From Patescibacteria group bacterium (GTDB taxonomy: Bacteria > Patescibacteriota > Patescibacteriia > Patescibacteriales > UBA12465): a DNA stretch of 64,000 nt. Under the pieces are notes generated by a model, which did no database searches, was not told where the DNA came from, and was given only the letters and a program-made list of their open reading frames with translations. Positions 1-64,000 of this stretch are shown here, in pieces. Numbering within the stretch: position 1 is the first letter of the stretch; each line of letters begins with the position of its first letter. The translations under genes and the position numbers were made by a program. The DNA lies in the NCBI GenBank assembly GCA_041651095.1, contig JBAZJV010000005.1, positions 1,160 through 65,159 on the forward strand, given 5' to 3'.

Positions 1-1
1 A

Positions 2-514
2 AAGCCAAACTATCCCGTTGGCGATGACAACCAGCCGACTTTTACTGCACCAGCCAATAAACCAGATATCGAATGTTTCTATAATTCTTTCAACGGAGTT
101 TGCGAAGTCACAATGCTGACTAATCGTGCTCAGTGGATGCAAGAAGGCCAGCCGGTAATGAGGCATCTTAGAGACTTTGAAGATGTTAATAACGGCAAAG
201 AAACTTATTGCTTATTCGTAGCACCAGCTTTACATAGAGACACAATAAATACCTTTTGGAACGCGGTTAAATATGAGTATGAGGGCCGTAAGCAAAGAAT
301 CATACCACTAACAATAAACGAATTAACAAAATTATTGGAGGCGATAATCGCCATAAAAGATCGCGGCCAAAGACTAGACCATCGCCAATTGATGAGTCTC
401 TACGATTCCATTATTAATTTAACCAATACGGCTGCCAGTTCCGATGTTTGGACTTCTCAGATACCAGGCGTTGTCGAGCAATGGTCGCGTGAGGTTTTAG
501 CTGCGAACGTATGA
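2..514 (+). CDS. putative type II restriction endonuclease, C-terminal part (5' end outside the window)
   Basis: The frame is open from the window edge (KPNYPVGDDNQPTF...). Its stop overlaps the start of the adjacent DNA methyltransferase by 4 nt (ATGA 511-514), the usual R-M operon layout. Enzyme family not recognised from memory. Confidence 0.5.
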   Translation, partial: KPNYPVGDDNQPTFTAPANKPDIECFYNSFNGVCEVTMLTNRAQWMQEGQPVMRHLRDFEDVNNGKETYCLFVAPALHRDTINTFWNAVKYEYEGRKQRIIPLTINELTKLLEAIIAIKDRGQRLDHRQLMSLYDSIINLTNTAASSDVWTSQIPGVVEQWSREVLAANV

Positions 515-1284
515 AATTAAATACTATCTACAAAGGCGACTGCCGCACAATACTCAATAAAGAAATTCCCGAAGAAAGCGTGGATTTGATTTTTGCTGAT
601 CCGCCGTACAATCTTTCCGGAAACGGGCTCAAGTGGATGGGCAACAAAACCGGCGGCGACTGGTTTATGGTGAATGAAAAATGGGACCAGATGTCGGAAT
701 CCGAATATTTGAAATTTACTAAAGAATGGCTGGAAGCATGCAAAAGGGTCTTGAAACCGACTGGGAGCATTTATATCTCATGCACTTACCACAATATCGG
801 CGAATTGATCATGGCTCTAAAGGCACTTGGTTTTACGCCTCGCAACATCATCACTTGGCATAAAAACAACGCCATGCCTAGCATGACCAGACGCACCTTT
901 ACTCACTCATGCGAGTATGTCCTGTTTTTCTCCAAAGGCAAAAAATGGGTATTCAATTATGCAGACATCAAAAAAATAAATCCTGATAAAGCAAAAGACG
1001 GGTCAGAAAAGCAAATGCGCGATTTATGGATTATGCCGGTGGTCCAGGGCAAAGAAAGAGTTAGGGATAAAACCGGCCGCGCCGCTCACCCAACACAGAA
1101 ACCGGAAAACTTATTGGAAAGAGTTATATTGGCAAGCAGTAATAAAGGTGATGTCGTTCTTGATCCTTTTCTTGGGAGCGGTACTACCGCTGTTATTGCA
1201 AAAAAACTTGGAAGAAAATGGATAGGAGTTGAAACGGAAAATAAGTACATAAAGGTTGCAGAAAAAAGAATTAAAGAGGTTTGA
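511..1284 (+). CDS. DNA methyltransferase, beta-class N6-adenine/N4-cytosine type
   Basis: 257 aa. Motif IV FADPPYN lies near the N-terminus and motif I DPFLGSGTT near the C-terminus (beta-class order). HPTQKP block present. The start overlaps the upstream ORF stop. Confidence 0.9.
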   Translation: MKLNTIYKGDCRTILNKEIPEESVDLIFADPPYNLSGNGLKWMGNKTGGDWFMVNEKWDQMSESEYLKFTKEWLEACKRVLKPTGSIYISCTYHNIGELIMALKALGFTPRNIITWHKNNAMPSMTRRTFTHSCEYVLFFSKGKKWVFNYADIKKINPDKAKDGSEKQMRDLWIMPVVQGKERVRDKTGRAAHPTQKPENLLERVILASSNKGDVVLDPFLGSGTTAVIAKKLGRKWIGVETENKYIKVAEKRIKEV

Positions 1285-1372
1285 TTTCCGTCAACTTCTT
1301 GTCAGCTTTTGTCAAAAAATTTCGCCAAAAAATCAACAAAATCTACAATTATTCCCAATCCCTCCTTCCCCC

Positions 1373-1401
1373 TTGACTTTCGGTTTTGTTTCGGTTATAA
1401 T
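1373..1401 (+). promoter_or_regulatory. sigma70-type promoter of lexA (TTGACT-17-TATAAT)
   Basis: -35 TTGACT at 1373-1378, 17-nt spacer, -10 TATAAT at 1396-1401. The spacer carries the direct repeat TTTCGGTT at 1378-1385 and 1389-1396. Confidence 0.6.
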
Positions 1402-1431
1402 ATAAGCATAATAATATTAAGCCCCAATAAT

Positions 1432-2058
1432 ATGACTACGCTCACCAAAAAGCAGGCGCAGATCCGCGATTATATCGCGGACTACACGGCCGAGCACGGC
1501 TATGCTCCGTCGCTCACCGAAATCCGGGATAAATTCGGAATTTCGACCGTTTCCACCATTCACGAGCACATCGCCAATCTGGTGGATAAAGGCATCCTCA
1601 AGAAAGCTAAGGGCGTCGCCCGCAGCCTGGAGCTGGTTAAGTTGAAGATGAACAGCAACCTGATGGCCGTACCCTTGGTCGGCGTGATCACCGCCGGCAA
1701 ACCCATAGAGGCCGTGGAGATTCCGGACGAGGTCGTGGAAATCGCCAAGGATAAGCGCTTCCAGGACGGCGAGCTCTACGCTCTCAAGGTCCGCGGCAAT
1801 TCCATGATCGGCGACGGCATTTTCGACGGCGACTTCGCCATCATCAAGAAGCAGGACTGGGCCGAGGACGGCGATACCGCCGTCGCGGTCATTGACGACA
1901 ACGAAGCCACGCTCAAGAAATTCTATAAGGAAAAAGGCCGCATCCGCTTGCAGCCGGCTAACCCCACCTTCGCCCCGATTTTCCGCAAGAAAGTAGAGAT
2001 CCGCGGCGTGGTCGTCAAGATCATCCGCGACCTGCACCGTAATTACGCGATGGCCTGA
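1432..2058 (+). CDS. lexA: LexA repressor (S24 self-cleaving peptidase)
   Basis: 208 aa from ATG 1432; the longer track ORF from 1309 would run through the promoter. N-terminal wHTH (APSLTEIRDKFGISTVSTIHEHI), Ala-Gly cleavage site (VITAGKP), Ser nucleophile in RGNSM and Lys in ATLKKF. Confidence 0.9.
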   Translation: MTTLTKKQAQIRDYIADYTAEHGYAPSLTEIRDKFGISTVSTIHEHIANLVDKGILKKAKGVARSLELVKLKMNSNLMAVPLVGVITAGKPIEAVEIPDEVVEIAKDKRFQDGELYALKVRGNSMIGDGIFDGDFAIIKKQDWAEDGDTAVAVIDDNEATLKKFYKEKGRIRLQPANPTFAPIFRKKVEIRGVVVKIIRDLHRNYAMA

Positions 2059-2078
2059 ATTTGAACGGTATACAAAAA

Positions 2079-2106
2079 CAGCCGCTGAAAATAGCGGCTG
2101 TTTTTT
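2079..2106. terminator. bidirectional intrinsic terminator between lexA and the SIMPL gene
   Basis: CAGCCGCT-gaaaat-AGCGGCTG stem-loop, preceded by an A-run and followed by T6. Confidence 0.8.
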
Positions 2107-2123
2107 ATATTGCTCTTCCCTAG

Positions 2124-2843
2124 TTATTTCACTCCGAAAGTCGCCTTGACCGTCACCATGACTTCCTTATCGATGCTGGAAGTGTCATAGGAGCCGTAAT
2201 CGGAAATTTCAATGGAGCCGACCGGCATCACCTGTACCACGCCCATATTGACGCCGCGCACCGTGTCCAAGGAGCGGCCGTCGCTTTCCGCGATAGCCGT
2301 CGCCCGGGCCTTGGCGTCCTTAATAGCATTCGGCAATAAGGAAACGCGCAGCTCCGGCAGCTTGGAATAATAGTATTCTACCGAGTTGGCCGAGAAGATG
2401 ATGTCTTTAGCCGCTATCTGGTCGCTGTTCTTGGCCAGCTCTTTCATCTTGTTCACGTCGTCGGACTTGATTTCGATATTCTGAGTCAGGTTATATTCCT
2501 TGGGCGCGTTGGCGTCGTTCTTATAGATCTCATGCATAAAGACCGGCGAGATCTCATACTTTCCTTTGAAGCCTTGAGCATCCAGGAAATCGCTGACTTT
2601 TTTCTCGTCAATTTTCATCTGGCTATAGCCGCCCTTGATGTTGTCACGAAAAGCGGTCCGGCTGAAATTGCCGGTCCAGCGGGCCTGGTCCGCGGTTACG
2701 GTCTGCTTGGCCGAGCCGGAGACCGAGATGACGTTATCCAGGTTCTTGACGGCAAAGAAGGTCCGCCCGACGACCGCCGCCGCGATGATGATGCTCAAGC
2801 CCAAGATTAGGCCGAAAACCACCGATTTGTTGGAATTCTCCAT
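2124..2843 (-). CDS. SIMPL/DUF541-family protein (membrane-anchored, periplasmic-type)
   Basis: 239 aa. N-terminal hydrophobic anchor (VVFGLILGLSIIIAAAVV). The overall pattern resembles the 26-kDa periplasmic immunogenic protein/SIMPL family (recognised by eye). Confidence 0.7.
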   Translation of the reverse strand: MENSNKSVVFGLILGLSIIIAAAVVGRTFFAVKNLDNVISVSGSAKQTVTADQARWTGNFSRTAFRDNIKGGYSQMKIDEKKVSDFLDAQGFKGKYEISPVFMHEIYKNDANAPKEYNLTQNIEIKSDDVNKMKELAKNSDQIAAKDIIFSANSVEYYYSKLPELRVSLLPNAIKDAKARATAIAESDGRSLDTVRGVNMGVVQVMPVGSIEISDYGSYDTSSIDKEVMVTVKATFGVK

Positions 2844-2869
2844 ATTTTTTAATCTAATTAATTAATTCT

Positions 2870-2901
2870 TTATTATTATAGCACATTATTATTATAGCAC
2901 A
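2870..2901 (-). promoter_or_regulatory. perfect 16-bp tandem duplication carrying two extended -10 boxes (TGTGCTATAAT) upstream of the SIMPL gene
   Basis: Plus strand reads TTATTATTATAGCACA twice (2870-2885, 2886-2901). The minus strand reads TGTGCTATAATAATAA twice, i.e. TGnTATAAT. It lies between the Fic stop (2902) and the SIMPL start (2843). Confidence 0.5.
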
Positions 2902-4095
2902 TTATTTATGAACCGTCCGTTCTTTTTTCCTGGCTGATCGAAAGCTTTCATCGAATATTTCATAGTAATCGCCATAAATATATTTCTGTCCATAACTCTC
3001 CTCTCCTAAAGGCTCCAGAATTTTCATCCCTCTTAAACGGTCTATGACCTTATAGGCGCCGGGTGCCGTAAAACCGGACCATCTGGCTATTTCGGCTACG
3101 CCGACAATCGGCTGACTGAATAATTTGCGAATTATTTCCAGGGTCGGGGCGGCGGCTCGCGCGCCCAGCTGCTGGGCCTTGGCAAAGTCCCGGTCTCGCA
3201 AACTGGTGATCTGGGCGCAAGTTTCTATGGCCGACTGGGCTATTTCCGCCACTCCTTCCAGAAAAAAATCAAGCCAGGCGGCGACTTGCGCCTCTTCCTC
3301 GTGATAGGCCTGCAATTTCTGGTAATATAATTTTTGATATTTCTTAAAATAGCTGGATAAATATAAGACTGGCAAATCCAGCAAGCCGGCATGATGGATG
3401 AACAAAGCAATCAGCATCCGTCCGGTCCGGCCGTTACCGTCGGTAAAAGGATGGATAGTTTCAAACTGAGCATGCAGCAGCCCGGCCTTCACCAAAGACG
3501 GATAATCATCGGCGGCATGGATGAATCGCTCCAGGTCGTTAAGAGCCACTTGCATATCAGCCGGCGGCGGCGGGACAAAAGCGGCGTCGGACGGAGTCTT
3601 GCCGCCGATCCAATTCTGCGAACGGCGAAATTCACCCGGATAAGCGTGCTGGGTGGCTCTGGCGCCTTGCATTAATTTAGCATGGACTTCGCGTATCAAT
3701 CTTAAAGATATCGGCAAATCCTTAATCCGATCAGTGCCGTAATTTACGGCTTCCACATAGTGCAGGATATCATCAACATCCGGAGCCAACCTGGACTTTT
3801 CTTCCGTCACTGCTTCGGCGATAACATCCTGTAAGGTCGCTTTTGTGCCCTCGATCTGGCTGGAATAAGCGGCGTCTTTCTTGATGAACATTAACAGAAA
3901 AAAATCTTTATCCGGCAAAAGGCGGGTAATGCCGTCTAATTTGCCGACCAGCCTGATCGCTTCTTCATGTTTCTTATGCAGTTTCGAGGAAATAAAAATA
4001 CCCTCTTGAGGAGGAAAGGGATAAGGAATAAAAGCCGGATAACCGTTCTTTTGCTGGATATAGCGGCCGATTTTTATTTTGTTTATATCTTCCAT
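2902..4095 (-). CDS. Fic-family protein (AMPylase type) with N-terminal Fic_N region and C-terminal wHTH
   Basis: 397 aa. Canonical Fic motif HPFTDGNGRTGR. Upstream inhibitory-helix-type motif SSQIEG ([ST]xxxE[GN]). C-terminal HTH-like segment (VGVAEIARWSGFTAPGAYKVIDRL). Confidence 0.9.
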   Translation of the reverse strand: MEDINKIKIGRYIQQKNGYPAFIPYPFPPQEGIFISSKLHKKHEEAIRLVGKLDGITRLLPDKDFFLLMFIKKDAAYSSQIEGTKATLQDVIAEAVTEEKSRLAPDVDDILHYVEAVNYGTDRIKDLPISLRLIREVHAKLMQGARATQHAYPGEFRRSQNWIGGKTPSDAAFVPPPPADMQVALNDLERFIHAADDYPSLVKAGLLHAQFETIHPFTDGNGRTGRMLIALFIHHAGLLDLPVLYLSSYFKKYQKLYYQKLQAYHEEEAQVAAWLDFFLEGVAEIAQSAIETCAQITSLRDRDFAKAQQLGARAAAPTLEIIRKLFSQPIVGVAEIARWSGFTAPGAYKVIDRLRGMKILEPLGEESYGQKYIYGDYYEIFDESFRSARKKERTVHK

Positions 4096-4169
4096 ATTAA
4101 TATAAACATAATAGCATAGTTTGTTTATATTTACAAGACTGATACAAACAAACTATTAAACAGCTAAAA

Positions 4170-5045
4170 TTAAACAAGATTTAAACGGTCATTAATCTCG
4201 TCCACCGAGCCATGAAAAGCGCCTTTCCCTTCCAAGGACATCGTGGCGGCCATAGCCGCAAAGCGCCCCTGTTCTGCTGGATCTTCGAACAACTCCCTGG
4301 CCCGCAAGAAAGCGGCCATATAGGTATCGCCGGCGCCAGTCGTATCTGCCAGCTGTCGCGGCGGGAAAGCCGGAATGCGGTAATAATCATGGCCGATGAA
4401 CAAATGCGAGCCCAGCGAGCCTTCGGTAATGATCAGATTCTTCAATCCTTTAGCTTGCAAAAAGCGGGCGGCCTCCATGATATTGTTTCGCCCGGAAACG
4501 AAATAGGCTTCTTCGCGATCTAGAAACAAATAATTCAAGAACGGCAGGACGCGGTGCAGATTCTCTGGATTCTGGCGGACCATTTTCCCGTTTTCGCTGT
4601 AGGTAAACATCCCGAAGTTGTCCATCGCCGTCAATTTATGGCTCAGCCGTTTGAATAGATTAAAATCTATATCGTCATGGAATAGCGGACCGAAGATTAT
4701 CCAATCGAAGTGTTCCAACACCGCCAACAATTCCTCTGTCGCGACTATTGGATTGGAATACGGCTCGATAAAGCTATCACGGACGTCGGGATTATTGCTT
4801 GAATAAGCGATATTAGAAATCAGCGTATGGTCGGCGGGCAGGAAATTAACAGCTAGGTCGGAAAAATTTTCTTTCACCCAGTCCTTGTCCTCAACGCCGC
4901 AAGCGACATAGGGCGCGACTTCCTGGGCGCCCAAAGCCTGGAGCGCCCGGCCGACATAATAGGGAATGCCGCCGATCTGGACAGAAAGTCGACCGTCTAT
5001 TTTGACTTTATCTTTGGCGATCGGGCCTAAGATAGCTGCGGTCAT
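4170..5045 (-). CDS. PfkB-family carbohydrate/nucleoside kinase
   Basis: 291 aa. C-terminal DTTGAGDTYMAAFL (PfkB signature 2 with the catalytic Asp) and N-terminal GG-containing motif (IGGIPYYVGRAL). Confidence 0.85.
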   Translation of the reverse strand: MTAAILGPIAKDKVKIDGRLSVQIGGIPYYVGRALQALGAQEVAPYVACGVEDKDWVKENFSDLAVNFLPADHTLISNIAYSSNNPDVRDSFIEPYSNPIVATEELLAVLEHFDWIIFGPLFHDDIDFNLFKRLSHKLTAMDNFGMFTYSENGKMVRQNPENLHRVLPFLNYLFLDREEAYFVSGRNNIMEAARFLQAKGLKNLIITEGSLGSHLFIGHDYYRIPAFPPRQLADTTGAGDTYMAAFLRARELFEDPAEQGRFAAMAATMSLEGKGAFHGSVDEINDRLNLV

Positions 5046-5050
5046 AAATA

Positions 5051-5971
5051 TTATTTTTCTACTTCTACCGTCCGGCCTTTGGCGGTCGCGCTGATCCCCT
5101 GCCCGTCCGCCGGATCGACCTTGAAACTAATGCTTTCGCAATTCTTCATGGTCTCACCGAAATTTTCTTGCAGGAAGTGCAAGAAAGAATTCTCATGGCT
5201 GAAAGCCAGGACCTTGATATTTTTCTCCGGACCCTGCTCATTTATTTTCTGCTGGCCGAAGCGGATGAGCCGCATCATGTCTTTGAACTTAGTGTCATAG
5301 GCAGCCTTAGCCGATTTAACGGCCGGGAAAATTTTCTCTATTTCCGCAGAATGAGCAGCGTAGTTGTTGCCCCAGCTGCCTTTATCATCCGCTTCGATTA
5401 TCTGCCTGGCCTCGCGCCATTTCTGTCGCGTTTCTCCAGAGACTGTCGCCGTATCTTTCACGACTTCTTTTAAGATGTCTCGATTGGACGCGAAAACGAA
5501 TTCCTGCAGCATATTCTCCAGATGGTCTAACGTCAAGCTGTCTATTTTCCGGATATTGCCCTCGCCTATCTCCTCCGCTTTGTCGCGATAATTGCCGGCT
5601 ACGGCTTTCTCTCGCGGCTTGATAATCTCAAAGCCTCTGGCTCGCGCCTCGTCCAGATAAATCTTGGCCGTTTCCGCCGCCCGGACCAGATCGCTGGAAA
5701 CGAAAAACAAGGCGTCTTTGGCCGGATCGAGACGATTGAAAAACTCCTTGGCCTTTTCTTGCGCCAGTTTGAGGCCTTCCGGCGTCAGATCAGAATTGAA
5801 CCACTGCTTATCGGCGCTCGGCCTGGCTTCCGGATAATCTGAGCGAATAATGCTTTCATTCAGCTTATACTCCGCCAAGCTGTGCCGGGTGGCAAAAAAT
5901 TCGTCCTGATGGTCATCAGATCTTTTCTGGGCGTTGCCGGTTTCCAGATTGGCATTTTCAAATTTAGCCAT
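5051..5971 (-). CDS. histidine-phosphatase-superfamily (PGAM-like) protein, divergent, with a large insertion
   Basis: 306 aa. RH in FATRHSLAEY, LTPEGLKLAQEKA (like LTxxGxxQA), VSSDLVRAAETA (like SSPLxRAxQTA) and late FSHENSF (second His). Lies 5 nt upstream of the PfkB kinase gene. Confidence 0.55.
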   Translation of the reverse strand: MAKFENANLETGNAQKRSDDHQDEFFATRHSLAEYKLNESIIRSDYPEARPSADKQWFNSDLTPEGLKLAQEKAKEFFNRLDPAKDALFFVSSDLVRAAETAKIYLDEARARGFEIIKPREKAVAGNYRDKAEEIGEGNIRKIDSLTLDHLENMLQEFVFASNRDILKEVVKDTATVSGETRQKWREARQIIEADDKGSWGNNYAAHSAEIEKIFPAVKSAKAAYDTKFKDMMRLIRFGQQKINEQGPEKNIKVLAFSHENSFLHFLQENFGETMKNCESISFKVDPADGQGISATAKGRTVEVEK

Positions 5972-6018
5972 ATTGTTATAGTTATTATTTAATTTTACCT
6001 TAAAAACAACGAGAAATC

Positions 6019-6047
6019 AAAAAACGGGCCTAAATGGTCCGTTTTTT
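6019..6047. terminator. intrinsic terminator downstream of trpB (hairpin flanked by A- and T-runs)
   Basis: ACGGGCC-taaat-GGTCCGT, with A6 upstream and T6 downstream on the plus strand. It reads as stem plus U-run on both strands. Confidence 0.7.
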
Positions 6048-6065
6048 GATTATCCCGCCCAATGA

Positions 6066-7289
6066 TTATAACCCCAACCTCTCCGCCACGTAATCGATGT
6101 CCTTATCGCCCCTCCCGGACAAATTCACGATGATAATTTCGTCCTTCCCTAGCTTAGGCGCAAACTTTATGGCGTGCGCCAAGGCGTGCGCGCTTTCTAA
6201 AGCCGGAATGATGCCCTCTACCTTAGACAACAATTGGAAGGCCTCAAGCGCCTCCTGGTCGCTGGCCGTGACATACTCTACCCGGCCGCAGTCTTTGAGA
6301 TCGGAATGTATCGGCCCCACGCCCGGATAATCCAAACCGGAAGCGATGGAATGCACCGGCAAAGGTTCGCCTTGCTCATCCTGCAATAAATAGGTGAACA
6401 TGCCGTGGATATTGCCCGGCTGCCCCATGGTGAGCGTGGCGGCGTGCTCGCCCGGCTTGAAGCTCCGGCCGCTCGGCTCCACGCCGATCATCTTGACGTA
6501 GTAATCCGTTAGAAATTCGTTGAACAGGCCGATGGCGTTGGAACCGCCGCCCACGCAAGCAATGAGATAGTCCGGCAAGCGGCCGGCCTGTTCCAGGATC
6601 TGCACCCTGGCTTCCCTGCCGACCACGGATTGGAAATCGCGCACCATCATCGGGAACGGATGCGGACCCACGACCGAACCGATGCCGAAAAAAATATTTT
6701 GCGGATCCTGCACGAAAGCCATAAATGCACTATCGACCGCATCCTTCAAACAGCGGCCGCCCGCCTTGACGGCGACCACTTTGGCGCCTAAGAGCTGCAT
6801 GCGGATAACGTTCGGATGCTGCTTGGCGATATCGATTTCACCCATGTGGATCTCGCATTCAATGCCGACCAAAGCGGCCGCCGTGGCCAAAGCGACGCCG
6901 TGCTGGCCGGCGCCGGTTTCCGCTATCAACTTTTTCTTCCCCATGCGTTTAGCCAGTAGCGCCTCGCCCAAAGTATGATTGATCTTATGCGCGCCGGTGT
7001 GATTCAGGTCTTCCCGCTTCAGATATATTTTCGCCCCGCCTAAGCGTTCCGACAAATTCTTGGCATAGTATAGCGGCGACTGCCGACCCACATAGTCTTT
7101 CAGGAGCTGTTCATATTCCGCGCGGAAAGCCGGATCGGCCTGCGCTTTATGATACTCGACCGCGATCTCATCGAAGATCGGTTTCAGTTCCGGCGGAATT
7201 ATCTGTCCGCCGTACTTCCCAAAATAGCCGGCCGCGTCCGGCAAGGCCCGGAAAGCGACCTGGTCTTTAGTTTTAGTATTATTGTTCAT
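6066..7289 (-). CDS. trpB: tryptophan synthase beta chain
   Basis: 407 aa. PLP-lysine context [14 protein letters not shown], plus [16 protein letters not shown] and GLDYPGVGP blocks. No trpA adjacent. Confidence 0.95.
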
Positions 7290-7402
7290 ATGATTATTAT
7301 TTAGTGATTAATCTTCAAGCACGCCGAAACCGGCGTTCTAATGGCGCCAGCGTTCAGTACAGCGATGATGGAAATAATAATGCATAAATAAATTGGATAA
7401 AT

Positions 7403-7438
7403 AAAAAACTGCCCTCTGTTAGTAAGACACTGGGCAGT
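7403..7438 (-). terminator. leader (attenuator) terminator upstream of trpB
   Basis: Minus strand: ACUGCCC-ag-UGU-cuuacua-ACA-ga-GGGCAGU followed by U6 (7408-7403). It sits about 115 nt before the trpB ATG and after a separate promoter. Confidence 0.65.
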
Positions 7439-7467
7439 TTAAGCAATGATAATACGACGCGAAAAGA

Positions 7468-7527
7468 CTACCCAATATCTTGGGCCGTCCACCAAGTCTG
7501 ATTCATGGCGTGCTGATACTGATTCAT
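7468..7527 (-). CDS. putative trp leader peptide MNQYQHAMNQTWWTAQDIG (tandem Trp codons)
   Basis: 19 codons plus TAG, read by eye (too short for the ORF track). TGG TGG at 7494-7489. No SD; the ATG lies only 6-9 nt after the -10 box (leaderless-like). The stop codon lies inside the antiterminator segment. Confidence 0.5.
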   Translation of the reverse strand: MNQYQHAMNQTWWTAQDIG

Positions 7528-7536
7528 AGTGGAATT

Positions 7537-7565
7537 ATAATAGCAAATTATATTAATATTGGCAA
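7537..7565 (-). promoter_or_regulatory. promoter of the trpB leader (TTGCCA-17-TATTAT, overlapping TATAAT)
   Basis: Minus strand: -35 TTGCCA at 7565-7560, 17-nt spacer, -10 TATTAT at 7542-7537. An alternative TATAAT lies at 7539-7534. Confidence 0.55.
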
Positions 7566-7585
7566 TAGATTTTAGGAAAGTAATT

Positions 7586-7616
7586 GAAAAACGGTCCAAA
7601 TAGGTTTGGACCGTTC
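7586..7616 (-). terminator. intrinsic terminator of the 138-aa orphan gene
   Basis: 11-bp perfect stem AACGGTCCAAA/TTTGGACCGTT with a 4-nt loop, followed by a short U-run on the minus strand. Confidence 0.75.
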
Positions 7617-7621
7617 AATTA

Positions 7622-8038
7622 CTAAAGCATTATTCTAAAAGTGCTACCGTCTTCTTTCTCACCCCAGTATTCATTTTTATCATGCTTGAATACGCAGGAT
7701 GCCTTTATCGCGCCTGCTTTAACGGCTTTAATAACGTCCATGCCCCATCCGGCCGGGACGTAACAATCATTGTTAAAGTCATGCGAACTTTGGCTACCAT
7801 CTAACCATTTAAATTCTCCGCTAGTTGCATAATACATTCCGAATGGTCTATTACTTATGTTGGATAGGGCTTGGAAAGATTTTACCAGTTCCAGCGGTTC
7901 TAAATAGATTTTGCAACGCTGGAGTTTTAATAGGTTGTTGATGACCTTGGTTAATTCTTTAACTTTGTGCCATCCCCAACTACGATCCTTTAACTGATAA
8001 ATTGCCGGGGCGATTTTAATTCCTGGAGCTACTTTCAT
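7622..8038 (-). CDS. hypothetical protein (AT-richer orphan)
   Basis: 138 aa. Strong SD AAGGAGG 5 nt before the ATG and its own terminator. No family recognised. Confidence 0.6.
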   Translation of the reverse strand: MKVAPGIKIAPAIYQLKDRSWGWHKVKELTKVINNLLKLQRCKIYLEPLELVKSFQALSNISNRPFGMYYATSGEFKWLDGSQSSHDFNNDCYVPAGWGMDVIKAVKAGAIKASCVFKHDKNEYWGEKEDGSTFRIML

Positions 8039-8226
8039 TTTATCCTCCTTACCGTCTTCTGACGGCTATCTAAGAGTAATTGAGTTATTATAAAGCTCTA
8101 AATAGATTAATAATACTGCCACAGATCTTCTGCAGCAACAAATTTTTGTTTATTATGCATTATTAAAGGTCTTTTGTTATGAATAATGTAACATATTACC
8201 TATTAAATGTCAACATTAATTAAATA

Positions 8227-8255
8227 TTGACAAATATAACTATATATGGTATAAT
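8227..8255 (+). promoter_or_regulatory. consensus sigma70 promoter (TTGACA-17-TGgTATAAT)
   Basis: -35 TTGACA at 8227-8232, 17-nt spacer, extended -10 TGG-TATAAT (TATAAT at 8250-8255). Confidence 0.7.
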
Positions 8256-8274
8256 TTTTAATTCTTTAACAAAA

Positions 8275-8331
8275 GTTTGTGATTTTCGATTTTAGGCCTC
8301 TTTTTGAGTCCTCGGGCCGTAAATCACAAAC
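8275..8331 (+). promoter_or_regulatory. structured 5' UTR element (11-bp perfect long-range stem) of the asparaginase-like gene
   Basis: GTTTGTGATTT (8275-8285) pairs with AAATCACAAAC (8321-8331). An inner imperfect hairpin AGGCCTC-ttttt-GAGTCCT lies at 8294-8312. The SD AAGGAGG (8346-8352) is outside the stem. Confidence 0.45.
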
Positions 8332-8360
8332 AATAAACATTATCCAAGGAGGATTCCCCC

Positions 8361-9593
8361 ATGAATAAGAGAGATAAACAAACTTTGTCACGACTGCTGA
8401 CGGGCTTTTCTAAAAACAAAATCTACCAAGCTCAAAAGAAAGTCGTCCTGCCTTATTCTAATCTTAACGAACTGCCAGATTCGGTTTTGGATCAGATCGC
8501 TCAACTACGGAATGACCGCCCGGTCGTTTTCGTCCTGTATTATGGCGGCACGATCGGCATGGTTAAACTGCAAGCCGCTTTGCACAAAGATGTTTACAAG
8601 CCGACCAACGATGCCAAAAAACTGCTTGAACCGTTGGCTATCAAAGGGCTAACCGAAAAAGTGCAAGTCGTTTGGGTACCGGTGTACACTAAGGCTATCG
8701 ATTCTACCAACGGACGCTGGGTCCATTGGGTCAGTATCGGTAATGCCATCCGCCTGCTTTACGATATTGCTACCGGTTTTGTCATCTGCGGTGGCACAGA
8801 CACTATGGCTCATATGCTGGCGGCCATGAAATTCATGTTTCCTAATATCGGCAAACCAATCATTGGTACCGGCGCTCAGATTCCGATGGTGGAACTCGGC
8901 GATGATGCTACTAATAACCTTTATTTCGCCATCACTGCGGCAGTCAGCGACCTCAGCGGCCCCTTCCTGATGTTCGGCGACCAGTTGATGGAAGGCTGCC
9001 ATATCCATAAATGGAAAGATAAACGGCGCGACGCCTTCACCTGCCCTGAACAATATCTGTTGGGACGCTATTATGACAAATTAGTCATTTTCCCCAACGC
9101 TCCCCGACGCAATCCGATTGTTACCTTGCCGCGCTTGATTTACAAACCAAACTTCCGCGAAGGAGTAAACGTTCTTAAGATAAGCCCGGCTACTGCTTCT
9201 GAATCTATCATCCATTCCGCTTTAGATCCGACCTGTAGCGCGTTGCTGCTCATTACTTATGGTGCCGGCAATGTCCGCGATGAAAGAATCATCAAGGCTG
9301 AAAAAACGCACATTGAATGTCTCTGGCGCTTACGCGAAGCTAACTATCCTGTAGTCCTGGGTAGTCCGATGACCGACGGCGTAGTAGACAGTCCTTATCT
9401 AAGCGGCGCTTTAGCTGTTTCCAAAAAACCGGGAGATGGTAACGCTATCTCCGGCGGCAGTACTACCGGTGCCGCGCTGGAAGTCAAATGCATGGCCGAT
9501 TTAGACTACTCCTGGGATGAATCACAGGAAATTCTCGACTATGATAAATTCGAGGAATTTATGACTACTAATCACGTCGGGGAATTGGACTGA
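8361..9593 (+). CDS. asparaginase/glutaminase-family protein (type I-like) with a ~55-aa N-terminal extension
   Basis: 410 aa. YYGGTIGM (TGGTI-type nucleophile motif), CGGTDTMAH (HGTDTM block) and KPIIGTGAQIPM...DATNNL. Confidence 0.8.
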   Translation: MNKRDKQTLSRLLTGFSKNKIYQAQKKVVLPYSNLNELPDSVLDQIAQLRNDRPVVFVLYYGGTIGMVKLQAALHKDVYKPTNDAKKLLEPLAIKGLTEKVQVVWVPVYTKAIDSTNGRWVHWVSIGNAIRLLYDIATGFVICGGTDTMAHMLAAMKFMFPNIGKPIIGTGAQIPMVELGDDATNNLYFAITAAVSDLSGPFLMFGDQLMEGCHIHKWKDKRRDAFTCPEQYLLGRYYDKLVIFPNAPRRNPIVTLPRLIYKPNFREGVNVLKISPATASESIIHSALDPTCSALLLITYGAGNVRDERIIKAEKTHIECLWRLREANYPVVLGSPMTDGVVDSPYLSGALAVSKKPGDGNAISGGSTTGAALEVKCMADLDYSWDESQEILDYDKFEEFMTTNHVGELD

Positions 9594-9619
9594 TTAATAG
9601 TTTCATACGTTATTTTAAC

Positions 9620-9655
9620 AACCTCAACCAAACTTAAACGGTTGAGGTTTTTTAT
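9620..9655 (+). terminator. intrinsic terminator
   Basis: AACCTCAACC-aaacttaaac-GGTTGAGGTT followed by a T-run. Confidence 0.75.
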
Positions 9656-9665
9656 TCTATTTTTT

Positions 9666-10400
9666 TTATTTTAATTTTGCCGTCCATAATAGCCGATGCG
9701 CCCCCAATATTATGCCCCGCCCTTTATCCTGCCGCTTGATCTTATCCAAATAAACTTTGTCTTTAGTTTGGGAAAACTCCGGAATGATCGGCGTCCGCAA
9801 CAGGATGCGCAGCACCTCCCGGAAAGCAGCGAAGCGTTGGTAATACAAATAATATTCCGACCAGAGCAAACGGAAGCCATAGCGTGTCAGCAGAGACCGG
9901 ACGTATCCCAATTTGCTTTCTCGGATCGGGTAGTTCTGGCCGCGCCCGAAAATCTTCTTTAACTTTATCTTGTCCTGCTCGCCGATGGTTTCCTCGGCCA
10001 ACAGGCCGCCCGGCTTGAGCACCCGCTTGGCTTCCCGCATGAACTCCGGGCCGGCCGAGAGCGGACCGCGCGAACTATAGATTAGATCAAAGGTCTTGGC
10101 TTTAAAAGGCAACTTGGCAGCATCTGCCACTCGGAAAGAGGCATTCTTAATTTTTAGTCTGATCCGATCCTGCTTGGCTGTTCGGATATAATCGCGGTAC
10201 ACGTCTACTCCCGTTATCCGACGGCATAAGGGGGCGAGACGCAAAGCTAACTCCCCGGAACCGCAGCCTAAATCCAAAACCGCAAAATCCGGCTTGACCA
10301 GCTTCATGAGCCGGGTCGGAAAATCGGGCGTCCGGCCGCGGACCAAGGTCGCGCCGGAACGGAATTGATAGCGTTTATAAGCTTTGGCGATATAAGGCAT
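9666..10400 (-). CDS. class I SAM-dependent methyltransferase
   Basis: 244 aa. Motif I VLDLGCGSGELA, then FDLIYSS and LKPGG blocks. Confidence 0.8.
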   Translation of the reverse strand: MPYIAKAYKRYQFRSGATLVRGRTPDFPTRLMKLVKPDFAVLDLGCGSGELALRLAPLCRRITGVDVYRDYIRTAKQDRIRLKIKNASFRVADAAKLPFKAKTFDLIYSSRGPLSAGPEFMREAKRVLKPGGLLAEETIGEQDKIKLKKIFGRGQNYPIRESKLGYVRSLLTRYGFRLLWSEYYLYYQRFAAFREVLRILLRTPIIPEFSQTKDKVYLDKIKRQDKGRGIILGAHRLLWTAKLK

Positions 10401-10428
10401 CGGCTAATACAAAATAATGATTTAAGCA

Positions 10429-11268
10429 TTATCTTATCAGCAAGGACAAGGCCAGAATCAACAAAGCAGTAACTACCTTTTTCACCGTGATTTTCTCACG
10501 CAGGAATATGGCGCCGATGATAAAGACGAAGATCGGCGTGACATTGGCCAGAGTGATGGTCACGCCGGCATTGCCGAGCGAGAGAGCAAAATACAAGAGC
10601 AGCCACTGCGCGATCACGAACAAACTCCTGATGAATAATATGCGGTATTGGCCGATGGCTATCTCTCTGATCGGAAAACGGAAAAACAGCAAAGAAAACA
10701 GGGCGATGATGCCGGCGCGGTACATATACAGGGTCGGCGAATTAATCGCGCCCAGATTAGTCAGCAGGATTTTCGCCGGAATGGCGGAAATGCCAAATAA
10801 GGCGGCAGCGATCAAAGCGGGCGCCAGGCTATCGGAACGGAAATTTTTAAAATCTCGGAAATCAATGGAAAAGAAGACGACTAGCAAGATAATGGCCACG
10901 GATAATAAATAAGTGGCCGGCGAGACGGCGTCGTTCAGGAAAAACCAGCCGGCCAGAAAGGTAAAGGCCGGCGCCAGAGACAAAAGCGGCGTGGCAATGC
11001 TGGCTTCGGTCTTCTCGAAAGTCTTGAAAAAGAAAAAATTAGCCACGGCGTCGATCAAGCCGACCAATAAGACCAGCTCGATCGCCGGCCAGCTGGGCGT
11101 GAAATGATAGAAGGCCGGGGAAAAGATCACCAGGATAGCGGCCATGGTTAGGAAGTTGATGCCCAGGAGATCCTTGGATTTAAGATTTTCATGCAATAAA
11201 ACGCGCGCCAAGACATTGGCGATAGCCGCCAGGAAGGCGGAAGCGAGAGCAATGAGCGTAAAATTCAT
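10429..11268 (-). CDS. EamA/DMT-superfamily transporter
   Basis: 279 aa, about 10 hydrophobic helices, with a two-fold EamA-like repeat pattern. Confidence 0.7.
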   Translation of the reverse strand: MNFTLIALASAFLAAIANVLARVLLHENLKSKDLLGINFLTMAAILVIFSPAFYHFTPSWPAIELVLLVGLIDAVANFFFFKTFEKTEASIATPLLSLAPAFTFLAGWFFLNDAVSPATYLLSVAIILLVVFFSIDFRDFKNFRSDSLAPALIAAALFGISAIPAKILLTNLGAINSPTLYMYRAGIIALFSLLFFRFPIREIAIGQYRILFIRSLFVIAQWLLLYFALSLGNAGVTITLANVTPIFVFIIGAIFLREKITVKKVVTALLILALSLLIR

Positions 11269-11313
11269 AATTTAACTTCGACCTCGAAGCTGGAGTGAGC
11301 GTGGTAGGAATGG

Positions 11314-12411
11314 TTAGATCAACTCATTCTCGATATTGATTTCGCCGTGTAGATCTTCCACCATCTTCTGTTTGATCTGTTCATAGCTGAAGTTCTGGGC
11401 CAAGAGCCAAGCCAGCTTAGTGGTCATGGATTCGATGCTCATGTCATAGGCCGGAATGGCTAGTTCCCTTTCCCGCAAGATTTTGCCGGACTCGTTGACC
11501 TGGAAACTGGCGATGCCGCTGGGGGCTTGCGAAGTCACCACGATCGGAATCTGTTTTTCTTTCAGGTATTCAAAGCCGGGCAAGAGGTGCTGGCTGGCGT
11601 CGCCGGCGCCGAAAGCGCGGAAGACGAAAGCTTTGATGCCGTTGTTTTCCACCAAAGTTTTGAAGATATCCGGTGACATGCCGGGAAACTCGGTCAAGGA
11701 AGCGATGCTCTTGGTATCAAAATCTTTCTTGACGCTCAGCACGCGGGACTGGATGGCCAAGGGTTTAGTTTTTGACAAATAAGAAATATGCTTATCTAAA
11801 GCGGTCGGCGAAATCCTGATAAACCGGCCGATCTGGCCGAGCGATCCGGTGATGAAAGACGAAAACGGATCATAATCGAAATCCGTACCCTTTTTCACCC
11901 GGACGCCGGAAATGATCTTGCTGCCGAAGACGGCCATGACGCCTTTGATCGGATGATAGCCCCAAACCGCCAGCCGCAAAGAATTGACCAGGTTGGTGGT
12001 AGCATCGGAACCCAGATAGCCCAGCGGCACTTGGGCGCCGGTCAAAATTACCGGCTTATTGATATTCTCTAGGGCAAAAGACAGGGCGGCCGCCGTATAG
12101 CCCATCGTATTGGTGCCATGCAAAACGATGAAAGCGTCGAAATCGTCATAGGTTTCGGCGATCTTAGCGGCAATAGCCGACCAATTCTCCGGCAGCATAT
12201 CAGAGCTATCCACATTGAACAGCTGGACGATTTCGGTCTGAATCTCGATATTCCAATTTTTCTTGACCACCTCGATGGAATTGCCGAGCACGGTCTGGAA
12301 ACTGTCCGGGCCGGACATGATTTTTTCCGTTACCTGATTGACGGCGACATTGCCGGCAATCGTACCGCCGGTCAGAATCAGCAAAATCCTTTTGGTTGTA
12401 TATTGGCCCAT
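11314..12411 (-). CDS. L-asparaginase, type I-like
   Basis: ILLILTGGTIAG, VLHGTNTMGYTAAALSF, KPVILTGAQVP...DATTNL. Start placed at ATG 12411 (MGQYTTKRILLIL...). The track ORF extends to 12498, but that extension has no family counterpart. Confidence 0.85.
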   Translation of the reverse strand: MGQYTTKRILLILTGGTIAGNVAVNQVTEKIMSGPDSFQTVLGNSIEVVKKNWNIEIQTEIVQLFNVDSSDMLPENWSAIAAKIAETYDDFDAFIVLHGTNTMGYTAAALSFALENINKPVILTGAQVPLGYLGSDATTNLVNSLRLAVWGYHPIKGVMAVFGSKIISGVRVKKGTDFDYDPFSSFITGSLGQIGRFIRISPTALDKHISYLSKTKPLAIQSRVLSVKKDFDTKSIASLTEFPGMSPDIFKTLVENNGIKAFVFRAFGAGDASQHLLPGFEYLKEKQIPIVVTSQAPSGIASFQVNESGKILRERELAIPAYDMSIESMTTKLAWLLAQNFSYEQIKQKMVEDLHGEINIENELI

Positions 12412-12424
12412 ATTTTTATGGTTA

Positions 12425-12444
12425 TTAGCTGATAAATCAGCTAA
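12425..12444. promoter_or_regulatory. 20-bp inverted repeat TTAGCTGAT-AA-ATCAGCTAA (candidate operator)
   Basis: Perfect 9-bp arms, 14 bp upstream of the asparaginase ATG (12411), in the divergent intergenic region. Confidence 0.4.
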
Positions 12445-12515
12445 TACCAGTTTATCACAGCCAACCGAATGTGAAAAGCGAATCCTGCGTATTAACATAT
12501 ATAAGACTGAAAAAT

Positions 12516-12866
12516 ATGCATAAATACCAAAAAGCCGCTTTAAATATCGCTTTCCTGACCATTATGCTGTCCGCTGGACTGCGGGGCAGGTATGTTGACG
12601 TGACGAGTAATGACCTGGATACAGACTTAAGCGGCGATTTGCGCCCGGGTTATGCCCAGAATCAGCAGGAAGAACTGCTTTCGGCTTTTGAAAATAATGA
12701 TTATCCGGCTTGGCGGAAATTAACGGCCGGCAAGCCGTCCGCTCCCGGCATAGACGAGAGCACTTTCCGGCGTTTCGTGGCCGCCCGGCAGGCCGCCCGG
12801 CAAGGGCAATATGGCAAGGCGATAAAATTGACGGAGAAAATCAAGAATGAACTGGGAATTGCTTGA
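12516..12866 (+). CDS. hypothetical small secreted/membrane-anchored protein
   Basis: Start placed at ATG 12516 (MHKYQKAALNIAFLTIMLSAG...), giving an N-terminal hydrophobic segment. No family recognised. Confidence 0.5.
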   Translation: MHKYQKAALNIAFLTIMLSAGLRGRYVDVTSNDLDTDLSGDLRPGYAQNQQEELLSAFENNDYPAWRKLTAGKPSAPGIDESTFRRFVAARQAARQGQYGKAIKLTEKIKNELGIA

Positions 12867-12940
12867 AAGAAGGTTAGAATTTGAACGCCACCTTAAAACA
12901 ACGCCTAAGGACATCAATCCACGGCAGGGGTTTTTATTAT

Positions 12941-12969
12941 TTGACATTACACCTAAAATATTGTAAATT
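12941..12969 (+). promoter_or_regulatory. candidate promoter TTGACA-17-TAAATT
   Basis: -35 TTGACA at 12941-12946, 17-nt spacer, TAAATT at 12964-12969. About 60 nt upstream of the 13030 start. Confidence 0.5.
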
Positions 12970-13029
12970 TACTATACTAAATCAGTCCTTTAAGAAAATA
13001 ACAAAAAAATCATAAACGCAGAGGTCGAT

Positions 13030-14034
13030 ATGGTAAAGATCTTTTTTGACGCTCGTCGGCCGGAATTAGTCTTCGCTCTGGCGGCGATATTAAAAAAAAT
13101 TGGTAACGAAATCAACGTAATCATACCCGCGACTCCCCGTACGCTATTAGAGGAGGAAAAAATCAACAAAATCGCCAGCACCCTGCCGGTCAGCGTCTGG
13201 GATACGGATAACAACATTTCCGTAGCTGACGGTGAGCCGGAATACTTCTACTTGCTGGGGCTCGGACCGGACAATGATACTGAAGCTGGTTATATCCATA
13301 GCTTCCTGGAGCTCCATGGCCCGGAAACGGAAATGTGGGTCGACGACCATCATAATTGGCCACCGGAACTGTTGCTTTGCGCCGGCGCTAACAGCGTGGC
13401 GGTCAAGATACACCCGGTTTCCTGTCTGGACCAGTTGAAAAAAATGGGCTATGAAATACCGCTCGGCTGGCAAACCGCCACTTGGGATTTCAGACTGGCC
13501 AGCCGCAACCAACAAGCAGAATTCTCTTTTGGGCGTCGATATTATCTGGCCCTGGTAGCCGGAACGATAATATCCAGCAATATTGATTACGAGCAGTATT
13601 ACTATGGCGGCGATTACCTCGGAGTATTCTGGGCTATCTTGAAGGAATTGCAAACCGGCACGGCAGACCCGCAATTAGACGCCTGGCGGGATCTAGCTGT
13701 ACTGATGGCGGAAGAAACCGAAAAAGCTAAACAGCTGGTCAGCCCGGATTTGGAATTTTTCCAGGAAGCCAAAGCGGCGGGCCGTCCAATCGGTTTCTTA
13801 AAGATTCCTGACTCGACGGTGGTTGATGTACAAGCCATTCTAGATTACGGCGTTAAAAAATACCCCTGGCTATGCGTCATCATCCACACCATGGGTGGTC
13901 ATGATTATCTGGAAATCGCCTCTTCCTACCTGGATATCAGGCAATTCTTGGAATATTATGACCACACGGATATCACCCAGGAGGATTTGTTCCGTTTAAT
14001 GAACGCCGAAGTTTTAAGAAAAAAGGTAAACTGA
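13030..14034 (+). CDS. hypothetical protein (contains a DDHH motif; DHH-phosphoesterase relationship uncertain)
   Basis: 334 aa. SD-like AGAGG before the ATG. The segment YFYLLGLGPDND...MWVDDHHNW is reminiscent of DHH motifs II-III, but motif I was not found. Confidence 0.5.
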   Translation: MVKIFFDARRPELVFALAAILKKIGNEINVIIPATPRTLLEEEKINKIASTLPVSVWDTDNNISVADGEPEYFYLLGLGPDNDTEAGYIHSFLELHGPETEMWVDDHHNWPPELLLCAGANSVAVKIHPVSCLDQLKKMGYEIPLGWQTATWDFRLASRNQQAEFSFGRRYYLALVAGTIISSNIDYEQYYYGGDYLGVFWAILKELQTGTADPQLDAWRDLAVLMAEETEKAKQLVSPDLEFFQEAKAAGRPIGFLKIPDSTVVDVQAILDYGVKKYPWLCVIIHTMGGHDYLEIASSYLDIRQFLEYYDHTDITQEDLFRLMNAEVLRKKVN

Positions 14035-14044
14035 AGTTAATCAT

Positions 14045-14074
14045 AAAAGCTCAACTAATCAAGTTGAGCTTTTT
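14045..14074. terminator. bidirectional intrinsic terminator
   Basis: 9-bp stem AGCTCAACT/AGTTGAGCT with a 5-nt loop, flanked by AAA and TTTT, between convergent genes. Confidence 0.75.
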
Positions 14075-14148
14075 CATTTGCTTATTTCGACTGTCGCTCG
14101 CTTCAGCCGCTGTCCCAGACTGATCGGAACTTTAGGCCTCTCAGTTCT

Positions 14149-15159
<1,011 letters not shown>

Positions 15160-15183
15160 AAATCCAAATGACGAATATTAAAA

Positions 15184-16299
15184 TCAGGCTTGTTTTTTCT
15201 TCAGGATAATCTTGACGATTTCGCTCCGGGCAGCGGTACGCAAGGGCGGGCCCCAGGAACCGGCGCCGGAATTGACGACCAGGGAAAAATCGCCTTTCTG
15301 GAAAAAGCCATATCCATGTCCCTGGTGCGCCCAGTTGACGATGTAATTGAAGGGCCAAAGCTGGCCGTCATGCGTATGGCCGGATAATTGCAAATCGATG
15401 CCGACCTTCCTGGCCAGATTGATATTCCTCGGCACGTGGAACAGCAGGACGCTGGGTTTGGCCGGATCATAGTTGACCTGGTTCAGGATCTCAGCTTCCA
15501 AGTTGAAATCGCTGTTAAAGGAATAACTGATGCCGATAATCTGCAAACCGTCGACCACGGTCATTCGGTTGTCCAGGACTTCCACCGGATTGCCTTCCAG
15601 GAGATCAATGACCCGGTTGAAACCCAAGTAAAGATCATGGTTGCCGAAACAGTAATAAATGCCTTTAGGCGACTGCAATTTGGTAAACGGATGGTTCAGC
15701 CAGCTGAAGTCGGACTCCATGCCGTCGAACAGGTCGCCGGTAATGAAAACTGCTTCCGGCTGCATGTCGTTGATCCGGTCGATCAACCGGGAAAAGAACC
15801 TTTTCCGATAGACGGCGCCCAGATGGACGTCGGAAAGATGGACGACGGTCTTATTGTCCCAGGCTTCCGGCAAATCCTTGATATAGACCGTGTATTCGGT
15901 AATCTTCGGTTTCCAAACGCGATACAGGCCGAACAGCGTCAGGCCGGCCGCACCGCCCAGGAACAAGATTTTCAGGAAGAGATCGGGCAAAGAGAAACCA
16001 AAAGTCCAGCCAGCCATCTTCAGGATGGCGACGAGGGCGGCGACCAGGCAAAGATTGAAAGACACGCCGACCCAGGACATAGAAAGAATATAATAATAGC
16101 GGGTCGCCCGATTATCCCATTTATAGACGACATAGGAGGAGACGATGGCGTTAACATACAGGATGAAAAGGGTGGCCGCGGTAAAGATCTGCCAATACAG
16201 GGACGTGATATGGAAAAAACGGATGAAAACATACCAAAAGGCCGCGTGCCCGGCAAGGAGGGCCAGCATAACGGTGGTGAAAAAGATGATCTGGACCAT
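15184..16299 (-). CDS. membrane-anchored metallophosphoesterase
   Basis: 371 aa. Several N-terminal TM helices, then HLSDVHLG, TGDLFDG, GNHD and SGHTH calcineurin-like motifs. Confidence 0.85.
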   Translation of the reverse strand: MVQIIFFTTVMLALLAGHAAFWYVFIRFFHITSLYWQIFTAATLFILYVNAIVSSYVVYKWDNRATRYYYILSMSWVGVSFNLCLVAALVAILKMAGWTFGFSLPDLFLKILFLGGAAGLTLFGLYRVWKPKITEYTVYIKDLPEAWDNKTVVHLSDVHLGAVYRKRFFSRLIDRINDMQPEAVFITGDLFDGMESDFSWLNHPFTKLQSPKGIYYCFGNHDLYLGFNRVIDLLEGNPVEVLDNRMTVVDGLQIIGISYSFNSDFNLEAEILNQVNYDPAKPSVLLFHVPRNINLARKVGIDLQLSGHTHDGQLWPFNYIVNWAHQGHGYGFFQKGDFSLVVNSGAGSWGPPLRTAARSEIVKIILKKKQA

Positions 16300-16329
16300 A
16301 TTTATCTGATATTTAGCGCCGGGGCTAAT

Positions 16330-17625
16330 TTATTTATCTCGGCCGGCAAAAGGCCAGTCCGCGTAACGGCCGCGACCGGCCAGTTCGGCTTCGATTTCGA
16401 TTAAACGATTATATTTGGCGGTGCGCTCGCTGCGCGCCGGCGCGCCGGTCTTGATTTGGCCGGTACCCATGGCCACTACGAGATCGGCGATGAAGGTATC
16501 CTCGGTCTCGCCGCTGCGATGGGAAATGACGGCAGTGAGTCCGTGTCGGCGGGCTAGCGTGATAGCGGCCACCGTCTCCGACAGCGTGCCGATCTGGTTC
16601 AATTTGATCAGGATGGAATTAGTCGTCTGCTCTTTTATGCCCCGCTCCAGACGCGGTACGTTAGTGACATAGAGATCATCGCCAACAACCTGGCCTCGGC
16701 CGGACAAGGACACCGTGAAAGCGCGGAAATTTTCCCAGTCGTCTTCGCTGAAGACGTCTTCCCAGGAATAAATCGGATAATTGGCCTGCAGGCCGCGATA
16801 GAAAGCGGCCAGTTCCGGTCCGGTCAAAGACTTATCTTCCTTCTTCAGATGATAGCGTTCGTCCTGATAGAATTCCGTGGCCGCGGCATCGATACCGAAG
16901 ATCACTTCCCGGCCCGATTCATAGCCGGCCGCTTTGACCGCCTCGGCCAGCAAAGCGAAAGTCTCTTCGTTGCTCTTGACTGCCGGCGCGAAGCCGCCTT
17001 CGTCGCCGACCGTGATATTATAACCCCGGTCCTTCAAGACTTTCTTCAAACTTTGATAGATCTCCGCGGCCATCCTGACCGCCTCGGCCATGGTCTTGGC
17101 GCCGACGGGCAGGATCATGTATTCCTGGATGTCAGTCGCCCAATTGGCATGCTTGCCGCCGTTAAGTACGTTCATCATCGGTATCGGCAGGACGTATTGC
17201 CCGGAAAAATCCGGATTGAATTTGCTTAAATACTGATACAAGGGCTGTTTCAAACCGGCGGCGGCGGCGCGGGCCGCAGCTAAGGAGACCGCCAGCATGG
17301 CATTGGCGCCGAGCTTGGCCTTATTCTCTGTCCCATCTAGCTTGATCATTAAGCTATCGATGGCGGCCTGATCTTCCGGATCCTGGCCAAGGAGGGCCGG
17401 CTGGATTTTCGTCAGGATATTATCAACCGCCGTCAGGACGCCCAGACCTTGAAAGCGCTTAGGATCATTATCCCGGAGTTCGACCGCTTCATGGCTGCCG
17501 GTGGAAGCGCCGCTGGGCACCATGGCCGTGCCGCTCGCTCCGTTATCCAAGATAACGGTCGCCGCCACGGTCGGATTGCCGCGCGAGTCCAAGATTTCCA
17601 AGGCTGTGATCTCCTGTATTTTCAT
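16330..17625 (-). CDS. eno: enolase
   Basis: 431 aa. Full-length enolase pattern ([43 protein letters not shown]). Confidence 0.97.
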
Positions 17626-17628
17626 AGC

Positions 17629-18660
17629 TTAATTAATAACGTTTCCTTTATAAATATAGCGCTCCGAACGGTCCAGGACCTTGCGCAGGGTGCGTATGGC
17701 CTGGAGCGGATAATCACCAACCGCGGTTTCGTCCGAGAGCATGACCATATCCGCGCCGTCAAAGACGGCGTTGGCGATATCGGAAACTTCCGCCCGGGTC
17801 GGATGCGGATTTAAGATCATAGAGGTCATGACCTGGGTGGCGATGATGGCCGGCCGATCGTGCCAGTGCGCGTGCCGAACCAGGTTCTTCTGGATAATCG
17901 GCAGATCTTCGACCGGCACCTCGATGCCGAGATCGCCGCGGGCGACCATGATCACGTCCGAAGCGGCAATGATCTTATCGATATTCTTCAGGGCAATGGC
18001 CCGTTCGATTTTGGAAATAATCTTGACCTTGCTCTTCGGTCCCAATAAGCGGCGCAGACGGAGGATGTCGCCGTCATCCTGAACGAAGGACAGGGCGATA
18101 TAATCCATGCCGACTTTCTGCCCGAAGCGGACGTCCTGGATGTCTTTCGCGGTCAGGCCGCCTTTCTTGATCTTGGTATCCGGCACGTTGATGCCTTTAT
18201 TGGAGCTGAGCAGTCCTCCGGTCATCACCTTGGCGCTGATCACGGACCCCTTCACTTCCTTGACCAACAGCTCGATCTCGCCGTTGCACAGGAACAGCGG
18301 GTCGCCCGGTTTGATGTCCCGGCATAGGTCGGAATTATTGATCGGAATGATGCTGCCCGGCTGATAAGCGGAGCGGGAGTAAGCGAAACGATAAATCTGC
18401 CGGTGCTTGAGGAGCAAACCGTCTGGCGGCATGATGCCGACCCGGATGCGCGGTCCCTGTAAATCCAACATCAAAGCGACTCGCCGGTCGCGGTTGCGGC
18501 GGTTAAAAGCGTCAATGGTTTTTTTGATGATTCGATACTGATTATAATTGGCGTGGGAAAAATTGACCCGGACGATATCGACACCGGCTGATAGCAGGCC
18601 AGAGGTCTTGGCCGGCGATTCGGTTTTCGGTCCGATCGTAGCGATAATTTTTGTATTCAT
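17629..18660 (-). CDS. pyk: pyruvate kinase, short form lacking the C-terminal (allosteric) domain
   Basis: 343 aa. KIIATIGP, RVNFSH, DLQGPRIRVG, MVARGDLGIEVP, PTRAEVSDIANAVFDGADMVMLSDETAVG. The protein ends just after the A domain, and its stop is 3 nt from the eno start. Confidence 0.9.
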   Translation of the reverse strand: MNTKIIATIGPKTESPAKTSGLLSAGVDIVRVNFSHANYNQYRIIKKTIDAFNRRNRDRRVALMLDLQGPRIRVGIMPPDGLLLKHRQIYRFAYSRSAYQPGSIIPINNSDLCRDIKPGDPLFLCNGEIELLVKEVKGSVISAKVMTGGLLSSNKGINVPDTKIKKGGLTAKDIQDVRFGQKVGMDYIALSFVQDDGDILRLRRLLGPKSKVKIISKIERAIALKNIDKIIAASDVIMVARGDLGIEVPVEDLPIIQKNLVRHAHWHDRPAIIATQVMTSMILNPHPTRAEVSDIANAVFDGADMVMLSDETAVGDYPLQAIRTLRKVLDRSERYIYKGNVIN

Positions 18661-18725
18661 AGCGGAAATATAAATAAAGACATGGGTTCATGCCTTTTGC
18701 TAAAAAGCCTCAGAAGGCCGGTTAT

Positions 18726-18754
18726 ATTATAACAAAGAAAATCGGTCTTGCCAA
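18726..18754 (-). promoter_or_regulatory. promoter of pyk-eno (TTGGCA-17-TGtTATAAT)
   Basis: Minus strand: -35 TTGGCA at 18754-18749, 17-nt spacer, -10 TATAAT at 18731-18726 preceded by TGT (extended -10). Confidence 0.65.
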
Positions 18755-18795
18755 CCGACGATGATTCTTTTCGTCTAAGACGGAAACCGGCAACA

Positions 18796-18824
18796 TTGAT
18801 TTTCAATCTGTTAAAAACTATAAT
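18796..18824 (+). promoter_or_regulatory. divergent promoter TTGATT-17-TATAAT
   Basis: -35 TTGATT at 18796-18801, 17-nt spacer, -10 TATAAT at 18819-18824. The ATG at 18840 follows with only a very short, SD-less leader. Confidence 0.6.
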
Positions 18825-18839
18825 AAATATAGTGAAAAT

Positions 18840-19664
18840 ATGCATAACAATCAATTTAAACTATGCGCGAAGGGATCGCGCCGGATCGGGGCGAAATTTG
18901 TCGCTGAGACCGAATACTTGGCCGGCTTGGTTAACTGCCTAGAAATCGACTGCAACTATCCGCACGATCGGAATTTCCAGCGCGAACTCTCCTACTTGAC
19001 CCGTTTACATCGCAACCGGCATATTAACTTTACCGTCCATGCCCAGTATGTAAGCGGCGGACTGAACGACCTTAACCCGCGCATCCGACAGGAAACCCTG
19101 CGACAAGCCTTTTATGCTATTGATTGCGCCGCTAAGATAGGCTCTGAAGTGGTTACTATGCATCCGGCTTTAGAGCCATACGGCTGGAAACTGTCGGAAT
19201 TACCAACTTTGGAACTAACGTCTTATCGCCGAATCGCCAAATATGCGGCTCGAAAAAAAATCAAAATCGGTTTGGAGAACGAAGCACAGACCTGTTTCTG
19301 GTTTCCGGATCGCGCTTGCCGTATTCAATTGCTTGTTAAAACAATCGAGGCGGTTAGCTCTCCGAATTTCGGGCTCACGTTGGATATCGGCCACGCCAAT
19401 ATAAGCAGCGAAGATTACTTATCGACAATTAAAAAATATCGTAACCATATTTTTCATATCCATATCCACGATAACTGGGGCGGACCAGCGAATAATCTGA
19501 AGTATAACCACCGGCCTGATCCGCACCTAGCTCCGGGCCACGGAAAAATCAATTGGCGCCAAGTCAAAAAAGCCATTAGACAAATAGACTATCGTGGCTA
19601 TGTAGAATTAGAATGTGAAATTAAAGATATAGCGGCTGCTATTAAATATTTTCAAAAATTATAA
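18840..19664 (+). CDS. sugar phosphate isomerase/epimerase (xylose-isomerase-like TIM barrel)
   Basis: 274 aa. VTMHP, GLENE and HIHIHDNWGG blocks typical of the AP-endonuclease-2/TIM-barrel family. Confidence 0.75.
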   Translation: MHNNQFKLCAKGSRRIGAKFVAETEYLAGLVNCLEIDCNYPHDRNFQRELSYLTRLHRNRHINFTVHAQYVSGGLNDLNPRIRQETLRQAFYAIDCAAKIGSEVVTMHPALEPYGWKLSELPTLELTSYRRIAKYAARKKIKIGLENEAQTCFWFPDRACRIQLLVKTIEAVSSPNFGLTLDIGHANISSEDYLSTIKKYRNHIFHIHIHDNWGGPANNLKYNHRPDPHLAPGHGKINWRQVKKAIRQIDYRGYVELECEIKDIAAAIKYFQKL

Positions 19665-19772
19665 TTGACATATCTACCAAATTATTATAGAGTAAAATGA
19701 TTAAATGGCATTCAAGAAATACCATATAAATCATAATAATCGTTCATTTATCAACTAAAACGGAGGTTTCAA

Positions 19773-20279
19773 ATGAAAAAGATTCAAATAGTAACTATTG
19801 GCTCCTGCCAGGATCCGGCGTCATTGACGCCATCGGAAATGGGCAAGTTGAACAATATTCTCAACAGTCAAAAACTGTGGCCATTACCGAAAATAGTAGT
19901 CGGCGGCAACGGAGAACGTTTCGAACAGGCGGCGCGCCAGTGGCTTAATCGCCCGATAACGCTGGTTAATGATATCTGCGCGCTGTGGCTGGACACTATC
20001 CATGTCGAGATAAAACCGACCAGAAAGCTCAAAGAATATGAATTAGACTCTTTAGGTCTGCCCATGGCTTTATGCGACTTTATTGATACGCTGCCTGATC
20101 ATAGCCTGATTATATTGGAACATCCAGCTATATTGCTTAATGATTCAACTATAGTCACTTCTGACGGGTTGCTGATTGAACTGGAAATCCCTGACTACAT
20201 GTACGGCGCGCGTACCGATGAAGAAAAAGGATCCTATACTATATTGGTTGCCAATCAGACCGCTGCCAAAGTAGCTTAA
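19773..20279 (+). CDS. hypothetical protein, degenerate SixA/histidine-phosphatase-like fold (paralogue 1)
   Basis: 168 aa, SD GGAGG. KIQIVTIGSC...LTPSEMGKL...VVGGNGERFEQAARQW...LIILEHPAIL aligns by eye to the RHG...LTxxG...SPxxRAxQT...SH layout, but the RHG residues are replaced. Confidence 0.4.
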   Translation: MKKIQIVTIGSCQDPASLTPSEMGKLNNILNSQKLWPLPKIVVGGNGERFEQAARQWLNRPITLVNDICALWLDTIHVEIKPTRKLKEYELDSLGLPMALCDFIDTLPDHSLIILEHPAILLNDSTIVTSDGLLIELEIPDYMYGARTDEEKGSYTILVANQTAAKVA

Positions 20280-20353
20280 ATTCCCATACGAAATCCGGAC
20301 TCTACGGCTCAAATCCGCCGCCTGACCGGCAACGACTGTCCACCTCTTTTTTG

Positions 20354-20384
20354 ATCCGCGTCATTCCAAAACGCGGATTTTTTA
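20354..20384 (+). terminator. intrinsic terminator
   Basis: ATCCGCG-(11 nt)-CGCGGAT followed by T7. Confidence 0.7.
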
Positions 20385-20415
20385 TTGACAAATATCCGGC
20401 AATATGAATTAATAT
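20385..20415 (+). promoter_or_regulatory. candidate promoter (TTGACA ... TAATAT)
   Basis: TTGACA at 20385-20390, directly after the terminator. AT-rich -10 candidates lie at 20408-20415; spacing is ambiguous (17-19 nt). Confidence 0.4.
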
Positions 20416-20475
20416 AAGCAAATATTCAAGATTAATCTAATCAGTTCATTCCTAACTATCTACGGAGTAAAAATA

Positions 20476-20979
20476 ATGAAGACTAAAATCATCTTCCTGG
20501 TAACTGTCGGCGACGTCATGAACGGCACCATCAACCCCCGCTTGAGCAGCAAAGGCAAAGAACAAATCCAACGCTTAGCGGCAGCCAAATTATTACCGGA
20601 TGAACCTTATCTGGTTATCCGCGGCACGGGACAGGGGCACAAGGACACGGCAGAGATACTGGGTTGGGAGAATATCGATCACCCCGGTGTAAAAAACAGC
20701 CAAAGGATCTGCCTCAGCCAGTGTTGCGGCCAGGCCGATGTCAAAGTCGGAGAAAAGATCCTGACCGGCAGCGGCGATTATAGCTTGAAAAATTTCCTGA
20801 TCCACGATACCCGGCAATTCTTAATGAAACAGGAAGGCCAGACCGTCATGATCGTCGATCAGATTTTTATGATGGGACTGGGAATTACGGGAGCTAAAAA
20901 AGCCTCTATCTATAAGGCTGTTTGCGAAGCCGAATCCAATACCGGCTACAACTGCGAGTTGATCTACTCCGCCAATTGA
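20476..20979 (+). CDS. hypothetical protein, degenerate SixA/histidine-phosphatase-like fold (paralogue 2)
   Basis: 167 aa. IIFLVTVGDV...RLSSKGKEQIQRLAAAKL...VIRGTGQGHKDTAEIL...VMIVDQIFMMGL has the same layout as SixA-size phosphatases, but with Arg/His catalytic positions substituted. Confidence 0.4.
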   Translation: MKTKIIFLVTVGDVMNGTINPRLSSKGKEQIQRLAAAKLLPDEPYLVIRGTGQGHKDTAEILGWENIDHPGVKNSQRICLSQCCGQADVKVGEKILTGSGDYSLKNFLIHDTRQFLMKQEGQTVMIVDQIFMMGLGITGAKKASIYKAVCEAESNTGYNCELIYSAN

Positions 20980-21026
20980 TTTCGGATCGGACATGTCCGC
21001 CTTGGTCGGATGACCGAGATCCGGCC

Positions 21027-21062
21027 AAAAGCTGCACTGTAATATCAGGTGCGGCTTTTTTA
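21027..21062. terminator. bidirectional intrinsic terminator
   Basis: AGCTGCAC-(11 nt)-GTGCGGCT (one G-U pair), flanked by A4 and T7, between convergent genes. Confidence 0.7.
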
Positions 21063-21095
21063 TTCTATCAACGACCGCGCAGGAGCAGTCATATA

Positions 21096-22229
21096 TTATT
21101 TTTTAAGCCAATCTATCAGATTTTGATAGAATTCCAAATTATTCAGGCTAGCCAGCCGGGCGCCCAGCGGCTCGTTCAGGCGGAACAGGTGATGCAGATA
21201 AGACTTGGCATGACGGCGCAGCGCCGGCAAGGCGCTGGCGGGACTAATCGGCGTTAAATCCCGGGCAAATCTGGCATTATTGATATTTATGGTTTGATAA
21301 GACGGTTTGGTGCGTCTCGCTATTTTACTTGCTGCGGCGGTTCTCCGACTGCCGGCCAGGAACAATTTGCCGTGCCGACCTTCGCGGGTCGGTATAACGC
21401 AATCGAACATGTCCCAGCCCATCCGGGCGCAACGGATAATATCTTCCGGCGTACCGATGCCCAAAGCGAAACGTAAGGCATCGGCCGGAATAAAAGCAGC
21501 GGTCCGGCGCAATACCTCGCCCAGGAATTTCCCTTCCTGGTCTACCGGCCGGGCGCCGAAACCATAACCGTCAAAACCGATTTTTACCAGTTCCTTGGTG
21601 CAATGTTCGCGCAGGTCGATTTCCGCGCCGCCCTGGATGACCGCAAAGAGCAGCGGCCGGCGACGGCCGCTTAAACCGTGTTTTTTTATCTGACGCTCAT
21701 ATTCTCTCTTGCATCTCTTGGCCCAGGCGATCGTCCGCTCAACCGCCCGTTCCAGATCCGGCCGGGAAAATTCGTTAGGCGGGCAATCATCCAGACAGAC
21801 CATCATATCCACGCCCAAGTCGAATTGGATCTGGATGGATTTTTCCGGCGTAAGTACATGGCGCGAACCGTCGAGCGGCGACCGGAAGACGACTTCCCGG
21901 TCGCTGATCCGGCCCATTTTCCGGTTCTTGTGGATCAGGGAAAAAACCTGGAAGCCGCCGGAATCCGACAGGAGCGGCCCGGACCAGTCCATGAACTCAT
22001 GGAGGCCGCCGGCCCGCTTGATAGCGGCGAGTCCCGGCTGGAGATAAAGATGAAAAGTATTAACGACCAAAGCCGCCGTCCTGGTCTGCCGAACGGCTTC
22101 ATTGTCTGTCAATTTGACAAAACCGCGGGTCGCGTCCGGCATATAGAACGGCGTCTTAATGACGCCGTGTCCGGTCCGCAGGGTGCCGAGCCGCAGTCCA
22201 GGCTTAGTTATCCGGTCAACTTTGAACAT
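21096..22229 (-). CDS. tgt: tRNA-guanine transglycosylase homologue (zinc-site-less variant)
   Basis: 377 aa. TPFYMPDATRGFVK, LSDSGGFQV and GWDMFDCVIPTR (nucleophile Asp context). There is no Cys after FDCV, so the CxCxxC...H zinc motif is absent. Confidence 0.85.
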   Translation of the reverse strand: MFKVDRITKPGLRLGTLRTGHGVIKTPFYMPDATRGFVKLTDNEAVRQTRTAALVVNTFHLYLQPGLAAIKRAGGLHEFMDWSGPLLSDSGGFQVFSLIHKNRKMGRISDREVVFRSPLDGSRHVLTPEKSIQIQFDLGVDMMVCLDDCPPNEFSRPDLERAVERTIAWAKRCKREYERQIKKHGLSGRRRPLLFAVIQGGAEIDLREHCTKELVKIGFDGYGFGARPVDQEGKFLGEVLRRTAAFIPADALRFALGIGTPEDIIRCARMGWDMFDCVIPTREGRHGKLFLAGSRRTAAASKIARRTKPSYQTININNARFARDLTPISPASALPALRRHAKSYLHHLFRLNEPLGARLASLNNLEFYQNLIDWLKK

Positions 22230-22240
22230 AAGCGGAAAAA

Positions 22241-24298
22241 TTACTGCACGATACCGGAATTGTTCAAACCGGCGATATCATCATCTTCCAGTTTGGTCGT
22301 CTTGGCTCCCGTCTTCTTGGTAATGGTATCCTTGGTTTCGGTATCCATGGCGCTCACCGTGGAGCCCGGCGACAGGACCAGGATCTTATTGCGATCGGAC
22401 GCAGCCGGCGTCACGCTGAGGCTGAACTCGGCATCGGACCGGTAGACGGAAAGCGGCAGGCGGCCGATTTCCCAGATGACCTGATGGCTGGCCGAGTCGA
22501 AATACAAGCTGCCGACATTGGTCACGTTGCCGCCCTCCCAATTGACATAGGCGGGCAAAGGCATGACGACGCGGGCGTCGGTGAGTTCGTGCAAATTATT
22601 CTTGACGGTCCAATAGACCTTGAAGCTGGTTTTCTGGCCGACCTGAGGCGGCAAAGGCCCGGAACCGACCGGCAAATTATCATCGTTGAAGTAACGGATC
22701 TGTTCGGCCAGGCTGAGATCGCTGTTGATGCGGCTGGTGATGGTATTGCTCTTGTTTTCGTCGCTCTTGGTCGTCTTATTGTTGATATTATACTGGCCGT
22801 AAGCGACGACCGTCATCTTCTGACCAAGGTCGCCGGGCTGGAAGGCCCGTAATTTGATACTGAAGCCTATTTCTCCTTCGGCGCCCGGCTTGATCTCGGC
22901 CAGCGCCGGAATCTGATCCTTGGTCCAGATGATGGTCTGGTTCTGAAGCGTGCCATGCTCGGCGTCCTGCAGAGAATTCCAGTCTAAGAAATCGCCGCTT
23001 AAAGCCGCCATGATCACGACGTCTTTATAGGAATTTGCGCCGTGGTTGGCATAATTCAAGGTATAATGCAAAGTCTGTCCGAAAGAGACGGCATTATCCG
23101 TCTTCCCGCCGTTTAAGGACATAGCCAGGTTCAGATCGCTGGTCACGAGTTCCGGAACGAACGACTGCTCCCAAAAAGTATAGCTCTGCCCGTCGGCAAT
23201 CTTTTTCTCCAACCGGACCTTGATTTCCGGATTGGCGGATTTCTGTTTGATCACGTAGGAGAGCGGCACGGTCTGGCGTCCGGCCGCCGGGGTCAAGCCG
23301 AGAACCTGCCAGCTCGCGCCGCCGCTTTTGACAACCGTGAAAACAGTGGAACTGCCGGTCTGGGGCGGCGTCGCCGGCGTCGAGGAAGCGGCCGGAGTGG
23401 AAGAGGCCGCGGCAGTGGAAGCCGTATCTACGGAGGCGTTCGCTTCCGCCGGCAGGGTAAAAGCGATATGGAAATCGCCGAGATTATTGGCCTGGACATC
23501 GGAAAAGATAAGCGACATCTCATTATTCTGGCCTAGGAAAGCCGTCCGGGAATAATTCAGGTCCACCCGGAAGCCTAATCCGCTGATGATGGTGGAAGCC
23601 GAGGCCTCCTTCTTGAATTGGCTGCTTAAAGTGCCGGGCGTGTAGTTCAGCCGGGCGAAGATGACGTTGGCTGAATCCGGCGTCGCGATCAACCGGCCGG
23701 TAATGGCCAAGTTAGCCGTCTCTCCCGGGGCGAGGTCGGCCAGGTCCCAGCCGTAATTGCCGCTGGTCGGCGGCTGGGAGGCGGCGGCAAAGACGAAATT
23801 ATCCGGGTACTGCAATTCCAAATGCACGCGGGACAAGCTGTATTTGGTCGGGTTGTGATAGCTGACCTGGTAAGAAAATTCTTCGCCGGCCGTTATTTTA
23901 TCCGGCGCGGTCACGGTCAGATCCAGGTTGCTGATGTCGCCGGTATTGACGAACCAGTAATTATAAGCGAAATAGGCGGCGCCGGCCAGAAGCGCCAGAA
24001 TTATCAGGCGGCCAAACAGGCGCAGGATGAAGGGCGTCCGTTTCTTAGCTTTCAATTGCCGGACATCGACGCGCTCGCCGTTCTGATCGCTGTAAATCTC
24101 GGATAATTTGGAATCTATTTCCTGCTCGCGCGCTTCCCGTTTGACGATGCGCTCGAAACTGGCAACTTCCCGATCGGTCGGCACCGGCCGCTCCACGAAA
24201 GAAGACAGGCTGGAATCCAGAGATCGTCCGACCCGCAGCACTCTCTTTATTTTTTTAATTTCTGGCATATTAGTATTTTTATTACTGGTTACTGGCAA
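22241..24298 (-). CDS. large membrane-anchored surface protein (repeated beta-sandwich-like segments, Ser/Thr/Ala/Pro-rich linker)
   Basis: 685 aa. One TM helix (FILRLFGRLIILALLAGAAYFAY) after a charged N-terminus. Low-complexity ASTAAASSTPAASSTPATPP. No enzyme motif recognised. Confidence 0.6.
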   Translation of the reverse strand: MPVTSNKNTNMPEIKKIKRVLRVGRSLDSSLSSFVERPVPTDREVASFERIVKREAREQEIDSKLSEIYSDQNGERVDVRQLKAKKRTPFILRLFGRLIILALLAGAAYFAYNYWFVNTGDISNLDLTVTAPDKITAGEEFSYQVSYHNPTKYSLSRVHLELQYPDNFVFAAASQPPTSGNYGWDLADLAPGETANLAITGRLIATPDSANVIFARLNYTPGTLSSQFKKEASASTIISGLGFRVDLNYSRTAFLGQNNEMSLIFSDVQANNLGDFHIAFTLPAEANASVDTASTAAASSTPAASSTPATPPQTGSSTVFTVVKSGGASWQVLGLTPAAGRQTVPLSYVIKQKSANPEIKVRLEKKIADGQSYTFWEQSFVPELVTSDLNLAMSLNGGKTDNAVSFGQTLHYTLNYANHGANSYKDVVIMAALSGDFLDWNSLQDAEHGTLQNQTIIWTKDQIPALAEIKPGAEGEIGFSIKLRAFQPGDLGQKMTVVAYGQYNINNKTTKSDENKSNTITSRINSDLSLAEQIRYFNDDNLPVGSGPLPPQVGQKTSFKVYWTVKNNLHELTDARVVMPLPAYVNWEGGNVTNVGSLYFDSASHQVIWEIGRLPLSVYRSDAEFSLSVTPAASDRNKILVLSPGSTVSAMDTETKDTITKKTGAKTTKLEDDDIAGLNNSGIVQ

Positions 24299-24324
24299 AA
24301 TAATTAAACGGAGACAATCAACAA

Positions 24325-26853
24325 TTACTGCCGGCTCTCTTGGACCAGGACCGACCAGTATTTATCCGCGTTCAGTCGGTCCGCGATCTCCCAACCCCGA
24401 CTGCCGCCCAGATTTTCCGGATGGCGCCAGAAGGTCTCCAGGCCGGCCGGCAGGAGCAAACGGCTGCTAAAGGCGCTGGCCCGGTCGCCCGGCTGTTTCT
24501 GGACTAATAAGGAATAGGGCCATAACTCCGCCGCTTCCGGATTAAGCCAGGCATTCAAGCGCTCCAGCCAGTTGTCGTTCTTGGGCCGGCTGAAAAAATT
24601 GAAAGGCAGGCGGTATTTCAGGGTGACGGTCGCGGATTGCCCCGGATCGACCATGACCCAGTTGGCAAAAACCGTCTTATTGTTTTCCGGATAAATCTTG
24701 GTGCCCGACGCCGGATCGACGACGGCGGCATTCTCGGCGGCGAGCAAGGGATTGCTTTCCATCGTGCTGTCCGGCCGTTCGGTCAGATATTGCGGATCGG
24801 GCGCTTGGAATCCGGTCGCTGATAATAATACGCTGCCGTTAGGCACATATACCCGCAGCCAGTCGACGTTGCGGACGCCGGTCAGGATTTCCCGTTTGAC
24901 GCCCTGATGGGTCCGCGTGATGCTGACCGTGTTGATAATCGTGCCATCGGGAGCGACCTCGCTGGTCTGGTCGATTTGCTGGCTAATCAGACGGTCGGAT
25001 TTCTGGCCGGCGATATTGGTATTAACCACCAAAAGGTAATCCTTATCCGTATCCTTGACCTGGCCGGCCCAATTATAATCGGCGACGGCGGCTTCCAGGG
25101 CCGGATCGGTGAAATACAGCAGGATCTGTTTCTCCGACATGTTTTCCTCAAAAATCTTGATGATTTGCAAAAGATTGTCCTGGTTCAATTTCTCCGGCAG
25201 GATAGCCAGGATCTTGGCCAGCAGATCGCCGATGATCTTCTTCGGCTTGTTGGGCGCCGGCTGCGGCAGATGCGCCACCGCCTCCGGATTGGTCTTAGCC
25301 AGGTTCTGTTGTTCGCTGACGACCTGCACGGTCTGCCAGAAATTTTCCGCCGTAACGGTCAGGCCGTATTCCTGGGTCAAGTCTATCGGTCCGGTGATTT
25401 CCAATAACCTTTCCACGACCGTCGGCGTCACGCTGATGACGCCGTCGACGCTCGGACCGTCGCTATGCTCATAGAACCACATCAAATTCTTGGCCGTGGT
25501 CGGCCAATCCGGCCACCAATTGGCGTCCCAGAAATGCCAGAGCGGATTGACCAGCCAGAGCGGCTGCGGGGCGGCCACGCGCACGTTCAAGCCGGCCTCC
25601 GTATCATAGGAACCGCCGCCCGGCACTTCCAGGTTGCTGATCTGGCCGTCGCGCAGATCGACCAAGGCGTAGCTTCCCAAGAAACCGCCGCTCGCCCGCA
25701 TTTCCGCGTTATTTTGAAAAACGACTAAATATCTCTTATCCCGGCTGACGCCCAGAACTTCCTTTAATTTGTCGCCGAGCCCGATGAAATTAACCAGATT
25801 GTCGGCGAGAAGCGCGGCCTGATTATTCAAAGCCATGAATTTGGCCCGATAAGCCGGCGGCAGGTTGTCCGGATTTATCCGCGCGACCGTCGCTTTCAGC
25901 TCACCGGCATCGGCGGCGGCCTGGTGGCCATAGTCCAAGAACCGGTCCAGAGTGAGAGAAAAATCCTGGCCGGCACCGTTAAACAGGCTGTCGGTAGCTA
26001 AGACCAGGTGGCGGCCGAGCGAGGCGGCGATCACGCCAGCCGTCAGGAATTTCTTGCTCTCCGCCGCCAACTTGACCTGCGGGTCATTGGAAAAAGCGGC
26101 GAGAGCCAAAATCGCGTCGTTGATCTTATTCAATTCGTCTGAGGCCGACAGGAAATTCGCGCCGGCGCTCTGGAATTGAGAGCCTGCTCCTTGAAAATCC
26201 TGCCGGGTAACGGCGTCGGCCGCCGCCATCAGATCGTTAATAGCTGATTCCGAGCGGCTCATGATCTTATGCTTCCAGGCGGAAAAATCAAAAAAAGAAA
26301 AACCATGCCAGAGCTTTAACGGCAGGATGATGACTAAGAGGACCAATATGAATGGAAACAAGGAGCGATACCAGCTGACCCGGCTTTCCGCCCGCTCCAG
26401 CCGCTCGGCTTTTTCCGACCGGGCGCTAATCGCCGCCCGGGCCAGACGCGGCGCGGCGCTCAGAATCTTTTCTTGCTGCCGGATGAAACGGCGCCAAACT
26501 TGGCTGGCGGTCTTGGGTGCGATCTGAGACCGGCGAATAAACCTAAACCGGCGACGGCCGCTAAACAACGATTTCAGCCAATCCGGCCAGACCAAATTAA
26601 TCTTTTTTCCGGGACGCTTGACCGCTGCCGGCCGAGCCACGGCCAATAAATCCGGCTTGACCGCCCCCAAACGGCCGCGCCAGAATCGCCAAGCCTCAGC
26701 CAGCCGGACGCGGATCAGCCACGGGAAACGTTCTTTAGCCGGCCGGCGTCCGGCGGCCGCCGGCTCTTCCCGGCGACGCAAATCAACGACGAAATTAGAG
26801 AACCTCTCCCGTTCTAAATTATAAATCTCGGATTGTGGTCTGGACTGGGCCAT
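24325..26853 (-). CDS. DUF4012-like membrane protein
   Basis: MRASGGFLGSYALVDLRDG block, typical of DUF4012. N-terminal TM. Start placed at ATG 26853 (MAQSRPQSE...) because the track start at 26937 overlaps the GT4 gene by 61 nt. Confidence 0.7.
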   Translation of the reverse strand: MAQSRPQSEIYNLERERFSNFVVDLRRREEPAAAGRRPAKERFPWLIRVRLAEAWRFWRGRLGAVKPDLLAVARPAAVKRPGKKINLVWPDWLKSLFSGRRRFRFIRRSQIAPKTASQVWRRFIRQQEKILSAAPRLARAAISARSEKAERLERAESRVSWYRSLFPFILVLLVIILPLKLWHGFSFFDFSAWKHKIMSRSESAINDLMAAADAVTRQDFQGAGSQFQSAGANFLSASDELNKINDAILALAAFSNDPQVKLAAESKKFLTAGVIAASLGRHLVLATDSLFNGAGQDFSLTLDRFLDYGHQAAADAGELKATVARINPDNLPPAYRAKFMALNNQAALLADNLVNFIGLGDKLKEVLGVSRDKRYLVVFQNNAEMRASGGFLGSYALVDLRDGQISNLEVPGGGSYDTEAGLNVRVAAPQPLWLVNPLWHFWDANWWPDWPTTAKNLMWFYEHSDGPSVDGVISVTPTVVERLLEITGPIDLTQEYGLTVTAENFWQTVQVVSEQQNLAKTNPEAVAHLPQPAPNKPKKIIGDLLAKILAILPEKLNQDNLLQIIKIFEENMSEKQILLYFTDPALEAAVADYNWAGQVKDTDKDYLLVVNTNIAGQKSDRLISQQIDQTSEVAPDGTIINTVSITRTHQGVKREILTGVRNVDWLRVYVPNGSVLLSATGFQAPDPQYLTERPDSTMESNPLLAAENAAVVDPASGTKIYPENNKTVFANWVMVDPGQSATVTLKYRLPFNFFSRPKNDNWLERLNAWLNPEAAELWPYSLLVQKQPGDRASAFSSRLLLPAGLETFWRHPENLGGSRGWEIADRLNADKYWSVLVQESRQ

Positions 26854-26876
26854 GTGGGGGTAAATTAAAAATTCGG

Positions 26877-28079
26877 TCAGCTTTTTGATAATACGGACTG
26901 ATAAATATCCAGCGTTTCGCGAGCGCACTGCCACCAATCATATTTTTTAGCTTGGACCAGGCCGCGGCTCTGCAAAGTGGCGCGCAAAGCGTCATTAATC
27001 ATGATCTCTTTGATCTTGGCCAGCATATCGGACTCATCGGCCGGATCAAAATACAGGGCAGCGTCGCCCAGGACCTCCGGCAATGAAGCTTGGTTAGAAC
27101 TGACGACCGGACAGCGCTGGGCCATCGCTTCCAAGGGCGGCAGGCCAAAACCTTCATACAAGGAAGGAAAAACATAGGCTCGGGCTTCCGCGTAAAAAAT
27201 TTCCAGCTGCGCGTCCGGTACGTAGCCCGGAAAGATGACCGGACTATTCAGGTTGCCCTGCTGCCAGAGGTTCAGGGACCGGGCGGCGCTCCGGATCCGT
27301 TCATAGAAATAATCCGATTTTCCGACCAGCACCAGGCGCAGATCCGGCTGTTCCAGATGCAAACGGCTGAAGACCCTGAGCAGCGTTTCCAGATTCTTAT
27401 GGGGATAGGCGTTGCCGACGTAAAGCAGGAAATTGCGAGGAATGTGATATTGAGCCAGCGTCTCCTGGCTGTCCAACTTGGAAACGAATAAAGAATCGCG
27501 GCCTTTAGCCAGATGCGCCACGCCTTCGTAGGTCACCGCGATCTTATCCGAAGCAATGCCGAATTTGGTGATGATATCCTGCCGGGAAAATTCGGAAACG
27601 GTAATGATCCTGGCCGCCCGATGCAAAGCCGACCAGATGACCAGGCGATAAGCGGCGTTCTTCAGGCTGTACAGCAGATGGCCGCGCGTGGTGGCCCGCC
27701 TGGTCGGGAAATGAGTCAGGATCAGATCATGAATGGTCACGACGAATTTCACCGGCGTCAGGATCGGCACGTTAAAATGCGGAAAATGGACCAGGTCCAG
27801 CCGCTCGCGCCATAAGCGGTAAGGCATAATCAACTGCTCGGACAAGGAATACCAGCCGCAAGACAGTTTCACTTTCTTGATCCGCGGCCCCTGGGCGACG
27901 AATTCGTCAAAATTAGCCGGGCTGAGAAAGATCACGTACTGCCAGCCGGCTGACGGAACCGGCTCGGAGGCCGCTTCCGCTTCGCTGATCTTGATGATAT
28001 TGTCGACCACTTCCTGCGTGTAGCGGCCCAGGCCTTTGCCGATAGGACCGTAGAAGCGGGCATCGATGCCGATCCGCAT
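26877..28079 (-). CDS. glycosyltransferase family 4 (GT-B)
   Basis: 400 aa. C-terminal [12 protein letters not shown] motif (E-x7-E type). Confidence 0.85.
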
Positions 28080-28088
28080 GCGGTTAGC

Positions 28089-29510
28089 TTAAACGAAAGG
28101 TAAATTAGGCGGCAGAGGCGGCGTCCCCGGTTCGGCCGGCAGTTCCCGCCCCCGGGACGGGGCCGGAACGGAGCCGGCAAAGATATCCGGCAGAGGAGCT
28201 TTCTTTTCCTCGGCCAGCGGCAGCGAGGCCGGCGCGTCAGCCTTGCGGCCCGGCGCCTTCTGGATCATCGCCGCCTTGACATTGGCCTCGATCGGGAAAT
28301 GCCAGACCGTGGCCAGCTCTTCGATATTGTACAGCCCGGGATGGCGGCCGCGGGATTCGGAACGGCGGACATAGGCCTGAAAAATCTTATTCTTCTTGAC
28401 GGCCAGCCGTTTAGCCGTAAAAAAATACATTGTCTTGGTAAAGGTATAGTCGATATCCGGTTTCAGATTATTCAGATCCAGGGCGGCGAATTGTTTCATG
28501 AAGCCGACCATGCCGCTCATGACTTTGGCCCGGTTCATCACTTCTTTCTTGGCGATATAGACGGACCGGAACTTCGCTTCAAAACCGAGTTTGGAGGATT
28601 TCACCTGGATAGCTTCCACCTGCTTCTTCTCCAGCGGCGTGAGGTCCATCATGGTCCGCGGCTTCTCTTCTTTCCCGGAGCCTTCGATATCGCCCCAGAT
28701 CGAATAGACCTTTTCGCTGAGGTCGCCGATCCATTCTACGAGTTTGCTGTCCCAGCCTGGTTTATGTTTGCCCTTGCGGCCCATGATCTCGTTGATCGCC
28801 TTTTCCGATTCCTTGACCCAATCAAAACCGGTCGGGATAACGATCATCTGGAACCAAAGCTGCTCTCCTTGGCGTAAAGAGCCGTAAAGGTCCATCAGGC
28901 TGGCCATCGGATCCTTGAATTGCGTCTCGCTCGGACCGATCGGATGCTCGAATTCCAGATAGCCCTTGATCGGAAAAACCCAGGGTTTGGCTTGCAGGAA
29001 TTCCGAGCCCCAGACGTCATATTCCTCGTCCGGATAAATCTGCCGCATGGGCGTGACATAATCGTCGACTTCCGCGATCTCGGCGTCCGGATACTGCGAA
29101 TAGACGGCGGACTCCACCAGGTTGCGATGCTCGACCGGGGTCCAAATCAAAAACTGGGTATAGCCCTCCAGGCTGACGATCTCGAAACTGAAGGATTTCT
29201 GGAATTTCCCTTCGAACCATTTCTCAAAAAAATTGATCGAACCGTGGGCGCCGGCCAGGTAGGTGAAGATATTCTCGACCGCCTTGGGCGACTGCTCGTT
29301 GCCGCGCGGAACATCGATGGCCAAGAGGATATTCTGATGGGTATGCTCCCACTTTTCCCGGATGTACAGCAGATAAAGCTCGCGGACGCCGATCAGATAA
29401 ATAAAAGATAAAATTAGCCAGCCAAAATCGCGCCAAAGCACCCAGACCATCTGGTCGGGCGGCAAATTCAAAAACTGGTGGAAAGCACTGGTATTGATGA
29501 CAATATCCAT
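28089..29510 (-). CDS. conserved-looking hypothetical membrane protein
   Basis: 473 aa. N-terminal TM (WLILSFIYLIGV), then ILLAIDVPRGNEQSPKAVENIF...FSFEIVSLEGYTQFLIWTP. No P-loop or other catalytic motif. Pro-rich C-terminus. Confidence 0.55.
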   Translation of the reverse strand: MDIVINTSAFHQFLNLPPDQMVWVLWRDFGWLILSFIYLIGVRELYLLYIREKWEHTHQNILLAIDVPRGNEQSPKAVENIFTYLAGAHGSINFFEKWFEGKFQKSFSFEIVSLEGYTQFLIWTPVEHRNLVESAVYSQYPDAEIAEVDDYVTPMRQIYPDEEYDVWGSEFLQAKPWVFPIKGYLEFEHPIGPSETQFKDPMASLMDLYGSLRQGEQLWFQMIVIPTGFDWVKESEKAINEIMGRKGKHKPGWDSKLVEWIGDLSEKVYSIWGDIEGSGKEEKPRTMMDLTPLEKKQVEAIQVKSSKLGFEAKFRSVYIAKKEVMNRAKVMSGMVGFMKQFAALDLNNLKPDIDYTFTKTMYFFTAKRLAVKKNKIFQAYVRRSESRGRHPGLYNIEELATVWHFPIEANVKAAMIQKAPGRKADAPASLPLAEEKKAPLPDIFAGSVPAPSRGRELPAEPGTPPLPPNLPFV

Positions 29511-29543
29511 AATTTTTCTAGGTTTATTTTACCATATTCCGCG

Positions 29544-29580
29544 AAAAAAAAGAAACCCGCTCCCAAAGGGAGCAGGTTTC
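29544..29580 (-). terminator. intrinsic terminator of the sigma-like gene
   Basis: Minus strand: GAAACCTGCTCCC-ttt-GGGAGCGGGTTTC followed by U8. Confidence 0.8.
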
Positions 29581-29623
29581 CGATAAAGCTTAATCTAAAA
29601 TGCTTAGGCGGCGGCGGTCGTCC

Positions 29624-30664
29624 TTATTTTTGCCATTCTTTCAGGCCGTAGGTGCCGCGGCTGACCAGGACGTAACGGTTATCGAGGATCAACTCATTAT
29701 GAACCGTAGCGGCATTGGCGACTTTCTTGTCGAACTGCATCTCATTGATCTTCTGAGCGATCTCCGTAAAGTGCAAAGGTTCGCCGGCGTGCTTCAAAAT
29801 CAGGAAGATCTTATCGTTCACGGTCTTGGGTTTGACCTCGCCCCACTGGGCGATACCCCATTCGCCGTATTTATTCTGTTCCAGATTCTTGACGGCCTGC
29901 AGCAGGGAATATAAGACCTTGTTGCTGTTGATGATTTCCGCCTTATCCGGAAAAATCTGGCTCTTGAAGACCGGAGTCATATCGTTATCTTGAGCGGCGG
30001 CCAGCTTAGCTTGATGCTTATTATAAGCCTCCAATTCCTTTAACAAGGCCAGCAGTTCGTCGGTAGTCAAAGTCTTCTTCAGGCCGTCGACTTTCTTGAT
30101 CAGGTCGTTGGCCAATTCTTCCAGATGGCTGACGGCTTCGTCCTTCTTCTTGAAGGAAGGATTGAACTGCTCCGAATCGCCGACCAATTCCAGGTCATCG
30201 CTCATCAGCTTGGAAATCAAAAAATTAAAATGGTTGCGATAAGACTGGCGGCTGGCTTCATATTCCGGCGTGCCGACCTGGCCGCGATCGGTCAATTCCA
30301 GGCAGATGACCGTCAGGATATCCAGGAGATAGTCGCGCCGAATAAGCCCGCCATGATCGGCGATCAGGTTATTGACGATGGACTTCAAAGTCGCGATGGA
30401 ACTTTCCAGCGTCTCCAGTTTCTTGATCTTCTTGATGCTGGCCGCTTCGATCTGGCGGACCCGTTCCCGGGTCAGCTTATGCAGGCCGCCGATTTTTTCC
30501 AGGGTTTCTCCCTTATCTCCTTTCAAACCGAAACGACGGGATAAGATGTCCCGTTCCCGGTCCAAGAGTTCGCCGAACAAGGAATTCACGATGCTGATCG
30601 CATCTAACCGAGTCAATTCTTCGGTCTTTCTTTCCTTGATCAATTTTTCTAATAGATTTTCCAT
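29624..30664 (-). CDS. DNA-binding protein with sigma-70 region-4 HTH and C-terminal HARE-HTH-like domain
   Basis: 346 aa. LSRRFGL...ETLEKIGGLHKLTRERVRQIEAASIKKI is a region-4 pattern. The C-terminal LKHAGEPLHFTEIAQKI...VLVSRGTYGLKEW resembles the RpoE-delta/HARE-HTH type. Confidence 0.7.
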   Translation of the reverse strand: MENLLEKLIKERKTEELTRLDAISIVNSLFGELLDRERDILSRRFGLKGDKGETLEKIGGLHKLTRERVRQIEAASIKKIKKLETLESSIATLKSIVNNLIADHGGLIRRDYLLDILTVICLELTDRGQVGTPEYEASRQSYRNHFNFLISKLMSDDLELVGDSEQFNPSFKKKDEAVSHLEELANDLIKKVDGLKKTLTTDELLALLKELEAYNKHQAKLAAAQDNDMTPVFKSQIFPDKAEIINSNKVLYSLLQAVKNLEQNKYGEWGIAQWGEVKPKTVNDKIFLILKHAGEPLHFTEIAQKINEMQFDKKVANAATVHNELILDNRYVLVSRGTYGLKEWQK

Positions 30665-30733
30665 ATGACTCTATAAAAAAAATAAACAACTAAATTAGCG
30701 GACACACATTAACGCTACCATTAGTTCTCAACT

Positions 30734-30762
30734 AATTTATCACATTATTTTATATTAGTCAA
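30734..30762 (-). promoter_or_regulatory. candidate promoter TTGACT-17-TAAATT of the sigma-like gene
   Basis: Minus strand: -35 TTGACT at 30762-30757, 17-nt spacer, TAAATT at 30739-30734. Confidence 0.4.
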
Positions 30763-31763
30763 CCCTTTAATTCACGCCCCAGACAACGATATTCTTTTAA
30801 GAGAAATCTCTCTAATATAAGAGAAAAAATAAACATAGATAAAACCCGAAACAAAATCATTATTTTGTTGGCCGTATTTTGCTGTGTCCAATATTTGACA
30901 AAAATCAGATGTTGGTTATGGAACGACCAGGCTCTTACGGCCCGGCTCTTTTTTCCCCGGTCGCGCCATAAATGCCACAGTCCGCGGCCGGAAGCCGCGG
31001 CGGTCCGATCATGATAGACAACGGCAGCCGGAACCAGGGCGGAAGCAAAGCCGAACAAGAATAAACGATAAGCCAGGTCGCAATCTTCCTTGTACATAAA
31101 AAACCGCTCATCGAAATATTGAGGATGGCGGGAATCGCCGATGGCCACCCGAACCAGGGCGCTTAACCTGAACAGGCCGGCCGCTCCGGACGGACCGAGA
31201 ATTTGCGCTTGATCGAATTGGCCTCGGTCAATCGCTCCCTGCCCCAAATCCAAAAACCGCAGCCCCGGTTCCAACAACAGTCCGAGCGAATCGATGACCG
31301 TCGTTTTTTGTCGGGACACAAAATCCCAGCACCGGATTTTCGGGCTGACCGACGCCAGGGTGGCGTCATTATCCAAAGCGGCAACCAGTTTTTCCAGCGC
31401 GTCCGCTTCCCAAAGCGTATCCGGATTGACGATCAGAAAATATTGGGCCCGATCAGCCAGGGCGGCTTCGATCAGTAGATTGTAGGCGCGGCTGAAACCG
31501 AGATTGCCGCCTTGCGTCATTATTCGTAACGGACGCCGCGGCGCAACCGCGCCGGCATCAGGTCCAACGCCGGCTACGCCGGCATTATAGTTTTCCAAGA
31601 TGTTTCGGTTCGAACGATCGTCCGGCGTGCTATTGTCAAAGACGTAAATCCGATAATCGTCGGGCGACAAAAAACCGAGCGCCGTTTCCAAGCTCGGCAA
31701 AAAATCCGCCAGATAGCCGGCGCTGCTTTCGTTATAGGTAATGAAGCCGACGGCCAGTTTCAT
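30759..31763 (-). CDS. glycosyltransferase family 2
   Basis: 334 aa. N-terminal GT-A pattern (VGFITYNES...VFDNSTPD...NLGFSRAYN) and a C-terminal hydrophobic tail. Confidence 0.8.
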   Translation of the reverse strand: MKLAVGFITYNESSAGYLADFLPSLETALGFLSPDDYRIYVFDNSTPDDRSNRNILENYNAGVAGVGPDAGAVAPRRPLRIMTQGGNLGFSRAYNLLIEAALADRAQYFLIVNPDTLWEADALEKLVAALDNDATLASVSPKIRCWDFVSRQKTTVIDSLGLLLEPGLRFLDLGQGAIDRGQFDQAQILGPSGAAGLFRLSALVRVAIGDSRHPQYFDERFFMYKEDCDLAYRLFLFGFASALVPAAVVYHDRTAAASGRGLWHLWRDRGKKSRAVRAWSFHNQHLIFVKYWTQQNTANKIMILFRVLSMFIFSLILERFLLKEYRCLGRELKG

Positions 31764-31781
31764 AGTAATACGGAAACAAAT

Positions 31782-32507
31782 TTAAATCGCCATCTTGCCC
31801 GCTAATTTGTCCTTGGCGAAATTCTGGGCCCGGAGCAGGCTTTCAAAAGTGCCGGCATCCAGCCATTCGCCCTTGACCAACGCCACCTCTAGCTCGCCTT
31901 GAGCCAGATACCAGTTGTTAACATCGGTGATTTCCAGTTCGCCGCGGCCGGACGGCCGCAGGCTCCGGGTCGCTTCTATGACGCGCCGGTCATAGACGTA
32001 TAAACCGGTAACCGCATAATTGCTGAGGTATTCCTGAGGCTTTTCCACGATGCGCTCGGCCTTCATCTGCTCATTGAACTTGACCACGCCGAAACGCTCC
32101 GGATCCGGCACCTTTTTGGCGAAAATCTTGGCGCCGCTTTTGAAATTCTTGATATCTTCGGCAAAGTCGTCCTCGAAGATATTATCGCCTAAGATAAGCG
32201 CGACGTCTTCGTTATCGATGAAATTTTCGCCGATCAGGAAAGCCTGGGCGATGCCTTCGGGGTGGTCCTGGATCTCATAGGTGAACTTCACGCCGAACTC
32301 CTTGCCGGAACCGAGCAGATTCAGGTAATCCCCGGCCCGTTCCGGCGCGACGATGATCAGGATTTCCTTGATGCCGGCCTTAATCAAGGTATTCAAGGGA
32401 TAATAGATCATCGGCCGGTGATAAATCGGGAGCAGCTGCTTGGACGTGATTTTAGTGAGCGGCCTGAGGCGCGTGCCCGAACCGCCGGATAAGATTATGC
32501 CTCTCAT
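31782..32507 (-). CDS. sugar-phosphate nucleotidyltransferase (short RmlA-like glucose-1-phosphate thymidylyltransferase)
   Basis: 241 aa. GIILSGGSGTRLRPLT...KQLLP signature. Confidence 0.8.
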   Translation of the reverse strand: MRGIILSGGSGTRLRPLTKITSKQLLPIYHRPMIYYPLNTLIKAGIKEILIIVAPERAGDYLNLLGSGKEFGVKFTYEIQDHPEGIAQAFLIGENFIDNEDVALILGDNIFEDDFAEDIKNFKSGAKIFAKKVPDPERFGVVKFNEQMKAERIVEKPQEYLSNYAVTGLYVYDRRVIEATRSLRPSGRGELEITDVNNWYLAQGELEVALVKGEWLDAGTFESLLRAQNFAKDKLAGKMAI

Positions 32508-32541
32508 AGTGTTAGGACGACCCGCCGGGCGGATCGATAAA

Positions 32542-33399
32542 TTAATCGTTTAAATATTCCCGGAGCGCCAGCTTCCAAGGCCGCAGTTTCTTGACTTTCG
32601 TATTCAGGAGAACGGAGAATTTCGGCCGGCGGGCGGCGCGCTGGAGATTTTCGCTGCGGATCGCCCGGACCGGGGTTTTGATCTTGCATAAACGGAGCAG
32701 TTCCATGACCGCTTCATACCAGGTGCAAGGACCGTCGTTAGCTAGATGGTAAATGCCGAACGGTACTTCCAATTCCCATAAGCGCTTCGTCGCTTCCGCC
32801 AGATCCGGCGTATAGGTAAAGCAGCTTAATTCTTCATTTACGACCGTGAGCTCCTTCTTATCTTGCGCCAAATCCCGCATGATGTCAAAGAAGCTGGGCT
32901 TGGCCTGCGGACTGTTGCCGCGAGGACCGAACAACTTGGAAGTCCGGATCAGATAATATTTCAGGCCGTCGGCAGCGCGACGTAGCATTTCCCGTTCACC
33001 GGCCGCCTTGCTTTCCCCATATTTATTGATCGGATTCGGCGTCTCATCCTCCTTGAAATCCTGCTTCTGCTCCGTGCCGCTAAAGACGTAATCGGAAGAA
33101 TAGTGGACCAGAACAGAGTCCTGCTCCAAAGCCAAATCGGCTAAAACGCCGGGCAGTTCCCCGTTCAGGCGCCGCGCCAGCATATATTCGTCCTTATTTT
33201 CGCATTTATCCACGGCATTATAAGCGACGCAGTTGATGATCAGCTCCGGCCGGGCGGCCCGGATTTTTTCCTTTAACAGCGGAAAATCCAAAACGTCTAA
33301 ATCGTCACGGTCCCAAGACAAAACCTCATAATCCACGCTTAAAATTTTGGCTAGTTGCGTACCGAGATTGCCTTGGCCGCCAAGGATGAGAATAGACAT
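32542..33399 (-). CDS. rfbD: dTDP-4-dehydrorhamnose reductase
   Basis: 285 aa. GGQGNLG Rossmann motif, SSDYVF, YGESKAAGE (YxxxK). Confidence 0.85.
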   Translation of the reverse strand: MSILILGGQGNLGTQLAKILSVDYEVLSWDRDDLDVLDFPLLKEKIRAARPELIINCVAYNAVDKCENKDEYMLARRLNGELPGVLADLALEQDSVLVHYSSDYVFSGTEQKQDFKEDETPNPINKYGESKAAGEREMLRRAADGLKYYLIRTSKLFGPRGNSPQAKPSFFDIMRDLAQDKKELTVVNEELSCFTYTPDLAEATKRLWELEVPFGIYHLANDGPCTWYEAVMELLRLCKIKTPVRAIRSENLQRAARRPKFSVLLNTKVKKLRPWKLALREYLND

Positions 33400-33495
33400 A
33401 TATTGGTATTATAGCAGATTCAAACTATAAAAAAAGGCGAGATTATATTAAATCTCACCCTCTCTAATGAAATAACTAATTTTATACGTGTTAAT

Positions 33496-34644
33496 TTAAG
33501 CTGCAAAAGGATAAATAATCCCCATTTCCTGCACTTCTTTGGTTTCATAGGCTGCTTTTTCGTTTACTCTAAACTGAGTTATAGCGTTTATTAAATCAGT
33601 TTCCAAATTATGCACCTTGCCGCTGCCGCCTAATTTTTCCATCCAAGGATACATCGTGCCGCGTGAGGAGGAAAATATTGCGCCTTGTCCGTTCCATTTT
33701 TCGGTCCGGATAAGTTCCGGCATAATCAAAGAGAATTTCCCTCCCTGAGCGCCAAAACCGGGAACAAGAAGAGTCGTAGACGGGAAAGCTAACCGAATAC
33801 CGCCATCACACTGATGGGTAGAGCCGACCACTAAACCAATTGAGGATAAACCATCATATTCTAAATCGTAAGACTGGCTAATATTGTACATATCAGAGAC
33901 ATTCAACATCTGCAAAGTCGACCCATCGGTTCCCAGAGTATGCAATTCCTGATAATCCGGACCTGAAGGATTTGAAGTTTTATTGACCGCTATTATGCCT
34001 TTGCCTTGCTGCATTAGCTTCAAGCCTAAGCCTGGTTTTTCAACGCCGCCTAATACTAAGACATCTCTCCCCATCCAAGGTGTAACATTGATAATATCGA
34101 AATCGAATGGCGAATAATCAATCCCCCAGTGATCTTTTAAGTTCCCAAGGAGACCCGTAAGGTAGGCGGCCTGAGTCGTATCAATATCGCCGCGCTTACA
34201 ATCTAAAATTACAATTAATCTTATCCCTTTCTCTCTAGCCAAAGCCTTGATATACTGGTTTATCCTAGATAAAAGAAACATCCCGGATGGACCGAATTGT
34301 TCGTAAAAGGCGACCTGAGGTTTAAAAACACGGATGTTGCAAAAATTTACCAAGATATCGATAACTCTGATTAGGTAACATTCAATACAAGATAATAAAT
34401 ATGAAAAATCATCATTTTGATTCATGCTTATTACCTTATGTGTTAGCAAATTCAGTATTGAACGATACCAGTCTCGTGCTACTTTCCCCGCCTTTAACTC
34501 GTCCGCTGTTTGAATTACTGATCCATAGACATTAATATTATCTGAATAACTACCGAAGGGATGGACATCTAAACCGGCGCAATACGAAGTTTTTTGTTCT
34601 TTCTGTATTTCGGCTAATTCCACGAAATTATGTTTTGTCATCAT
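33496..34644 (-). CDS. pyrF: orotidine-5'-phosphate decarboxylase, type 2-like, with insertions
   Basis: 382 aa. GLDVHP, FKPQVAFYEQFG, LDCKRGDIDTTQAAY, TSNPSG, LLVPGFGAQGG line up with actinobacterial-type PyrF as I recall it. The gene is visibly AT-richer than its flanks. Confidence 0.75.
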   Translation of the reverse strand: MMTKHNFVELAEIQKEQKTSYCAGLDVHPFGSYSDNINVYGSVIQTADELKAGKVARDWYRSILNLLTHKVISMNQNDDFSYLLSCIECYLIRVIDILVNFCNIRVFKPQVAFYEQFGPSGMFLLSRINQYIKALAREKGIRLIVILDCKRGDIDTTQAAYLTGLLGNLKDHWGIDYSPFDFDIINVTPWMGRDVLVLGGVEKPGLGLKLMQQGKGIIAVNKTSNPSGPDYQELHTLGTDGSTLQMLNVSDMYNISQSYDLEYDGLSSIGLVVGSTHQCDGGIRLAFPSTTLLVPGFGAQGGKFSLIMPELIRTEKWNGQGAIFSSSRGTMYPWMEKLGGSGKVHNLETDLINAITQFRVNEKAAYETKEVQEMGIIYPFAA

Positions 34645-34684
34645 TAGATAACTCCTTAACTAATAAATTGATAAAAATTATTAT

Positions 34685-35389
34685 TTAATTTTTGCCGGTT
34701 AATGCTGCCCAGTTTTTCTTGGGTTTAGATATTATTTTTGAACCAGAGGCGCACAGAGGGCATTCTTCTGGTTTTACAGACCAAATCTCTTTGGCAATCA
34801 AAGAAATAATAGTCCGACCGCCCTGTTCACTACTATCATTAAACTTAGCAGGGCGATAAACTAAACTACCAATAACCGGCAGCCAAACTACGGCATCGGG
34901 ATTATCAGAATCAATCCCATTTTGAACGGCATTTGTGGTCTTACGAGTTGTAATTAATTCTTCTACCTGCAGCACCAGACTATTAGGCGGTATAGCGATT
35001 CTGTTAAAAGTCATGGCGTCGCCATCTTTTTCAGTAAACATATTGCAAGTTGCGCCTAAAGCTCTGGCCACATCATGAGCAAAGGTTATGCCGGCCATAG
35101 GTGAACCAATAACATAGTCCGCCTTAACGCCGCCGCAGGCTACTCTGATTTTTCTGGCCAGTTGATTGGCAAGGATATCGGATAGATTCAGATATTGCAA
35201 CACTCTTAAACAATCAAAAAAACCGTTACTGTGCTTGCCGGAAGTTAACATGACGTGCGGATCGTTAGGATCGCCGCTATGTTGCCAATAAGCCCGGCAA
35301 ATTTGGAACCATTCCAGAATTTCTTCCATCGAGACATCTCGATTATTGAAATCATCTGGTTTAAGACTAATAAGATACTGAAGATCCAT
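34685..35389 (-). CDS. pyrE: orotate phosphoribosyltransferase-like PRTase
   Basis: Start placed at ATG 35389 (MDLQYLISL..., AAGGGG SD-like box upstream). HVMLTSGKHSNGFFD, PRPP-binding loop LVLQVEELITTRKTT, and C-terminal ECPLC...KPKK. Confidence 0.65.
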   Translation of the reverse strand: MDLQYLISLKPDDFNNRDVSMEEILEWFQICRAYWQHSGDPNDPHVMLTSGKHSNGFFDCLRVLQYLNLSDILANQLARKIRVACGGVKADYVIGSPMAGITFAHDVARALGATCNMFTEKDGDAMTFNRIAIPPNSLVLQVEELITTRKTTNAVQNGIDSDNPDAVVWLPVIGSLVYRPAKFNDSSEQGGRTIISLIAKEIWSVKPEECPLCASGSKIISKPKKNWAALTGKN

Positions 35390-35608
35390 AAGAACCCCTT
35401 TGTTTAGTGAAGAAATGATGTTAATTGAATTTATATGTAGACCCAATAATATAGATTGTTAAATAACTGCTATAAATCTTAACCTTACATACTGCCATAA
35501 ATCAAGAAATAAGGCAATAATAGTTACTACAAATCAAACAAAGACCGATCCTAGAAGAAGCGGCCTTTTTATCTATGTCTTCAATTTAACAATTATCTAT
35601 TTTGGCTC

Positions 35609-36898
35609 TCACCGATCTTGCCACTCCGCCTCCTGCCTGACCAGCAGCTGCGCCGCCCGGTCCGGTTCGGCCATGATTTCCTTGACCAGGCGCTCCAGGC
35701 GCACGGCGGCAGAAGCCTTGATCAGGATAATGTCGCCGGCCTTGATGCGGTTGGACAGGAACTTGCCGACTTCCTGCGGCTTATCGAAATAGAAAATAAA
35801 ATCATCGGCCAGACCGGCTTCGGTCGCGCCGCGGATGATGTCACGCGCTTTCTCGCCGACAGCGATGAGTCCATCGATACCGCTCTTCGCCACTTGCTCG
35901 CCGACGGCGCGATGGCCGGTTTCCGTATAGACTCCTAATTCCAGCATCTCGCCCAAGATGGCGTATTTATGGGCTCCGGTCTCGATCTTGATCCGGCCCA
36001 GGATGTCCAAGGCGGCAGCGGCCGCTTCCGGCGAAGAATTATAAGTATCGTCGATGATGAAGGTATGCTTGATGCCCGGCAGAACGTTCATCCGCCCGGG
36101 CGGCAAAACGAAATCGCGCAGGCTGCCGACGATATCGACTAAGTTGAGCTGGAAATGCAAGCCGACCGCGGTCGCCGCCAAGGCAGCATAGAGCGCTCCC
36201 TCCGTCATGACATTATCCATGAACAAGGGCACGGTCACGCCGTTATAGCCGAGCTTGCAGTGCAATCCGGCAAGTTCGTAATTGCCTTTGGTAAAATTGA
36301 AAACCAGGTCCTGCGCCTGTAAATCGGCGCCCGTCCGCAAGCCATAAGTCAGGACGCGGGCGCGGCTGGCCGAGGCCATCTCGCGAGTCGCCTCGTTGTC
36401 GTAATTCAAGATGACCAGGCCTTTATTATTAACCTGCTCGACCAGGGTCTGCTTTTCCGTTTGGATGTCATCCAAGCTGCCGAAATATTCGATGTGGGAA
36501 TGGCTGACATTGGTCACCAGGGCGACGTCAGGCGGCGCGATTTTAACCAGATAGGCCAAATCGCCTGGTCGGTCCACGCCCATTTCCAGGACCAGGACCT
36601 GCGGATAGGTCGGGTCTTTAAAAAGCAACAAGCCGACGGCTCGCCAGCACACCCGCACCCAGCCCAGCCAATTATGACCGGGCGAAACCGCTCCGATGAT
36701 CGAGAGCGGCAAGCCGAATTCATTATTATAATTCTGCGGACTGACCCGGACCCGGAACTTATCCCGCAACACCCGGCCGATCGCCGCCTTGGCGCTGGTC
36801 TTGCCGATAGAGCCGGTAACCGCGACAATAGTCGGCTGGTAGCGCTTGACTATCAGCCGGGCCAGGATCTTCAGTTTTAATTTGATAAGCTGGCGCAT
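35609..36898 (-). CDS. murF: UDP-N-acetylmuramoyl-tripeptide--D-alanyl-D-alanine ligase
   Basis: 429 aa. TGSIGKTS P-loop and the Mur ligase middle and C-terminal patterns. Position in the dcw cluster. Confidence 0.9.
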   Translation of the reverse strand: MRQLIKLKLKILARLIVKRYQPTIVAVTGSIGKTSAKAAIGRVLRDKFRVRVSPQNYNNEFGLPLSIIGAVSPGHNWLGWVRVCWRAVGLLLFKDPTYPQVLVLEMGVDRPGDLAYLVKIAPPDVALVTNVSHSHIEYFGSLDDIQTEKQTLVEQVNNKGLVILNYDNEATREMASASRARVLTYGLRTGADLQAQDLVFNFTKGNYELAGLHCKLGYNGVTVPLFMDNVMTEGALYAALAATAVGLHFQLNLVDIVGSLRDFVLPPGRMNVLPGIKHTFIIDDTYNSSPEAAAAALDILGRIKIETGAHKYAILGEMLELGVYTETGHRAVGEQVAKSGIDGLIAVGEKARDIIRGATEAGLADDFIFYFDKPQEVGKFLSNRIKAGDIILIKASAAVRLERLVKEIMAEPDRAAQLLVRQEAEWQDR

Positions 36899-36922
36899 AG
36901 GGCCGGAGTAATTTAAAACAGG

Positions 36923-38866
36923 CTAATTCCTGGTCTTCGGCACTTGGTAATATTTCAGCATGAAATCGGCGATCTCGGTCCACAGCGGCAAGGCCGACCC
37001 TTCCGCATACTGGACGTCTTTGGGATCGTTGATCTTGGCCAGCATGACGAAAGCCGGATGGTCGATAGGGGCGATGCCGACAAAAGTATGGATATATTTG
37101 TCCTGGCTATAGCCGCCCTGGGCGGCCACCTGGGCCGTGCCGGTCTTACCGCCGACATAATAGCCGTTGATATAAGCGCGCTTGGCATGCCCGAGCTCGA
37201 CGACGTTGACCAGCATGGCGGCAACGGTCGCCGCGGTCTTCTCGCTGATGACCCGGCCGACTTGCTTCGGCAGGATCTCTTCCCGCCGGCCGTTCTTGAT
37301 CATCGCTTTGACGATATAAGGCTTCATCAGGATGCCGCGGTTGGCGATCGCCTGATAGGGCATGAGCATCTGGAGCGGCGTGGCGGCGAGACCTTGCCCG
37401 AAGGAGGCGGTGGCGGCGTCAATCTCCTTGACTTTATTGCCCAAAAGGTTGCTGATGCTGCCGCTCGATTCCGCGCCCAGCTCGATGCCGGTCTTTTCGC
37501 CGAAACCGTAATTCTTCACGTAATCCGCAAAAACTTTCGGTCCGACTTGGCGCATGGCGAAGATCGCGCCGGTATTGAGGGAATACCCCAGGACCGTATT
37601 CATATCGACTACGCCATGCGGGCCGTGCGTGGCATAGTCCGAGTTGCGAATGGGCTTGTTCCAGCCGCTGATCATGATTTCGCCGGGGTCGTTATAGGTG
37701 GTCGCCGGCGTCACTTTACCCTGATCCAGGGCGATGGACATGGTTACGGTCTTGAAAACCGAACCCGGTTCGTATTGGTCCAGTACGGCCGGATTCTTGA
37801 AGACGCTGATATCCTTGACGGCCTGAAAATCATTGGGGTTGAAATCCGGCACCGAGCACATGGCGATGATCGCGCCGGTCTGCGGATTCATGACGATGAC
37901 CGAACCGCCGGTCGCTCCGTGCTTCTTGACCGCTTCTTTTAGTTTGGCGCAGGCGGTGAATTCAACATTGCGGTCAACGGTCAGGACCAAGTCGGTGCCG
38001 GGCACCGGTTTGACGTATTCGCGGTCGTTGACGATAATCAGGTCGGACTTCGCCCCTTTTTCCGATTTGACCGAACCGTACTGTCCGAACAGTTCGTCAT
38101 TAAAAAATTCTTCCAGGCCGTATTTGCCCTGGCCGACGCCGTCCGCATAACTGACAAAGCCCAGGAGTTGCGAACCGATTTCGTTTTCCGGATAATAGCG
38201 AAGGTTTTCAAGATTGAAATCCAGGCCGGGAATCTTCAGGGCCGGCGTTCCCGTCATGTTCTTATAGACTACCTGGTAATTGCTCAGAGCCAGATCCGCG
38301 GCGCTGACCGGCGTCGAGCTGGTGTTGGCCAGATAGGCATAAAAATTCAGGAGGCCGTCAATATCCAGCTTCTTGCTATCTAAGGGTTCATAAAGGTCGC
38401 CGGGCCGGTCCAGACGTTTCAAATAGCCGGCCACGAGCGCCTCCTTGGTGCCGGTCGCGATGACGGGCGGCGTCGTGCTGGCCGTCTTCTTTAATTCTTC
38501 TTCCAGGCGGGGACGGTCGAAATATTCATATAACCGCTCGGCCAGAGCGGCCGGATCGGCCACGTCCTTGGGAATGGCGTAGAGGACCGCGAAATCCTTA
38601 TTGGTGGCGATCGGATAGAGCTTTTCCTGATTATTGATATTCTCCGTAAAGTAAATCTTGCCGCGCTCAGGCTTCAGCCGGCTGGAAACCTGCTGCTGGC
38701 CGGCGGCCATGGCGGTGTAGAGATCACACTCCTTGATCTGCAGATTGAACAATTTATAGACGATCGCGCCGGCAAATAAAAAAATAATCGCTACGACCAA
38801 ACGCCAGCGACTAAGGCTAACTCGGTTTTTTTCCGGCCGGGAGCCAGTTTGCGCATTACGCCACAT
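36923..38866 (-). CDS. penicillin-binding protein 2/3-type transpeptidase (FtsI-like)
   Basis: 647 aa. N-terminal TM, SVFK (SxxK), KTGTA. Position after the ftsL-like gene. Confidence 0.88.
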   Translation of the reverse strand: MWRNAQTGSRPEKNRVSLSRWRLVVAIIFLFAGAIVYKLFNLQIKECDLYTAMAAGQQQVSSRLKPERGKIYFTENINNQEKLYPIATNKDFAVLYAIPKDVADPAALAERLYEYFDRPRLEEELKKTASTTPPVIATGTKEALVAGYLKRLDRPGDLYEPLDSKKLDIDGLLNFYAYLANTSSTPVSAADLALSNYQVVYKNMTGTPALKIPGLDFNLENLRYYPENEIGSQLLGFVSYADGVGQGKYGLEEFFNDELFGQYGSVKSEKGAKSDLIIVNDREYVKPVPGTDLVLTVDRNVEFTACAKLKEAVKKHGATGGSVIVMNPQTGAIIAMCSVPDFNPNDFQAVKDISVFKNPAVLDQYEPGSVFKTVTMSIALDQGKVTPATTYNDPGEIMISGWNKPIRNSDYATHGPHGVVDMNTVLGYSLNTGAIFAMRQVGPKVFADYVKNYGFGEKTGIELGAESSGSISNLLGNKVKEIDAATASFGQGLAATPLQMLMPYQAIANRGILMKPYIVKAMIKNGRREEILPKQVGRVISEKTAATVAAMLVNVVELGHAKRAYINGYYVGGKTGTAQVAAQGGYSQDKYIHTFVGIAPIDHPAFVMLAKINDPKDVQYAEGSALPLWTEIADFMLKYYQVPKTRN

Positions 38867-38902
38867 AAGTAGTAATAACTTGGAACAACCGCTGTAGATT
38901 TA

Positions 38903-39244
38903 TTACCGGGCCATGGCGACCGGGGCGGCCATGGTCAGATATTCCACGTCTCCGACCGCCACCATGTTCAGATTCTTGGTCCGGGCGCTGAGCGAATAAT
39001 ACGATTGGGCCGTATTGACCGCTTCTTGATATTCCAGATTAGCGCTGGACAAAGCGGCCGCCTGGGTCTTTAAGTCCCGCAGGGTAAAGCCCAGGACCGT
39101 CAAATCGTTGATATTAAGCAAATAAAGGAAGCCGGCAATCGCGATCAGAGCTCCTAATCCTAGGTTGCAATATTTCAAATTAATGCGCTGGCTGCGAGCC
39201 GGCGAATTAAGCGCGACGGCCTGGCCATTGACGATCTTGGTCAT
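38903..39244 (-). CDS. small bitopic cell-division protein (FtsL-like by position)
   Basis: 113 aa, single TM (LGLGALIAIAGFLYLL) followed by a coiled-coil-like segment. Lies between rsmH and the PBP gene. Confidence 0.5.
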   Translation of the reverse strand: MTKIVNGQAVALNSPARSQRINLKYCNLGLGALIAIAGFLYLLNINDLTVLGFTLRDLKTQAAALSSANLEYQEAVNTAQSYYSLSARTKNLNMVAVGDVEYLTMAAPVAMAR

Positions 39245-39295
39245 ACGGACGGACCCCGGAGGGTATTTAGACTGACTATTTAAATTAAAAGTTAT

Positions 39296-40183
39296 CTAGA
39301 TTTTAGCCGCCGCGCGGAGCTTGGCGCTCCGGGCGCGAGGGTTAGCGGCAGTTTCTTGGTCGGTCGGAATGTCTGGACGCTTGGTCAGAATCTGCAAGCC
39401 GCTGGTTGATTTGAAGAACCGCTTGACGATCCGGTCTTCCCCGCTGTGGAAGGAAATGATCGTAAGCCGGCCTTGCGGCTTCAGCAGTTCGACGGCCTGG
39501 GGCAAGGCCGCGGCCAAGGCATCAAGTTCAGCATTGGTTTCCATCCGTAAAGCCTGGAAAATACGAGTAGCCGGATGCAGGCGCGTCCGAAAACGGAAAG
39601 GGACGACCGACTCAATAATTTTCACCAGTTCGGCCGTCGTCCGGATGGTTTGCTCGCGGCGCGCGTTCACTATGGCCTTGGCAATCTGGTAAGCCCAGCG
39701 CTCTTCGCCATATTCCCGGAAAATCCTGGTCAATTCCGGCAGCGGATACTGACTGACGATGGCGGCCGTAGACTGGCGATTCGCCGGACCGAAAGTCATC
39801 TCGAGCGGCCGCTCGCCCTGGAAGGAAAAGCCGCGACTGGTATCGGCCAGCTGGGCCGAAGACAGGCCAAGGTCGAAGACGATGCCGTCGAACCGGCTGT
39901 CCGCCAGACCCTGGCTGGCTACGATCTCTTTTAAATTTTTAAAATTATCCTGAACTAGAACGACATTTGATAAATTTTTCTCCTGCAGCTCGGCGCGGGC
40001 GTGTTCAATGGCCGCCGGATCCAGATCAATGCCGATGACTTGCCCGGTCTGGCCGACTTGTTCCGCCAAAGCCAAGGTATAACCGGCGCCGCCCAAAGTG
40101 CAATCAATGAATTTCTGTCCCGGCCGCGGCTGCAAATAGGATAGAACTTCGCGCCGCATGACCGGAATATGTTCGTACGGCAT
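39296..40183 (-). CDS. rsmH: 16S rRNA (cytosine1402-N4)-methyltransferase
   Basis: 295 aa. HIPVM, DCTLGGAGY, DLGLSS, SFHSGEDRIVK. Confidence 0.95.
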   Translation of the reverse strand: MPYEHIPVMRREVLSYLQPRPGQKFIDCTLGGAGYTLALAEQVGQTGQVIGIDLDPAAIEHARAELQEKNLSNVVLVQDNFKNLKEIVASQGLADSRFDGIVFDLGLSSAQLADTSRGFSFQGERPLEMTFGPANRQSTAAIVSQYPLPELTRIFREYGEERWAYQIAKAIVNARREQTIRTTAELVKIIESVVPFRFRTRLHPATRIFQALRMETNAELDALAAALPQAVELLKPQGRLTIISFHSGEDRIVKRFFKSTSGLQILTKRPDIPTDQETAANPRARSAKLRAAAKI

Positions 40184-40184
40184 A

Positions 40185-40616
40185 TCAGATGCCCAAGTCG
40201 CCCATCTCTTCCGCTATCGCATTGCTGTTCCTGTCGGCTTCCGCCTTATACTGAGCCCAGGCTTCCTCATTCCAAATTTCCAGATGATTGTACAAGCCGG
40301 CGACGATGACGCTCTTCCTCAGCCCGGAAAATTTCCGCAGGTACTCCGGCAGAGTCACTCGTCCCTGATTATCGAATTCCACATCCATGGCGCCGGCCAG
40401 CATATGCCGGGTAAAGGCCCGGGCTTTAGACTGACTGATAGGCAGGGCCGCCAGGTTCTTGGCGATCTTTTCGAACTGTTCTTTGGAATACAAAAATAAG
40501 CAGTTGTCCAAACCTTTGGTCACGACTGCTCCTTTATTCAGGATGGCGCGGAATTTGGCCGGTATGGCCAAACGACCCTTGTCATCCAGGTTGTGATTGT
40601 ATTCACCGATAAACAT
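40185..40616 (-). CDS. mraZ: transcriptional regulator MraZ
   Basis: MFIGEYNHNLDDKGRLAIPAKFR, and a second DxxGR repeat (FDNQGRVTLP). Start placed at ATG 40616; the track uses an upstream TTG at 40631. Confidence 0.92.
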   Translation of the reverse strand: MFIGEYNHNLDDKGRLAIPAKFRAILNKGAVVTKGLDNCLFLYSKEQFEKIAKNLAALPISQSKARAFTRHMLAGAMDVEFDNQGRVTLPEYLRKFSGLRKSVIVAGLYNHLEIWNEEAWAQYKAEADRNSNAIAEEMGDLGI

Positions 40617-40660
40617 AGGCGCTGGCGTCAATCGGGGTCTAAGGAGATGACAAGCAAAGT

Positions 40661-40726
40661 TTCACCTTAATTCCCCACATTTCACCTTACAAGTTTTATT
40701 ATACACCACATATCACCTAGGGTCAA
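40661..40726 (-). promoter_or_regulatory. Pmra promoter (TTGACC-17-TATAAT) with five phased GGTGAA-type direct repeats (candidate MraZ boxes)
   Basis: Minus strand: -35 at 40726-40721, -10 at 40703-40698. Plus-strand repeats TTCACC 40661, TTCCCC 40671 and TTCACC 40681 have exactly 10-bp phasing, downstream of the -10. CACC also occurs at 40704 and 40714, inside the spacer. Confidence 0.6.
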
Positions 40727-40852
40727 CTCTAATCTTTTAAGATAAATAAGCCAAAAAAACTACTAAAAAACCACTTATCAACAAGTGGCCTTTACAAATA
40801 GAAACGATTTGTCAAAAATGTCTAAAAGTTTTCAACAATTAATACACAGCGG

Positions 40853-41266
40853 CTATCCCCTGCCTTTTCTCCCTTTATCCATTGTTTTTTGCGTCTTGCC
40901 GATATTAGGTTCGCGGTCATAAATCGGTTCGACGATCGAATGGCGACCGAATTTTTTGATTTTTTTAGGAGCGCCGGTCTCCGGAACCACCGGAATATTC
41001 AAAGCATAAGCCAGGGCGTTAGCGGTAATTACTCCGATGCGCAAAGACGTGAAGCTGCCGCCGTAATTGGCTACCATTATCTGCCGCAAATCAGCCAGGG
41101 CCAAACGACGCGTTCGCAGCAGAGCGGCTATGGCCGGCACTAATTTCTCGGCCTGCTGTCGCGGCGCGCTGAATTCTCGCCGGGCAACCGTCTTCGCGCC
41201 GCTTCGCAAAGCGATGATTATTTTATCATGACTAGCGGTATTGATATATAAAGTCATATATTTCAT
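40853..41266 (-). CDS. tsaB: tRNA t6A biosynthesis protein TsaB (short form)
   Basis: 137 aa. LYINTAS...GGSFTSLRIGVITANALAYALNIPV pattern of YeaZ/TsaB N-terminal half. The start overlaps the upstream stop (TAATG). Confidence 0.65.
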   Translation of the reverse strand: MKYMTLYINTASHDKIIIALRSGAKTVARREFSAPRQQAEKLVPAIAALLRTRRLALADLRQIMVANYGGSFTSLRIGVITANALAYALNIPVVPETGAPKKIKKFGRHSIVEPIYDREPNIGKTQKTMDKGRKGRG

Positions 41267-41688
41267 TATACGATTAACGATAAATCACCATTAATAACCA
41301 CGGGGGCGACGGCCTCGATCTCATCTTTATAGCTGATCTCTGGAATAGGGTTTAATAAAAAAATCTTCTTATTATGCACATGAGCAAAACCTAATTCCAT
41401 TAAAGTATTGCCTCCGATATAATTGGCAATACCCTTGCGATCAAAATTAAGAACTAAAACTGCATCGCTGGATACGATTTCGTGATAATGGTAACGGATA
41501 TAATCATTTTCCATCTTTAGTTTAGCGTGTTCCTTATGGATCCTGGCTGTTAAATCAGGCCTAACTCCTTGCGCGAGCTCTATATAATGCTCATGTAGGT
41601 TAACCTCATGGCCTAAATTAATCAGTTTTTGCTGATACTCAGTCATTTCTTTAGCAAATGACGAACTGCCAATAATGGTTATCTTCAT
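41266..41688 (-). CDS. nucleoside 2-deoxyribosyltransferase-like protein
   Basis: 140 aa. MKITIIGSSSF..., GGNTLMELGFAH (GxxxExG-type block). AT-richer than the flanking genes. Confidence 0.5.
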   Translation of the reverse strand: MKITIIGSSSFAKEMTEYQQKLINLGHEVNLHEHYIELAQGVRPDLTARIHKEHAKLKMENDYIRYHYHEIVSSDAVLVLNFDRKGIANYIGGNTLMELGFAHVHNKKIFLLNPIPEISYKDEIEAVAPVVINGDLSLIV

Positions 41689-41691
41689 AAT

Positions 41692-42237
41692 TTACTTATT
41701 ACTTAGAAATTTTAACCAATCAGTCCGATTAATATAATCCAATACCGCCGGAATGAAACGCGCTTTTTCTTCATCCGTCAGTTTGGCTAAACGGTCCAGC
41801 GGATAAACCACAAAACCCTGCGCCTTCCCGGCTTCCGGCCGCAGATCGGACAAGGCGCCGGAATAAATATAGAGGTAGCAGGTATTAAAAACTCGGTTCA
41901 GCTTGCCGGTCGCCGGGTCGGGCGTATCTTCCCTGGCCTTTCCGATCAAGGTCAAATCGGCAATAGCCAAGTTGACGCCGGTTTCTTCCGCAGTCTCTTT
42001 GAGCGCCGCCGCTTCATAGCTTTCGCCGATTTCGACATGGCCGCCAACCGCCACATCCAGCAGATCGGGAAACGTATCCTTATCCTTAGCCCGATGCTGG
42101 AAGATCATGCCTCCGCCGGGCGTGAGAAAATATACATGGATCTCGCGATGCAGCAATCCGTGGCGATGGATATCTTCCCTGGTTTCCTGCCCGATGACCC
42201 GATCCTGTTCATCGACGATGTTTAAAATATCGGCCAT
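41692..42237 (-). CDS. NUDIX hydrolase
   Basis: 181 aa. Nudix box GGHVEIGESYEAAALKETAEETGV. Confidence 0.85.
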   Translation of the reverse strand: MADILNIVDEQDRVIGQETREDIHRHGLLHREIHVYFLTPGGGMIFQHRAKDKDTFPDLLDVAVGGHVEIGESYEAAALKETAEETGVNLAIADLTLIGKAREDTPDPATGKLNRVFNTCYLYIYSGALSDLRPEAGKAQGFVVYPLDRLAKLTDEEKARFIPAVLDYINRTDWLKFLSNK

Positions 42238-42252
42238 ATATTATCAGTTAGA

Positions 42253-43209
42253 TTAATAGTCCAAAAATGATTGAAAAATTTTTTTAATTTCCGCCAGGCT
42301 TTTGACCTGCACTAGCTGGGCCCGCAACTTAGCCGCGCCGGGCAGACCCTGCATATACCAGACCAGATGCTTCCTAAATTCGATAATGCCGCTCTCGCCT
42401 TTCTGCCGCTCTTCCATGGCCGCCTGCCGGAGAGCGATCTGAAAAATCTGCCGCGGCCGCAGATCGATTGCCCGGTCAGATTTGATCTCTTTGAACAGCC
42501 AGGGCCGTCCTAATACGCCGCGCGCCAAGCCCAACCCGTCCGCGCCGGTTGCCTGAAGGGCGTACCTCGCGTCCGCCAGACTGTTAATACCGCCATTAAC
42601 CAAGAAGATGCCGGAAAATCGCCGGCCGGCTTCTTTGGCTAAAGTCCAATCCGGTTTTCCGGCAAAGCCCTGGCTCAGGCTCCGGCCGTGGATCATCAAG
42701 GCGGCGATCGGCAAATCGGCGATATTTTTTACGAAATCAACAGCTTCGACGGCGCCGGCCTTGGTTCTGATCTTTACGGAAACCGGCAACTGGGTATTGG
42801 ACAGGACCGCCTCAATAGCGGCTCGCGACCGCTTCAGGTCTTTCATCAGTCCCGCGCCGGCTCCCTGCCGGACAATTTTCGGTACCGGACAGCCGAAATT
42901 GATATCCAGGCCGTCCGGCTTTATTCGACTGGTGATGATGCGGGCGGCGGCGGCAAAATGCGCCGGTTCGGCGCCGAACAGCTGGACCACATAGTATCTT
43001 TCCTTGGTTCGGTTGAATTTCAACAGTTCCAAGGTAGCATTAGCTTCCGCTCTCCTCGCCGCCCGCCCGGTTCGCGTCGGTTTCGCCGAAGCGACGCGAT
43101 CCAAACCGCTATAGAACAAAGCAGTCGCCGAAGCCATCTCGCTATATAAAACATCCGCCCCGTAACTTTTGCAGACCTGGCGGAAAGCGGCATCCGTGAA
43201 GCCGGCCAT
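42253..43209 (-). CDS. dus: tRNA dihydrouridine synthase (true start probably upstream, non-AUG)
   Basis: MAGFTDAAFR..., GCPVPKIV, IHGRS. The conserved LAPMAGxTD strand begins before the first ATG, and the frame is open for 25 more codons (to 43284) without ATG, GTG or TTG. Confidence 0.85.
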   Translation of the reverse strand: MAGFTDAAFRQVCKSYGADVLYSEMASATALFYSGLDRVASAKPTRTGRAARRAEANATLELLKFNRTKERYYVVQLFGAEPAHFAAAARIITSRIKPDGLDINFGCPVPKIVRQGAGAGLMKDLKRSRAAIEAVLSNTQLPVSVKIRTKAGAVEAVDFVKNIADLPIAALMIHGRSLSQGFAGKPDWTLAKEAGRRFSGIFLVNGGINSLADARYALQATGADGLGLARGVLGRPWLFKEIKSDRAIDLRPRQIFQIALRQAAMEERQKGESGIIEFRKHLVWYMQGLPGAAKLRAQLVQVKSLAEIKKIFQSFLDY

Positions 43210-43268
43210 GGGCGCGAGCGCCAGGATCGGCCGCTTTCCCGTTCTTAATTTATCCCAAAAATTCTTCT

Positions 43269-44312
43269 TTATATATTTTTTGATTTAAATATAAATTCAT
43301 GGCTCACCTTCTCGTACGCTACGGCCGATAAAACCGGTAGGACCACTCCTAAACCGAGATAGACCCACCACAGCTGCGGCTGAGCCAGAAAAATCAAGCG
43401 CCGAGATAAGACCGAAATTGGAACCGATCCGAAAACCAAGAGGGCCAGGTTGATCAGCCAGAACACCAGCAGATGCAGGGACATGATGCTGAAAGTATGC
43501 CGTCCGATTTGGTAGACGAAATTATCCGGCCGCAAAAATCTGGCCAGATAATCACTACTGATATAAATCAGGAGGATGGCCGAGAAAGTTCCTAAAAACG
43601 TAATTGCCGGGCCGCCGTTGAACTGGAGAAAAACTAAGGAATAGCTGAAATCGCCTTGGAGCAGCTCCAAAACCAGATAGCAGGAATAGACGGCTAGCAG
43701 CCAAAAGGGGCTGACCAGAAAAGACCTGGCGGCCTCTTCGTAAATTTTAAAGACCGCTCCCCAGAGATAAACGCTCAGGGCGAAAGCGCTTCGGAAAAAC
43801 ACCAATGTCGGACCGGACGGTTCTCCGGGCAAATAAAAAAATAAAAAAGCGATAACCGAGCTGACAGCCAGCAGGATGAATAAAGCCGGGCGGCGATTTC
43901 TCGGAATCAACCATTGCGCCAAAATATGGACCAAAAAAAGCTGCGGCACGAACCAAGCCGCTAAGAACAAAGGATATTGGTGCCCGTCCAAGAACGGCCG
44001 GATAAAAAATCCGAACCAACTGGCATCTCCTTTCGGATTAAGGCCATAATTGGCTAAGATCATGGTCAACAGGCAGAAGAAGAGATTGAAGATAAAATAA
44101 GGAATAAGCAAATGTCTGAACTTTTTCGCCGTCCATAAGCCTTTCGCTCTGATGCTGTCCTGAGCGACAAAGAAGTAACCGGAGATAAAAAAGAACAACG
44201 CGACTTGAAAGGTGTAAGCCCAGGGACGCAACACCGGCGGCTGATAGCTGTGACCCATGACGACGAAAATGATCCCCAGGGCAAGCATGATGTCCATGGT
44301 CTTATTCCTCAT
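43269..44312 (-). CDS. acyltransferase-3-family membrane protein
   Basis: 347 aa. About 10 TM helices and N-terminal LALGIIFVVMGHS typical of acyltransferase_3/OafA-like proteins. Confidence 0.7.
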   Translation of the reverse strand: MRNKTMDIMLALGIIFVVMGHSYQPPVLRPWAYTFQVALFFFISGYFFVAQDSIRAKGLWTAKKFRHLLIPYFIFNLFFCLLTMILANYGLNPKGDASWFGFFIRPFLDGHQYPLFLAAWFVPQLFLVHILAQWLIPRNRRPALFILLAVSSVIAFLFFYLPGEPSGPTLVFFRSAFALSVYLWGAVFKIYEEAARSFLVSPFWLLAVYSCYLVLELLQGDFSYSLVFLQFNGGPAITFLGTFSAILLIYISSDYLARFLRPDNFVYQIGRHTFSIMSLHLLVFWLINLALLVFGSVPISVLSRRLIFLAQPQLWWVYLGLGVVLPVLSAVAYEKVSHEFIFKSKNI

Positions 44313-44319
44313 AAACCAG

Positions 44320-45729
44320 CTAGGCTTTGCTGATCCGAACCCCCTCCGGCCCGTCCTCTACGGCGTAGCCGGCTCGTTCTATTTCCTGGCGCAAGCGGTC
44401 GGCCTCCGTCCAATTGCGCTCCGCCCGAGCCGCCTGGCGCTCATCGATCAATTTTTGGATCTCAGCACTGACCGCGACGGGCGCGGGTTCTAATTTCAAC
44501 CCTAAAACCCGGTCAAAATCCAGGATGGTCGCTAATTTGTCCGGATTGCTCAGATCAGATTTTAACATTTCGTGGGCGACGGCTAAGGCTTGCGGCATAT
44601 TCAGATCGTCATTAACGGCCAGCAAAAACAAATGCCGGTAATGCTCGTCGATCCGACCCTGGGGCCATTTCCATTTTTTCTGATCTTGATCATATTCGCC
44701 GAGACTGCTCACTTGGTTATACAGTCCGGCCAAACCGTTTCGCGCCGAACTAATCGCGTCTTCGCTGTATTCCATCGGCTTGCGGTAATGGGTCTGCAAC
44801 GCGGCGTAACGATAAGCCAAAGGGTTGACGCCCGGCTTAATAAAAGCGTTTTCCAGAGTCAGAAAATTATTGCCGCTCTTGGCCATCTTCTTGCCGCCGG
44901 CGATATTCAAGAAAGCGCCGTGCAGCCAGTAGTTGAAAAACTTCTGCTCGGTCGCGGCCTCGCTTTGCGCGATTTCGTTGGTATGGTGGACATTGATATG
45001 ATCCACGCCGCCGCAATGAATGTCCAGCTGATCACCCAGGAATTTCAGGCTCATGGCCGAACACTCGATGTGCCAGCCCGGAAAGCCGACACCCCAGGGC
45101 GAAGCCCACTCCATCTGGCGTTTGGCGCCGGCTGGCGAGAATTTCCATAAGGCGAAATCGGTCGGATTCCGTTTCTCTGGATTCTTTTCCACCCGCGCTC
45201 CTTCCTTCAATTCAGCCAGCGGCAAATGGCTCAGTTTGTTGTAATCCCTGATCTTGGACGTATCAAAATAAATGCCGTCGGAGGTGCGATAAGTATAGCC
45301 CTTTTTTTCTAGGGCCTTAACCAGGGCAATCTGCTCGGGAATATTGTCCGTCGCCCGGCACCAGATCTGCGGCGCCTCGATATTCAAAACCGCCAGATCA
45401 CGCTTAAAAGATTCGGTATAGAAAGCGGCGATATCCCAGGCGCTTTTCCCTTCCCGCGCCGCGCCTGCCTCCATCTTATCCTCGCCCATGTCCATATCGC
45501 CGGTCAGGTGGCCGACATCGGTGATATTCATGACCTGCTTCACCCGATAACCGTTATACTCTAAAGTCCGTTTCAAAAAATCCTCAAACAGATAGGTCCG
45601 CAGGTTGCCGATATGAGCGAAGTTATAAACGGTCGGACCGCAAGTATAGAGGCCGACTTCCCCCGCTTTGGCCGGCCGGAACTCTTCTTTTTTCCGCGAG
45701 AGGGTATTGTATAAAAAAATAGGGGTCAT
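44320..45729 (-). CDS. cysS: cysteine--tRNA ligase
   Basis: 469 aa. CGPTVY, HIGN (HIGH), KMAKSGNN (KMSKS). Confidence 0.96.
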
Positions 45730-45760
45730 AATTAAGGTTTTTATATGGTTAAGTTTAGCC

Positions 45761-46609
45761 TTAAGCTACCTGCTTCCGGGCCGGCGTCGCGGTCTTCGCC
45801 AACATCTTATCCAGTGACGGTTGAAATTTCAAGAGGTTCGCCTGCAGGCGGCCATCAAGACGCCGGTCTTGAGAAAAATTATGGGCTTGTTCGGCTAAGG
45901 AAGAAATCAATTGGTCAAAGACGGCTTGTTCTGCCGGACCCGGTCCGGCCGTCCCCGCGCTCAAGCCAGCCAATAAGCTATTCAATGCTTTATTATCCAG
46001 AGAAAAATAGAAAATCGGCAGGTTGGACAAACTGGCGCGGATTAATTTGCCGTTCTGGATAGTCGCCCCGTATTTGATCTGGGCGCCGCCGGCGGCCATC
46101 TTGCGCCCGATTTTCTTGTCTTTAAGCTTATCGCTTTGGGCGCCCAGGTTATCAATGACGTCGTCAATGCCGCAGACTACGGCGCCCGTTTCCTTATCAA
46201 TGATCAACTGATCGGCTCCATTTTCATAATCGTCATAGTTAGAAGCGCGGACGACGACGAACTGGTCTCCCAAGATCTTATCAAACAAGAGATCCAGGGC
46301 GATCTCCGTGATGTTGGCCGGATTCTTTTCGCGGGCGGCCAGCCAAGCGCCCAGAGTCTTTTCCTCCGCCTGCGCCCATTCTGCTTCCCGCATATAGACG
46401 GCTTGGCGGTCGGTATCGGTCTCCGGGCCGCTGATCTTGATCTGGCCTAAAACATTGACGAATTCGCCATATTCACCGTTCAAGCGCCCGGCCTGCTTGG
46501 ACAAAGCCTGCTTTAAAACCGGCAAATAAGTTTCCGGCCTCGGCAATTTCTCCTCGACCGGAATCTTGTCGCCGACTTCTAACCCCGGTAAATACTCAAT
46601 GTGGCTCAT
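45761..46609 (-). CDS. hypothetical protein
   Basis: 282 aa, backbone-like composition. No motif recognised. Confidence 0.55.
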
Positions 46610-46625
46610 ATGCTCAATTTAAAAA

Positions 46626-46823
46626 TTAGCGAGAAGACGGGGATGCTTCGGCCAAAGCGACCAGATTCTCCTTATGGCGCGGCTGTTTCAACTTAGCGTT
46701 CAAGTGCACCCGCTCTTTGGTCGTCCCGGCCGACTTAGCCTGCCAAGCCGAACCTTTAAGACCGCGGATGACCGCTTTATCTATATCCCTCTTCGCCAGT
46801 TTGATAATCTGCCGCTTAGGCAT
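46626..46823 (-). CDS. hypothetical small basic protein
   Basis: 65 aa, Lys/Arg-rich, tightly packed between neighbouring genes (3-nt gap to the nitroreductase gene). Confidence 0.45.
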   Translation of the reverse strand: MPKRQIIKLAKRDIDKAVIRGLKGSAWQAKSAGTTKERVHLNAKLKQPRHKENLVALAEASPSSR

Positions 46824-46826
46824 AGC

Positions 46827-47423
46827 TCAAAATTTGAATTCCCCTTCGCTGACCAGTTCGCGAAGCGGCTTGCGGCCGGATGGCGTTTCCCGAGCCTGCA
46901 GGGCGTCGCTCAGGTCTTCCTTGTTTCCCGGCCGGCCGATAGCGATCATCGCTTCTACCTTATAGTCATCTCTTATAGCCAACTCGGTCTTGGCGCGCTC
47001 ATAATCGAAACCGGACATGCCATGGGCGATCAGGCCGCGGCTGGTCGCTTCTAAGGCTAAGTTTTCCCAGGCGGCGCCGGCGGAAAAGCTGGCGGTCTGG
47101 TCAAAACGGCCGCTAGCCTCTGATTTTTGCCGGGATAACACAAGTACCAAGACGGCTGCCCGCTTGGTCCAAGCCTGGTTGAATTCGCCCAGCAAGGAAA
47201 ATAACTTATCCCAATGCGGCGTTTGATTCTTGGCATAAATGAAGCGCCAAGGCTGGCTATTGGAAGACGAGGGCGCCCATTTGGCCGCTTCGAACAGTGC
47301 CATCAGCTCTTCGTCTGATAAGGTTCCGCCGCTTAAAGCCCGTGGCGACCAGCGCTTAAGAATCAGGGGGTTGATTTCCTGCTCCGGCTGACGGAAGTCG
47401 CGGATATTTATGTCAGTAACCAT
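46827..47423 (-). CDS. nitroreductase-family protein
   Basis: 198 aa. RWSPRA..., APSSSNSQPWRFI. Confidence 0.85.
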   Translation of the reverse strand: MVTDINIRDFRQPEQEINPLILKRWSPRALSGGTLSDEELMALFEAAKWAPSSSNSQPWRFIYAKNQTPHWDKLFSLLGEFNQAWTKRAAVLVLVLSRQKSEASGRFDQTASFSAGAAWENLALEATSRGLIAHGMSGFDYERAKTELAIRDDYKVEAMIAIGRPGNKEDLSDALQARETPSGRKPLRELVSEGEFKF

Positions 47424-47479
47424 ATGATTAAAAATTAATGAATAAGACGGAGTGTCCTCCTATTCATTATACGCACTGG

Positions 47480-47836
47480 CTAGCGGACGGCGGGCTGGCG
47501 GTCGTGGATCAGGGTGTTGCTGAGCCAAGCCCCCAGCCAGAGCCAGAGCGACAGCCAAATCGCGGTCCACAGGCCATCGACTCTGAAACCCTGAACGATA
47601 CTGGCTGCCAAGAGGACCAGCAAACCGTTAATTATCAGGGTAAACAGGCCAAGAGTCAGAATATTTATCGGTAAAGTCAGAATAACCAGGATTGGCCGGA
47701 TAACCGCATTGATCAGTCCTAAGATAATGGCGGTGACTAAAGCGGCCCAGAGACCGGAAACAACCACGCCGCTAATGATAAACGGAGCTAATAATAGAAA
47801 TAAAATATTAATAATGAAACGGATGATAAATTTCAT
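47480..47836 (-). CDS. four-TM membrane protein of the phage-holin-4/DUF360 type
   Basis: 118 aa. Pattern LINAVIRPILVILTLPINILTLGLFTLIINGL typical of that family. Confidence 0.7.
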   Translation of the reverse strand: MKFIIRFIINILFLLLAPFIISGVVVSGLWAALVTAIILGLINAVIRPILVILTLPINILTLGLFTLIINGLLVLLAASIVQGFRVDGLWTAIWLSLWLWLGAWLSNTLIHDRQPAVR

Positions 47837-47939
47837 ATACTTGGCGAGTTAATTGATTATAGCTTTATTTTAGCATATTTCGCCAAAAAAATCATTTTAA
47901 TCTTAAAATAGCTTATATGGTGGGATATCACTCAATTTA

Positions 47940-47968
47940 TTGACTATTTTACTAATTTTTAGTATTAT
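47940..47968 (+). promoter_or_regulatory. promoter TTGACT-17-TATTAT
   Basis: -35 at 47940-47945, 17-nt spacer, -10 at 47963-47968, upstream of the xylose-isomerase-like gene. Confidence 0.6.
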
Positions 47969-48038
47969 CAAAGGTTATGCAGTTCTTAAACAATGCCTCT
48001 TAAAAGAGGAAAATAATCACTAAACGAAGGAGGTGCTT

Positions 48039-49199
48039 ATGGCACTAAGATCAGGCGCTTTATGGACAGTTCGCTATCGAGGCAGCGATCCGTTCGGCGG
48101 GCCAGTATTAAAAGGGTTATCAGCTATCGAGGGTCTTAATTTATTAGGAGAAGCTAAACAAGCGGGCGCAATCGACATGTTTTCGGCCCACGATGATGAT
48201 TTAGTAGATTACGACCCGATGAAGCCTTTGGATTATCTTGATCCCAATGATCCCATCCACGAAAAAATATCGGAAATCAAAACGACTATGACGAAATGGG
48301 ATCTGCCCATGCATATGGCGACCTGTTCTCTGCATGGCCATCCGGTGTTCACCGCGGGTGGATTTACTAACCGTAATCCTGAAATTCGTAAACTAGCTCA
48401 GGAAAAAGCCAAACGCTGCGCCTGGATCGGTAATCAACTTGGCGCTACCATGGCTACCTACTGGGTGGCTAGAGACGGTTTCGAATCTCCGCCTACAGTC
48501 AATACCGATCTTGATAACTGCCCATACTCCTGGCTGCGGGAAGCCTTAAACGGCATCAGTGAAGAATGTATTTCAAAAAACTATTCCATTAAAGCCGCAA
48601 CTATTGAGCCAAAAGTAAATGAACCGCGCGGCTATATGTACCTGCCACTGGTCGGCTCCGCGATCGCCTTTATTGACCGTTTGAAATATCCAGACTTCTG
48701 GGGTGTCAATCCGGAAGTACCGCAACATAGCAGCATGGGCAATCAATCCCCGTTCTTGGAAATCATGCAAGCGGCATGGATGGGCAAATTAAACTTCTTA
48801 CACGTTGGCGGTCAAATTCCCGGGCAGTTCGATGATGACTTCCCGTTGTTATTCGGGCCCGGCAAGGAAGAAATGATTAATATCATGCTCTACCTTGACC
48901 GCATCGGCTGGAAAGGAGTTATCGAATTTGATTGCCATCCGTTACGTAGCGACCTCACCGCTATGGTCGGAGAACAAAGGGACATTTTCTATCAATTTCT
49001 AAATTACAATAACCGGATGTTAAAATTGATAGAAGTGATTGTTGAACGCCTGAAAAACAACCAGGCTTTTAATGATTCTCTACAAGAATTAAACAATGGT
49101 CTAAACGGCCGCCAGAATCATCTGAAAGTTGAAGAAGCCTTCAACATGGCGCTCTTCAATGTTAGTCTGGAAGAACTTAAAATTGTAAATTACGTTTAA
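48039..49199 (+). CDS. xylose isomerase-like protein (class I length, divergent metal site)
   Basis: Start placed at ATG 48039, 8 nt after SD AAGGAGG. LWTV...DPFG, AHDDDL, IEPKVNEPRG, NPEV, FDDD and EFDCHP line up with actinomycete XylA as I recall it. Confidence 0.7.
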   Translation: MALRSGALWTVRYRGSDPFGGPVLKGLSAIEGLNLLGEAKQAGAIDMFSAHDDDLVDYDPMKPLDYLDPNDPIHEKISEIKTTMTKWDLPMHMATCSLHGHPVFTAGGFTNRNPEIRKLAQEKAKRCAWIGNQLGATMATYWVARDGFESPPTVNTDLDNCPYSWLREALNGISEECISKNYSIKAATIEPKVNEPRGYMYLPLVGSAIAFIDRLKYPDFWGVNPEVPQHSSMGNQSPFLEIMQAAWMGKLNFLHVGGQIPGQFDDDFPLLFGPGKEEMINIMLYLDRIGWKGVIEFDCHPLRSDLTAMVGEQRDIFYQFLNYNNRMLKLIEVIVERLKNNQAFNDSLQELNNGLNGRQNHLKVEEAFNMALFNVSLEELKIVNYV

Positions 49200-49207
49200 T
49201 CAGTACA

Positions 49208-49237
49208 AGCAGGGTAAATCTATCCCCTGCTTTTTTT
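49208..49237 (+). terminator. intrinsic terminator
   Basis: AGCAGGG-(10 nt)-CCCTGCT followed by T7. Confidence 0.75.
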
Positions 49238-49302
49238 ATTTGCGCCGGAAAATGACAAATAATTAAACCCGGCCGGCAGGGCGCCCAAAAATATGCTACA
49301 AT

Positions 49303-49926
49303 ATGGATAATATGCGCCAAATCATTATTGGTACCAAAAACCAGGCTAAATTCGCACAAATGCGGGACGCGCTCCGTCCTTTAGGCTTAGAAGCGGTCAT
49401 GCCTGAAGATCTGCCGGAAGTGATAGAAGACGGCGAAACCAACCAGATTAACGCCAGGAAAAAAGCTTTGACCTATGCCCGTTTCCTTAACGACGCGGTC
49501 CTATCAATGGACAACGCCTTATATTTCCCGGACCTGCCGGCTGACGAGCAGCCGGGCCAGAATGTCCGCCGCATCAAGGGACGGATAGACCGGCCGAGCG
49601 ATAACGAAATACTGGAATATTATCGCGATTTGATCGACCGCTACGGCGGCGAAATCAAAGGGCGTTGGGAGTATGCTATTTGCCTGGCCAGACCGGACGG
49701 CCAGTATTGGGAAACGACCGTGAATTCCGAGCGAACTTTCGTTAGCCGGCAAAGTGACAGTATCATGGCTGGCTACCCGCTTGAATCATTGCAAATCGAC
49801 CCAAAAAGCGGCCGACCATTGGCCAGTTTGCCGGAAGAGGATAGACGCCGCCTCATGTCCCAACGGATCAGCGGACCGCTCCAGGAATTTATCAAGGCTA
49901 CTTGGCTGGCGGAACCGGAAATATAA
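49303..49926 (+). CDS. Ham1/RdgB-like non-canonical purine NTP pyrophosphatase
   Basis: 207 aa. N-terminal IIIGTKNQAKFAQMRDAL resembles the Ham1 ATxNxxKxxE motif. The remainder is divergent. Confidence 0.55.
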   Translation: MDNMRQIIIGTKNQAKFAQMRDALRPLGLEAVMPEDLPEVIEDGETNQINARKKALTYARFLNDAVLSMDNALYFPDLPADEQPGQNVRRIKGRIDRPSDNEILEYYRDLIDRYGGEIKGRWEYAICLARPDGQYWETTVNSERTFVSRQSDSIMAGYPLESLQIDPKSGRPLASLPEEDRRRLMSQRISGPLQEFIKATWLAEPEI

Positions 49927-49996
49927 ACCTGTCGAATCGCCGCCGGCGCCGATCAAGTCGCCGCCTGCTCCCAATGAATAATAATATCTAACCAAA

Positions 49997-50024
49997 TAAA
50001 AAATGGCCTCTGGGGCCATTTTTC
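49997..50024. terminator. bidirectional intrinsic terminator
   Basis: ATGGCC-tctgg-GGCCAT flanked by an A-run and a T-run, between the Ham1-like gene (+) and tRNA-Val (-). Confidence 0.7.
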
Positions 50025-50026
50025 AA

Positions 50027-50103
50027 TGGTGGTCGTTAGTGGATTCGAACCACTGACCTCCGCGATGTGAACGCGGCGCTCTAACCAGCTGAGCCAAACG
50101 ACC
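50027..50103 (-). tRNA. tRNA-Val (anticodon CAC), CCA encoded
   Basis: Manual cloverleaf: acceptor GGTCGTT/AACGACC, D-stem GCTC/GAGC, anticodon stem CCGCG/CGCGG with loop TTCACAT, T-arm AGTGG-TTCGAAT-CCACT, then A-CCA. Confidence 0.95.
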
Positions 50104-50105
50104 AT

Positions 50106-50136
50106 TTAAAACCCCGCCGTAACAACCAGCGGGGTT
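50106..50136 (-). terminator. hairpin plus short U-run immediately 5' of tRNA-Val
   Basis: Minus strand: AACCCCGC-(11 nt)-GCGGGGTT then TT-AAAT. It follows the stop of the 166-aa gene. Confidence 0.45.
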
Positions 50137-50187
50137 ACACACACGAGACGTAGAATAACGTCTTAAGGTGGGTTTAATCGCGCGAAA

Positions 50188-50688
50188 TTAGGCTGAAACT
50201 AAACTTTTTTGATAACTGTCTTTCCAGAATTGGAAAGCGGTTCCCGGCTTCAGATTCTGCGGCAAACCGCAGACCAGCCGGAGGATAGTCAAGAATTCCT
50301 TTTGGTAGTCTTCTTCGAACATATACACCGAAGAGAGTTTTAAATCATAGAGAGAATGTTCTTTGTATTGATCTTGCAGTACGTCAAGACAGTCTTTATC
50401 AGCGCAGCACCATAATTTGCCCAGAGCCGTAAAAGCGACGAATTGCGCCGGATGGCCGCAATAAGTACAAATCGATTTGACTGGTAGGTTTTCGCCGGCC
50501 GCGGAGATGAAATCTAAATGCTGCAGGGCTTCCGGGCAGCAATCAAATTTCTTGATCGCGGTAAAAATTTTCGGTTCGGTCAGGGCTAAAACATCCAAAC
50601 ACTTTCCGGCAAACATTCCTAAATGCTTAAGATCGGGAAAATAGAAGGGCGCCTGAGGCGTCGACGATGCCGCTCCGTTACTTTTCAT
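50188..50688 (-). CDS. hypothetical Cys-rich protein (paralogue A)
   Basis: 166 aa, SD GGAGG. Blocks HLDFISAAGENLP, CTYCG and WCCADKDC are shared with the neighbouring gene. Confidence 0.65.
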   Translation of the reverse strand: MKSNGAASSTPQAPFYFPDLKHLGMFAGKCLDVLALTEPKIFTAIKKFDCCPEALQHLDFISAAGENLPVKSICTYCGHPAQFVAFTALGKLWCCADKDCLDVLQDQYKEHSLYDLKLSSVYMFEEDYQKEFLTILRLVCGLPQNLKPGTAFQFWKDSYQKSLVSA

Positions 50689-50714
50689 GGTTAACCTCCA
50701 AATTAGTTGATTGA

Positions 50715-51224
50715 TTATTTTTTGATGCTTATACTGTTTTGATAGTGATCTGCGAATAGCGCCAAAATTTGTTTGGGGTTGGCGTGCCGGGACAAGCCAA
50801 TGATATTCTTCATGAATTTGGCGGCCTGCTGCTGTTCGGGCGGACGATTACTTAAAAGGCATAGAGTCCTTAAGCTGATCGGATAAATAATTCCCTGTTC
50901 ATCATGATTATTCGCTGCATGGGTCCGATTGATCAGCTTGGTCGAACAATGAAAATCGGCGCAACACATCATATCGTATCTGGCCTTCCCATTTTTAATG
51001 GTAAATTGAACAACTTTATGCCGGCCGCAAAAACAATAAGGTATGGTTGGCAGATTTTCACCGGCGCTGAACAAAAAATTGAGATGTGAGACTAAAGCGC
51101 AATCCGGCGATCTTAGCAAACTGATCGCGGCGGCCGGATCCTGAAAAATAAGAGTTTCGACTGCCTGACCCTCATATCGACCTGAGGACAGAAAATAGGG
51201 TTGTTCGGGAATCTCTGAAATCAT
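50715..51224 (-). CDS. hypothetical Cys-rich protein (paralogue B)
   Basis: 169 aa from ATG 51224 (SD GAGGAG). Blocks HLNFLFSAGENLP, CFCG and MCCADFHC. The track ORF extends to 51359 only by reading through tRNA-Leu. Confidence 0.65.
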   Translation of the reverse strand: MISEIPEQPYFLSSGRYEGQAVETLIFQDPAAAISLLRSPDCALVSHLNFLFSAGENLPTIPYCFCGRHKVVQFTIKNGKARYDMMCCADFHCSTKLINRTHAANNHDEQGIIYPISLRTLCLLSNRPPEQQQAAKFMKNIIGLSRHANPKQILALFADHYQNSISIKK

Positions 51225-51281
51225 AGAACTACTCCTCGTATAGATTGATGGATGATATTGTTTATTAATGAACCAGAACGG

Positions 51282-51365
51282 TGCCCGAGGGGGGATTTGA
51301 ACCCCCATGGGATTGCTCCCACAGCGCCCTGAACGCTGCGTGTCTACCAATTTCACCACCCGGGC
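51282..51365 (-). tRNA. tRNA-Leu (anticodon CAG), CCA not encoded
   Basis: Manual cloverleaf: acceptor GCCCGGG/CTCGGGC (one G-U), anticodon stem CAGCG/CGCTG with loop TTCAGGG, long variable arm TGGGAGCAATCCCAT, T-arm GGGGG-TTCAAAT-CCCCC, discriminator A followed by CCG. Confidence 0.93.
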
Positions 51366-51411
51366 GTTTTTATCGATTCTATATGATTACACAAAATAAA
51401 AAATTTGTAAA

Positions 51412-51780
51412 TCACGGCAGAACCTTCTTGATTTCGGCGACGATTTTCTCCAAATCCCAGTCGCTTTTGACGAAATAGCGGGCCACCCAATTGGTCAAAG
51501 CGGCCGAGATCTTTTCCTTACTGCCGGAATTTGACAGCATCATGACTATGATGTCATTGCCCCAGTTGGCGGCGCGGATTTTTTCCAGCATGGTCAGACC
51601 GTCCATCTTCGGCATCTTGATATCGCAAAGGATGAGATCTGGCCGGTGCTTTTCGGCCAAGTCCAAGCCTTGGATGCCGTCGTAGGCGGCTAAAACCTCG
51701 AAACCGGCTTCCTTCAGCTTGATACTCAAAGCTTGTACTAATTGGATTTCGTCTTCGACGATGAGAATTTTTTTGCTCAT
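51412..51780 (-). CDS. response regulator, stand-alone receiver domain
   Basis: 122 aa. ILIVEDE, phospho-acceptor context LILCDIKMPKMDG, and a conserved Lys region near the C-terminus. The start overlaps the kinase stop by 4 nt. Confidence 0.88.
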   Translation of the reverse strand: MSKKILIVEDEIQLVQALSIKLKEAGFEVLAAYDGIQGLDLAEKHRPDLILCDIKMPKMDGLTMLEKIRAANWGNDIIVMMLSNSGSKEKISAALTNWVARYFVKSDWDLEKIVAEIKKVLP

Positions 51781-54062
51781 ATTTTTATGCGCTTAATTTT
51801 AGTTTTTTTATTTGTCACGCTACGAGCGGCAGGCTCTCCGGCCGCCACGACGCCAGCGGTCTGATTAACCGCCGTCCGGGGCACTTCCTCAATCAGATAA
51901 TGATCGCCCTTCCTCGGCAGGGAGAAATAAAAGGTCGATCCTTTGTTCTCCGCCGATTTCAACCAGAGCTCGCCGCCGTGCGCTCTGACGATTTCCCGCG
52001 CGATATAGAGGCCGAGGCCGGTGCCATCGGGGTCCCGCAGGGCGGCGTTAGCGGCCCGGAAGAATTTCTCGAACAGGCGCGGCTGCTGCTTCAGCGGAAT
52101 GCCGATGCCATGATCCTGAACCGAAAAGATGACCCGGGACGGCTTGAGCGAGGCGGCAAGATGAATCTGTTTGCGCTGACCGCCATATTTGGTTGCGTTG
52201 CTGAGTAAATTCTGCCAAACCTGCCGGAGCTTGTCCGGATCGGCGTAAACGGCCAGATCGGCGGGGACGTCGTTAATCAGCCGCAGGCGGCGCGTGGTCA
52301 GCAAATGCAGATTCTCGGCGACCGCCTCCTTGATCAAATCATTCACCGGTAAATTCTTCTTGACCAGGGTGAACTTACGCCCGGTCTCGATATGGGAAAC
52401 GTCCAGGAGGTCGTCGACCAGACGGATCATCTTGCGGTTGCTGGTAGCGATTTGGCGCAAGAATTCCTGCTGCTCAGCGGTCAGGTTCCGGGACTTGTTC
52501 CCCGCCAGGAGCTCGGTGAACCAGCGGATGCTGGTAAGCGGCATACGCAATTGGTGGGACGCGATGCTGATGAACTCGTCCTTGGTCTTGTCCAGCTTCT
52601 GGAGCATCTCGTTCTTTTCCTGAAGCTGGGCGGTGGCCTTTTTGATTTCCCGCTTCAATTTGACGTTGAAACGCTTAACCCGCTGATATAATAAGGCGTT
52701 CTCCAGGGCGATGCTGATTTCGACGCCGACGGTCTCCAGGACTGCCAAATCTTGCTTATTATAGCTTTCGCCCGACTCCTTCGCGCCTAAAAACAACAAA
52801 TAAGACAATTTCTTCTTGAGGCTTATCGGCACGATGACGTCGACCGGCAATTTGCCCAGCCGGTTCAGGAAATGGGAAAACTGGCGATCGGGCGATTTAT
52901 TGATGCTCTTGACCGTGAGCGGCCGGCCGGCGGCGAACAGCAGATTTAAAGTATGGTAATCCAAAAACATCTTGGCGCGGCGGCGGCAGTGGAAACCGTT
53001 ATTATACAACACCGGCCAATACTGCAAATCTTCCGCGCAGCCGAGCGCGGCCATGGCCCGGCTATGGAAGGCGGGCATGACGATATTGGCCATGGAGCGG
53101 AAAATCCAACCGACATCCAAAGAGGCGCGCAAACGGCTGTTCAGGTTATAGATCAATTCCTGCACGTCATAAAGCGAGGAAAAGAAATATTTGTTGGATA
53201 ACTTATAATATTCATCTTTCAAGGGCGGGAAAGCCAGTAAAGACAAGAACAGCAGGAAAAAATAGGCCGGCACCAGATAGCGCGGAAACAGCTGATAGAA
53301 AAAATTCAGCCAAATGGCCACCGGAATCAGGATAGAAACGAAAGATAAGGCGTAGACCAGATAGCGCCGCATGATGAATTTGACGTCCAGCAGCTGATAG
53401 TAGACGATGGCGTAGGTAATCAGGACGCAAAAAACGATCGGCGAAATCAAAGCGACCGGATAAACGGCGATGCCGTAAGCCGGCAGATAGGCCAGGGCGC
53501 CGACCAGATTCAGGAAAGCGAAGGCAATGACATAATAGACGGCGCGCACCCGCTCTTTCCGGTCCTTGCTCTGCCAACGATAATGGATAAAGTTATATAG
53601 GAAAGCGAAAATGTAGAAAAAGAAGAAAGCCAGAAAAAAGTGATGGCCGAGCTGCGCCCGAGTATGGGCGCCCCACTGGTAGTGGAACACTTCATCGACG
53701 AAATAAGGCGTCCGGCTGAGCAGCAAGAAGCAGATGGACAGGGCGTAAGCCAGCCACATCAGGGCACGGCGGCGGCGGTTATAGAAAGTGGCGGCTAGGG
53801 AAAAATGATACTGAATAGCCGGCACGAAAACCACGCCCAAATAAACAAAGCGGTCCCAGAAGATAATCTGATAATCGCTCCGGGAAACGAACATCATGAA
53901 AGTGCCGAATTCCCAGACGGCAAAAACGATGGTGACGGCGAAAAATAACCGGTGCAACGTCAATTGGCGGCCTTTCCGTAAAACAAAAACGCCCAAAAAG
54001 ATAATGAGGGCCAGGCTGACGAGCGGAAAGAAATCAGTTAAATGCAAACTGAAATTGGACAT
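51777..54062 (-). CDS. sensor histidine kinase with polytopic N-terminal membrane domain
   Basis: 761 aa. About 8-9 TM helices, H-box SHQLRMPLTSI, N-box NLLSNATKY, and G-boxes DHGIGIP and GTGLGLYIA. Confidence 0.88.
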   Translation of the reverse strand: MSNFSLHLTDFFPLVSLALIIFLGVFVLRKGRQLTLHRLFFAVTIVFAVWEFGTFMMFVSRSDYQIIFWDRFVYLGVVFVPAIQYHFSLAATFYNRRRRALMWLAYALSICFLLLSRTPYFVDEVFHYQWGAHTRAQLGHHFFLAFFFFYIFAFLYNFIHYRWQSKDRKERVRAVYYVIAFAFLNLVGALAYLPAYGIAVYPVALISPIVFCVLITYAIVYYQLLDVKFIMRRYLVYALSFVSILIPVAIWLNFFYQLFPRYLVPAYFFLLFLSLLAFPPLKDEYYKLSNKYFFSSLYDVQELIYNLNSRLRASLDVGWIFRSMANIVMPAFHSRAMAALGCAEDLQYWPVLYNNGFHCRRRAKMFLDYHTLNLLFAAGRPLTVKSINKSPDRQFSHFLNRLGKLPVDVIVPISLKKKLSYLLFLGAKESGESYNKQDLAVLETVGVEISIALENALLYQRVKRFNVKLKREIKKATAQLQEKNEMLQKLDKTKDEFISIASHQLRMPLTSIRWFTELLAGNKSRNLTAEQQEFLRQIATSNRKMIRLVDDLLDVSHIETGRKFTLVKKNLPVNDLIKEAVAENLHLLTTRRLRLINDVPADLAVYADPDKLRQVWQNLLSNATKYGGQRKQIHLAASLKPSRVIFSVQDHGIGIPLKQQPRLFEKFFRAANAALRDPDGTGLGLYIAREIVRAHGGELWLKSAENKGSTFYFSLPRKGDHYLIEEVPRTAVNQTAGVVAAGEPAARSVTNKKTKIKRIKI

Positions 54063-54167
54063 AGGGGACTAGTTCTCAGTTTAACATTTTTTCTGAAATT
54101 TAAAAAGAGGAATCGGGTCAGGATTCCTCTTAGTTAGCTGTTTCCGCTTTTAAAGCGGAGCGCTGAC

Positions 54168-55211
54168 TTAATATGGCACCATAGAGTGCCCTGGGGTCTC
54201 ATTTAAAAGATCAAAGAACGGTATCTGCACCACAGCCCGGTTAAGCTCTAATTGCTCATTGACGAGGTCCATGTTCGCCTGATTGACCTGGAAGAAATCG
54301 CGGCCGGCTAGATTAGTTCCGTCCTGCCCGGCCAAACCGAGCATAATAGCTTCGGTAAAGCAGCCATACCAGAAACCGACGGCGGGAAATTGCAGGATAT
54401 CGGGTGAAAAATCATATTTCAGAGTCGGCAGGAAGAAGTCGCCGGCGCTGAAACGCCGCACGGTCGGCGGCAGGGCGTTCATCAATCGGGCACCGACGCC
54501 CGGCGGTACGGCCACATCAACGATAACCGCTTGCTCGGACAACAGGCTTTTAAAAGCTTGGGGATCCAGCCTATCGCGATGCAAATGAGTACAGGAAATA
54601 AACAGTTTGACGCTATTGCCGATGGCGGCAAAATCATCAGTCAGCCTGACCGCCGCCGGCAAAGCCAAATGCTGGCTGGAAAAAACGACGAGCTGCCGGC
54701 AGCCATAGGATAAGAGCTGCCTGATTACCGCCTCGCCCAGGAAACCGGCGCCCATCACGACGATCTTGTCGGTACTGGCTACGGCCGACCCGAACAGGGC
54801 GCCGACCAGACGCAAGAAAGACAAGATGGTGCCGTTATCGCCGATAGTGAAGACAAGGTCCGGATATTTTTCCTTGAACTCGCGCCCGGACCGGCCGGGC
54901 AAACGCTTAGTCGCCGCCGCGAACACGATAGTCTTAATGCCGCGGGAAACAAAATATGCCACGACGGATTTTAAATATAGCTGCCCCCGGCGTATCCCCT
55001 CCTTGGTGCCGGCGGCATCGGTCAAGAGATCCAGCAGCACGACCTCGCCGCCGATTTCCCGGCCGTCCGCCGCGCTGAAGACAAAATCCAGCGGCGTAAA
55101 AAAACCGCCGCTCGACCGGCCGAGCGCATTCGTTACCAAATCCCGGTGCGCCGGCGTCAAAACGTTAGCGATGATGCCCACTGAAGGTGAATGATTTTTA
55201 AAAGAACTCAT
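54168..55211 (-). CDS. NAD(P)-binding dehydrogenase of the COG5322 / acyl-ACP-reductase-like type
   Basis: 347 aa. Rossmann motif VVMGAGFLGEAV. VGIIANVLTP, TIGDNGT, VIVDVAVPP and YGCFTEAIMLGL align by eye with cyanobacterial acyl-ACP reductase (recalled sequence), including the Cys. Confidence 0.5.
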   Translation of the reverse strand: MSSFKNHSPSVGIIANVLTPAHRDLVTNALGRSSGGFFTPLDFVFSAADGREIGGEVVLLDLLTDAAGTKEGIRRGQLYLKSVVAYFVSRGIKTIVFAAATKRLPGRSGREFKEKYPDLVFTIGDNGTILSFLRLVGALFGSAVASTDKIVVMGAGFLGEAVIRQLLSYGCRQLVVFSSQHLALPAAVRLTDDFAAIGNSVKLFISCTHLHRDRLDPQAFKSLLSEQAVIVDVAVPPGVGARLMNALPPTVRRFSAGDFFLPTLKYDFSPDILQFPAVGFWYGCFTEAIMLGLAGQDGTNLAGRDFFQVNQANMDLVNEQLELNRAVVQIPFFDLLNETPGHSMVPY

Positions 55212-55309
55212 GATGACTTACTCCTTTTGCTGTTTCATTTAGATTTTTTGGGTTATTTTTATGCTTACTTTACATCTTATCACGCCCTGCCCCTTTTCAC
55301 AAACCAGTG

Positions 55310-55318
55310 TGCTATAAT
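55310..55318 (+). promoter_or_regulatory. extended -10 promoter element TGcTATAAT of rnhB
   Basis: TGC-TATAAT at 55310-55318, with no good -35. The ATG at 55326 begins 8 nt after the -10, so the mRNA is predicted leaderless or nearly so. Confidence 0.5.
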
Positions 55319-55325
55319 GTAAGGT

Positions 55326-55949
55326 ATGCTTAATCTGGACGTGGAAAAACAATACTTCGAACTCGGCTATCAGCTTATCGGCGGGGTGGACGAAGCCGGC
55401 CGCGGCCCCTTGGCCGGACCGGTCGTGGCCGCCTGCGTGGTCATCGGGCCGGATTTTAAAATAGACCATCCGGATCTGGAACTGGTCGCCGACTCTAAAA
55501 CCCTGAACCCCAAGAAACGAGAACGCTTATTCCGGATTATCCGCGAAAAAGCCAAGGCCGTGGAAATCGGCGTCGTTGATAACGCCACGATAGACAAGAT
55601 CAATATCCTGCAAGCCAGCTTCCTGGCCATGCGGCGGGCGATCCGGCAACTCAGCGTCAATCCGGACTACATCCTGCTCGACGGCGGCTTCAAGATCCCG
55701 AAACTGGACAAGCCGCAGACCGCTATTGTCAAAGGCGACAGCCTGGTCTGGGCCATTGCCGCCGCCTCGATAATCGCCAAGGTAAGCCGCGACTATCTGA
55801 TGGCGGAAATAGACAAGCAGTACCCGCAATACGAATTCGCCAAGCACAAAGGCTACGGCACCAAACTGCATTTCGCCAAAATAAAAGAGCTGGGCCCCTG
55901 CCCGCTCCACCGCCAGAGCTTCAGTCCGATCAAGGAATTAAAAAAATAA
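55326..55949 (+). CDS. rnhB: ribonuclease HII
   Basis: 207 aa. GVDEAGRGPLAGPVVAA, DSKTL, KGDS, AASIIAK. Confidence 0.95.
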   Translation: MLNLDVEKQYFELGYQLIGGVDEAGRGPLAGPVVAACVVIGPDFKIDHPDLELVADSKTLNPKKRERLFRIIREKAKAVEIGVVDNATIDKINILQASFLAMRRAIRQLSVNPDYILLDGGFKIPKLDKPQTAIVKGDSLVWAIAAASIIAKVSRDYLMAEIDKQYPQYEFAKHKGYGTKLHFAKIKELGPCPLHRQSFSPIKELKK

Positions 55950-55972
55950 GCGCCGCTGAGCGCTTATTTTTT
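55941..55972. terminator. bidirectional intrinsic terminator overlapping the rnhB stop
   Basis: ATAAGCGC-cgctga-GCGCTTAT, flanked by A6 and T6. Confidence 0.8.
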
Positions 55973-55989
55973 AACACCACTCTCGCTGA

Positions 55990-56283
55990 TCAACTTAATT
56001 TAATTTCCAGCCGGCCGCCCAAAGCGGCCACTACTTTATCCAAAAAAGTAATCGTAAAGTTCTGTTGTCCGCTTTCCAAACGGGCGATATTACTCTGTGT
56101 CGTACCGATCTTCTTAGCCAGGGATCTCTGGCTAATCTTTTTCTTTTTGCGCAGTTGTAAAAGGCTATAAGCCAACTCCAGTTGCCGGCCATATTCATCA
56201 AAAAGACGTTTGAATTCGGGATTTTTCAATTCTTGAGCCAGGATTGTATCAAGGTCATCGGCTTTGAATATTTTCTTCTTCAT
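55990..56283 (-). CDS. XRE-family HTH antitoxin (HigA-like)
   Basis: 97 aa. HTH KISQRSLAKKIGTTQSNIARLESGQQN. Lies downstream of, and overlaps, the toxin gene. Confidence 0.8.
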   Translation of the reverse strand: MKKKIFKADDLDTILAQELKNPEFKRLFDEYGRQLELAYSLLQLRKKKKISQRSLAKKIGTTQSNIARLESGQQNFTITFLDKVVAALGGRLEIKLS

Positions 56284-56650
56284 ATAATTCAGCGCAATTG
56301 TTAATTATTTCATAATAACGTCCTAAGGCCGTATTAATTTCTCGCGGCGGCGTTTTGTCTACTTTCTTCAAAAAAGCATGCAATATAACTATCGTCCGAC
56401 CAATGAAACAAAAATATAATAGGCGATGATGATGATTAGAAAAATCTACCCTAAGCTCTCTGATGCCGCTAACTATATGTCGGCTGTATGGTTCGTCTAA
56501 ATAACCGCCATGATCACGCAAATATTCAAGGTATTTATATATTTTAGTTCTTTGCCGGTATTCAAGATGGTGAATATAATCTCTAACCGGTCTATTACCG
56601 GTGCGACTATTACGATAAAACTTAATTCTATATTTTTCATTATATATCAT
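56255..56650 (-). CDS. RelE/ParE-superfamily toxin of the HigB/Gp49 (DUF891) type
   Basis: 131 aa. IKFYRN...GNRPVRDYI...GIRELRV...HRLLYFCFIGRTIVILHAF.KK pattern. Toxin-first gene order, with a 29-nt overlap with the antitoxin. Confidence 0.75.
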   Translation of the reverse strand: MIYNEKYRIKFYRNSRTGNRPVRDYIHHLEYRQRTKIYKYLEYLRDHGGYLDEPYSRHIVSGIRELRVDFSNHHHRLLYFCFIGRTIVILHAFLKKVDKTPPREINTALGRYYEIINNCAELYEEENIQSR

Positions 56651-56661
56651 ATATGATATAT
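56642..56661. promoter_or_regulatory. perfect 20-bp palindrome ATATATCATATATGATATAT over the toxin start codon (candidate operator)
   Basis: Self-complementary over all 20 positions. The toxin ATG (56650-56648) lies inside it. Confidence 0.5.
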
Positions 56662-56802
56662 GTCAATATAAACAAAAGTGGCGATTTTGCCGGCTGGCAT
56701 ATCCAATCTAACAAACCAGACCTTAAGAACAGCTTAAATATTTTTAAAGATCGGGTATCAAGGAAGCGGTCGCCGGAATAACTATCAAAAAAAGCCGCCA
56801 TA

Positions 56803-56829
56803 ATAAAAGACGGGCTTACGAGGCCCGCC
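56803..56829 (-). terminator. intrinsic terminator of the surface-protein gene
   Basis: Minus strand: GGCGGGC-ctcgtaa-GCCCGTC (one G-U) followed by TTTTATT. Confidence 0.6.
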
Positions 56830-56861
56830 TTTTATGTTCTATCAGTCAATTATTGACGATA

Positions 56862-58307
56862 CTATTTCACTGTCCCGACGCCGAGTTGGCGCAGGTTAGT
56901 ATTATTCACGCCGAGACCCAGCTTGCGCATTACGTTGAATGCGTCGGCCGGACGGCCCAGATAATACAGCTTCAAATCCGTCGGATTGACGTAGTAGGCC
57001 ATGCCCTTATCCTCCACTTTCAGGAGGATGCGGCCGGCGAGTCTCGCCGGAGCCTTGCCGTTCTTGAAGGTCGCGAAGGTCTTGTTGCTGACGCCGAGCG
57101 CCATCTTTCTCATCATGGCAAAGGCATCGGCCGGCGTACCTAAGTAATACTTCAAGCCATCGACCGGATTCATATACCAGGCTTCGCCATGGCTCTGGAC
57201 CTGCAGCAGGATGCGGCCGGCCAAGCGCTTGGCTAAGGCCTTGTTGACTTTAACTACCAGGGCTTTCTCCATGGTCACGAAATCGCCAGAACTCGGCGCG
57301 CTGGTGACCACGCTGCTCTCGTCAGTAGTAACGGTCACGCTGCAGACGCGGCGCAAAGCATCAGTTTGCTGTGCGGTCAAGGCACAACCAGCCGGCGTGC
57401 GGCTCACGGCTTCGCGGTATTGGTAACCGTTGAAGCAGGTCGCCGTGTAGTTGCCGTAGGTCACCTCGGTGCAGACCGGCGTACTGACTACTCCGCCGCC
57501 GCCGCCAGCCGTACTGGCCGAATTGCCGCTACCGGTATCGGTACCGGCCACGAAAGTGGACAGATGGGTGGTCGTAAACGAACAGATGCCGCCGGAAACC
57601 GTGCAGGTCGCACCGGAGTATGACCAGGCGCCGGAAGCATCCTTACGATACAGGGTCAGAGTTTGGCCGTTATAGCTGGCCCCCACATTCAAGGCGATGG
57701 TAATGGCCGGCGAAACGGTCAGATCCAGGCTCGGCAAGCCAAAGGACAAAGCCGAACCGGCAATCGTCACGTTATTCAGGCCGGTGGTCGACGCGCCGTT
57801 AGCCGCGGCTAACTGCGAAAAGTTGGCCGCCGAACCGGAGGTAAACGTCGTGCCGCTCGGGATAGTAACAGTCACGCCGCTCGCGACGGTCATGGTCACC
57901 TTATCGGTGAAGGTCACCTGGGTGGTGTTGGCGATGTTCGCGCCGTTAGGCACCATCACGCCGCTCTGGACCAGGCTGGCCATGCTAGCCGGAGTAACTT
58001 CGTAACCGTTGGTGGCGTCATAGGTCACGCCGGAAGCGATATAACCATAACCATAGCCGTAATCATAGACGGTCGGGTTAGCGTTACCGGTCGTGCGATA
58101 ACCGGCATAAGTGCCGCCATCAAAACCGCCGCCGTAGCCGTAGCCATAGCCGTAGCCATAACCCCAGCCGGTCGAGCCGGTCTGCCGGGCGAATTGCGCG
58201 TAGATGTTCGGACCGAAGACGAAAGCGAAAGCGGCTACCGCCAAGAAACTAAAAATAGCGGCTGCCATCTTCTTCTCGGAAAACAGGAAAGCTTTGATTG
58301 TCTTCAT
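56862..58307 (-). CDS. secreted surface protein with Gly-Tyr repeat region and two C-terminal ~60-aa repeats
   Basis: 481 aa. Signal/anchor (MAAAIFSFLAVAAFAFVF), GWGYGYGYGYGYGGG and YDYGYGYGY. C-terminal duplicates LAGRILLQVQSHGEAWYMNPVDGLKYYLGTPADAFAMMRKMALGV and LAGRILLKVEDKGMAYYVNPTDLKLYYLGRPADAFNVMRKLGLGV. Confidence 0.75.
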   Translation of the reverse strand: MKTIKAFLFSEKKMAAAIFSFLAVAAFAFVFGPNIYAQFARQTGSTGWGYGYGYGYGYGGGFDGGTYAGYRTTGNANPTVYDYGYGYGYIASGVTYDATNGYEVTPASMASLVQSGVMVPNGANIANTTQVTFTDKVTMTVASGVTVTIPSGTTFTSGSAANFSQLAAANGASTTGLNNVTIAGSALSFGLPSLDLTVSPAITIALNVGASYNGQTLTLYRKDASGAWSYSGATCTVSGGICSFTTTHLSTFVAGTDTGSGNSASTAGGGGGVVSTPVCTEVTYGNYTATCFNGYQYREAVSRTPAGCALTAQQTDALRRVCSVTVTTDESSVVTSAPSSGDFVTMEKALVVKVNKALAKRLAGRILLQVQSHGEAWYMNPVDGLKYYLGTPADAFAMMRKMALGVSNKTFATFKNGKAPARLAGRILLKVEDKGMAYYVNPTDLKLYYLGRPADAFNVMRKLGLGVNNTNLRQLGVGTVK

Positions 58308-58497
58308 TGTTTTGAAAATAAAATAATTACAAAATTACGTAGTTTTTATAATCATTTTAATTTTTATTTATTTTTAATTCGACCTTTATGTACTAATTAT
58401 ACAATATTTGCTTGCCAGCAACAATCAATTTATGGTCAAGTTATCCACAGATTAAAAAAGCAAATTTTGTAAAGACTATTGATTGAATTTTCTGAGG

Positions 58498-59157
58498 TCA
58501 GACCTCTTTTTCCGAGGCGCTTGTTTTATTTTCTTTTTTTTCCTTGGCCAGTTCCCTGACCTGGGTCAAGACCGTTATAACAAGGAAATAGTAGGCGTAA
58601 ATCGCCATAGCTTCGGCCCAAGTATCCTGCTTTAAAAACAGTAGCACCGGACAAGCGGCCAGAAAGACGAGAGCGATGCCGGCGGCATAGCGACTGTCCA
58701 ATATGGAAATTATCGATACCAAAGCATAAACCAGAACCAGAAAATCTACGACACCGATGTCTTTGAATAAGGCAAAGGCCAGAACGACCGTAACAATAAG
58801 CAGGCGCCGCCAATAGCGGCGGACCAGACGGGATAAGCGGGGCCGGACAATATTAAGGAATAGGAGCAGCCGGCTGACGATAAGTCCGGCTGCCTGCCGC
58901 CAGCCGTATCTGACTGACAGGCTGGGCACGAAAGAAAGCAGGAAAAGCAGAGTGAAGAATATAACGGAGCCGTGGAAAGCCGGCCAATAGAAAAAAGTGC
59001 GCCAAGTCCGAGAAAAAATAGCGACGCCGAGCGACAGCAGGTAGAAGCCGAGATAATAAGGATAAAAGCTCTCGACTTTCCCCCTTAACTCCGTCCAGAA
59101 AGTTTTTAAATCAAATTTGTTCGGCATATATTTTTCGTTTAGCAGAGCGATATTCAA
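58498..59157 (-). CDS. hypothetical polytopic membrane protein
   Basis: 219 aa, about 5 TM helices, Lys/Glu-rich tail. The start is uncertain (an alternative ATG at 59127). It overlaps the 3' end of the flippase gene. Confidence 0.55.
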   Translation of the reverse strand: MNIALLNEKYMPNKFDLKTFWTELRGKVESFYPYYLGFYLLSLGVAIFSRTWRTFFYWPAFHGSVIFFTLLFLLSFVPSLSVRYGWRQAAGLIVSRLLLFLNIVRPRLSRLVRRYWRRLLIVTVVLAFALFKDIGVVDFLVLVYALVSIISILDSRYAAGIALVFLAACPVLLFLKQDTWAEAMAIYAYYFLVITVLTQVRELAKEKKENKTSASEKEV

Positions 59158-60400
59158 ATAAGAGCAGAAGCAGCAAGGCTAGATCGATCGCGGCAAAAAT
59201 CCATAATAAGGAATAAATGACCGACCAGAAGCTGGTATGGAACAAGCCGAGCATTACTATCTCCAACCCAGCACCAAGGCTTAAGAGCAACAAGCCGCCG
59301 CGGCGCGACAAGGCCAGGAAATATTGGGACAGCACGGTCATCAGGGTCAGCAACAGGATAACGATGCTAAACAAAGGCAGATACGGCGCTAAGATCAGGT
59401 ATTTGGCGCCGACCACGAAATTAATGGTTAAGTGCGGAAACAGGGAGATAAACAAGGTTGCCGGCAAAATCACCAGAGACATCAGGCCGAGCGATTTAAG
59501 CAAAACGCCATACTTGCGCAAGCTCCGGTCTTCCGCCAGGCCAGCCAAAACCGGAAACATCACCAGCGGCACCGTGCCGCCGATAAAATAAATAATGCGG
59601 CCAATGGTGAGCATAGCGCCGTAAAGGCCGGCCTCCTCCGGGCTGAAAAACGACTTGACGAAGAGCATATCGAAATTATAGAAGAATTGATATAAAGCGG
59701 TAAACCATAAGACCAGAGCGGCGTAAGGCCAGAGGGCGCGCAAGGAAACTTTCAAGTCGGGAGAAACCGGTTGATCAGCCTTAACTTTAACTAATGGCAG
59801 ACTAACTAAGAGCGCCAGCACACTGGTCAAGCCGAGCGCCCAGGCTGCGCCGTAAAGTCCTAGGGGCCAAAGCACGACCAGAGCAACGACGAGTAGGAGC
59901 CGGCAGACTGGCTCGGAAAGATTGACCATAGCCAAGGCAGGAAACCGCTGCAAGCCGTTAATGGTCGCCCGGTTGGCGGCCAGGGGAAAGATATAGAGGA
60001 GGAATAGAGAGGCGATAAGCAGAACAGAAGGTTCGCCGATCTTAAGCAACCGGTTCAAGGGAGACAGGAAGGCGGAGAGGAAGACGAAGGCCGTCAGGCC
60101 AAAAATCGCCAGGCACCAAAAAGCGCGGCGGCGCAAGACCGGCACAGCCGCCGGCTGGCGGGCGGAAAGGACGGAGACTTCCCTAGTCATAGTAGTAATG
60201 ATAACGGCGGTTATAATACTAAGAATGGTCAGGAAAGACTGAAGCGCCTGAAAATCGCCGTAAGCGGCGACCGACAAGTGACGGGTCAGGATTGGATGGA
60301 CCAGATAGTTTAAAACCGAACCAAGGAGATTGGCTAACGTAAGGATGAAGGTGCCGAAAACGAATTTGTCGGCCAATAGTTGTCTAAGATTTAATTTCAT
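59111..60400 (-). CDS. polysaccharide/oligosaccharide flippase (Wzx-like, MOP superfamily)
   Basis: 429 aa, about 12 TM helices. The N-terminal pattern FGTFILTLANLLGSVLNYLVHPILTRHL...YGDFQAL is typical of this family. Confidence 0.7.
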   Translation of the reverse strand: MKLNLRQLLADKFVFGTFILTLANLLGSVLNYLVHPILTRHLSVAAYGDFQALQSFLTILSIITAVIITTMTREVSVLSARQPAAVPVLRRRAFWCLAIFGLTAFVFLSAFLSPLNRLLKIGEPSVLLIASLFLLYIFPLAANRATINGLQRFPALAMVNLSEPVCRLLLVVALVVLWPLGLYGAAWALGLTSVLALLVSLPLVKVKADQPVSPDLKVSLRALWPYAALVLWFTALYQFFYNFDMLFVKSFFSPEEAGLYGAMLTIGRIIYFIGGTVPLVMFPVLAGLAEDRSLRKYGVLLKSLGLMSLVILPATLFISLFPHLTINFVVGAKYLILAPYLPLFSIVILLLTLMTVLSQYFLALSRRGGLLLLSLGAGLEIVMLGLFHTSFWSVIYSLLWIFAAIDLALLLLLLFEYRSAKRKIYAEQI

Positions 60401-62069
60401 AAACTAATAAAGTATTGGTTTCTAGAAGGGGCTTCACATAAGACCGCTGGTTCAGCCACAGATAACCGATAAAATCTAGCTCCTTGGCTAGGATGATATA
60501 GCGGACGGGCGAATTTAGAACGGGCGGACCGTTTTTCCCCCGCTCCGCCAGCCAGGCAGCCACGGCCGCGCCGTCTGGACTCTGGCTATTGTCATAGATA
60601 CCGCCCCACTCCATATTAGTGCCGCTTAATACCGGACAAGTGAAAAAAACCGGCGCCGGGTTAGCAATTATCTTGCCCACCCAATTAAAACTCATATACA
60701 AATGCCAAGGCAGGAACAGAATCCGATCAGAACAGTCATCGGACTGGGCGGAGCGATTGACCAGAAACTTATCGACCTGATACCAATCGTCCGGATATAG
60801 CGTAGGCACGACCTGGCGATTGAAGCCCCAGAGCAAAGAGGGCGTCTGCATGACAATAACCGCGCCCAAGATAAAGCCGGCGACCATCCGGTTGGCGGCG
60901 ATGATCTTGAACTGCCTGAGCCTGGCCGCACCGATAGTCAGATAATAAAGATAAATCGGGATAATGACCGCCACCCATTTCTGCGGTTCGCGCAGGCCTT
61001 TATAGAACGGCAGATGATCGTATAGGAATAGGCTGAAGCCGCGCGTCGCTGGCGTCTTGATGCCGAGAGCGAGGACAACGGCCAAGGCAAAGACAAACAA
61101 TAAGCCGGCGCTGAACATTTTCTCTGGTCTTGAACGTTTCCAGAAACTCAAATAAATGCCGTAGATAATTATCGGCGCTAGGAATAAGAAGCTGCGCTGC
61201 CAGCCGGCGACATCCGTCAAGTCAGCATAACGGAACTGGTCTTTGCCCCAGAAGCCGGACATCATAAGCACATTTGACAGAGCGCCCCAGCTAGTTTTGC
61301 CGGCCGTCTGGAAAACTATGAGGTCGTGGTTGGTGATTCCCTGCCCGACGAAAGCTGCCAAAGAAGAATGTCTGATAGCCAGAGCAATCAGCCAATTAGC
61401 GTTTAGAACTAGGACGATAGCGACAGATAAGAGCAATGAAACCAATAATTTCTGGCCGCCATTTTTCGCCTTGATCTCGCCACGCCTTGAATAAAGATTA
61501 ATGAAAAATAGGATATAAAAAGGCAAGAGCAGAAAGACAAAATGGGCGGAAAACATGATGGCTAAAGCGCTAAAGATGGCTGATTGCCAGATATATTTAA
61601 AATCCAAATTCGGCCCAACAGCGAGCAATTTAGCCAGTGCGAATAGCAGAAATCCATAAGATAATAAGACGCCGAACTGACCGTATAGGGCACGGTCGTA
61701 GACAAAAGGGTTGAATAAGAAGAATAAAGAAAAAACAAAACTTAAACAAGCGGACATCACGTCATCTTTGAAGGCAGATAATTGCAATATGGTGTAAACT
61801 AAAGCCCGGCCAGCAACGAGCAGTAGTAAAAAAACAGCGCCGATAAACATTTTCTCCAAAAATGCCAACGGAATAATGGAAGCCAGCCCTCTGACAAGCA
61901 GATTAAACAAAAACCAGGGAGCGTACCAATTAAGTGTAATATTCGGCCCCCATACCATATCGGTCATAAAAAGATAACCGGATTTTAAGAACCAGGGACA
62001 AGCTATGAAGATTATCATCAGAATATACGACCAATATTTATAAAAAAAATTTTTAATTATTTTTTTCAT
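60384..62069 (-). CDS. large polytopic membrane protein, possible GT-C-type glycosyltransferase
   Basis: 561 aa. Many TM helices followed by a soluble C-terminal domain. Its start directly abuts the stop of the upstream AT-rich gene. Confidence 0.5.
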   Translation of the reverse strand: MKKIIKNFFYKYWSYILMIIFIACPWFLKSGYLFMTDMVWGPNITLNWYAPWFLFNLLVRGLASIIPLAFLEKMFIGAVFLLLLVAGRALVYTILQLSAFKDDVMSACLSFVFSLFFLFNPFVYDRALYGQFGVLLSYGFLLFALAKLLAVGPNLDFKYIWQSAIFSALAIMFSAHFVFLLLPFYILFFINLYSRRGEIKAKNGGQKLLVSLLLSVAIVLVLNANWLIALAIRHSSLAAFVGQGITNHDLIVFQTAGKTSWGALSNVLMMSGFWGKDQFRYADLTDVAGWQRSFLFLAPIIIYGIYLSFWKRSRPEKMFSAGLLFVFALAVVLALGIKTPATRGFSLFLYDHLPFYKGLREPQKWVAVIIPIYLYYLTIGAARLRQFKIIAANRMVAGFILGAVIVMQTPSLLWGFNRQVVPTLYPDDWYQVDKFLVNRSAQSDDCSDRILFLPWHLYMSFNWVGKIIANPAPVFFTCPVLSGTNMEWGGIYDNSQSPDGAAVAAWLAERGKNGPPVLNSPVRYIILAKELDFIGYLWLNQRSYVKPLLETNTLLVYEIKS

Positions 62070-63989
62070 TTATAGCTTGCTGTTATTTCTAGTAAAATTT
62101 TTTAAAATATCTATCGATATCTTAAAAATAAATAATAAATATACAAAACCAATTATAGCTGATAGATATATCGCATTATCGTTATTATAATCATATAAAG
62201 AATGTGAATTAATATTAGTGATATACAATTCTAAATCATCTTCATTAATTATCCCCGTATAATCATCTGTAATGATCATATTATTAATTTGCGAAATACA
62301 ATTTATATCTATATCAAAACCCTGGTATAAATTATTATCAACGTAATCAAATATCTTTGAGCGATAGCCGCCTAAACGGCATTGATTAAATTTGGCGCCG
62401 ACTAAATATGATTTAATTATATTCCCTCTGTCCAAATTTTTAATTATCAAAAATACTCTGAAATTATTTTTGTTAATATTTTTATTGTCAGTTATTTCCG
62501 GAATCAATGAAGATTTATAAATATTATCGTTTCGAAAAAATAGAGTACCATCATGGATCTTATCTATCTTATAGGTAGCAAATATTATTCCCCTATGAAA
62601 CACCCCCCTAGAAAAAGCGATGCTATTATTATCTAATCCATATAAAATAAATGAATAAATTACCTGGGTATAAATTATAAAAATAAAAATCCAAAGCAGT
62701 GCAACAAATTTAAAATACGCAGTAACGTTAATTATATTTTTTGTTTTTTTATCGAAAAAAATTAAAATAATTGCTGAACTTAAAATAAAAAGAACTATAA
62801 ATTCCCCAGTTACATATTTAGAAGTAATCGAAGCATCGTTCAAGGCTAAAGGGGTAAAATGATTAAAAATATCCAAAAAAAAGGTACGGGCCCCCAATTC
62901 ATTTTTCAATGAATAAATAGAGCCAACCACTGTTAGAGATATAAATGACCACAGTAAATTTTCATTATCTATAATTAAAAGTATTAATAAAGGCACTAAC
63001 CAAGATAAATAATGGATTTGGAAATTACCAATTAAGACCAAAAAATAAAACAGAAAAAGCAGCACATCTTTAATAAAAGTCAAAATATTGTAATCTTTCT
63101 TTTTATAAAAAATTAAAATAAATCTATAACAAAAATGAAAAAATAATATTATTAAAATTAAAAAAATGCCACGATTACTTATATTAAACAATAGAGCATT
63201 CTTTAAATTACTAATCGGCGCCAGGCCCAAAATATTGTTAATAGATGAAAAAAGATTTAACGGCGGCATTTTTTTCTCCAAAATCATAATTGGAGTATTT
63301 GCTCGAGAAAGTGAAATTATAGAATTAAAATTCTTACTAACCAAAGAGAAATCAAAGAAAAAATGTATATAAGAAAACAGTAAAAAGGCAAGAAAAACTA
63401 ACAAAGCCTTTCTACCGATCTTAATTTCTTTGTTAGCATAAAAATAAAATACTAAAAAGGGGAAAATTAGAAGAATAAAATATTTAGTTGTAAAAGCAAG
63501 GCCCAGTGATAATCCTATTAGCCAATAATTCTTTTTTAATAATCCTAAAATCAAAATAATAATTGAAAATGGAATTAATATCTCATAATGACCATGAATA
63601 CCGTAAACATAATAAATTAATGGGTTCAAAAACCACATTAAAAATCCCAACCTAGCTTTATCATCATCATTATATAAAAAATTAACTATCTTATAAATCA
63701 AAAACCCGCTGATAAGGTCCACTAGTAGAAATGGAATTTTAAAAACAAAATGTAAGAGGAGCAGCTGATCCGGAGGGATAGAAAACATTTTTAGAATAAC
63801 TAAGTACAAGGAATATAGAGGGTGCCATAATAAAATCAATAAATTACCTTTATTCCAAGATCCAAATATGCTTAAATTATAGATGGTATTCTGTTGGAAT
63901 GTATTAGCAAAGGTCCAGAAATCGTAAGGATGTGCGCTCCAAAAAATAAAAATTAGTTTTACCAAAAAAGTAAAAATTGTAATCTTCAA
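62070..63989 (-). CDS. extremely AT-rich polytopic membrane protein, GT-C-like (DUF2029/GT87-like loop FKIPFLLVDLISGFLIYK); 5' end may lie outside the window
   Basis: 639 aa from a TTG at 63989. The frame stays open to the window edge. Ile/Phe/Leu/Asn/Lys-rich. The TM-rich N-terminal half with TTKYFILLIFPFL resembles GT-C enzymes. Confidence 0.55.
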   Translation of the reverse strand: MKITIFTFLVKLIFIFWSAHPYDFWTFANTFQQNTIYNLSIFGSWNKGNLLILLWHPLYSLYLVILKMFSIPPDQLLLLHFVFKIPFLLVDLISGFLIYKIVNFLYNDDDKARLGFLMWFLNPLIYYVYGIHGHYEILIPFSIIILILGLLKKNYWLIGLSLGLAFTTKYFILLIFPFLVFYFYANKEIKIGRKALLVFLAFLLFSYIHFFFDFSLVSKNFNSIISLSRANTPIMILEKKMPPLNLFSSINNILGLAPISNLKNALLFNISNRGIFLILIILFFHFCYRFILIFYKKKDYNILTFIKDVLLFLFYFLVLIGNFQIHYLSWLVPLLILLIIDNENLLWSFISLTVVGSIYSLKNELGARTFFLDIFNHFTPLALNDASITSKYVTGEFIVLFILSSAIILIFFDKKTKNIINVTAYFKFVALLWIFIFIIYTQVIYSFILYGLDNNSIAFSRGVFHRGIIFATYKIDKIHDGTLFFRNDNIYKSSLIPEITDNKNINKNNFRVFLIIKNLDRGNIIKSYLVGAKFNQCRLGGYRSKIFDYVDNNLYQGFDIDINCISQINNMIITDDYTGIINEDDLELYITNINSHSLYDYNNDNAIYLSAIIGFVYLLFIFKISIDILKNFTRNNSKL

Positions 63990-64000
63990 AAAATTTTTTT

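Follow-up and report, generated by a model that had tools for sequence, protein, structure and literature searches.

A probable ribosome-mediated tryptophan attenuator and a second, peptide-conserved mini-ORF in the leader of a stand-alone trpB gene of Patescibacteria

How is a trpB gene that adjoins no other trp gene regulated in a member of the CPR/Patescibacteria, a group of uncultured bacteria with very small genomes about whose gene regulation, to our knowledge, almost nothing is known? We addressed this question in a stretch of 64,000 nucleotides (hereafter the window) from a Patescibacteria (CPR) MAG, in which trpB (407 amino acids) lies on the minus strand at positions 6066-7289, with its ATG at 7289; all leader features given below were likewise read on the minus strand. 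The encoded protein belongs to the TrpB1 family (565.8 bits against TIGR00263, for which the curated equivalog cut-off is 392.45), and is 100% identical to a protein of a Patescibacteria MAG; CPR bins supply over 120 relatives that share at least 76% identity with it. No trp gene, trpA included, neighbors it, and the most likely role of such a stand-alone enzyme is the salvage of tryptophan from indole and serine. We consider it probable (roughly 80%, judged from sequence analysis) that the leader preceding this gene is a conserved ribosome-mediated tryptophan attenuator, operating through a first mini-ORF (uORF1) and followed by a second stage that contains another (uORF2).

Below the terminator of the upstream gene (about 7614-7587), the initial annotation had placed a promoter, a near-leaderless mini-ORF of 19 codons with two adjacent Trp codons, and four segments that can pair in mutually exclusive ways; direct reading and translation confirmed the coordinates of each of these elements. 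The -35 hexamer TTGCCA (7560-7565) is separated by 17 nt from an extended -10 element, TGc TATTAT (7537-7545, with TG at 7545-7544 and the hexamer at 7542-7537), and a second -10-like TATAAT overlaps it at 7539-7534. This promoter scored 10 of 12 matches in a consensus scan, and TTGACA-like hexamers are found at equal spacing in 18 of 20 relatives. The end of the -10 element is 9 nt from the uORF1 AUG in the window and exactly 6 nt from the start codon in 13 of the 20 relatives (one of these starts is GTG), a spacing that makes uORF1 leaderless by prediction, with only 0-3 nt of transcript ahead of its AUG in the window. A -10 box also directly precedes the ATG of several other genes of this genome; a Shine-Dalgarno (SD) motif is present before only 11 of 51 genes, and none precedes trpB.

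The leader peptide encoded by uORF1 (7468-7527) reads MNQYQHAMNQTWWTAQDIG and ends at a stop codon at 7470-7468; its regulatory tandem Trp codons, UGG-UGG, occupy 7489-7494. Trp codons make up 1.43% of the codons of this genome, TrpB itself contains no Trp residue, and among all ATG-initiated mini-ORFs of up to 45 codons on both strands of the window just four contain two adjacent Trp codons, one of them being the ORF directly before trpB. The same leader was found at 21 other distinct related trpB loci, which are non-syntenic and have unrelated flanking genes, and two of the genomes concerned read TGA as Gly. The layout shared by these loci consists of the extended -10, a mini-ORF with Trp that starts 6-9 nt after it, a hairpin (1:2) with a U-run and then a terminator (3:4). 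Trp codons are present in the mini-ORF of all 21 distinct related leaders for which the upstream region is available (15 have the WW pair and the rest one W or W-R), so that conservation at orthologous loci extends to both the mini-ORF and its Trp codons; the single Trp codon in six members would make for a less sensitive sensor. Every family member has its last UGG 7-9 nt upstream of the segment 1 CCC core, and across the family the stop codon is either within segment 2 or next to it. The peptide ahead of the Trp codons is only 13.5% identical among loci, as is expected of a leader that senses codons.

Within the leader, segment 1 (GGACGGCCCAAG, 7479-7490, with its CCCAA core at 7484-7480) pairs with segment 2 (AUUGGGUAGUCU, 7465-7476, with UUGGG(UAG) at 7475-7468), which contains the uORF1 stop codon and can pair alternatively with segment 3 (AAACUGCCCAGU, 7429-7440, with (A)CUGCCC(AG) at 7438-7430). 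Segment 3 is also the 5' arm of a terminator, whose 3' arm is segment 4 (AGAGGGCAGUUU, 7406-7417, with GGGCAGU at 7414-7408). The pairings first annotated are present, and all of the helices are longer than they had been drawn: in the window, helix 1:2 is GGAC.GCCCAA/UUGGGU.GUCU (-13.2 kcal/mol, z = -3.4 relative to shuffles), helix 2:3 has 10 bp (-13.2 kcal/mol, z = -3.3) and helix 3:4 has 9 bp plus an inner stem (-16.5 kcal/mol, z = -4.3). The run of six U reported after segment 4 was located at 7403-7408, although its first U is the last base of the segment, with five further U and then AUUUAU behind it. A U-run occupies the corresponding place in all relatives, and a predicted intrinsic terminator (3:4 plus U-run) thus separates the leader ORF from the gene. 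Hairpin 1:2 also carries a U-run of its own, overlooked in the initial annotation, which follows the hairpin directly at 7462-7465 and is a candidate site of pausing or early termination (the terminator scan flags 1:2); runs of four to six U follow this hairpin in 17 of 20 relatives.

We evaluated whether these helices are maintained by selection. For the more distant leaders a plain MAFFT alignment put segment 3 in the wrong place, and we therefore relied on an arm alignment (A2) whose register was set by hand and anchored on the CCC/GGG cores, on a permutation test that requires no register and on a covariance model with a narrow seed. In A2 the antiterminator helix 2:3 is 76.7% paired (slid controls, 31-41%), with both sides changed in 10 of 12 pairs, and its covariation score of 0.392 (shuffles, 0.220 +/- 0.026) was reached by none of 500 shuffles, a statistic that kinship among the sequences inflates here and for the other two helices. 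Helix 3:4 is 80.8% paired, with double changes in 9 of 12 pairs and a score equaled by none of 500 shuffles; for helix 1:2 (70.4% paired) covariation is only modest, 13 of 500 shuffles reaching its score. The antiterminator therefore has the strongest covariation of the three. In the register-free test the mean energy of 2:3 was -13.8 kcal/mol when both arms were taken from the same sequence and -9.5 kcal/mol across sequences, a difference found in 0 of 20,000 permutations. The compensatory changes in 2:3 and 3:4 that a ribosome-coupled switch had been predicted to leave are thus well above controls, indicating a selected antiterminator that is exclusive with the terminator. The covariance model, seeded with seven close sequences, recovered seven members from outside the seed, each precisely where it was expected (26-43 bits); at E <= 1 it misses four members (L001, L082, L085 and L088), and it yields terminator-like false matches at 20-27 bits.

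We then considered how the position of a ribosome would influence these structures. A ribosome with UGG in its A site covers segment 1. Full-length equilibrium folds with ribosome masks were ambiguous (2:3 was present in the minimum free energy [MFE] structure in only 6 of 12 sequences, later 9 of 20), and we replaced them with folds of 20 sequences truncated before segment 4, representing the state in which that segment has yet to be transcribed. With a ribosome on UGG and segment 4 not yet made, 2:3 forms in all 20 sequences (10 bp in the window), so that masking segment 1 favors the antiterminator as originally predicted; moving the ribosome to the stop codon gives 3:4 in 19 of 20. A stalled ribosome thus hides segment 1 in these folds, and one at the stop hides segment 2. 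Because the full-length MFE retains the terminator in 11 of 20 sequences, the window included, even with a ribosome on UGG, the switch must be kinetic.

Taken together, anatomy, conservation, covariation and masked folds argue for the logic of the classical trpL attenuator that the initial annotation had seen here. Transcription would start at the uORF1 AUG, or 1-3 nt before it, and a 70S ribosome would consequently load on a leaderless mRNA; the stand-alone trpB would be controlled by a leader of about 275 nt, of which the region considered so far is the 5' half. Hairpin 1:2 and its U-run probably pause RNA polymerase until the ribosome arrives, or terminate transcription if the leader goes untranslated. 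When Trp-tRNA is scarce, the ribosome is expected to stall with UGG-UGG in its A site and to cover segment 1, upon which segment 2 would pair with the emerging segment 3, 3:4 would be blocked and the polymerase would read through. When Trp-tRNA is plentiful, the ribosome would reach the UAG in segment 2 and cover that segment, allowing 3:4 to form and transcription to end at 7408-7403.

The leader matches no known class by similarity. A search of Rfam, over the window at gathering score and over the region at E <= 10, returned nothing credible in the leader and only two tRNAs elsewhere; Trp_leader (RF00513) has no match in the region at either threshold, and there is no covariance-model match to a T-box leader. 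TRAP-regulated trp leaders of the Bacillus type carry nine to eleven (G/U)AG triplets at intervals of 2-3 nt; positions 7533-7400 hold just one UAG and one GAG, and direct reading likewise ruled out a TrpR operator in the window leader.

The anatomy shared with enterobacterial trpL comprises a short ORF whose adjacent Trp codons fall within segment 1 or immediately ahead of it, a hairpin 1:2, a 2:3 antiterminator exclusive with a 3:4 terminator and U-run, a stop codon at which a terminating ribosome would sit over segment 2, and helix energies of similar size. The two differ in that there is no sequence or covariance-model similarity, that the leader ORF is predicted to be leaderless here and is SD-driven in trpL, that a single stand-alone trpB rather than trpEDCBA is controlled, that 1:2 has its own U-run and that a peptide-conserved uORF2 follows the terminator. 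Leader-peptide attenuators, leaderless ones included, are known. In Deinococcus deserti 14 leaderless leader-peptide attenuators have been predicted, including one before trpEGD with a transcription start at -1 (PMC4007540), and mycobacteria have leaderless polycysteine sORFs (bioRxiv 10.1101/834739). The leader described here resembles these in that translation of the mini-ORF begins (by prediction, in our case) at the transcript 5' end or 1 nt from it and in that the regulatory codons fit the pathway of the downstream gene, and differs in its CPR phylum, in hairpins defined by covariation, in the tandem U-runs and in the extra uORF2. The trpRBA operon of Chlamydia trachomatis, which combines TrpR with intergenic control and serves indole salvage (PMC7755916, PMC6504234), likewise belongs to a reduced genome that keeps TrpB for salvage, and one relative of the present leader (L084) has a TrpR-family gene upstream of uORF2 and trpB; unlike trpRBA, the present locus has no trpA and no YtgR-type control, and the window has uORF1 in place of TrpR. 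Trp leader peptides directly before trpB also occur in non-CPR lineages, a point that the initial annotation had missed. Its statement that such attenuators had not been described in CPR agrees with our literature search, which found nothing specific on CPR attenuators, the regulation of trpB in CPR or leaderless translation in CPR.

A second mini-ORF, uORF2, missed in the initial annotation, lies between the terminator and trpB at 7338-7385 and encodes MHYYFHHRCTERWRH (15 residues). Its consensus across loci is M-x-Y-Y-F-x-N-R-[C/S/A]-T-x-x-W-R, with W found in every one of 21 aligned sequences and R in every one of 20; the invariant Trp-Arg codons (UGG-CGC, 7344-7349 in the window) mark the point at which peptide conservation ends. 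Conservation is at the level of amino acids rather than nucleotides: the entropies of the three codon positions are 11.2, 10.9 and 16.6 bits, third positions vary freely, Thr is encoded by all four ACN codons and Ser by both TCN and AGC, and amino-acid identity is 39% for uORF2 compared with 13.5% for uORF1 at the same loci. An HMM of uORF2 matches only before trpB of this clade (at least 24 bits, with noise at 11 bits or less), and a search of a collection of 5.8 billion proteins with the profile recovered only the L084 peptide and one 45-residue 'hypothetical protein', which led to one more locus of the same architecture; these two 'hypothetical' calls are the only annotations that uORF2 has received. 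Sequence comparison thus indicates that the peptide sequence of uORF2, beyond its single Trp codon, is under selection, and uORF2 may be a new regulatory nascent peptide. The second stage would act on transcripts that read through the terminator, where the nascent chain may modulate the progress of the ribosome at W-R as a second checkpoint on trpB, in response to Trp-tRNA or possibly to a small ligand. The start codon is at a nearly fixed distance from W, which is residue 13 or residue 14 in 15 of 21 sequences, and W-R lies 49-67 nt before the trpB AUG in 19 of 21; the interval between W-R and the stop codon varies from 0 to more than 30 codons, giving total lengths of 14 to 47 or more residues. 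RNAalifold found no consensus structure downstream of uORF2, and the corresponding region of the window is no more structured than shuffles (z = +0.2). A pairing of the 5' end of uORF2 with the trpB initiation region (13 bp in the window) is not conserved across loci (-4.1 kcal/mol within and -3.6 kcal/mol across sequences, p = 0.09). Given the variable stop and the lack of a consistent downstream structure, anatomy alone yields no mechanism for uORF2.

The best surviving alternative, possible if tentative, is that uORF2 and a small hairpin beginning at its UGG-CGN codons form a second, minimal Trp-codon attenuator in series, in which a weak terminator would lose its 5' arm to a ribosome stalled at the single UGG, and the conservation of the peptide would be incidental or would only tune decoding speed. 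The UGGCG arm does find a downstream complement more often than it does in shuffles (mean z = -1.21, with z < -1 in 14 of 21), a U-rich tract usually follows the hairpin, and the spacing between W and the trpB AUG is confined to 49-67 nt. Unrelated lineages moreover have W-W-R and W-R in their Trp leader peptides (E. coli TrpL, with GWWRTS, has W-W-R too), and L084 would then mirror the E. coli combination of TrpR and an attenuator. However, the hairpins have only 4-7 bp, with loops often of 10-20 nt and without a consensus structure, and the absence of structure beyond shuffles in the window applies here as well; roughly half of the members have their uORF2 stop well beyond the hairpin, so that a ribosome that did not stall would block the hairpin also. 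Such an arrangement also leaves unexplained why F(-8), N(-6), R(-5), C/S/A(-4) and T(-3) are under selection while the third codon positions are free.

A somewhat more doubtful proposal, made by analogy, is that uORF2 encodes a ligand-sensing arrest peptide: the chain of 13-14 residues, together with free Trp or indole in the exit tunnel, would arrest the ribosome at W-R and in this way set the expression of trpB. Capture of a metabolite by ribosome and nascent chain has a precedent in TnaC, and SpeFL provides another (bioRxiv 10.1101/604074). Like these, uORF2 encodes a short leader peptide with a conserved sequence, in which conservation stops at a defined codon, and it has an invariant Trp before a gene of Trp metabolism. 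Conservation at the peptide level, fixed spacing, the nearly fixed start and the abrupt end at W-R, with the downstream sequence and stop free, point in this direction, as does the occurrence of a single invariant Trp in place of several consecutive Trp codons. L084 retains uORF2 although the TrpR-family gene replaces uORF1 directly upstream, and the keeping of uORF2 when the transcription-level Trp sensor is swapped suggests a non-redundant signal. However, the sequence of uORF2 resembles neither TnaC nor SpeFL, its invariant W adjoins the presumed stall site rather than preceding it by 12 residues, the gene behind it serves the synthesis of Trp and not its breakdown, and neither the pairing test nor RNAalifold revealed a downstream element for an arrested ribosome to control. 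The more specific proposal, that uORF2 represents a hitherto unrecognized arrest-peptide family sensing free tryptophan or indole in the exit tunnel and forming a two-input gate with uORF1 (or with TrpR in L084), we regard as unlikely as it stands; if true, salvage TrpB would be made only when Trp is needed and substrate is available.

It is improbable that uORF2 encodes a free micro-protein acting in trans, for example on TrpB. Selection at the peptide level would fit this, and peTrpL of Sinorhizobium meliloti is a leader peptide for which a trans function is documented (PMC7298713); yet the C-terminus and length of uORF2 vary (14 to 47 residues or more), it is confined to the trpB leader and, barring the two 'hypothetical' calls, it has never been annotated or named.

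Least credible of all is a leader that senses no ribosome and consists of two similar tandem terminators or pause hairpins, read by a protein or unread, with fortuitous mini-ORFs: segments 1 and 3, and 2 and 4, are indeed alike (a 1:4 control is also 81% paired), which makes some 2:3 complementarity automatic, but the loop-side pairs are formed preferentially in 2:3 (c11-g2 in 18 of 20 sequences, compared with 9 of 20 in 1:2 and 12 of 20 in 3:4; c12-g1 in 14 of 20, compared with 4 of 20 and 11 of 20), the co-evolution of the two hairpins across lineages requires a constraint that links both, the in-frame start by the -10, the Trp-to-segment 1 distance and the stop in or beside segment 2 are conserved, the gene controlled is trpB, and there is no T-box or other Rfam match and no TRAP-type triplet repeat.

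The ribosome-mediated attenuator thus remains our preferred reading of the trpB leader, which constitutes a cis-regulatory RNA family in CPR defined by covariation. On this evidence CPR bacteria would couple transcription to leaderless translation and would use the logic of sensing charged tRNA known from E. coli. The family travels with trpB as a cassette across unrelated contexts and spans two genetic codes, and the devotion of about 275 nt of control to one salvage enzyme suggests that the supply of Trp or indole fluctuates and matters to these organisms. Very few metabolite-linked regulatory nascent peptides in bacteria are known to us, and uORF2 is a testable candidate for a new one.

The trpB leader (minus strand, as are all leader coordinates here; trpB start at 7289) reads directly as the initial annotation had described it: the promoter, the 19-codon leader ORF with tandem Trp codons and without a Shine-Dalgarno (SD) sequence, and the four pairing segments all lie exactly where they had been placed. 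The -35 element TTGCCA (7565-7560) is followed, after a 17-nt spacer, by a -10 element TATTAT (7542-7537) with TG before it, and a consensus scan matched this promoter at 10 of 12 positions. The leader ORF (uORF1; MNQYQHAMNQTWWTAQDIG*, 7527-7468) has its UGG-UGG at 7494-7489; only four ATG mini-ORFs of up to 45 codons anywhere in the 64-kb window, both strands counted, bear WW. Segment 2 can pair with segment 1 (hairpin 1:2) or with segment 3 (the antiterminator, 2:3), and segment 3 with segment 4 (the terminator, 3:4). Taken alone, helices 1:2, 2:3 and 3:4 have energies of -13.2, -13.2 and -16.5 kcal/mol (z = -3.4, -3.3 and -4.3, respectively, relative to dinucleotide shuffles), the same order of stabilities as in the E. 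coli trp leader, and the unconstrained minimum free energy structure combines 1:2 and 3:4. The U-run of the terminator (7408-7403) lies 113 nt 5' of the trpB ATG (about 115 nt had been estimated). Hairpin 1:2 was flagged as terminator-like by the same consensus scan and has UUUU(C/G) directly 3' of it (hairpin and U-run together, 7462-7490), with a U4-6 run at this place in 17 of 20 sequences; the leader therefore contains two tandem terminator-like hairpins, the first of which may be a pause site synchronising polymerase with ribosome. uORF1 opens with ATGAATCAG, and an in-frame repeat of these nine bases 21 nt further on forms codons 8-10 (7498-7527 for the stretch with both copies). A second start at this repeat is possible, with WW then at codons 5-6; judging by where the -10 box lies, the first ATG is the more probable start.

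The gene so preceded encodes a canonical TrpB of 407 amino acids (TIGR00263, 565.8 bits versus a cut-off of 392), 100% identical to a protein of a 'Patescibacteria group bacterium' MAG (NCBI naming); more than 120 TrpB clusters from Falkowbacteria, Magasanikbacteria, Parcubacteria and Gracilibacteria bins are 76-88% identical to it. TrpB contains no Trp residue, in the window and relatives alike. The genome has 49.7% G+C, and 1.43% of its codons are Trp codons. The neighbors of trpB encode a histidine-phosphatase-like protein, a PfkB kinase, a Fic protein and an asparaginase, with no second trp gene among them in the window; the relatives' trpB genes are also solitary, with unrelated flanks that differ from locus to locus. 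Two asparaginase-family genes lie near trpB, less than 4 kb apart (8361-9593, plus strand; 11314-12498, minus strand).

TrpB scans of genome and metagenome collections, together with look-ups of ten relatives, yielded 21 additional distinct loci whose upstream region was available, and all 21 carry a mini-ORF with one or more Trp codons followed by a terminator, so that conservation at orthologous loci, on which the original proposal depended, is borne out. WW is present in 15 of them, a single W in five and W-R in one (L164); in one locus, from Peribacteria, uORF1 has a third W besides WW. The peptide before W is not conserved (13.5% identity, without codon periodicity), and the part after it is conserved as WWTA(Q/H)(N/D)IG* because segments 1 and 2 are encoded there. 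In the relatives the final UGG lies 7-9 nt 5' of the CCC core of segment 1, and the stop codon falls in the 1:2 loop, within segment 2 or directly 3' of it. In 13 of 20 sequences (one with a GTG start) exactly 6 nt separate the end of the -10 element from the start codon, and in the window 9 nt do; this proximity predicts leaderless or nearly leaderless uORF1 transcripts, as had been suggested for the window. SD-like motifs are found before just 11 of the window's 51 long ORFs (background 9%), and a TGnTAnAAT box lies 6-8 nt 5' of the ATG at several other genes (for example, ...tgctataatgtaaggtATG); from these two features SD-less and leaderless initiation look normal in this organism, which suggests that leaderless mRNAs are common in its genome. 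One locus, L001 (CAZSCF010000001.1), from a MAG labeled 'uncultured Bdellovibrionales', has a 75% identical trpB with a complete CPR-type two-ORF leader, reflecting either a binning or labeling error or transfer of the trpB cassette.

The four arms vary together across loci. Segments 1 to 4 are GCCCAA, UUGGGU, CUGCCCAG and GGGCAG in the window; GCUCAA, UUGAGU, CUGCUCAA and UUGAGCAG in locus L081; CUCAC, GUGGG, CCCACA and UGUGGG in L087; and ACCGUCUA, UAGGCGGU, ACCGCCUA and UAGGCGGU in L083. We aligned four 12-nt arms from 20 sequences, registered by hand on the CCC/GGG cores and not optimised for 2:3. Helix 2:3 is paired in 76.7% of cells (31-41% when slid), with double changes at 10 of 12 pairs and a covariation score (0.392, versus 0.220 +/- 0.026 for shuffled alignments) reached by 0 of 500 shuffles; the corresponding values are 80.8%, 9 of 12, 0.327 and 0 of 500 for 3:4, and 70.4%, 7 of 12, 0.275 and 9 of 500 for 1:2 (these shuffle counts are not probabilities, because the sequences are related; the alignment is also hand-made). 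Compensatory changes are thus present in both helices for which the initial annotation had proposed to look for them. Two similar hairpins might pair across one another as a by-product; the loop-side pair c11-g2, however, is formed in 18 of 20 sequences in 2:3 and often unpaired in the other two helices (formed in 9 of 20 in 1:2 and 12 of 20 in 3:4), which argues that 2:3 is under selection of its own. Independently of register, segments 2 and 3 pair at -13.8 kcal/mol within the same sequence versus -9.5 kcal/mol between different sequences (0 of 20,000 permutations). A covariance model with structure 1:2 plus 3:4, seeded with seven close sequences, recovered seven loci (L178, L083, L022, L175, L087, L173 and L180), each precisely where expected, with 26-43 bits; terminator-like noise for this model was 20-27 bits.

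We then folded the leaders under a ribosome mask (-15 to +12 nt about the A-site codon). In full-length equilibrium folds, 11 of 20 sequences, including the window, retain the terminator; with the decision state modeled as a transcript ending just 5' of segment 4, all 20 sequences form 2:3 when the ribosome is on UGG, with 6-11 bp (10 bp in the window). Moving the ribosome to the stop codon removes 2:3, and 3:4 forms in 19 of 20, as had been anticipated. This modeled behavior is that of a kinetic attenuator. The original observation is confirmed and its interpretation supported: we consider it very probable (roughly 0.85) that uORF1 and its helices constitute a Trp-tRNA-sensing transcription attenuator.

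The logic is that of the enterobacterial trpL attenuator, and the leader matches no Rfam family, Trp_leader included. Among 160 TrpB loci, WW(R) mini-ORFs also occur outside the clade, 80-110 nt 5' of trpB and mostly followed by a U-run (L002 at 3873, a Bacillota MAG; L024 at 3876, Leucobacter; L058 at 3854, Ancylomarina; and, on unassigned contigs, L105 at 339, L113 at 2851, L118 at 1667, L128 at 1685 and L129 at 1344); the principle is therefore not CPR-specific. W-W-R is recurrent among these mini-ORFs, as it is present in E. coli TrpL. Attenuation by leader peptides is documented for Proteobacteria and Actinobacteria, with predicted cases in Firmicutes (PMC2965389). Deinococcus deserti has predicted leaderless versions, among them one for trpEGD, whose TSS is at -1 (PMC4007540), and in mycobacteria leaderless attenuators have been shown for polycysteine sORFs (bioRxiv 10.1101/834739).

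A second mini-ORF, absent from the initial annotation, starts 17 nt after the U-run (uORF2; MHYYFHHRCTERWRH*, 7385-7338). Of the 21 relatives with uORF1, 20 have it, as does L084, and it is absent from all eight non-clade loci. Its consensus is M-x-[Y/F]-[Y/I]-F-x-N-R-[C/S/A]-T-[E/Q/Y]-x-W-R, with W and R invariant and F5 and T10 nearly so. Summed entropies at codon positions 1, 2 and 3 are 11.2, 10.9 and 16.6 bits, nucleotide identities are 0.55, 0.61 and 0.37, Thr is encoded by ACT, ACC, ACA and ACG and Ser by TCN and AGC, and the nine residues before W are 39% identical, versus 13.5% for uORF1 at the same loci; on this sequence evidence, selection on uORF2 is evidently acting on the peptide. 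Conservation ends at W-R, the stop following 0 to more than 30 codons later and sometimes overlapping trpB; even so, 19 of 21 sequences have 49-67 nt between W and the trpB AUG. The peptide matches no known family. A profile HMM matched only before trpB of this clade (44,000 mini-peptides from 180 loci; once in the window), and a profile search of 5.8 billion proteins gave just two annotated instances, neither of them named; through one of these a further locus of complete architecture was reached. In L083, the conserved G-x-Y-G-G-Q motif of TrpB contains an in-frame TGA (around 3001-3030), so TGA is Gly there (code 25, Gracilibacteria/Absconditabacteria type); this locus and L180, whose bin is named Gracilibacteria, both retain the complete two-ORF leader, and some TGA 'stops' of uORF2 would be read through in such genomes.

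At L084, uORF1 and the terminator are replaced by a TrpR-family gene (84 aa, region 2560-3020; 53.5 bits to TIGR01321, below cut-off, and 41.1 bits to YerC/YecD) with an ACTAGT-type palindrome (GTACTATCATACTAGTAC) in its promoter; it ends 2 nt 5' of the uORF2 AUG, and uORF2 extends 44 nt into trpB. The Peribacteria locus L004 has uORF1 without uORF2. Each module can thus occur without the other, and the two are presumably non-redundant.

We infer that uORF2 is translated and that its nascent peptide matters. Two models lead: uORF2 may be a second Trp-tRNA checkpoint tuned by its peptide, or an arrest peptide that senses a ligand. Downstream of the UGGCG in the W-R codons there tends to be a complementary sequence and then a U-rich tract (mean z = -1.21; below -1 in 14 of 21). 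This suggests a hairpin acting as a weak second terminator or as a pause site, which would be occluded by a ribosome at W-R; its stems are short and its loops long, RNAalifold gave no consensus structure for it, and the corresponding region of the window is unremarkable (z = +0.2). In the window the 5' end of uORF2 can pair over 13 bp with the trpB initiation region, but the relatives do not conserve this pairing (p = 0.09), and it was rejected. A trans-acting micro-protein is less likely because the length and C-terminus of uORF2 are free.

A full-text literature search found no description of attenuators, trpB control or leaderless translation in CPR bacteria, in agreement with the initial annotation as regards attenuators. 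What is new is the leader family itself, its occurrence in CPR bacteria including TGA = Gly genomes, the design with two successive hairpins each followed by a U-run and, most of all, uORF2 with its conserved peptide; the importance of the finding rests mainly on uORF2 and on the insight it gives into CPR gene regulation.

Follow-up and report, generated by a model that had tools for sequence, protein, structure and literature searches.

The tgt gene and its product

The locus at positions 21096..22229, read on the minus strand as are all features given below, is a tgt gene encoding a zinc-ligand-less tRNA-guanine(34) transglycosylase (Tgt) of 377 aa, and the whole 64-kb stretch of DNA in which it lies is referred to here as the window. 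The open reading frame starts with ATG, contains no internal stops and is closed by a stop codon at 21096-21098, and an identical protein is recorded in NCBI as a Patescibacteria Tgt. The product matches Pfam TGT (PF01702) at 1e-101 and scores 327.4 bits against the TIGR00430 equivalog, which passes the cutoff of 306.75; its best solved relatives in HMMER searches are the Tgts of Escherichia coli (3e-77) and Zymomonas mobilis (4e-73).

The AF2 model of the protein (pLDDT 91, pTM 0.89) was superposed by Foldseek on Z. mobilis Tgt with a TM of 0.86-0.88 and an rmsd of 2.2 Å over about 378 columns, the identity in the structural alignment being about 35%. The N-terminal strands are found in the model (E3-7, E13-19, E22-25 and E28-32), and the alignment to bacterial Tgt extends over the full length. 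The catalytic Asp in LSDSGGFQV is D89 (21963..21965; Z. mobilis D102), which is invariant in 120/120 relatives, and the base-recognising Asp is D147 (21789..21791; Z. mobilis D156), followed by D148, where E157 is changed to D, and by C149, where C158 is kept. The nucleophile in GWDMFDCV was placed at D276 (21402..21404; Z. mobilis D280) by HMMER and the relatives' alignment. In Z. mobilis numbering, D102, S103, Q107, D156, C158, Q203, G229, G261 and D280 are invariant among the 120 relatives. A preliminary description of this DNA had regarded the N-terminal part as ordinary Tgt, with fold and catalytic aspartates preserved, and both statements are borne out: TPFYMPDATRGFVK, LSDSGGFQV and GWDMFDCV all occur in the frame, and D102, D156 and D280 accompany a TM of 0.87 to Z. 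mobilis Tgt.

Of the dimer hot spots, K52, F92, Y330, H333 and E339 (Z. mobilis numbering) are likewise retained; W326 is represented by His, and most of the other Tgts examined also have Y, F or H there. Length comparison and pLDDT delimit a lineage-variable insertion at residues 291-310 (LAGSRRTAAASKIARRTKPS; 21300..21359), which lies in the hairpin after GKLF. This hairpin segment counts 12 aa in Z. mobilis, 17 aa in the commonest form of the family and 30 aa here; residues 296-305 have a pLDDT <50, and the hairpin, 18 aa longer than that of Z. mobilis, is probably disordered according to the model.

Replacement of the zinc site

The C-terminal subdomain (residues 311-377; 21099..21299) binds the structural zinc in every Tgt, ArcTGT and DpdA enzyme characterised so far. 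In the present protein it is predicted at a pLDDT of 92-98, and the superposition on Z. mobilis Tgt, being full-length, takes it in as well. Residues were placed by HMMER alignment to the solved E. coli and Z. mobilis Tgts together with MAFFT alignments. In a gap-free stretch, S332-A-L334-P-A-L337 (21219..21236) stands in place of C318-x-C320-x-x-C323, so that C318 corresponds to S332, C320 to L334 and C323 to L337, while the His349 ligand is replaced by N363 (21141..21143; SLNNLEFY against TEHNIAFY). The closest relatives carry S in 120/120, L/I in 117/120, L in 117/120 and N in 117/120 at these four positions, respectively. The loss of the CxCxxC and His ligands to Ser, Leu, Leu and Asn, as first read from the sequence, was reproduced by both alignment methods. 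The lack of any cysteine after FDCV is confirmed too: the last one is C277, and the final 100 residues contain none. The segment ININN...HHL, formerly assigned to 21135-21257, is actually encoded at 21186-21290.

Bacteria, archaea and eukaryotes have been stated to share an absolute conservation of the zinc ligands of Tgt, and sequences without them were thrown out as suspect in one analysis (PMC3074131); no description of a zinc-less Tgt was found in the literature. The suggestion that the site has found a lineage-specific structural solution is favored by several observations, namely the fixation of S-x-[L/I]-x-x-L...N throughout a large clade on which purifying selection acts, the confident prediction of the C-terminal subdomain and its superposition on that of Z. 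mobilis Tgt, and the retained dimer hot spots.

It is quite improbable that the metal is instead retained through different, shifted ligands, for which His340, His346, His347 and several Asp/Glu residues in the C-terminal subdomain could be proposed. His346 and His347, however, form the HH pair that is conserved throughout the Tgts, and His340 is variable; moreover, no Cys follows C277, the residues fixed at the old positions (Ser, Leu, Leu and Asn) are not metal ligands, and the same Ser...Leu...Asn pattern is met in other zinc-ligand-less lineages. Outside the four ligand positions, only weak signals of compensating change were detected, namely Glu at Z. mobilis position 322 and His at position 290, the latter being enriched in zinc-ligand-less sequences (27/29, compared with 54/101 of the others), which would be the other point in favor of shifted coordination.

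Rebuilding of the base pocket

The second departure from bacterial Tgt (EC 2.4.2.29), whose loop signature is GGL[AS]VGE, is located in the pocket loop, where G225-A-R-P-V-D-Q231 (21537..21557), placed by HMMER and the relatives' alignment, takes the position of G229-G-L-A-V-G-E235, so that the alteration of the GGLAVGE region noted earlier can be specified as GARPVDQ. A226, R227, P228 and D230 are fixed in 118-120/120 relatives, position 233 (Z. mobilis numbering) is Val/Ile in 120/120, and position 235 varies among K, E, Q and A. The substitutions Y258F, M260L and E157D co-occur with the GARPVD loop, whereas the base-recognising residues S103, Q203 and G229 are common to this protein and the Z. 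mobilis and E. coli enzymes.

P228 coincides with the Leu231/Ala232 peptide switch of Z. mobilis Tgt. In the canonical enzyme this peptide flips to offer either its N-H to guanine N7 or its C=O to the aminomethyl group of preQ1, and Glu235 holds it (PMC3660597). Because Pro232 has no amide N-H, the flip cannot operate as described. Glu235 was found to covary with residue 232, being present in 76/83 representatives with Ala/Ser232 and in 5/27 with Pro232, and its lack of conservation in the Pro232 Tgts corresponds with its role as the partner of the switch.

These changes raise the question whether G34 of tRNA is still the site of exchange with an altered base specificity, the enzyme accepting queuine directly, preQ0 or another 7-deazaguanine. 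The GARPVD loop matches neither the GGLAVG (preQ1) nor the GG[LS][AS]G (queuine salvage) signature (PMC11570991), and the accompanying Y258F, M260L and E157D would fit such a change. The pocket itself speaks against both named bases. The queuine-salvaging eukaryotic QTRT1 and the bTGT of Chlamydia trachomatis, which share the superfamily and catalytic residues with the present protein and also belong to reduced, host-dependent genomes, keep the zinc site and carry GG[LS][AS]G, in which residue 233 is small and admits the cyclopentenediol, while the bulky Val/Ile retained here clashes with queuine in Z. mobilis Tgt (PMC11570991). Recognition of preQ0, like that of guanine, makes use of the amide N-H that Pro232 lacks (PMC3660597), which argues for an aminomethyl substrate. 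Altered base specificity is considered unlikely.

Conservation and evolutionary pattern

The comparison covered the 120 closest relatives, which are 70-80% identical, the named ones being assigned to Patescibacteria/Falkowbacteria. Mean column identity among them is 65%, and the zinc-ligand and loop substitutions are fixed in 117-120/120; judged from this alignment, the shared substitutions are far from chance. The dN/dS of tgt genes of this type is 0.07-0.13, with dS saturated, and the synteny around the gene is conserved among relatives.

It had been allowed that the gene might be a pseudogene in decay, to which a remnant without activity may be added as a possibility. Loss of all four ligands could be taken in that sense, the site having been reported to be essential and conserved absolutely (PMC3074131). 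Selection and conservation all but rule this reading out: the frame is intact, dN/dS and synteny are as given above, the substitutions are fixed, and no catalytic residue varies among the 120 relatives, which are 70-80% identical.

The loss of the zinc ligands and the change in the loop, formerly treated as a single event, proved to be separable, since the sister clade (Moranbacteria type) combines an intact CCCH site with a similar loop, G[AG]RH[IV]D, and zinc-less Tgts with canonical loops exist elsewhere. Ligand loss recurs in other Tgt lineages with the canonical loop (27/131 representatives). The distribution of these sequences indicates that the loop type is older than the zinc loss. Misalignment as the source of the apparent losses in other lineages was ruled out, the last 100 residues containing 0-2 Cys. 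As a separate observation, the C-terminal part of the present protein is relatively closer to zinc-less, canonical-loop Tgts of the Candidate Phyla Radiation (CPR) than its N-terminal part is.

Queuosine genes and genomic context

The genes queA and queH and a Q-precursor transporter gene are absent from the 64-kb window in searches with CPR seeds and in a Pfam scan that covered essentially every ORF of at least 150 aa, and the Pfam scan of the ORFs revealed no preQ1 synthesis genes in the window either. Evidence for a link with the pathway accordingly comes from relatives, which share 58-72% identity with the present Tgt. At locus L013 (Ca. Falkowbacteria), queA (PF02547, 2.5e-100), queH (PF02677, 5.9e-64) and tgt abut or overlap, while L088/L089 harbor queA-tgt operons and L090/L091 harbor queA-queH-tgt operons. 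The Tgts of these loci, which represent three relatives, bear S[LI]LN together with GARPVD and share 58-60% identity with the present one, so that the linkage of bacterial Tgt with queA/queH is seen in its relatives. A zinc-deficient Tgt with SCSH at the zinc positions (L059) also adjoins queA. The small gene that follows tgt in the queA operons was considered as a Q-precursor transporter and rejected, since it is non-homologous between loci, not hydrophobic and without a Pfam match. QueA is widespread in Patescibacteria, and a zinc-less Tgt, P0110, probably shares one 809,082-bp JGI/NCBI contig with the QueA protein P0327, so that one near-complete genome very probably carries both QueA and a Tgt of the type described here. 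Other neighbors of such tgt genes encode GT4, DUF4012, DUF11, PK, enolase and RlmN. Literature searches on queuosine in CPR/Patescibacteria and on Q genes in Saccharibacteria/Parcubacteria returned nothing relevant; the CPR taxa looked for in the tgt-only survey (PMC11570991) go unmentioned there, CPR is likewise unmentioned in the transporter paper, and the DPANN paper covers QueA-QueH-Tgt in archaea only.

The operons also bear on the base that is inserted. CPR bacteria have reduced genomes and may rely on salvage, which together with the lack of preQ1 synthesis genes in the window would suit a changed base specificity. Nevertheless, QueA acts on preQ1-tRNA and QueH on epoxyqueuosine-tRNA, so a tight operon of these genes with a Tgt that inserts queuine directly would be pointless. 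The changed substrate or target proposed in the preliminary description finds no support, for the operons of relatives (queA-queH-tgt or queA-tgt) contain Tgts that bear exactly this signature.

A further proposal, that the gene is a Tgt paralogue acting on a nucleic-acid target other than tRNA G34, either DNA as DpdA does or rRNA, calls for comparison with other branches of the superfamily. DpdA has the TIM-barrel fold and catalytic aspartates in common with the present protein; it possesses its own insertions, is 9-13% identical to TGTs and keeps the same zinc site, and it is missing the N-terminal beta strands, the lid, that the model retains here (PMC10164549). No DpdA profile in PADLOC matches at E 0.01 or below, and neither dpd nor phage genes stand beside the gene or its relatives, which speaks against the non-tRNA target suggested earlier. 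ArcTGT (TIGR00432) shares the catalytic domain superfamily but keeps the zinc site, uses preQ0 and carries C-terminal accessory (PUA-containing) domains that are missing here, the protein ending at 377 aa; its profile gives 77 bits against a cutoff of 350 and matches only residues 13-96.

The case for rRNA stems from Tgt-like genes outside the CPR with a GG[W/F]P-x-D loop (GGWPLD) and an intact CCCH site, which share P232, D234 and L260 with the present protein, whereas the latter has A230/R231 and no zinc ligands. In 8/9 loci they are followed immediately downstream by a gene for an FmrO-family 16S rRNA methyltransferase, rsmH and rsmI are frequent flanking genes, queA is not found nearby, and a crude NJ tree sets this group nearest to the clade studied here; the loop class is consequently not uniformly queuosine-linked. 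On the other hand, no FmrO neighbor occurs in the window or in the loci of 17 relatives, the protein scores above the Tgt equivalog cutoff, the queA/queH operons carry the same Tgt signature, and one Tgt locus per assembly was seen among 80 genome loci retrieved in a non-exhaustive scan. A target other than G34 is therefore regarded as highly unlikely.

Proposed function and significance

Taken together, the gene is best interpreted, with a probability of roughly 0.7, as the functional tRNA-guanine(34) transglycosylase of its organism, zinc-free and most likely inserting preQ1 at G34. The enzyme would exchange G34 of tRNA-Asp/Asn/His/Tyr, the tRNAs with GUN anticodons, for preQ1, which QueA and QueH would then turn into queuosine as in other bacteria. 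Leu334 and Leu337 are envisaged to pack as a small hydrophobic core, with Ser332 and Asn363 providing a polar contact, and in this way both the C-terminal subdomain and the dimer interface may be kept in place without a metal ion. On the side of the base pocket that faces the 7-substituent, the wall is rebuilt as G-A-R-P-V-D, its loop presumably locked in the carbonyl-in, preQ1-type state, possibly with the aid of the invariant Arg231 and Asp234.

What is new here is a variant of a known enzyme, a Tgt that is devoid of zinc ligands and has a rebuilt pocket wall. The existence of a large, strongly selected CPR clade without any of the four ligands, together with the recurrent loss in other Tgt lineages, implies that the zinc site is dispensable for the Tgt fold and, very probably, for function. 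Zinc-less Tgts could thus serve as natural templates for the role of the zinc subdomain in dimerisation and tRNA docking, and the term "zinc-binding" passed to such proteins by automated annotation would be wrong. That zinc can be spared by enzymes of queuosine synthesis, and by tRNA enzymes in general, has precedents in QueD2, FolE1B/FolE2 and bacterial GluRS without the zinc motif (PMC9894224, PMC11672702, PMC4381286), and the pathway, whose zinc-sparing paralogues are familiar, would gain a metal-free step. Whereas QueD2 and FolE1B represent alternative paralogues that often come into use when zinc is limiting, the zinc-free Tgt seems to be a sole, constitutive copy, and it has lost a structural rather than a catalytic metal. 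The proline-blocked peptide switch, in turn, represents a natural experiment on the discrimination between guanine and preQ1 by Tgt.

A broader conjecture, to which a low probability is assigned, is that the whole branch with an x-P-x-D loop, the zinc-free CPR clade included, exchanges bases unlike the textbook Tgt and has a different base or RNA specificity, for instance for an extra substrate in addition to tRNA G34. Lacking both the peptide switch and Glu235, the branch could differ in specificity, and if so, the present enzyme would amount to more than an ordinary Tgt stripped of its metal. Outside the CPR, the GGWPLD members are consistently paired with RsmH/RsmI and a methyltransferase of the 16S rRNA G1405 type, which hints in the same direction.

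Family Assignment and the Altered Hallmarks

The intact minus-strand ORF at 21096–22229 of the window encodes a Tgt of 377 aa, which is matched by the Pfam TGT model at 1e-101 and passes the NCBIfam equivalog model TIGR00430 for tRNA guanosine(34) transglycosylase (327 bits, cutoff 306.75), fails the archaeosine model (77, with 350 needed), and has no match among the PADLOC models for defence/DpdA. Among solved structures, E. coli Tgt (3e-77) comes closest, followed by Z. mobilis Tgt (4e-73), and a deposited protein identical to it is annotated as Tgt in a MAG labelled "Patescibacteria group bacterium". The catalytic D102, D156, and D280 (Z. mobilis numbering, as for the site positions below) are retained in the alignment as D89, D147, and D276, and S103, Q107, C158, Q203, G229, and G261 are also kept according to MAFFT. 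On homology, the protein is therefore assigned to the bacterial Tgts, and it is very probably one by function as well, despite failing two traits usually given as hallmarks of the family, namely the zinc site and the GGL[AS]VGE switch loop.

The HMMER alignment with E. coli and Z. mobilis Tgt crosses the zinc region without gaps: the three cysteines of C-x-C-x-x-C are matched by Ser, Leu, and Leu, the His ligand by Asn, and GGLAVGE by GARPVDQ; MAFFT placed all of these residues identically. The preliminary description, which reported the loss of the four ligands and of the GGLAVGE loop, was thus correct, and the zinc segment ININN...HHL that it cited is present, although its coordinates were slightly off and should be 21186–21290. 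A mere shift of the ligands is contradicted by the gap-free alignment and by the absence of any cysteine from the last 100 residues.

At least 120 database clusters comprise close relatives that are 70–80% identical to the window protein, and those bearing an organism name belong to Patescibacteria or Candidatus Falkowbacteria. Ser at C318 and Ala at G230 occur in 120/120 relatives, Pro at A232 and Asp at G234 in 119/120, Arg at L231 in 118/120, and Leu/Ile at C320, Leu at C323, and Asn at H349 in 117/120 each. Compared codon by codon with two relatives, the window gene has a dN/dS of 0.07–0.13, with synonymous sites saturated. Since the ORF is intact, the dN/dS is low, and the changes are fixed in the 120 relatives, the gene is not a decaying pseudogene, and the altered ligands and loop are a feature of the lineage.

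Proposed Structural Replacement of the Zinc Site

An AlphaFold2 model built from the 120-sequence alignment reached a mean pLDDT of 91 and a pTM of 0.89, and the superposition on Z. mobilis Tgt, which had been proposed as a check, revealed a match over the full fold (Foldseek TM 0.86–0.88, rmsd ~2.2 Å, ~378 columns). The C-terminal subdomain 311–377, the usual zinc holder, displayed a pLDDT of 92–98, AlphaFold confidence being distinct from proof of metal independence. Values below 50 were confined to residues 296–305, part of the hairpin after GKLF that varies in length across the family (30 aa in this protein, 12 aa in Z. mobilis, mostly 17 aa elsewhere), and the dimer-interface hot spots K52, F92, Y330, H333, and E339 are conserved. 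In place of the metal, Leu334 and Leu337 (numbering of the window protein) would pack as a mini-core, and Ser332 and Asn363 may form a polar contact. The suggestion that this lineage has its own structural substitute for the zinc is supported.

Chen and Garcia regarded the four zinc ligands as absolutely conserved in the TGTs of all three kingdoms and dropped ligand-lacking sequences from their dataset (PMC3074131), a textbook generalization that is corrected here. DpdA, too, has the CxCx2Cx22H site, which PMC10164549 presents as a conserved trait of DpdA and the TGTs alike. In the literature, neither a zinc-less Tgt nor peculiarities of Patescibacteria (CPR) Tgts were found. Because zinc-sparing paralogues, QueD2 and FolE1B, are known in the queuosine pathway (PMC11672702), and a zinc motif is missing in some bacterial GluRS (PMC4381286), a metal-free Tgt is plausible and would not be revolutionary.

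Separate Histories of Zinc Loss and Loop Change

When 1.84 billion cluster representatives were scanned in full with HMMER, 150 further, more distant relatives were retrieved. Alignment with references and a crude NJ tree, from which the zinc and loop columns were left out, divided the family into a clade with canonical GGL[AS]VGE loops and one with G-G-[W/R/Y]-[P/H]-x-D loops, the latter usually also having F/H258, L260, and D157. The nearest sisters of the window protein (P0121 from Candidatus Moranbacteria, P0122, and loci L012, L018–L026, and L028) have the same kind of loop with an intact CCCH site, implying that the loop change came earlier and the zinc loss is derived. The reverse case also occurs, the ligands being lost from many Tgts whose loop is fully canonical, with patterns (C318/C320/C323/H349) including SFLN, SLLN, N-LN, SCAA, and SASQ; such Tgts are found in Kuenenbacteria, Buchananbacteria, another Falkowbacteria genome, and a group that adjoins Z. 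mobilis Tgt in the tree. They comprise the cluster representatives P0156, P0178, P0179, P0191, P0127/P0157, P0164/P0166, P0175/P0189, and P0200/P0230/P0266 and loci L029–L033, L035–L037, L040, L042, L044, L047, L051, L059, and L075. At least two ligands are absent from 27/131 near-full-length representatives in this sample biased towards relatives of the window protein, and 18 of these 27 have a canonical loop. The two changes are thus separable.

Among 29 zinc-less sequences, Ser318 was found in 15, Leu323 in 10, and Asn349 in 8, and each in 0/101 zinc-containing ones, which indicates a replacement convergent in kind. The C-terminal part of the window protein is 49% identical to zinc-less canonical-loop CPR Tgts and 47% to the zinc-containing sister clade, in contrast with 45% and 62%, respectively, for its N-terminal part; this pattern fits either convergence or a mosaic origin.

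The Pocket Loop and the Peptide Switch

The Leu231/Ala232 peptide of Z. mobilis Tgt changes orientation in the course of the reaction: when preQ1 occupies the pocket, the peptide carbonyl is turned inward and the amide N-H is bonded to Glu235, and when guanine occupies it, the N-H is turned inward instead (PMC3660597). Pro232 has no amide N-H, so neither N-H arrangement is possible, and the Pro232 clade constitutes a natural experiment on this switch. Within the clade, position 235 alone varies in the loop (K/E/Q/A), and Glu235 occurs in 76/83 representatives with Ala/Ser232 and in 5/27 with Pro232, a distribution consistent with a lost switch. The loop would be fixed carbonyl-in, suiting the aminomethyl group of preQ1, with Arg231 and Asp234, both invariant, perhaps stiffening it or touching the substrate. 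It fits neither of the published signatures, GGLAVG in preQ1 enzymes and GG[LS][AS]G in queuine salvagers (PMC11570991); the CPR taxa looked for were absent from that survey, which covered order, class, and family ranks.

Linkage to the Queuosine Pathway

Species-representative genomes were scanned, giving 80 loci with organism names; E. coli QueA then served as a seed, and each Tgt was classified. In Candidatus Falkowbacteria RIFOXYC2_FULL_47_12 (L013), a Tgt reading SLLN and GARPVD is encoded after queA (2.5e-100) and queH (5.9e-64, both Pfam), the three genes abutting or overlapping. With a CPR QueA as the query, QueA proved common in Patescibacteria, and its closest homologues disclosed further operons, queA-tgt (L088/L089) and queA-queH-tgt (L090/L091), whose Tgts carry S[LI]LN and GARPVD and are 58–60% identical to the window protein. 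Moreover, an 809,082-bp JGI/NCBI contig is on record for QueA P0327 as well as for the zinc-less Tgt P0110 (72% identical to the window protein), so that the two very probably come from one genome, and the zinc-deficient L059 Tgt (SCSH) adjoins queA.

The survey of related genomes for queuosine genes thus placed Tgts of the same signature in queA/queH operons, leaving the alternative of a changed substrate or target unsupported. Since preQ1-tRNA is the substrate of QueA and epoxyqueuosine-tRNA is reduced by QueH (PMC8204110), the simplest reading is preQ1 insertion at G34 by Tgts of this type, with which the proposed carbonyl-in loop would agree, and the role of the enzyme appears ordinary. 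No queA, queH, preQ synthesis, or transporter gene lies within the 64-kb window, which says little for a CPR genome expected to be around 1 Mb.

Directly upstream of queA-queH, the CPR operons harbor genes for a response-regulator receiver protein and for a small ferredoxin of 59–83 aa (L088 162–770, L090 4320–4943, L091 2321–2944, L092 4329–4953); as QueH is an iron-sulfur enzyme, this ferredoxin might be its electron donor. A 23S_rRNA_IVP gene is situated between queH and tgt in both L090 and L091. The zinc-less tgt of L090 (7174–8324) is broken into ORFs of 312 and 60 aa by a 7-nt deletion that is missing from the otherwise identical L091 copy (5203–6360), which could be a population frameshift variant or an assembly error.

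FmrO-Linked Tgt-Like Genes

Outside CPR, in Clostridia/Bacillota, Defluviitaleaceae, and Latescibacterota, a Tgt-like gene was encountered that combines a GGWPLD/GGFPAD loop with an intact CCCH site. In 8/9 loci it is directly followed by a gene of the FmrO family of 16S rRNA G1405-N7 methyltransferases (PF07091; E 8e-33, 4e-45), namely L046 (11102–11941), L049, L053, L054, L061 (9605–10489), L074, L078, and L083 (11017–11784). Often flanked by rsmI and rsmH/mraW (e.g., L061 7633–8562, L049 2879–4087, L054 1563–3107) and never adjoined by queA, it may be an uncharacterised paralogue tied to 16S rRNA helix 44 modification.

Genomic Surroundings and Record Labels

The gene order around tgt is common to the relatives: GT4, DUF4012, DUF11, tgt, (pyruvate kinase, enolase), metallophosphoesterase, and RlmN-like radical SAM. 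Three plus-strand genes at 18840–20979, an AP_endonuc_2/xylose-isomerase-like TIM-barrel (274 aa) and two without Pfam match (168 and 167 aa), separate tgt from pyruvate kinase in the window and look like a local insertion, since pyruvate kinase directly follows tgt in the relative L003.

Many MAG records labelled "uncultured Gammaproteobacteria bacterium" or "Bdellovibrionales bacterium" (L008–L011, L014–L017, L023, L025, L026, and others) contain Tgts 53–69% identical to the window protein, and their query-type members share the CPR-type DUF4012/DUF11 synteny; these labels are probably wrong.

Just two tRNAs, Val(CAC) and Leu(CAG), are encoded in the window, and neither is a Tgt substrate; the mechanically listed 214-aa ORF at 50715–51359 is probably no real gene because it overlaps tRNA-Leu(CAG) (51280–51365) on the same strand. 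At ~62,000, the GC content drops abruptly from ~50% to ~25% (62001–64000). This region consists of one minus-strand ORF (62070–63989, 639 aa, no Pfam match), whose translation reads as a putative polytopic membrane protein and which abuts a likewise membrane-like 561-aa ORF of normal composition beside a Polysacc_synt gene; it may be a glycan-related gene gained by horizontal transfer, or the assembly may be chimeric here.

Follow-up and report, generated by a model that had tools for sequence, protein, structure and literature searches.

Two small cysteine-rich proteins encoded one behind the other between two tRNA genes raise the question of what such proteins do, and whether they belong to the locus or arrived there as cargo of a tRNA hotspot. 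The DNA analysed, referred to here as the window, is a stretch of 64,000 nucleotides from a Patescibacteria group bacterium. The cassette and its borders comprise the following features.

51383..51411, minus strand: promoter-like TTTACA-17 nt-TG-AATCAT directly upstream of tRNA-Leu, from a consensus scan
51280..51365, minus strand: tRNA-Leu(CAG), the first gene of the cassette (ARAGORN; Rfam, 49.9 bits)
51232-51237, minus strand: SD box GAGGAG of copy 1, 7 nt 5' of the ATG
50715..51224, minus strand: copy 1, 169 aa, pI 8.7, matching the deposited protein WC453_03375
50695-50699, minus strand: SD box GGAGG of copy 2, 7 nt 5' of the ATG
50188..50688, minus strand: copy 2, 166 aa, pI 6.1, matching WC453_03370
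50110..50144, minus strand: GUGUGUGU tract and GC-rich 10-bp hairpin with a short U-run, 7 nt 5' of tRNA-Val
50027..50103, minus strand: tRNA-Val(CAC), the last gene of the cassette (ARAGORN; Rfam, 70.3 bits)
49997..50025, minus strand: intrinsic-terminator-like hairpin of 12 pairs with a T-run, which closes the cassette
49303-49926, plus strand: Ham1-like gene, converging on the terminator-like hairpin

The layout first described in a sequence-only reading of this DNA, with tRNA-Leu, the 169-aa and 166-aa open reading frames (ORFs), the hairpin and tRNA-Val all on the minus strand, was borne out at these coordinates, and the SD boxes of both ORFs are read directly from the sequence. The two tRNA genes, each backed by Rfam, are the only ones detected by ARAGORN in the 64-kb window. 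In the mechanical ORF list, copy 1 runs to a GTG inside tRNA-Leu; the ATG was adopted instead, giving a protein of 169 aa, because an SD box is present and the result agrees with the NCBI-deposited protein. The cassette is also AT-richer than its surroundings, as had been noted, although modestly so: its GC content is 44.6% against a window mean of 49.7%, and local GC across the window itself spans 35% to 59%.

Copy 1 and copy 2 are genuine protein genes and old tandem paralogues. Their homology, already claimed from the sequence, is supported by BLASTP (E=1e-13), with 24% identity over the full length. Neither protein has a match in Pfam, NCBIfam, PHROGs or PADLOC and both are labelled 'hypothetical' by NCBI, in agreement with the initial statement that no family was recognised. 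A word-indexed protein search with each ORF returned only the query itself. The family surfaced only when 1.84 billion representatives were searched exhaustively with HMMER, which gave 96 clusters at 50% identity, and the possibility that conservation ends at this genome is thereby set aside. Members are all ~160-220 aa in length and are matched over their full length; the family HMM recovers copy 1 at E=3.8e-44 and copy 2 at E=3.5e-35. Spurious ORFs are ruled out by this conservation together with a confident predicted fold. An alignment-based locus search returned no relatives in GTDB representatives and no window-clade relatives in JGI metagenomes; with a tighter group-A alignment, 5 loci were recovered. 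Judged by its sequences, the family is a rare, unannotated group of small proteins with a predicted zinc ribbon, found in Patescibacteria-type genomes and metagenomes.

The family is basic, with a median pI of 9.4 and a pI >9 in 78 of its 105 members. Copy 2 is acidic (pI 6.1), carries a short Gly/Ala/Ser-rich N-terminal extension and differs from the family consensus at a number of conserved sites, E32D, F36L and P75T among them. The acidity and the departures from consensus of this copy count against a reading of the family as an adaptor.

The AlphaFold model of copy 2 has a pLDDT of 92.8 and a pTM of 0.86; an earlier structure prediction from a 2-sequence alignment, with a pLDDT of 65, was set aside. 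No whole-fold match to the model was found by Foldseek in the PDB or BFVD, and the partial matches are small zinc fingers only (DUF7455, ZZ, B-box and RING), each extending over 40-55 residues. The cysteine pattern remarked upon in the two ORFs recurs throughout the family, with C74, C77, C95 and C100 invariant in 105 of 105 sequences. The two conserved cysteine pairs are brought together in the predicted fold, where residues 72-107 are modelled as a β-hairpin plus helix. The earlier suggestion of a zinc-ribbon-type C4 site is consistent with the invariant cysteines, with this modelled module and with the Foldseek zinc-finger matches. The first knuckle of copy 1 is CxC, which is unusual, as most members have CPxC. 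In copy 1 the order is an N-module resembling the ExoX C-terminus, the C4 zinc ribbon (CxC...CCxxxxC) and a helical C-domain. Each protein is predicted to form one compact domain, in which the ExoX-C-type N-module is joined to a structural Cys4 ribbon and a C-terminal helical bundle.

The N-terminal ~40 residues follow the consensus PYxFxSGKxxGxxxExLMFxDxxxLxWL. Among the members, the one Pfam family that turns up repeatedly is ExoX-like_C (PF20600), which five of them match at E<=0.01. One member (P0104) scores 28.7 bits, above the gathering score of 26.5, whereas four others (P0090, P0101, P0103 and P0105), at 20.8-23.7 bits, and P0048, at 14.1 bits, fall below it. Copy 1 and copy 2 have no match in Pfam even at E<=10 and do not reach the PF20600 gathering score. 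Positions 16-55 of the 105-sequence profile align to residues 166-205 of E. coli ExoX, TFTFGKYRGKAVSDVAERDPGYLRWLFNNL, with a hmmsearch E of 5e-6 for this single target and 69% in hhalign. The family N-module is homologous to the ExoX C-terminal motif G-K-x-x-G-K...D-x-x-Y-L-x-W-L, and the window proteins are tied to it by transitivity, through the family HMM. A DUF3820-like N-terminus, suspected at the outset, therefore holds at the level of the family (PF20600; ExoX 166-205) and fails for the window proteins themselves, which are without a Pfam match. It has been reported that ExoX 1-167 keeps its exonuclease activity (PMC3753628), and for this reason the C-terminal region of ExoX is regarded as non-catalytic.

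The opposite end of the protein carries a second motif in other branches of the family. QLxLF/QLxLxL ends 19 of the 22 members that possess a C-terminal tail of at least 12 aa, against 0.1 expected for shuffled tails, and is present in 24 of 105 members overall; it ended none of 303 unrelated ORFs of the fetched DNA. A C-terminal QLxLF is the consensus for binding to the β-clamp (PMC4549789). In clamp-binding proteins the motif, QL[SD]LF or QLxLxL, usually stands at the very C-terminus behind a flexible linker. The window proteins are without the β-clamp motif and end in ...QNSISIKK and ...QKSLVSA, both modelled by AlphaFold within the terminal helix. Because these copies are without it, tethering to the clamp is indicated by the motif only, and in other subfamilies only. 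A degenerate clamp motif in the C-termini of the window clade or in the N-terminal extensions of copy 2 was considered but is not claimed, as the similar stretches (QNSISI, QITIPT) lie within core secondary-structure elements.

The cassette of tRNA-Leu(CAG), one to three copies, hairpin and tRNA-Val(CAC) is found in four other genomes (L006, L007, L008-10 and L011-13). In all four it occupies the same chromosomal position, beside a divergent RNase HII. Downstream of it come holin_4_2 and, on contigs that are long enough, CysRS, with Dus and TsaD in some. The orthologues of copy 1 in these genomes are 33-46% identical. The tRNA-Leu is nearly identical and in the same position in L006, L007, L008/L009 and L011/L012, and tRNA-Val is in the same position in L006, L008, L010 and L011. 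Paralogue number varies from 1 to 3 per genome, and copy 1 and copy 2 represent old paralogue lineages, not recent gains.

Genes of DNA and nucleotide metabolism recur near members of the family. RNase HII is the neighbour in the window clade and a Ham1-like gene in the window. In L026, RarA lies directly upstream, followed by dCMP deaminase, ThyX, Tmk and MazG. NUDIX is directly adjacent in L003 and L031, and the other neighbours include an HD-domain protein (L029), an ATP-cone protein (L032) and RadA (L025). No neighbours of replication, repair or dNTP type were found in groups B and E, and MnmA is a neighbour in group B. As a raw tally over ~10 independent contexts, with categories assigned after the fact, these neighbours are suggestive of a role in replication or repair. 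The translation-related neighbours of the clade (tRNAs, CysRS, Dus, TsaD, MnmA) fit an RNA or translation role equally well.

Taken together, sequence motifs and gene neighbours hint at a function connected with the DNA replication clamp but do not prove it. The family may represent a non-catalytic adaptor, associated with nucleic acid or with the replisome, in DNA replication or repair; this is the preferred reading, although it is a tentative one, with the balance tipped slightly against it. In other lineages the same core is extended by a disordered K/P/E-rich linker ending in QLxLF/QLxLxL, which would tether the family to DnaN. The window lineage has lost the clamp-type tail, or never possessed it. 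In place of the tail it retains one to three paralogues, and these may form a heteromer. The genomes of Patescibacteria (CPR) are reduced, and many classical accessory factors of replication and repair are missing from them. A clamp-docking adaptor might, for example, link the replisome to RNase HII or to pathways of nucleotide sanitation. In its fullest form, the proposal describes Patescibacteria-specific zinc-ribbon adaptors that dock on the β-clamp, are built on the orphan ExoX module with a fold absent from the PDB, and serve replication fidelity or repair; in one lineage they would have been captured into a tRNA operon and expanded to one to three tailless paralogues, perhaps working as a heteromer. 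This composite is rather unlikely to be correct in every part. If true, a lineage-specific adaptor tethered to the clamp would help to explain how replication fidelity is organised in Patescibacteria. The outcome is a solid annotation of a new family with a testable functional lead, and is not field-changing.

Among the alternatives, a translation- or tRNA-related factor survives best. It could be, for example, a small zinc-finger protein with a translation GTPase (in the manner of FusB), the ribosome or tRNA as its binding partner, and it would be co-expressed with tRNAs as tufB is. The position between two tRNAs, the probable co-transcription with tRNA-Leu, the basic character of the proteins and the proximity of CysRS, Dus and TsaD in the clade and of MnmA in group B all agree with this, as does a marginal profile match to the FusB/Far1 zinc finger (E=0.04; hhalign P=3e-4). 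However, against a 7-sequence FusB-family alignment built from plasmid records, the match amounts to 38.6% in hhalign and is confined to the zinc finger. With the 105-sequence profile it is absent at E<=1, FusB is not among the best 50 Foldseek matches in the PDB, and the Pfam families listed for members include no FusB-family model. Homology to FusB as an EF-G-binding protein was rejected, the similarity being that of zinc ribbons in general. The association with tRNAs is likewise restricted. On the earlier question of whether homologues are always duplicated and always next to tRNAs, those of the window clade lie between tRNAs in one to three copies, and the more distant members are solitary and not beside tRNAs. 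Since no tRNA is adjacent in the members examined outside the clade (L001-5 and L021-27), the tRNA link is one of lineage-specific synteny. The C-terminal QLxLF tail and the ExoX-derived module also point to DNA, and a translation factor is considered improbable.

A small zinc-ribbon regulator, such as a transcription factor, an anti-sigma-like factor or a two-component partner, would make use of the Q-x-x-L-F tail for docking of another kind. In four contexts (window, L002, L006 and L025) there is a response regulator or histidine kinase no more than 5 kb away, and in the window a receiver-only response regulator ends 47 nt before tRNA-Leu on the same strand. Small basic zinc-ribbon proteins with no evident catalytic motif would suit such a function. 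In the closest relatives (L007, L008 and L011), however, this position has no two-component genes, so that those of the window seem to have been inserted between RNase HII and tRNA-Leu. Neither an HTH nor any other known domain for reading DNA was detected in the family, and the tail closely fits the clamp consensus, as a pentapeptide and as a hexapeptide. There is little probability of a regulator on these grounds.

The idea of the tRNA neighbourhood as a landing site for accessory functions, with the two genes as defence or anti-defence cargo or a mobile-element remnant, draws on the tRNA-flanked position, a GC content ~5 points under the window mean, a copy number of 1 to 3 that varies between genomes and a weak Foldseek similarity between the zinc ribbon and DUF7455 proteins of phages, but is largely refuted and very improbable in view of orthologous cassettes at one chromosomal position in five genomes (all related genomes found), the age of the two paralogue lineages, and searches that returned no integrase among the cassette neighbours in the window, no att-like repeat of the tRNA 3' end beyond short chance-level repeats, no PADLOC or PHROGs match and no relatives in INPHARED phages, IMG/VR or PLSDB. 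The embedding between tRNAs is local synteny passed on by vertical descent and does not mark a horizontal insertion or an island.

The hairpin and U-run noted 5' of tRNA-Val have a 10-bp stem, and the 87-nt spacer that contains them folds at -30.9 kcal/mol (z=-3.8). The arrangement of UGUGUGUG, hairpin and U-run recurs in L006, L008 and L011 with differing stem sequences, and the hairpin is likely a weak terminator or a stabiliser of the mRNA 3' end. The promoter-like site before tRNA-Leu is a consensus match only; in the alignment, TTACAA...TATAAT is present upstream of tRNA-Leu in L006 too. The consensus scan found no promoter-like site between tRNA-Leu and copy 1. The cassette ORFs are probably transcribed from the putative promoter upstream of tRNA-Leu; the mRNA would be released by tRNA processing and could be shielded by the conserved 3' hairpin before tRNA-Val. 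The tRNA-mRNA-hairpin-tRNA unit would be a neat natural case in which protein genes are expressed, and their mRNA probably matured, by way of tRNA processing.

Several known systems resemble the family in part. The N-module is of the 'FGKYKG...YLxWL' type found in the C-terminal region of ExoX (PF20600, kin to PF12843/DUF3820). In contrast to ExoX, the module is N-terminal, is packed into a larger domain with the zinc ribbon and helical bundle, and is accompanied by no DnaQ exonuclease domain; the window copies are too divergent for the Pfam model. In the family, the orphan ExoX C-terminal/DUF3820 module is found in a second setting that is tractable, and its combination with a clamp-binding-type tail provides a directly testable hypothesis for the function of that module.

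Four subfamilies have the canonical layout of β-clamp binders (Pol II, Pol IV and many IS transposases), in which a disordered basic linker leads from a folded core to QLxLF/QLxLxL at the end. The core has no polymerase, nuclease or transposase domain, and the two window proteins are tailless. YabA of Bacillus, a small Zn-binding protein with DnaN and DnaA as partners, forms a coiled-coil tetramer and has its zinc domain at the C-terminus. It may serve as a functional analogue only, as a small non-enzymatic zinc protein docking on the sliding clamp; no similarity to the family in sequence or architecture was detected. FusB/FusC (Far1; PDB 4adn, 2mzw) has a C4 zinc finger of like spacing, CxxC...V.F...C.D..C...L. 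Its N-terminal four-helix bundle and the β-rich part of its C-domain are without counterpart, and the family does not belong to FusB.

The E. coli tRNA-tufB operon joins a protein gene to tRNAs in one transcription unit, and the mRNA is freed by tRNA processing. The ORFs described here similarly share a putative transcription unit with tRNA genes. Unlike tufB, they encode a protein that is not a known translation factor, and they have a tRNA on either side and a conserved hairpin behind them.

Two co-oriented ORFs encoding Cys-rich proteins, copies 1 and 2, lie between two tRNA genes on the minus strand, the only two tRNAs that ARAGORN detects in the 64-kb window. The elements of this cassette are the following.

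51383-51411: promoter-like site directly upstream of tRNA-Leu
51280-51365, minus strand: tRNA-Leu(CAG), by ARAGORN and Rfam
50715-51224, minus strand: copy 1, 169 aa from ATG, between both tRNAs
50188-50688, minus strand: copy 2, 166 aa, between both tRNAs
50137-50144, minus strand: UGUGUGUG tract before a hairpin
50027-50103, minus strand: tRNA-Val(CAC), by ARAGORN and Rfam
49997-50025: strong terminator-like hairpin, end of the unit

ARAGORN, Rfam and the ORF coordinates agree with the arrangement described in the sequence-only reading, and its SD boxes are present 7 nt before each start (GAGGAG for copy 1, GGAGG for copy 2). A mechanical ORF list prolonged copy 1 back to a GTG within tRNA-Leu; the ATG start agrees with the 169-aa protein deposited at NCBI, where both copies are annotated as ‘hypothetical’. 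The homology reported between the two ORFs is confirmed by BLASTP (E=1e-13, 24% identity end to end) and, by this alignment, they are paralogues. The cassette is AT-richer than its surroundings, as had been observed (44.6% GC vs 49.7% for the window), but this is unremarkable because local GC spans 35-59%.

Neither copy has a match in Pfam, PADLOC, PHROGs or NCBIfam, even at E<=10, or among PDB sequences, and a word-indexed search of 5.8 billion proteins retrieved only each copy itself. The earlier failure to recognise a family is thus borne out. When 1.84 billion cluster representatives were searched exhaustively by HMMER with a two-sequence profile, 96 came back at E<=1e-3. Their lengths run from about 126 to 311 aa, mostly 160-220 aa, and the match covers almost the whole sequence in nearly every one. 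In the alignment of all 105 sequences collected, C74, C77, C95 and C100 (copy-2 numbering) are invariant and form CPxC...CCxxxxC. P11, P14, Y15, G24, G28, E32, F36 and H57 are conserved in at least 77%, and L58 and W60 are largely kept as hydrophobic and aromatic positions. AlphaFold with a 62-sequence alignment predicts a confident single domain (pLDDT 92.8, pTM 0.86) with short N-terminal helices, a beta-hairpin zinc ribbon plus helix (~residues 72-107) and a C-terminal helical bundle. The zinc-ribbon assignment holds on both the invariant C4 and the modelled hairpin and helix. The family is real, rare and new, with a novel combination of known modules. Its median pI is 9.4, exceeding 9 in 78/105 members; copy 1 has a pI of 8.7 and copy 2 of 6.1.

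PF20600 (ExoX-like_C) is the only Pfam family recurring among members, at E<=0.01 in five (best 8.2e-7), and one protein, P0104, scores 28.7 bits, above the gathering score of 26.5. Another, P0090, has the N-terminus MPFGKYKGKSL. Positions 16-55 of the 105-sequence profile align with residues 166-205 of E. coli ExoX, TFTFGKYRGKAVSDVAERDPGYLRWLFNNL (hmmsearch E=5e-6 with one target; hhalign 69%). The proposed ‘DUF3820-like’ N-terminus is therefore upheld for the family through PF20600 and ExoX, but not directly for the window copies. ExoX 1-167 retains exonuclease activity, and the module that the family shares with the ExoX C-terminus is therefore non-catalytic; crystallisation of the full-length protein was not achieved (PMC3753628).

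The closest relatives of the cassette occur in four other genomes or metagenome contigs, including contigs of 373 kb and 678 kb, and their copy-1 orthologues share 33-46% identity with window copy 1. In all four, a divergent RNase HII gene is followed by tRNA-Leu(CAG) and the family gene(s). Beyond these, where the contig is long enough, come tRNA-Val(CAC), then holin_4_2 and CysRS; some also have Dus and/or TsaD. The window has these common flanking genes.

55326-55949: RNase HII
47480-47836: holin_4_2
44320-45729: CysRS
42253-43209: Dus

There, RNase HII is separated from tRNA-Leu by a shikimate-DH-like gene, a 7TM histidine kinase and a receiver-only response regulator, and tRNA-Val from the holin gene by a Ham1-like gene and one for a xylose-isomerase-like TIM barrel, all of them additional, inserted genes. 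The suggestion that the tRNAs serve as a landing site for accessory functions is not supported: the synteny is shared with four relatives, the cassette region holds no integrase or att-like repeat, and no relatives were found in phage, plasmid or IMG/VR records. Judged by gene order, the tRNA cassette is inherited synteny.

Paralogue number is one in L006, two in the window and in L008/L009, at least two in L007 (contig end) and three in L011, all loci of relatives with the cassette. The copy-2 proteins of L007, L009 and L011 share a Gly/Ser/basic N-terminal extension, with 34-50% mutual identity and 20-29% to copy 1; the duplication is therefore older than these genomes. Window copy 2 has only 17-28% identity to everything else, so that any orthology assigned to it is tentative. 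In the third tandem paralogue of L011 (7223-7729) the N-terminus is highly basic (MDTKSRRPKRPRKK) and the fourth Cys of the zinc site is missing; this copy may be either degenerating or using an alternative ligand. Short non-polar C-termini are seen in several window-clade orthologues (copy 2 ...SLVSA; P0003 ...AIALAA; P0005 ...LALAS; P0007 ...VLLAS). The ends ALAA, LAS and VSA resemble ssrA-type degrons, a likeness that might point to regulated proteolysis or be meaningless. In the other subfamilies the members stand alone, with no adjacent tRNA in their contexts (L001-5, L021-27). The window clade shares its location near CysRS-Dus-TsaD with group B, a subfamily with a C-terminal clamp-type tail; the two are probably positional orthologues.

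A 17-nt direct repeat (14/17 identical; 47519-47535 and 50088-50104) links the 5′ part of tRNA-Val with a site in the holin_4_2 gene. It brackets the Ham1-like and TIM-barrel genes, absent from related loci, the expected place of an insertion scar, and is probably due to chance. The 35% GC stretch at 47600-48200 covers the holin_4_2-like 5′ end, an intergenic region and the TIM-barrel start, the two genes being divergently oriented around it. A Gp49-like protein (PF05973, HigB-type toxin family; 56255-56650, minus strand) lies in an AT-rich patch (GC 35-40%, ~56000-56800). It possibly belongs to a toxin-antitoxin module, and the patch is possibly a better candidate than the cassette for horizontally acquired DNA. 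In only one of the contexts seen is a neighbour of mobile-element type: in L033 (711-1433, minus strand), next to a group-A member, PF01797 (IS200-like Y1 transposase) matches weakly, below its gathering score.

A promoter-like site upstream of tRNA-Leu is found in L006 as in the window; none was found between tRNA-Leu and copy 1, which are 55 nt apart, and copy 2 follows copy 1 after 26 nt. The hairpin with short U-run noticed 5′ of tRNA-Val is present, with counterparts throughout: a UGUGUGUG tract, then a GC-rich hairpin and U-run, follows the last paralogue in 4/4 loci examined, the stems differing in sequence with pairing kept. Outside the window, the tract is placed as follows.

L006, ~6600-6640: UGUGUGUG tract before hairpin
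L008, ~3368-3410: UGUGUGUG tract before hairpin
L011, 7779-7816: UGUGUGUG tract before hairpin

That the tract is conserved hints at a role beyond simple termination, perhaps as a site of processing or protein binding. The U-run of the window and L006 is short and tRNA-Val begins a few nt further, which suggests read-through. Transcription would continue into tRNA-Val, and the RNase P cut would leave an mRNA with a hairpin-protected 3′ end. The TATAAT-like stretch 3′ of the hairpin in L008 and L011 means that tRNA-Val may own a separate promoter there. Directly 3′ of tRNA-Leu, a small hairpin-forming trailer, GTTCTC(R)GTTCTTTGAGAA, occurs in L007 (~4742-4770), L008 (~2017-2045) and L011 (~5933-5960) and is absent from the window by alignment; it may be a tRNA 3′-processing or attenuation element.

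No catalytic feature is apparent in the family. The window clade neighbours RNase HII, and in the window a Ham1-like gene is also nearby. RarA is immediately upstream in L026, followed by dCMP deaminase, ThyX, Tmk and MazG. A NUDIX gene adjoins a member in L003 and L031; further neighbours are RadA (L025), an HD-domain protein (L029) and an ATP-cone protein (L032). Replication/repair-type genes stand at +1 or -1 in ~4-5/10 independent contexts, a post hoc count without a proper background, and the pattern is only suggestive. Because a basic zinc-ribbon core, an ExoX-derived module and a clamp-type tail (in four subfamilies) accompany these neighbours, the family is tentatively proposed, at slightly under even chances, to be a non-enzymatic adaptor in DNA replication or repair. 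A translation-related role, for which context alone speaks, is improbable. The tRNA context made FusB/Far1, an EF-G-binding fusidic-acid resistance protein, an attractive lead (62-sequence profile, E=0.04, zinc finger only). Homology was rejected with seven FusB-family sequences assembled from plasmid records: hhalign gave 38.6%, limited to the finger, the match was lost with the 105-sequence profile, and the Foldseek top 50 in PDB did not include FusB.

Four contexts, drawn from three subfamilies, have a response regulator and/or histidine kinase no more than 5 kb away from the family member.

Window, 51412-54062, minus strand: response regulator/histidine kinase
L002, 1758-3882: response regulator and/or histidine kinase
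L006, 793-1473: response regulator and/or histidine kinase
L025, 911-3203: response regulator and/or histidine kinase

The receiver-only gene of the window is on the strand of tRNA-Leu, with 47 nt between its stop codon and the tRNA. Two-component genes are missing at this position in L007, L008 and L011, and the proximity may therefore be coincidence.

The C-terminal tail extends at least 12 residues past the core in 22 members and is K/L/E/P/S-rich. The clamp-type motif ends 19/22 of these tails, with 0.1 expected from shuffled tails, and 24/105 members overall; among 303 unrelated ORFs (100 aa or longer) from the DNA fetched for analysis, none ends in it. Copies 1 and 2 are without such a tail, and their acting at the clamp is doubtful. 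The clamp-binding lead of the family is testable, and the gene unit is a conserved tRNA-mRNA-tRNA. The hexapeptide beta-clamp motif QLxLxL is established for Hda and Pol IV; six-residue endings in the family include QLKLEL, QIKLNL and QTKLSL. Five-residue endings include QLNLF, QLKLF, QLYLF, QLLLF, QLDLF, QLSLF, QIRLF and QQRLF. At the level of sequence, the tail endings match QLxLF, the consensus by which bacterial proteins bind the beta clamp and which usually lies at the C-terminus (PMC4549789; PMC12309361).
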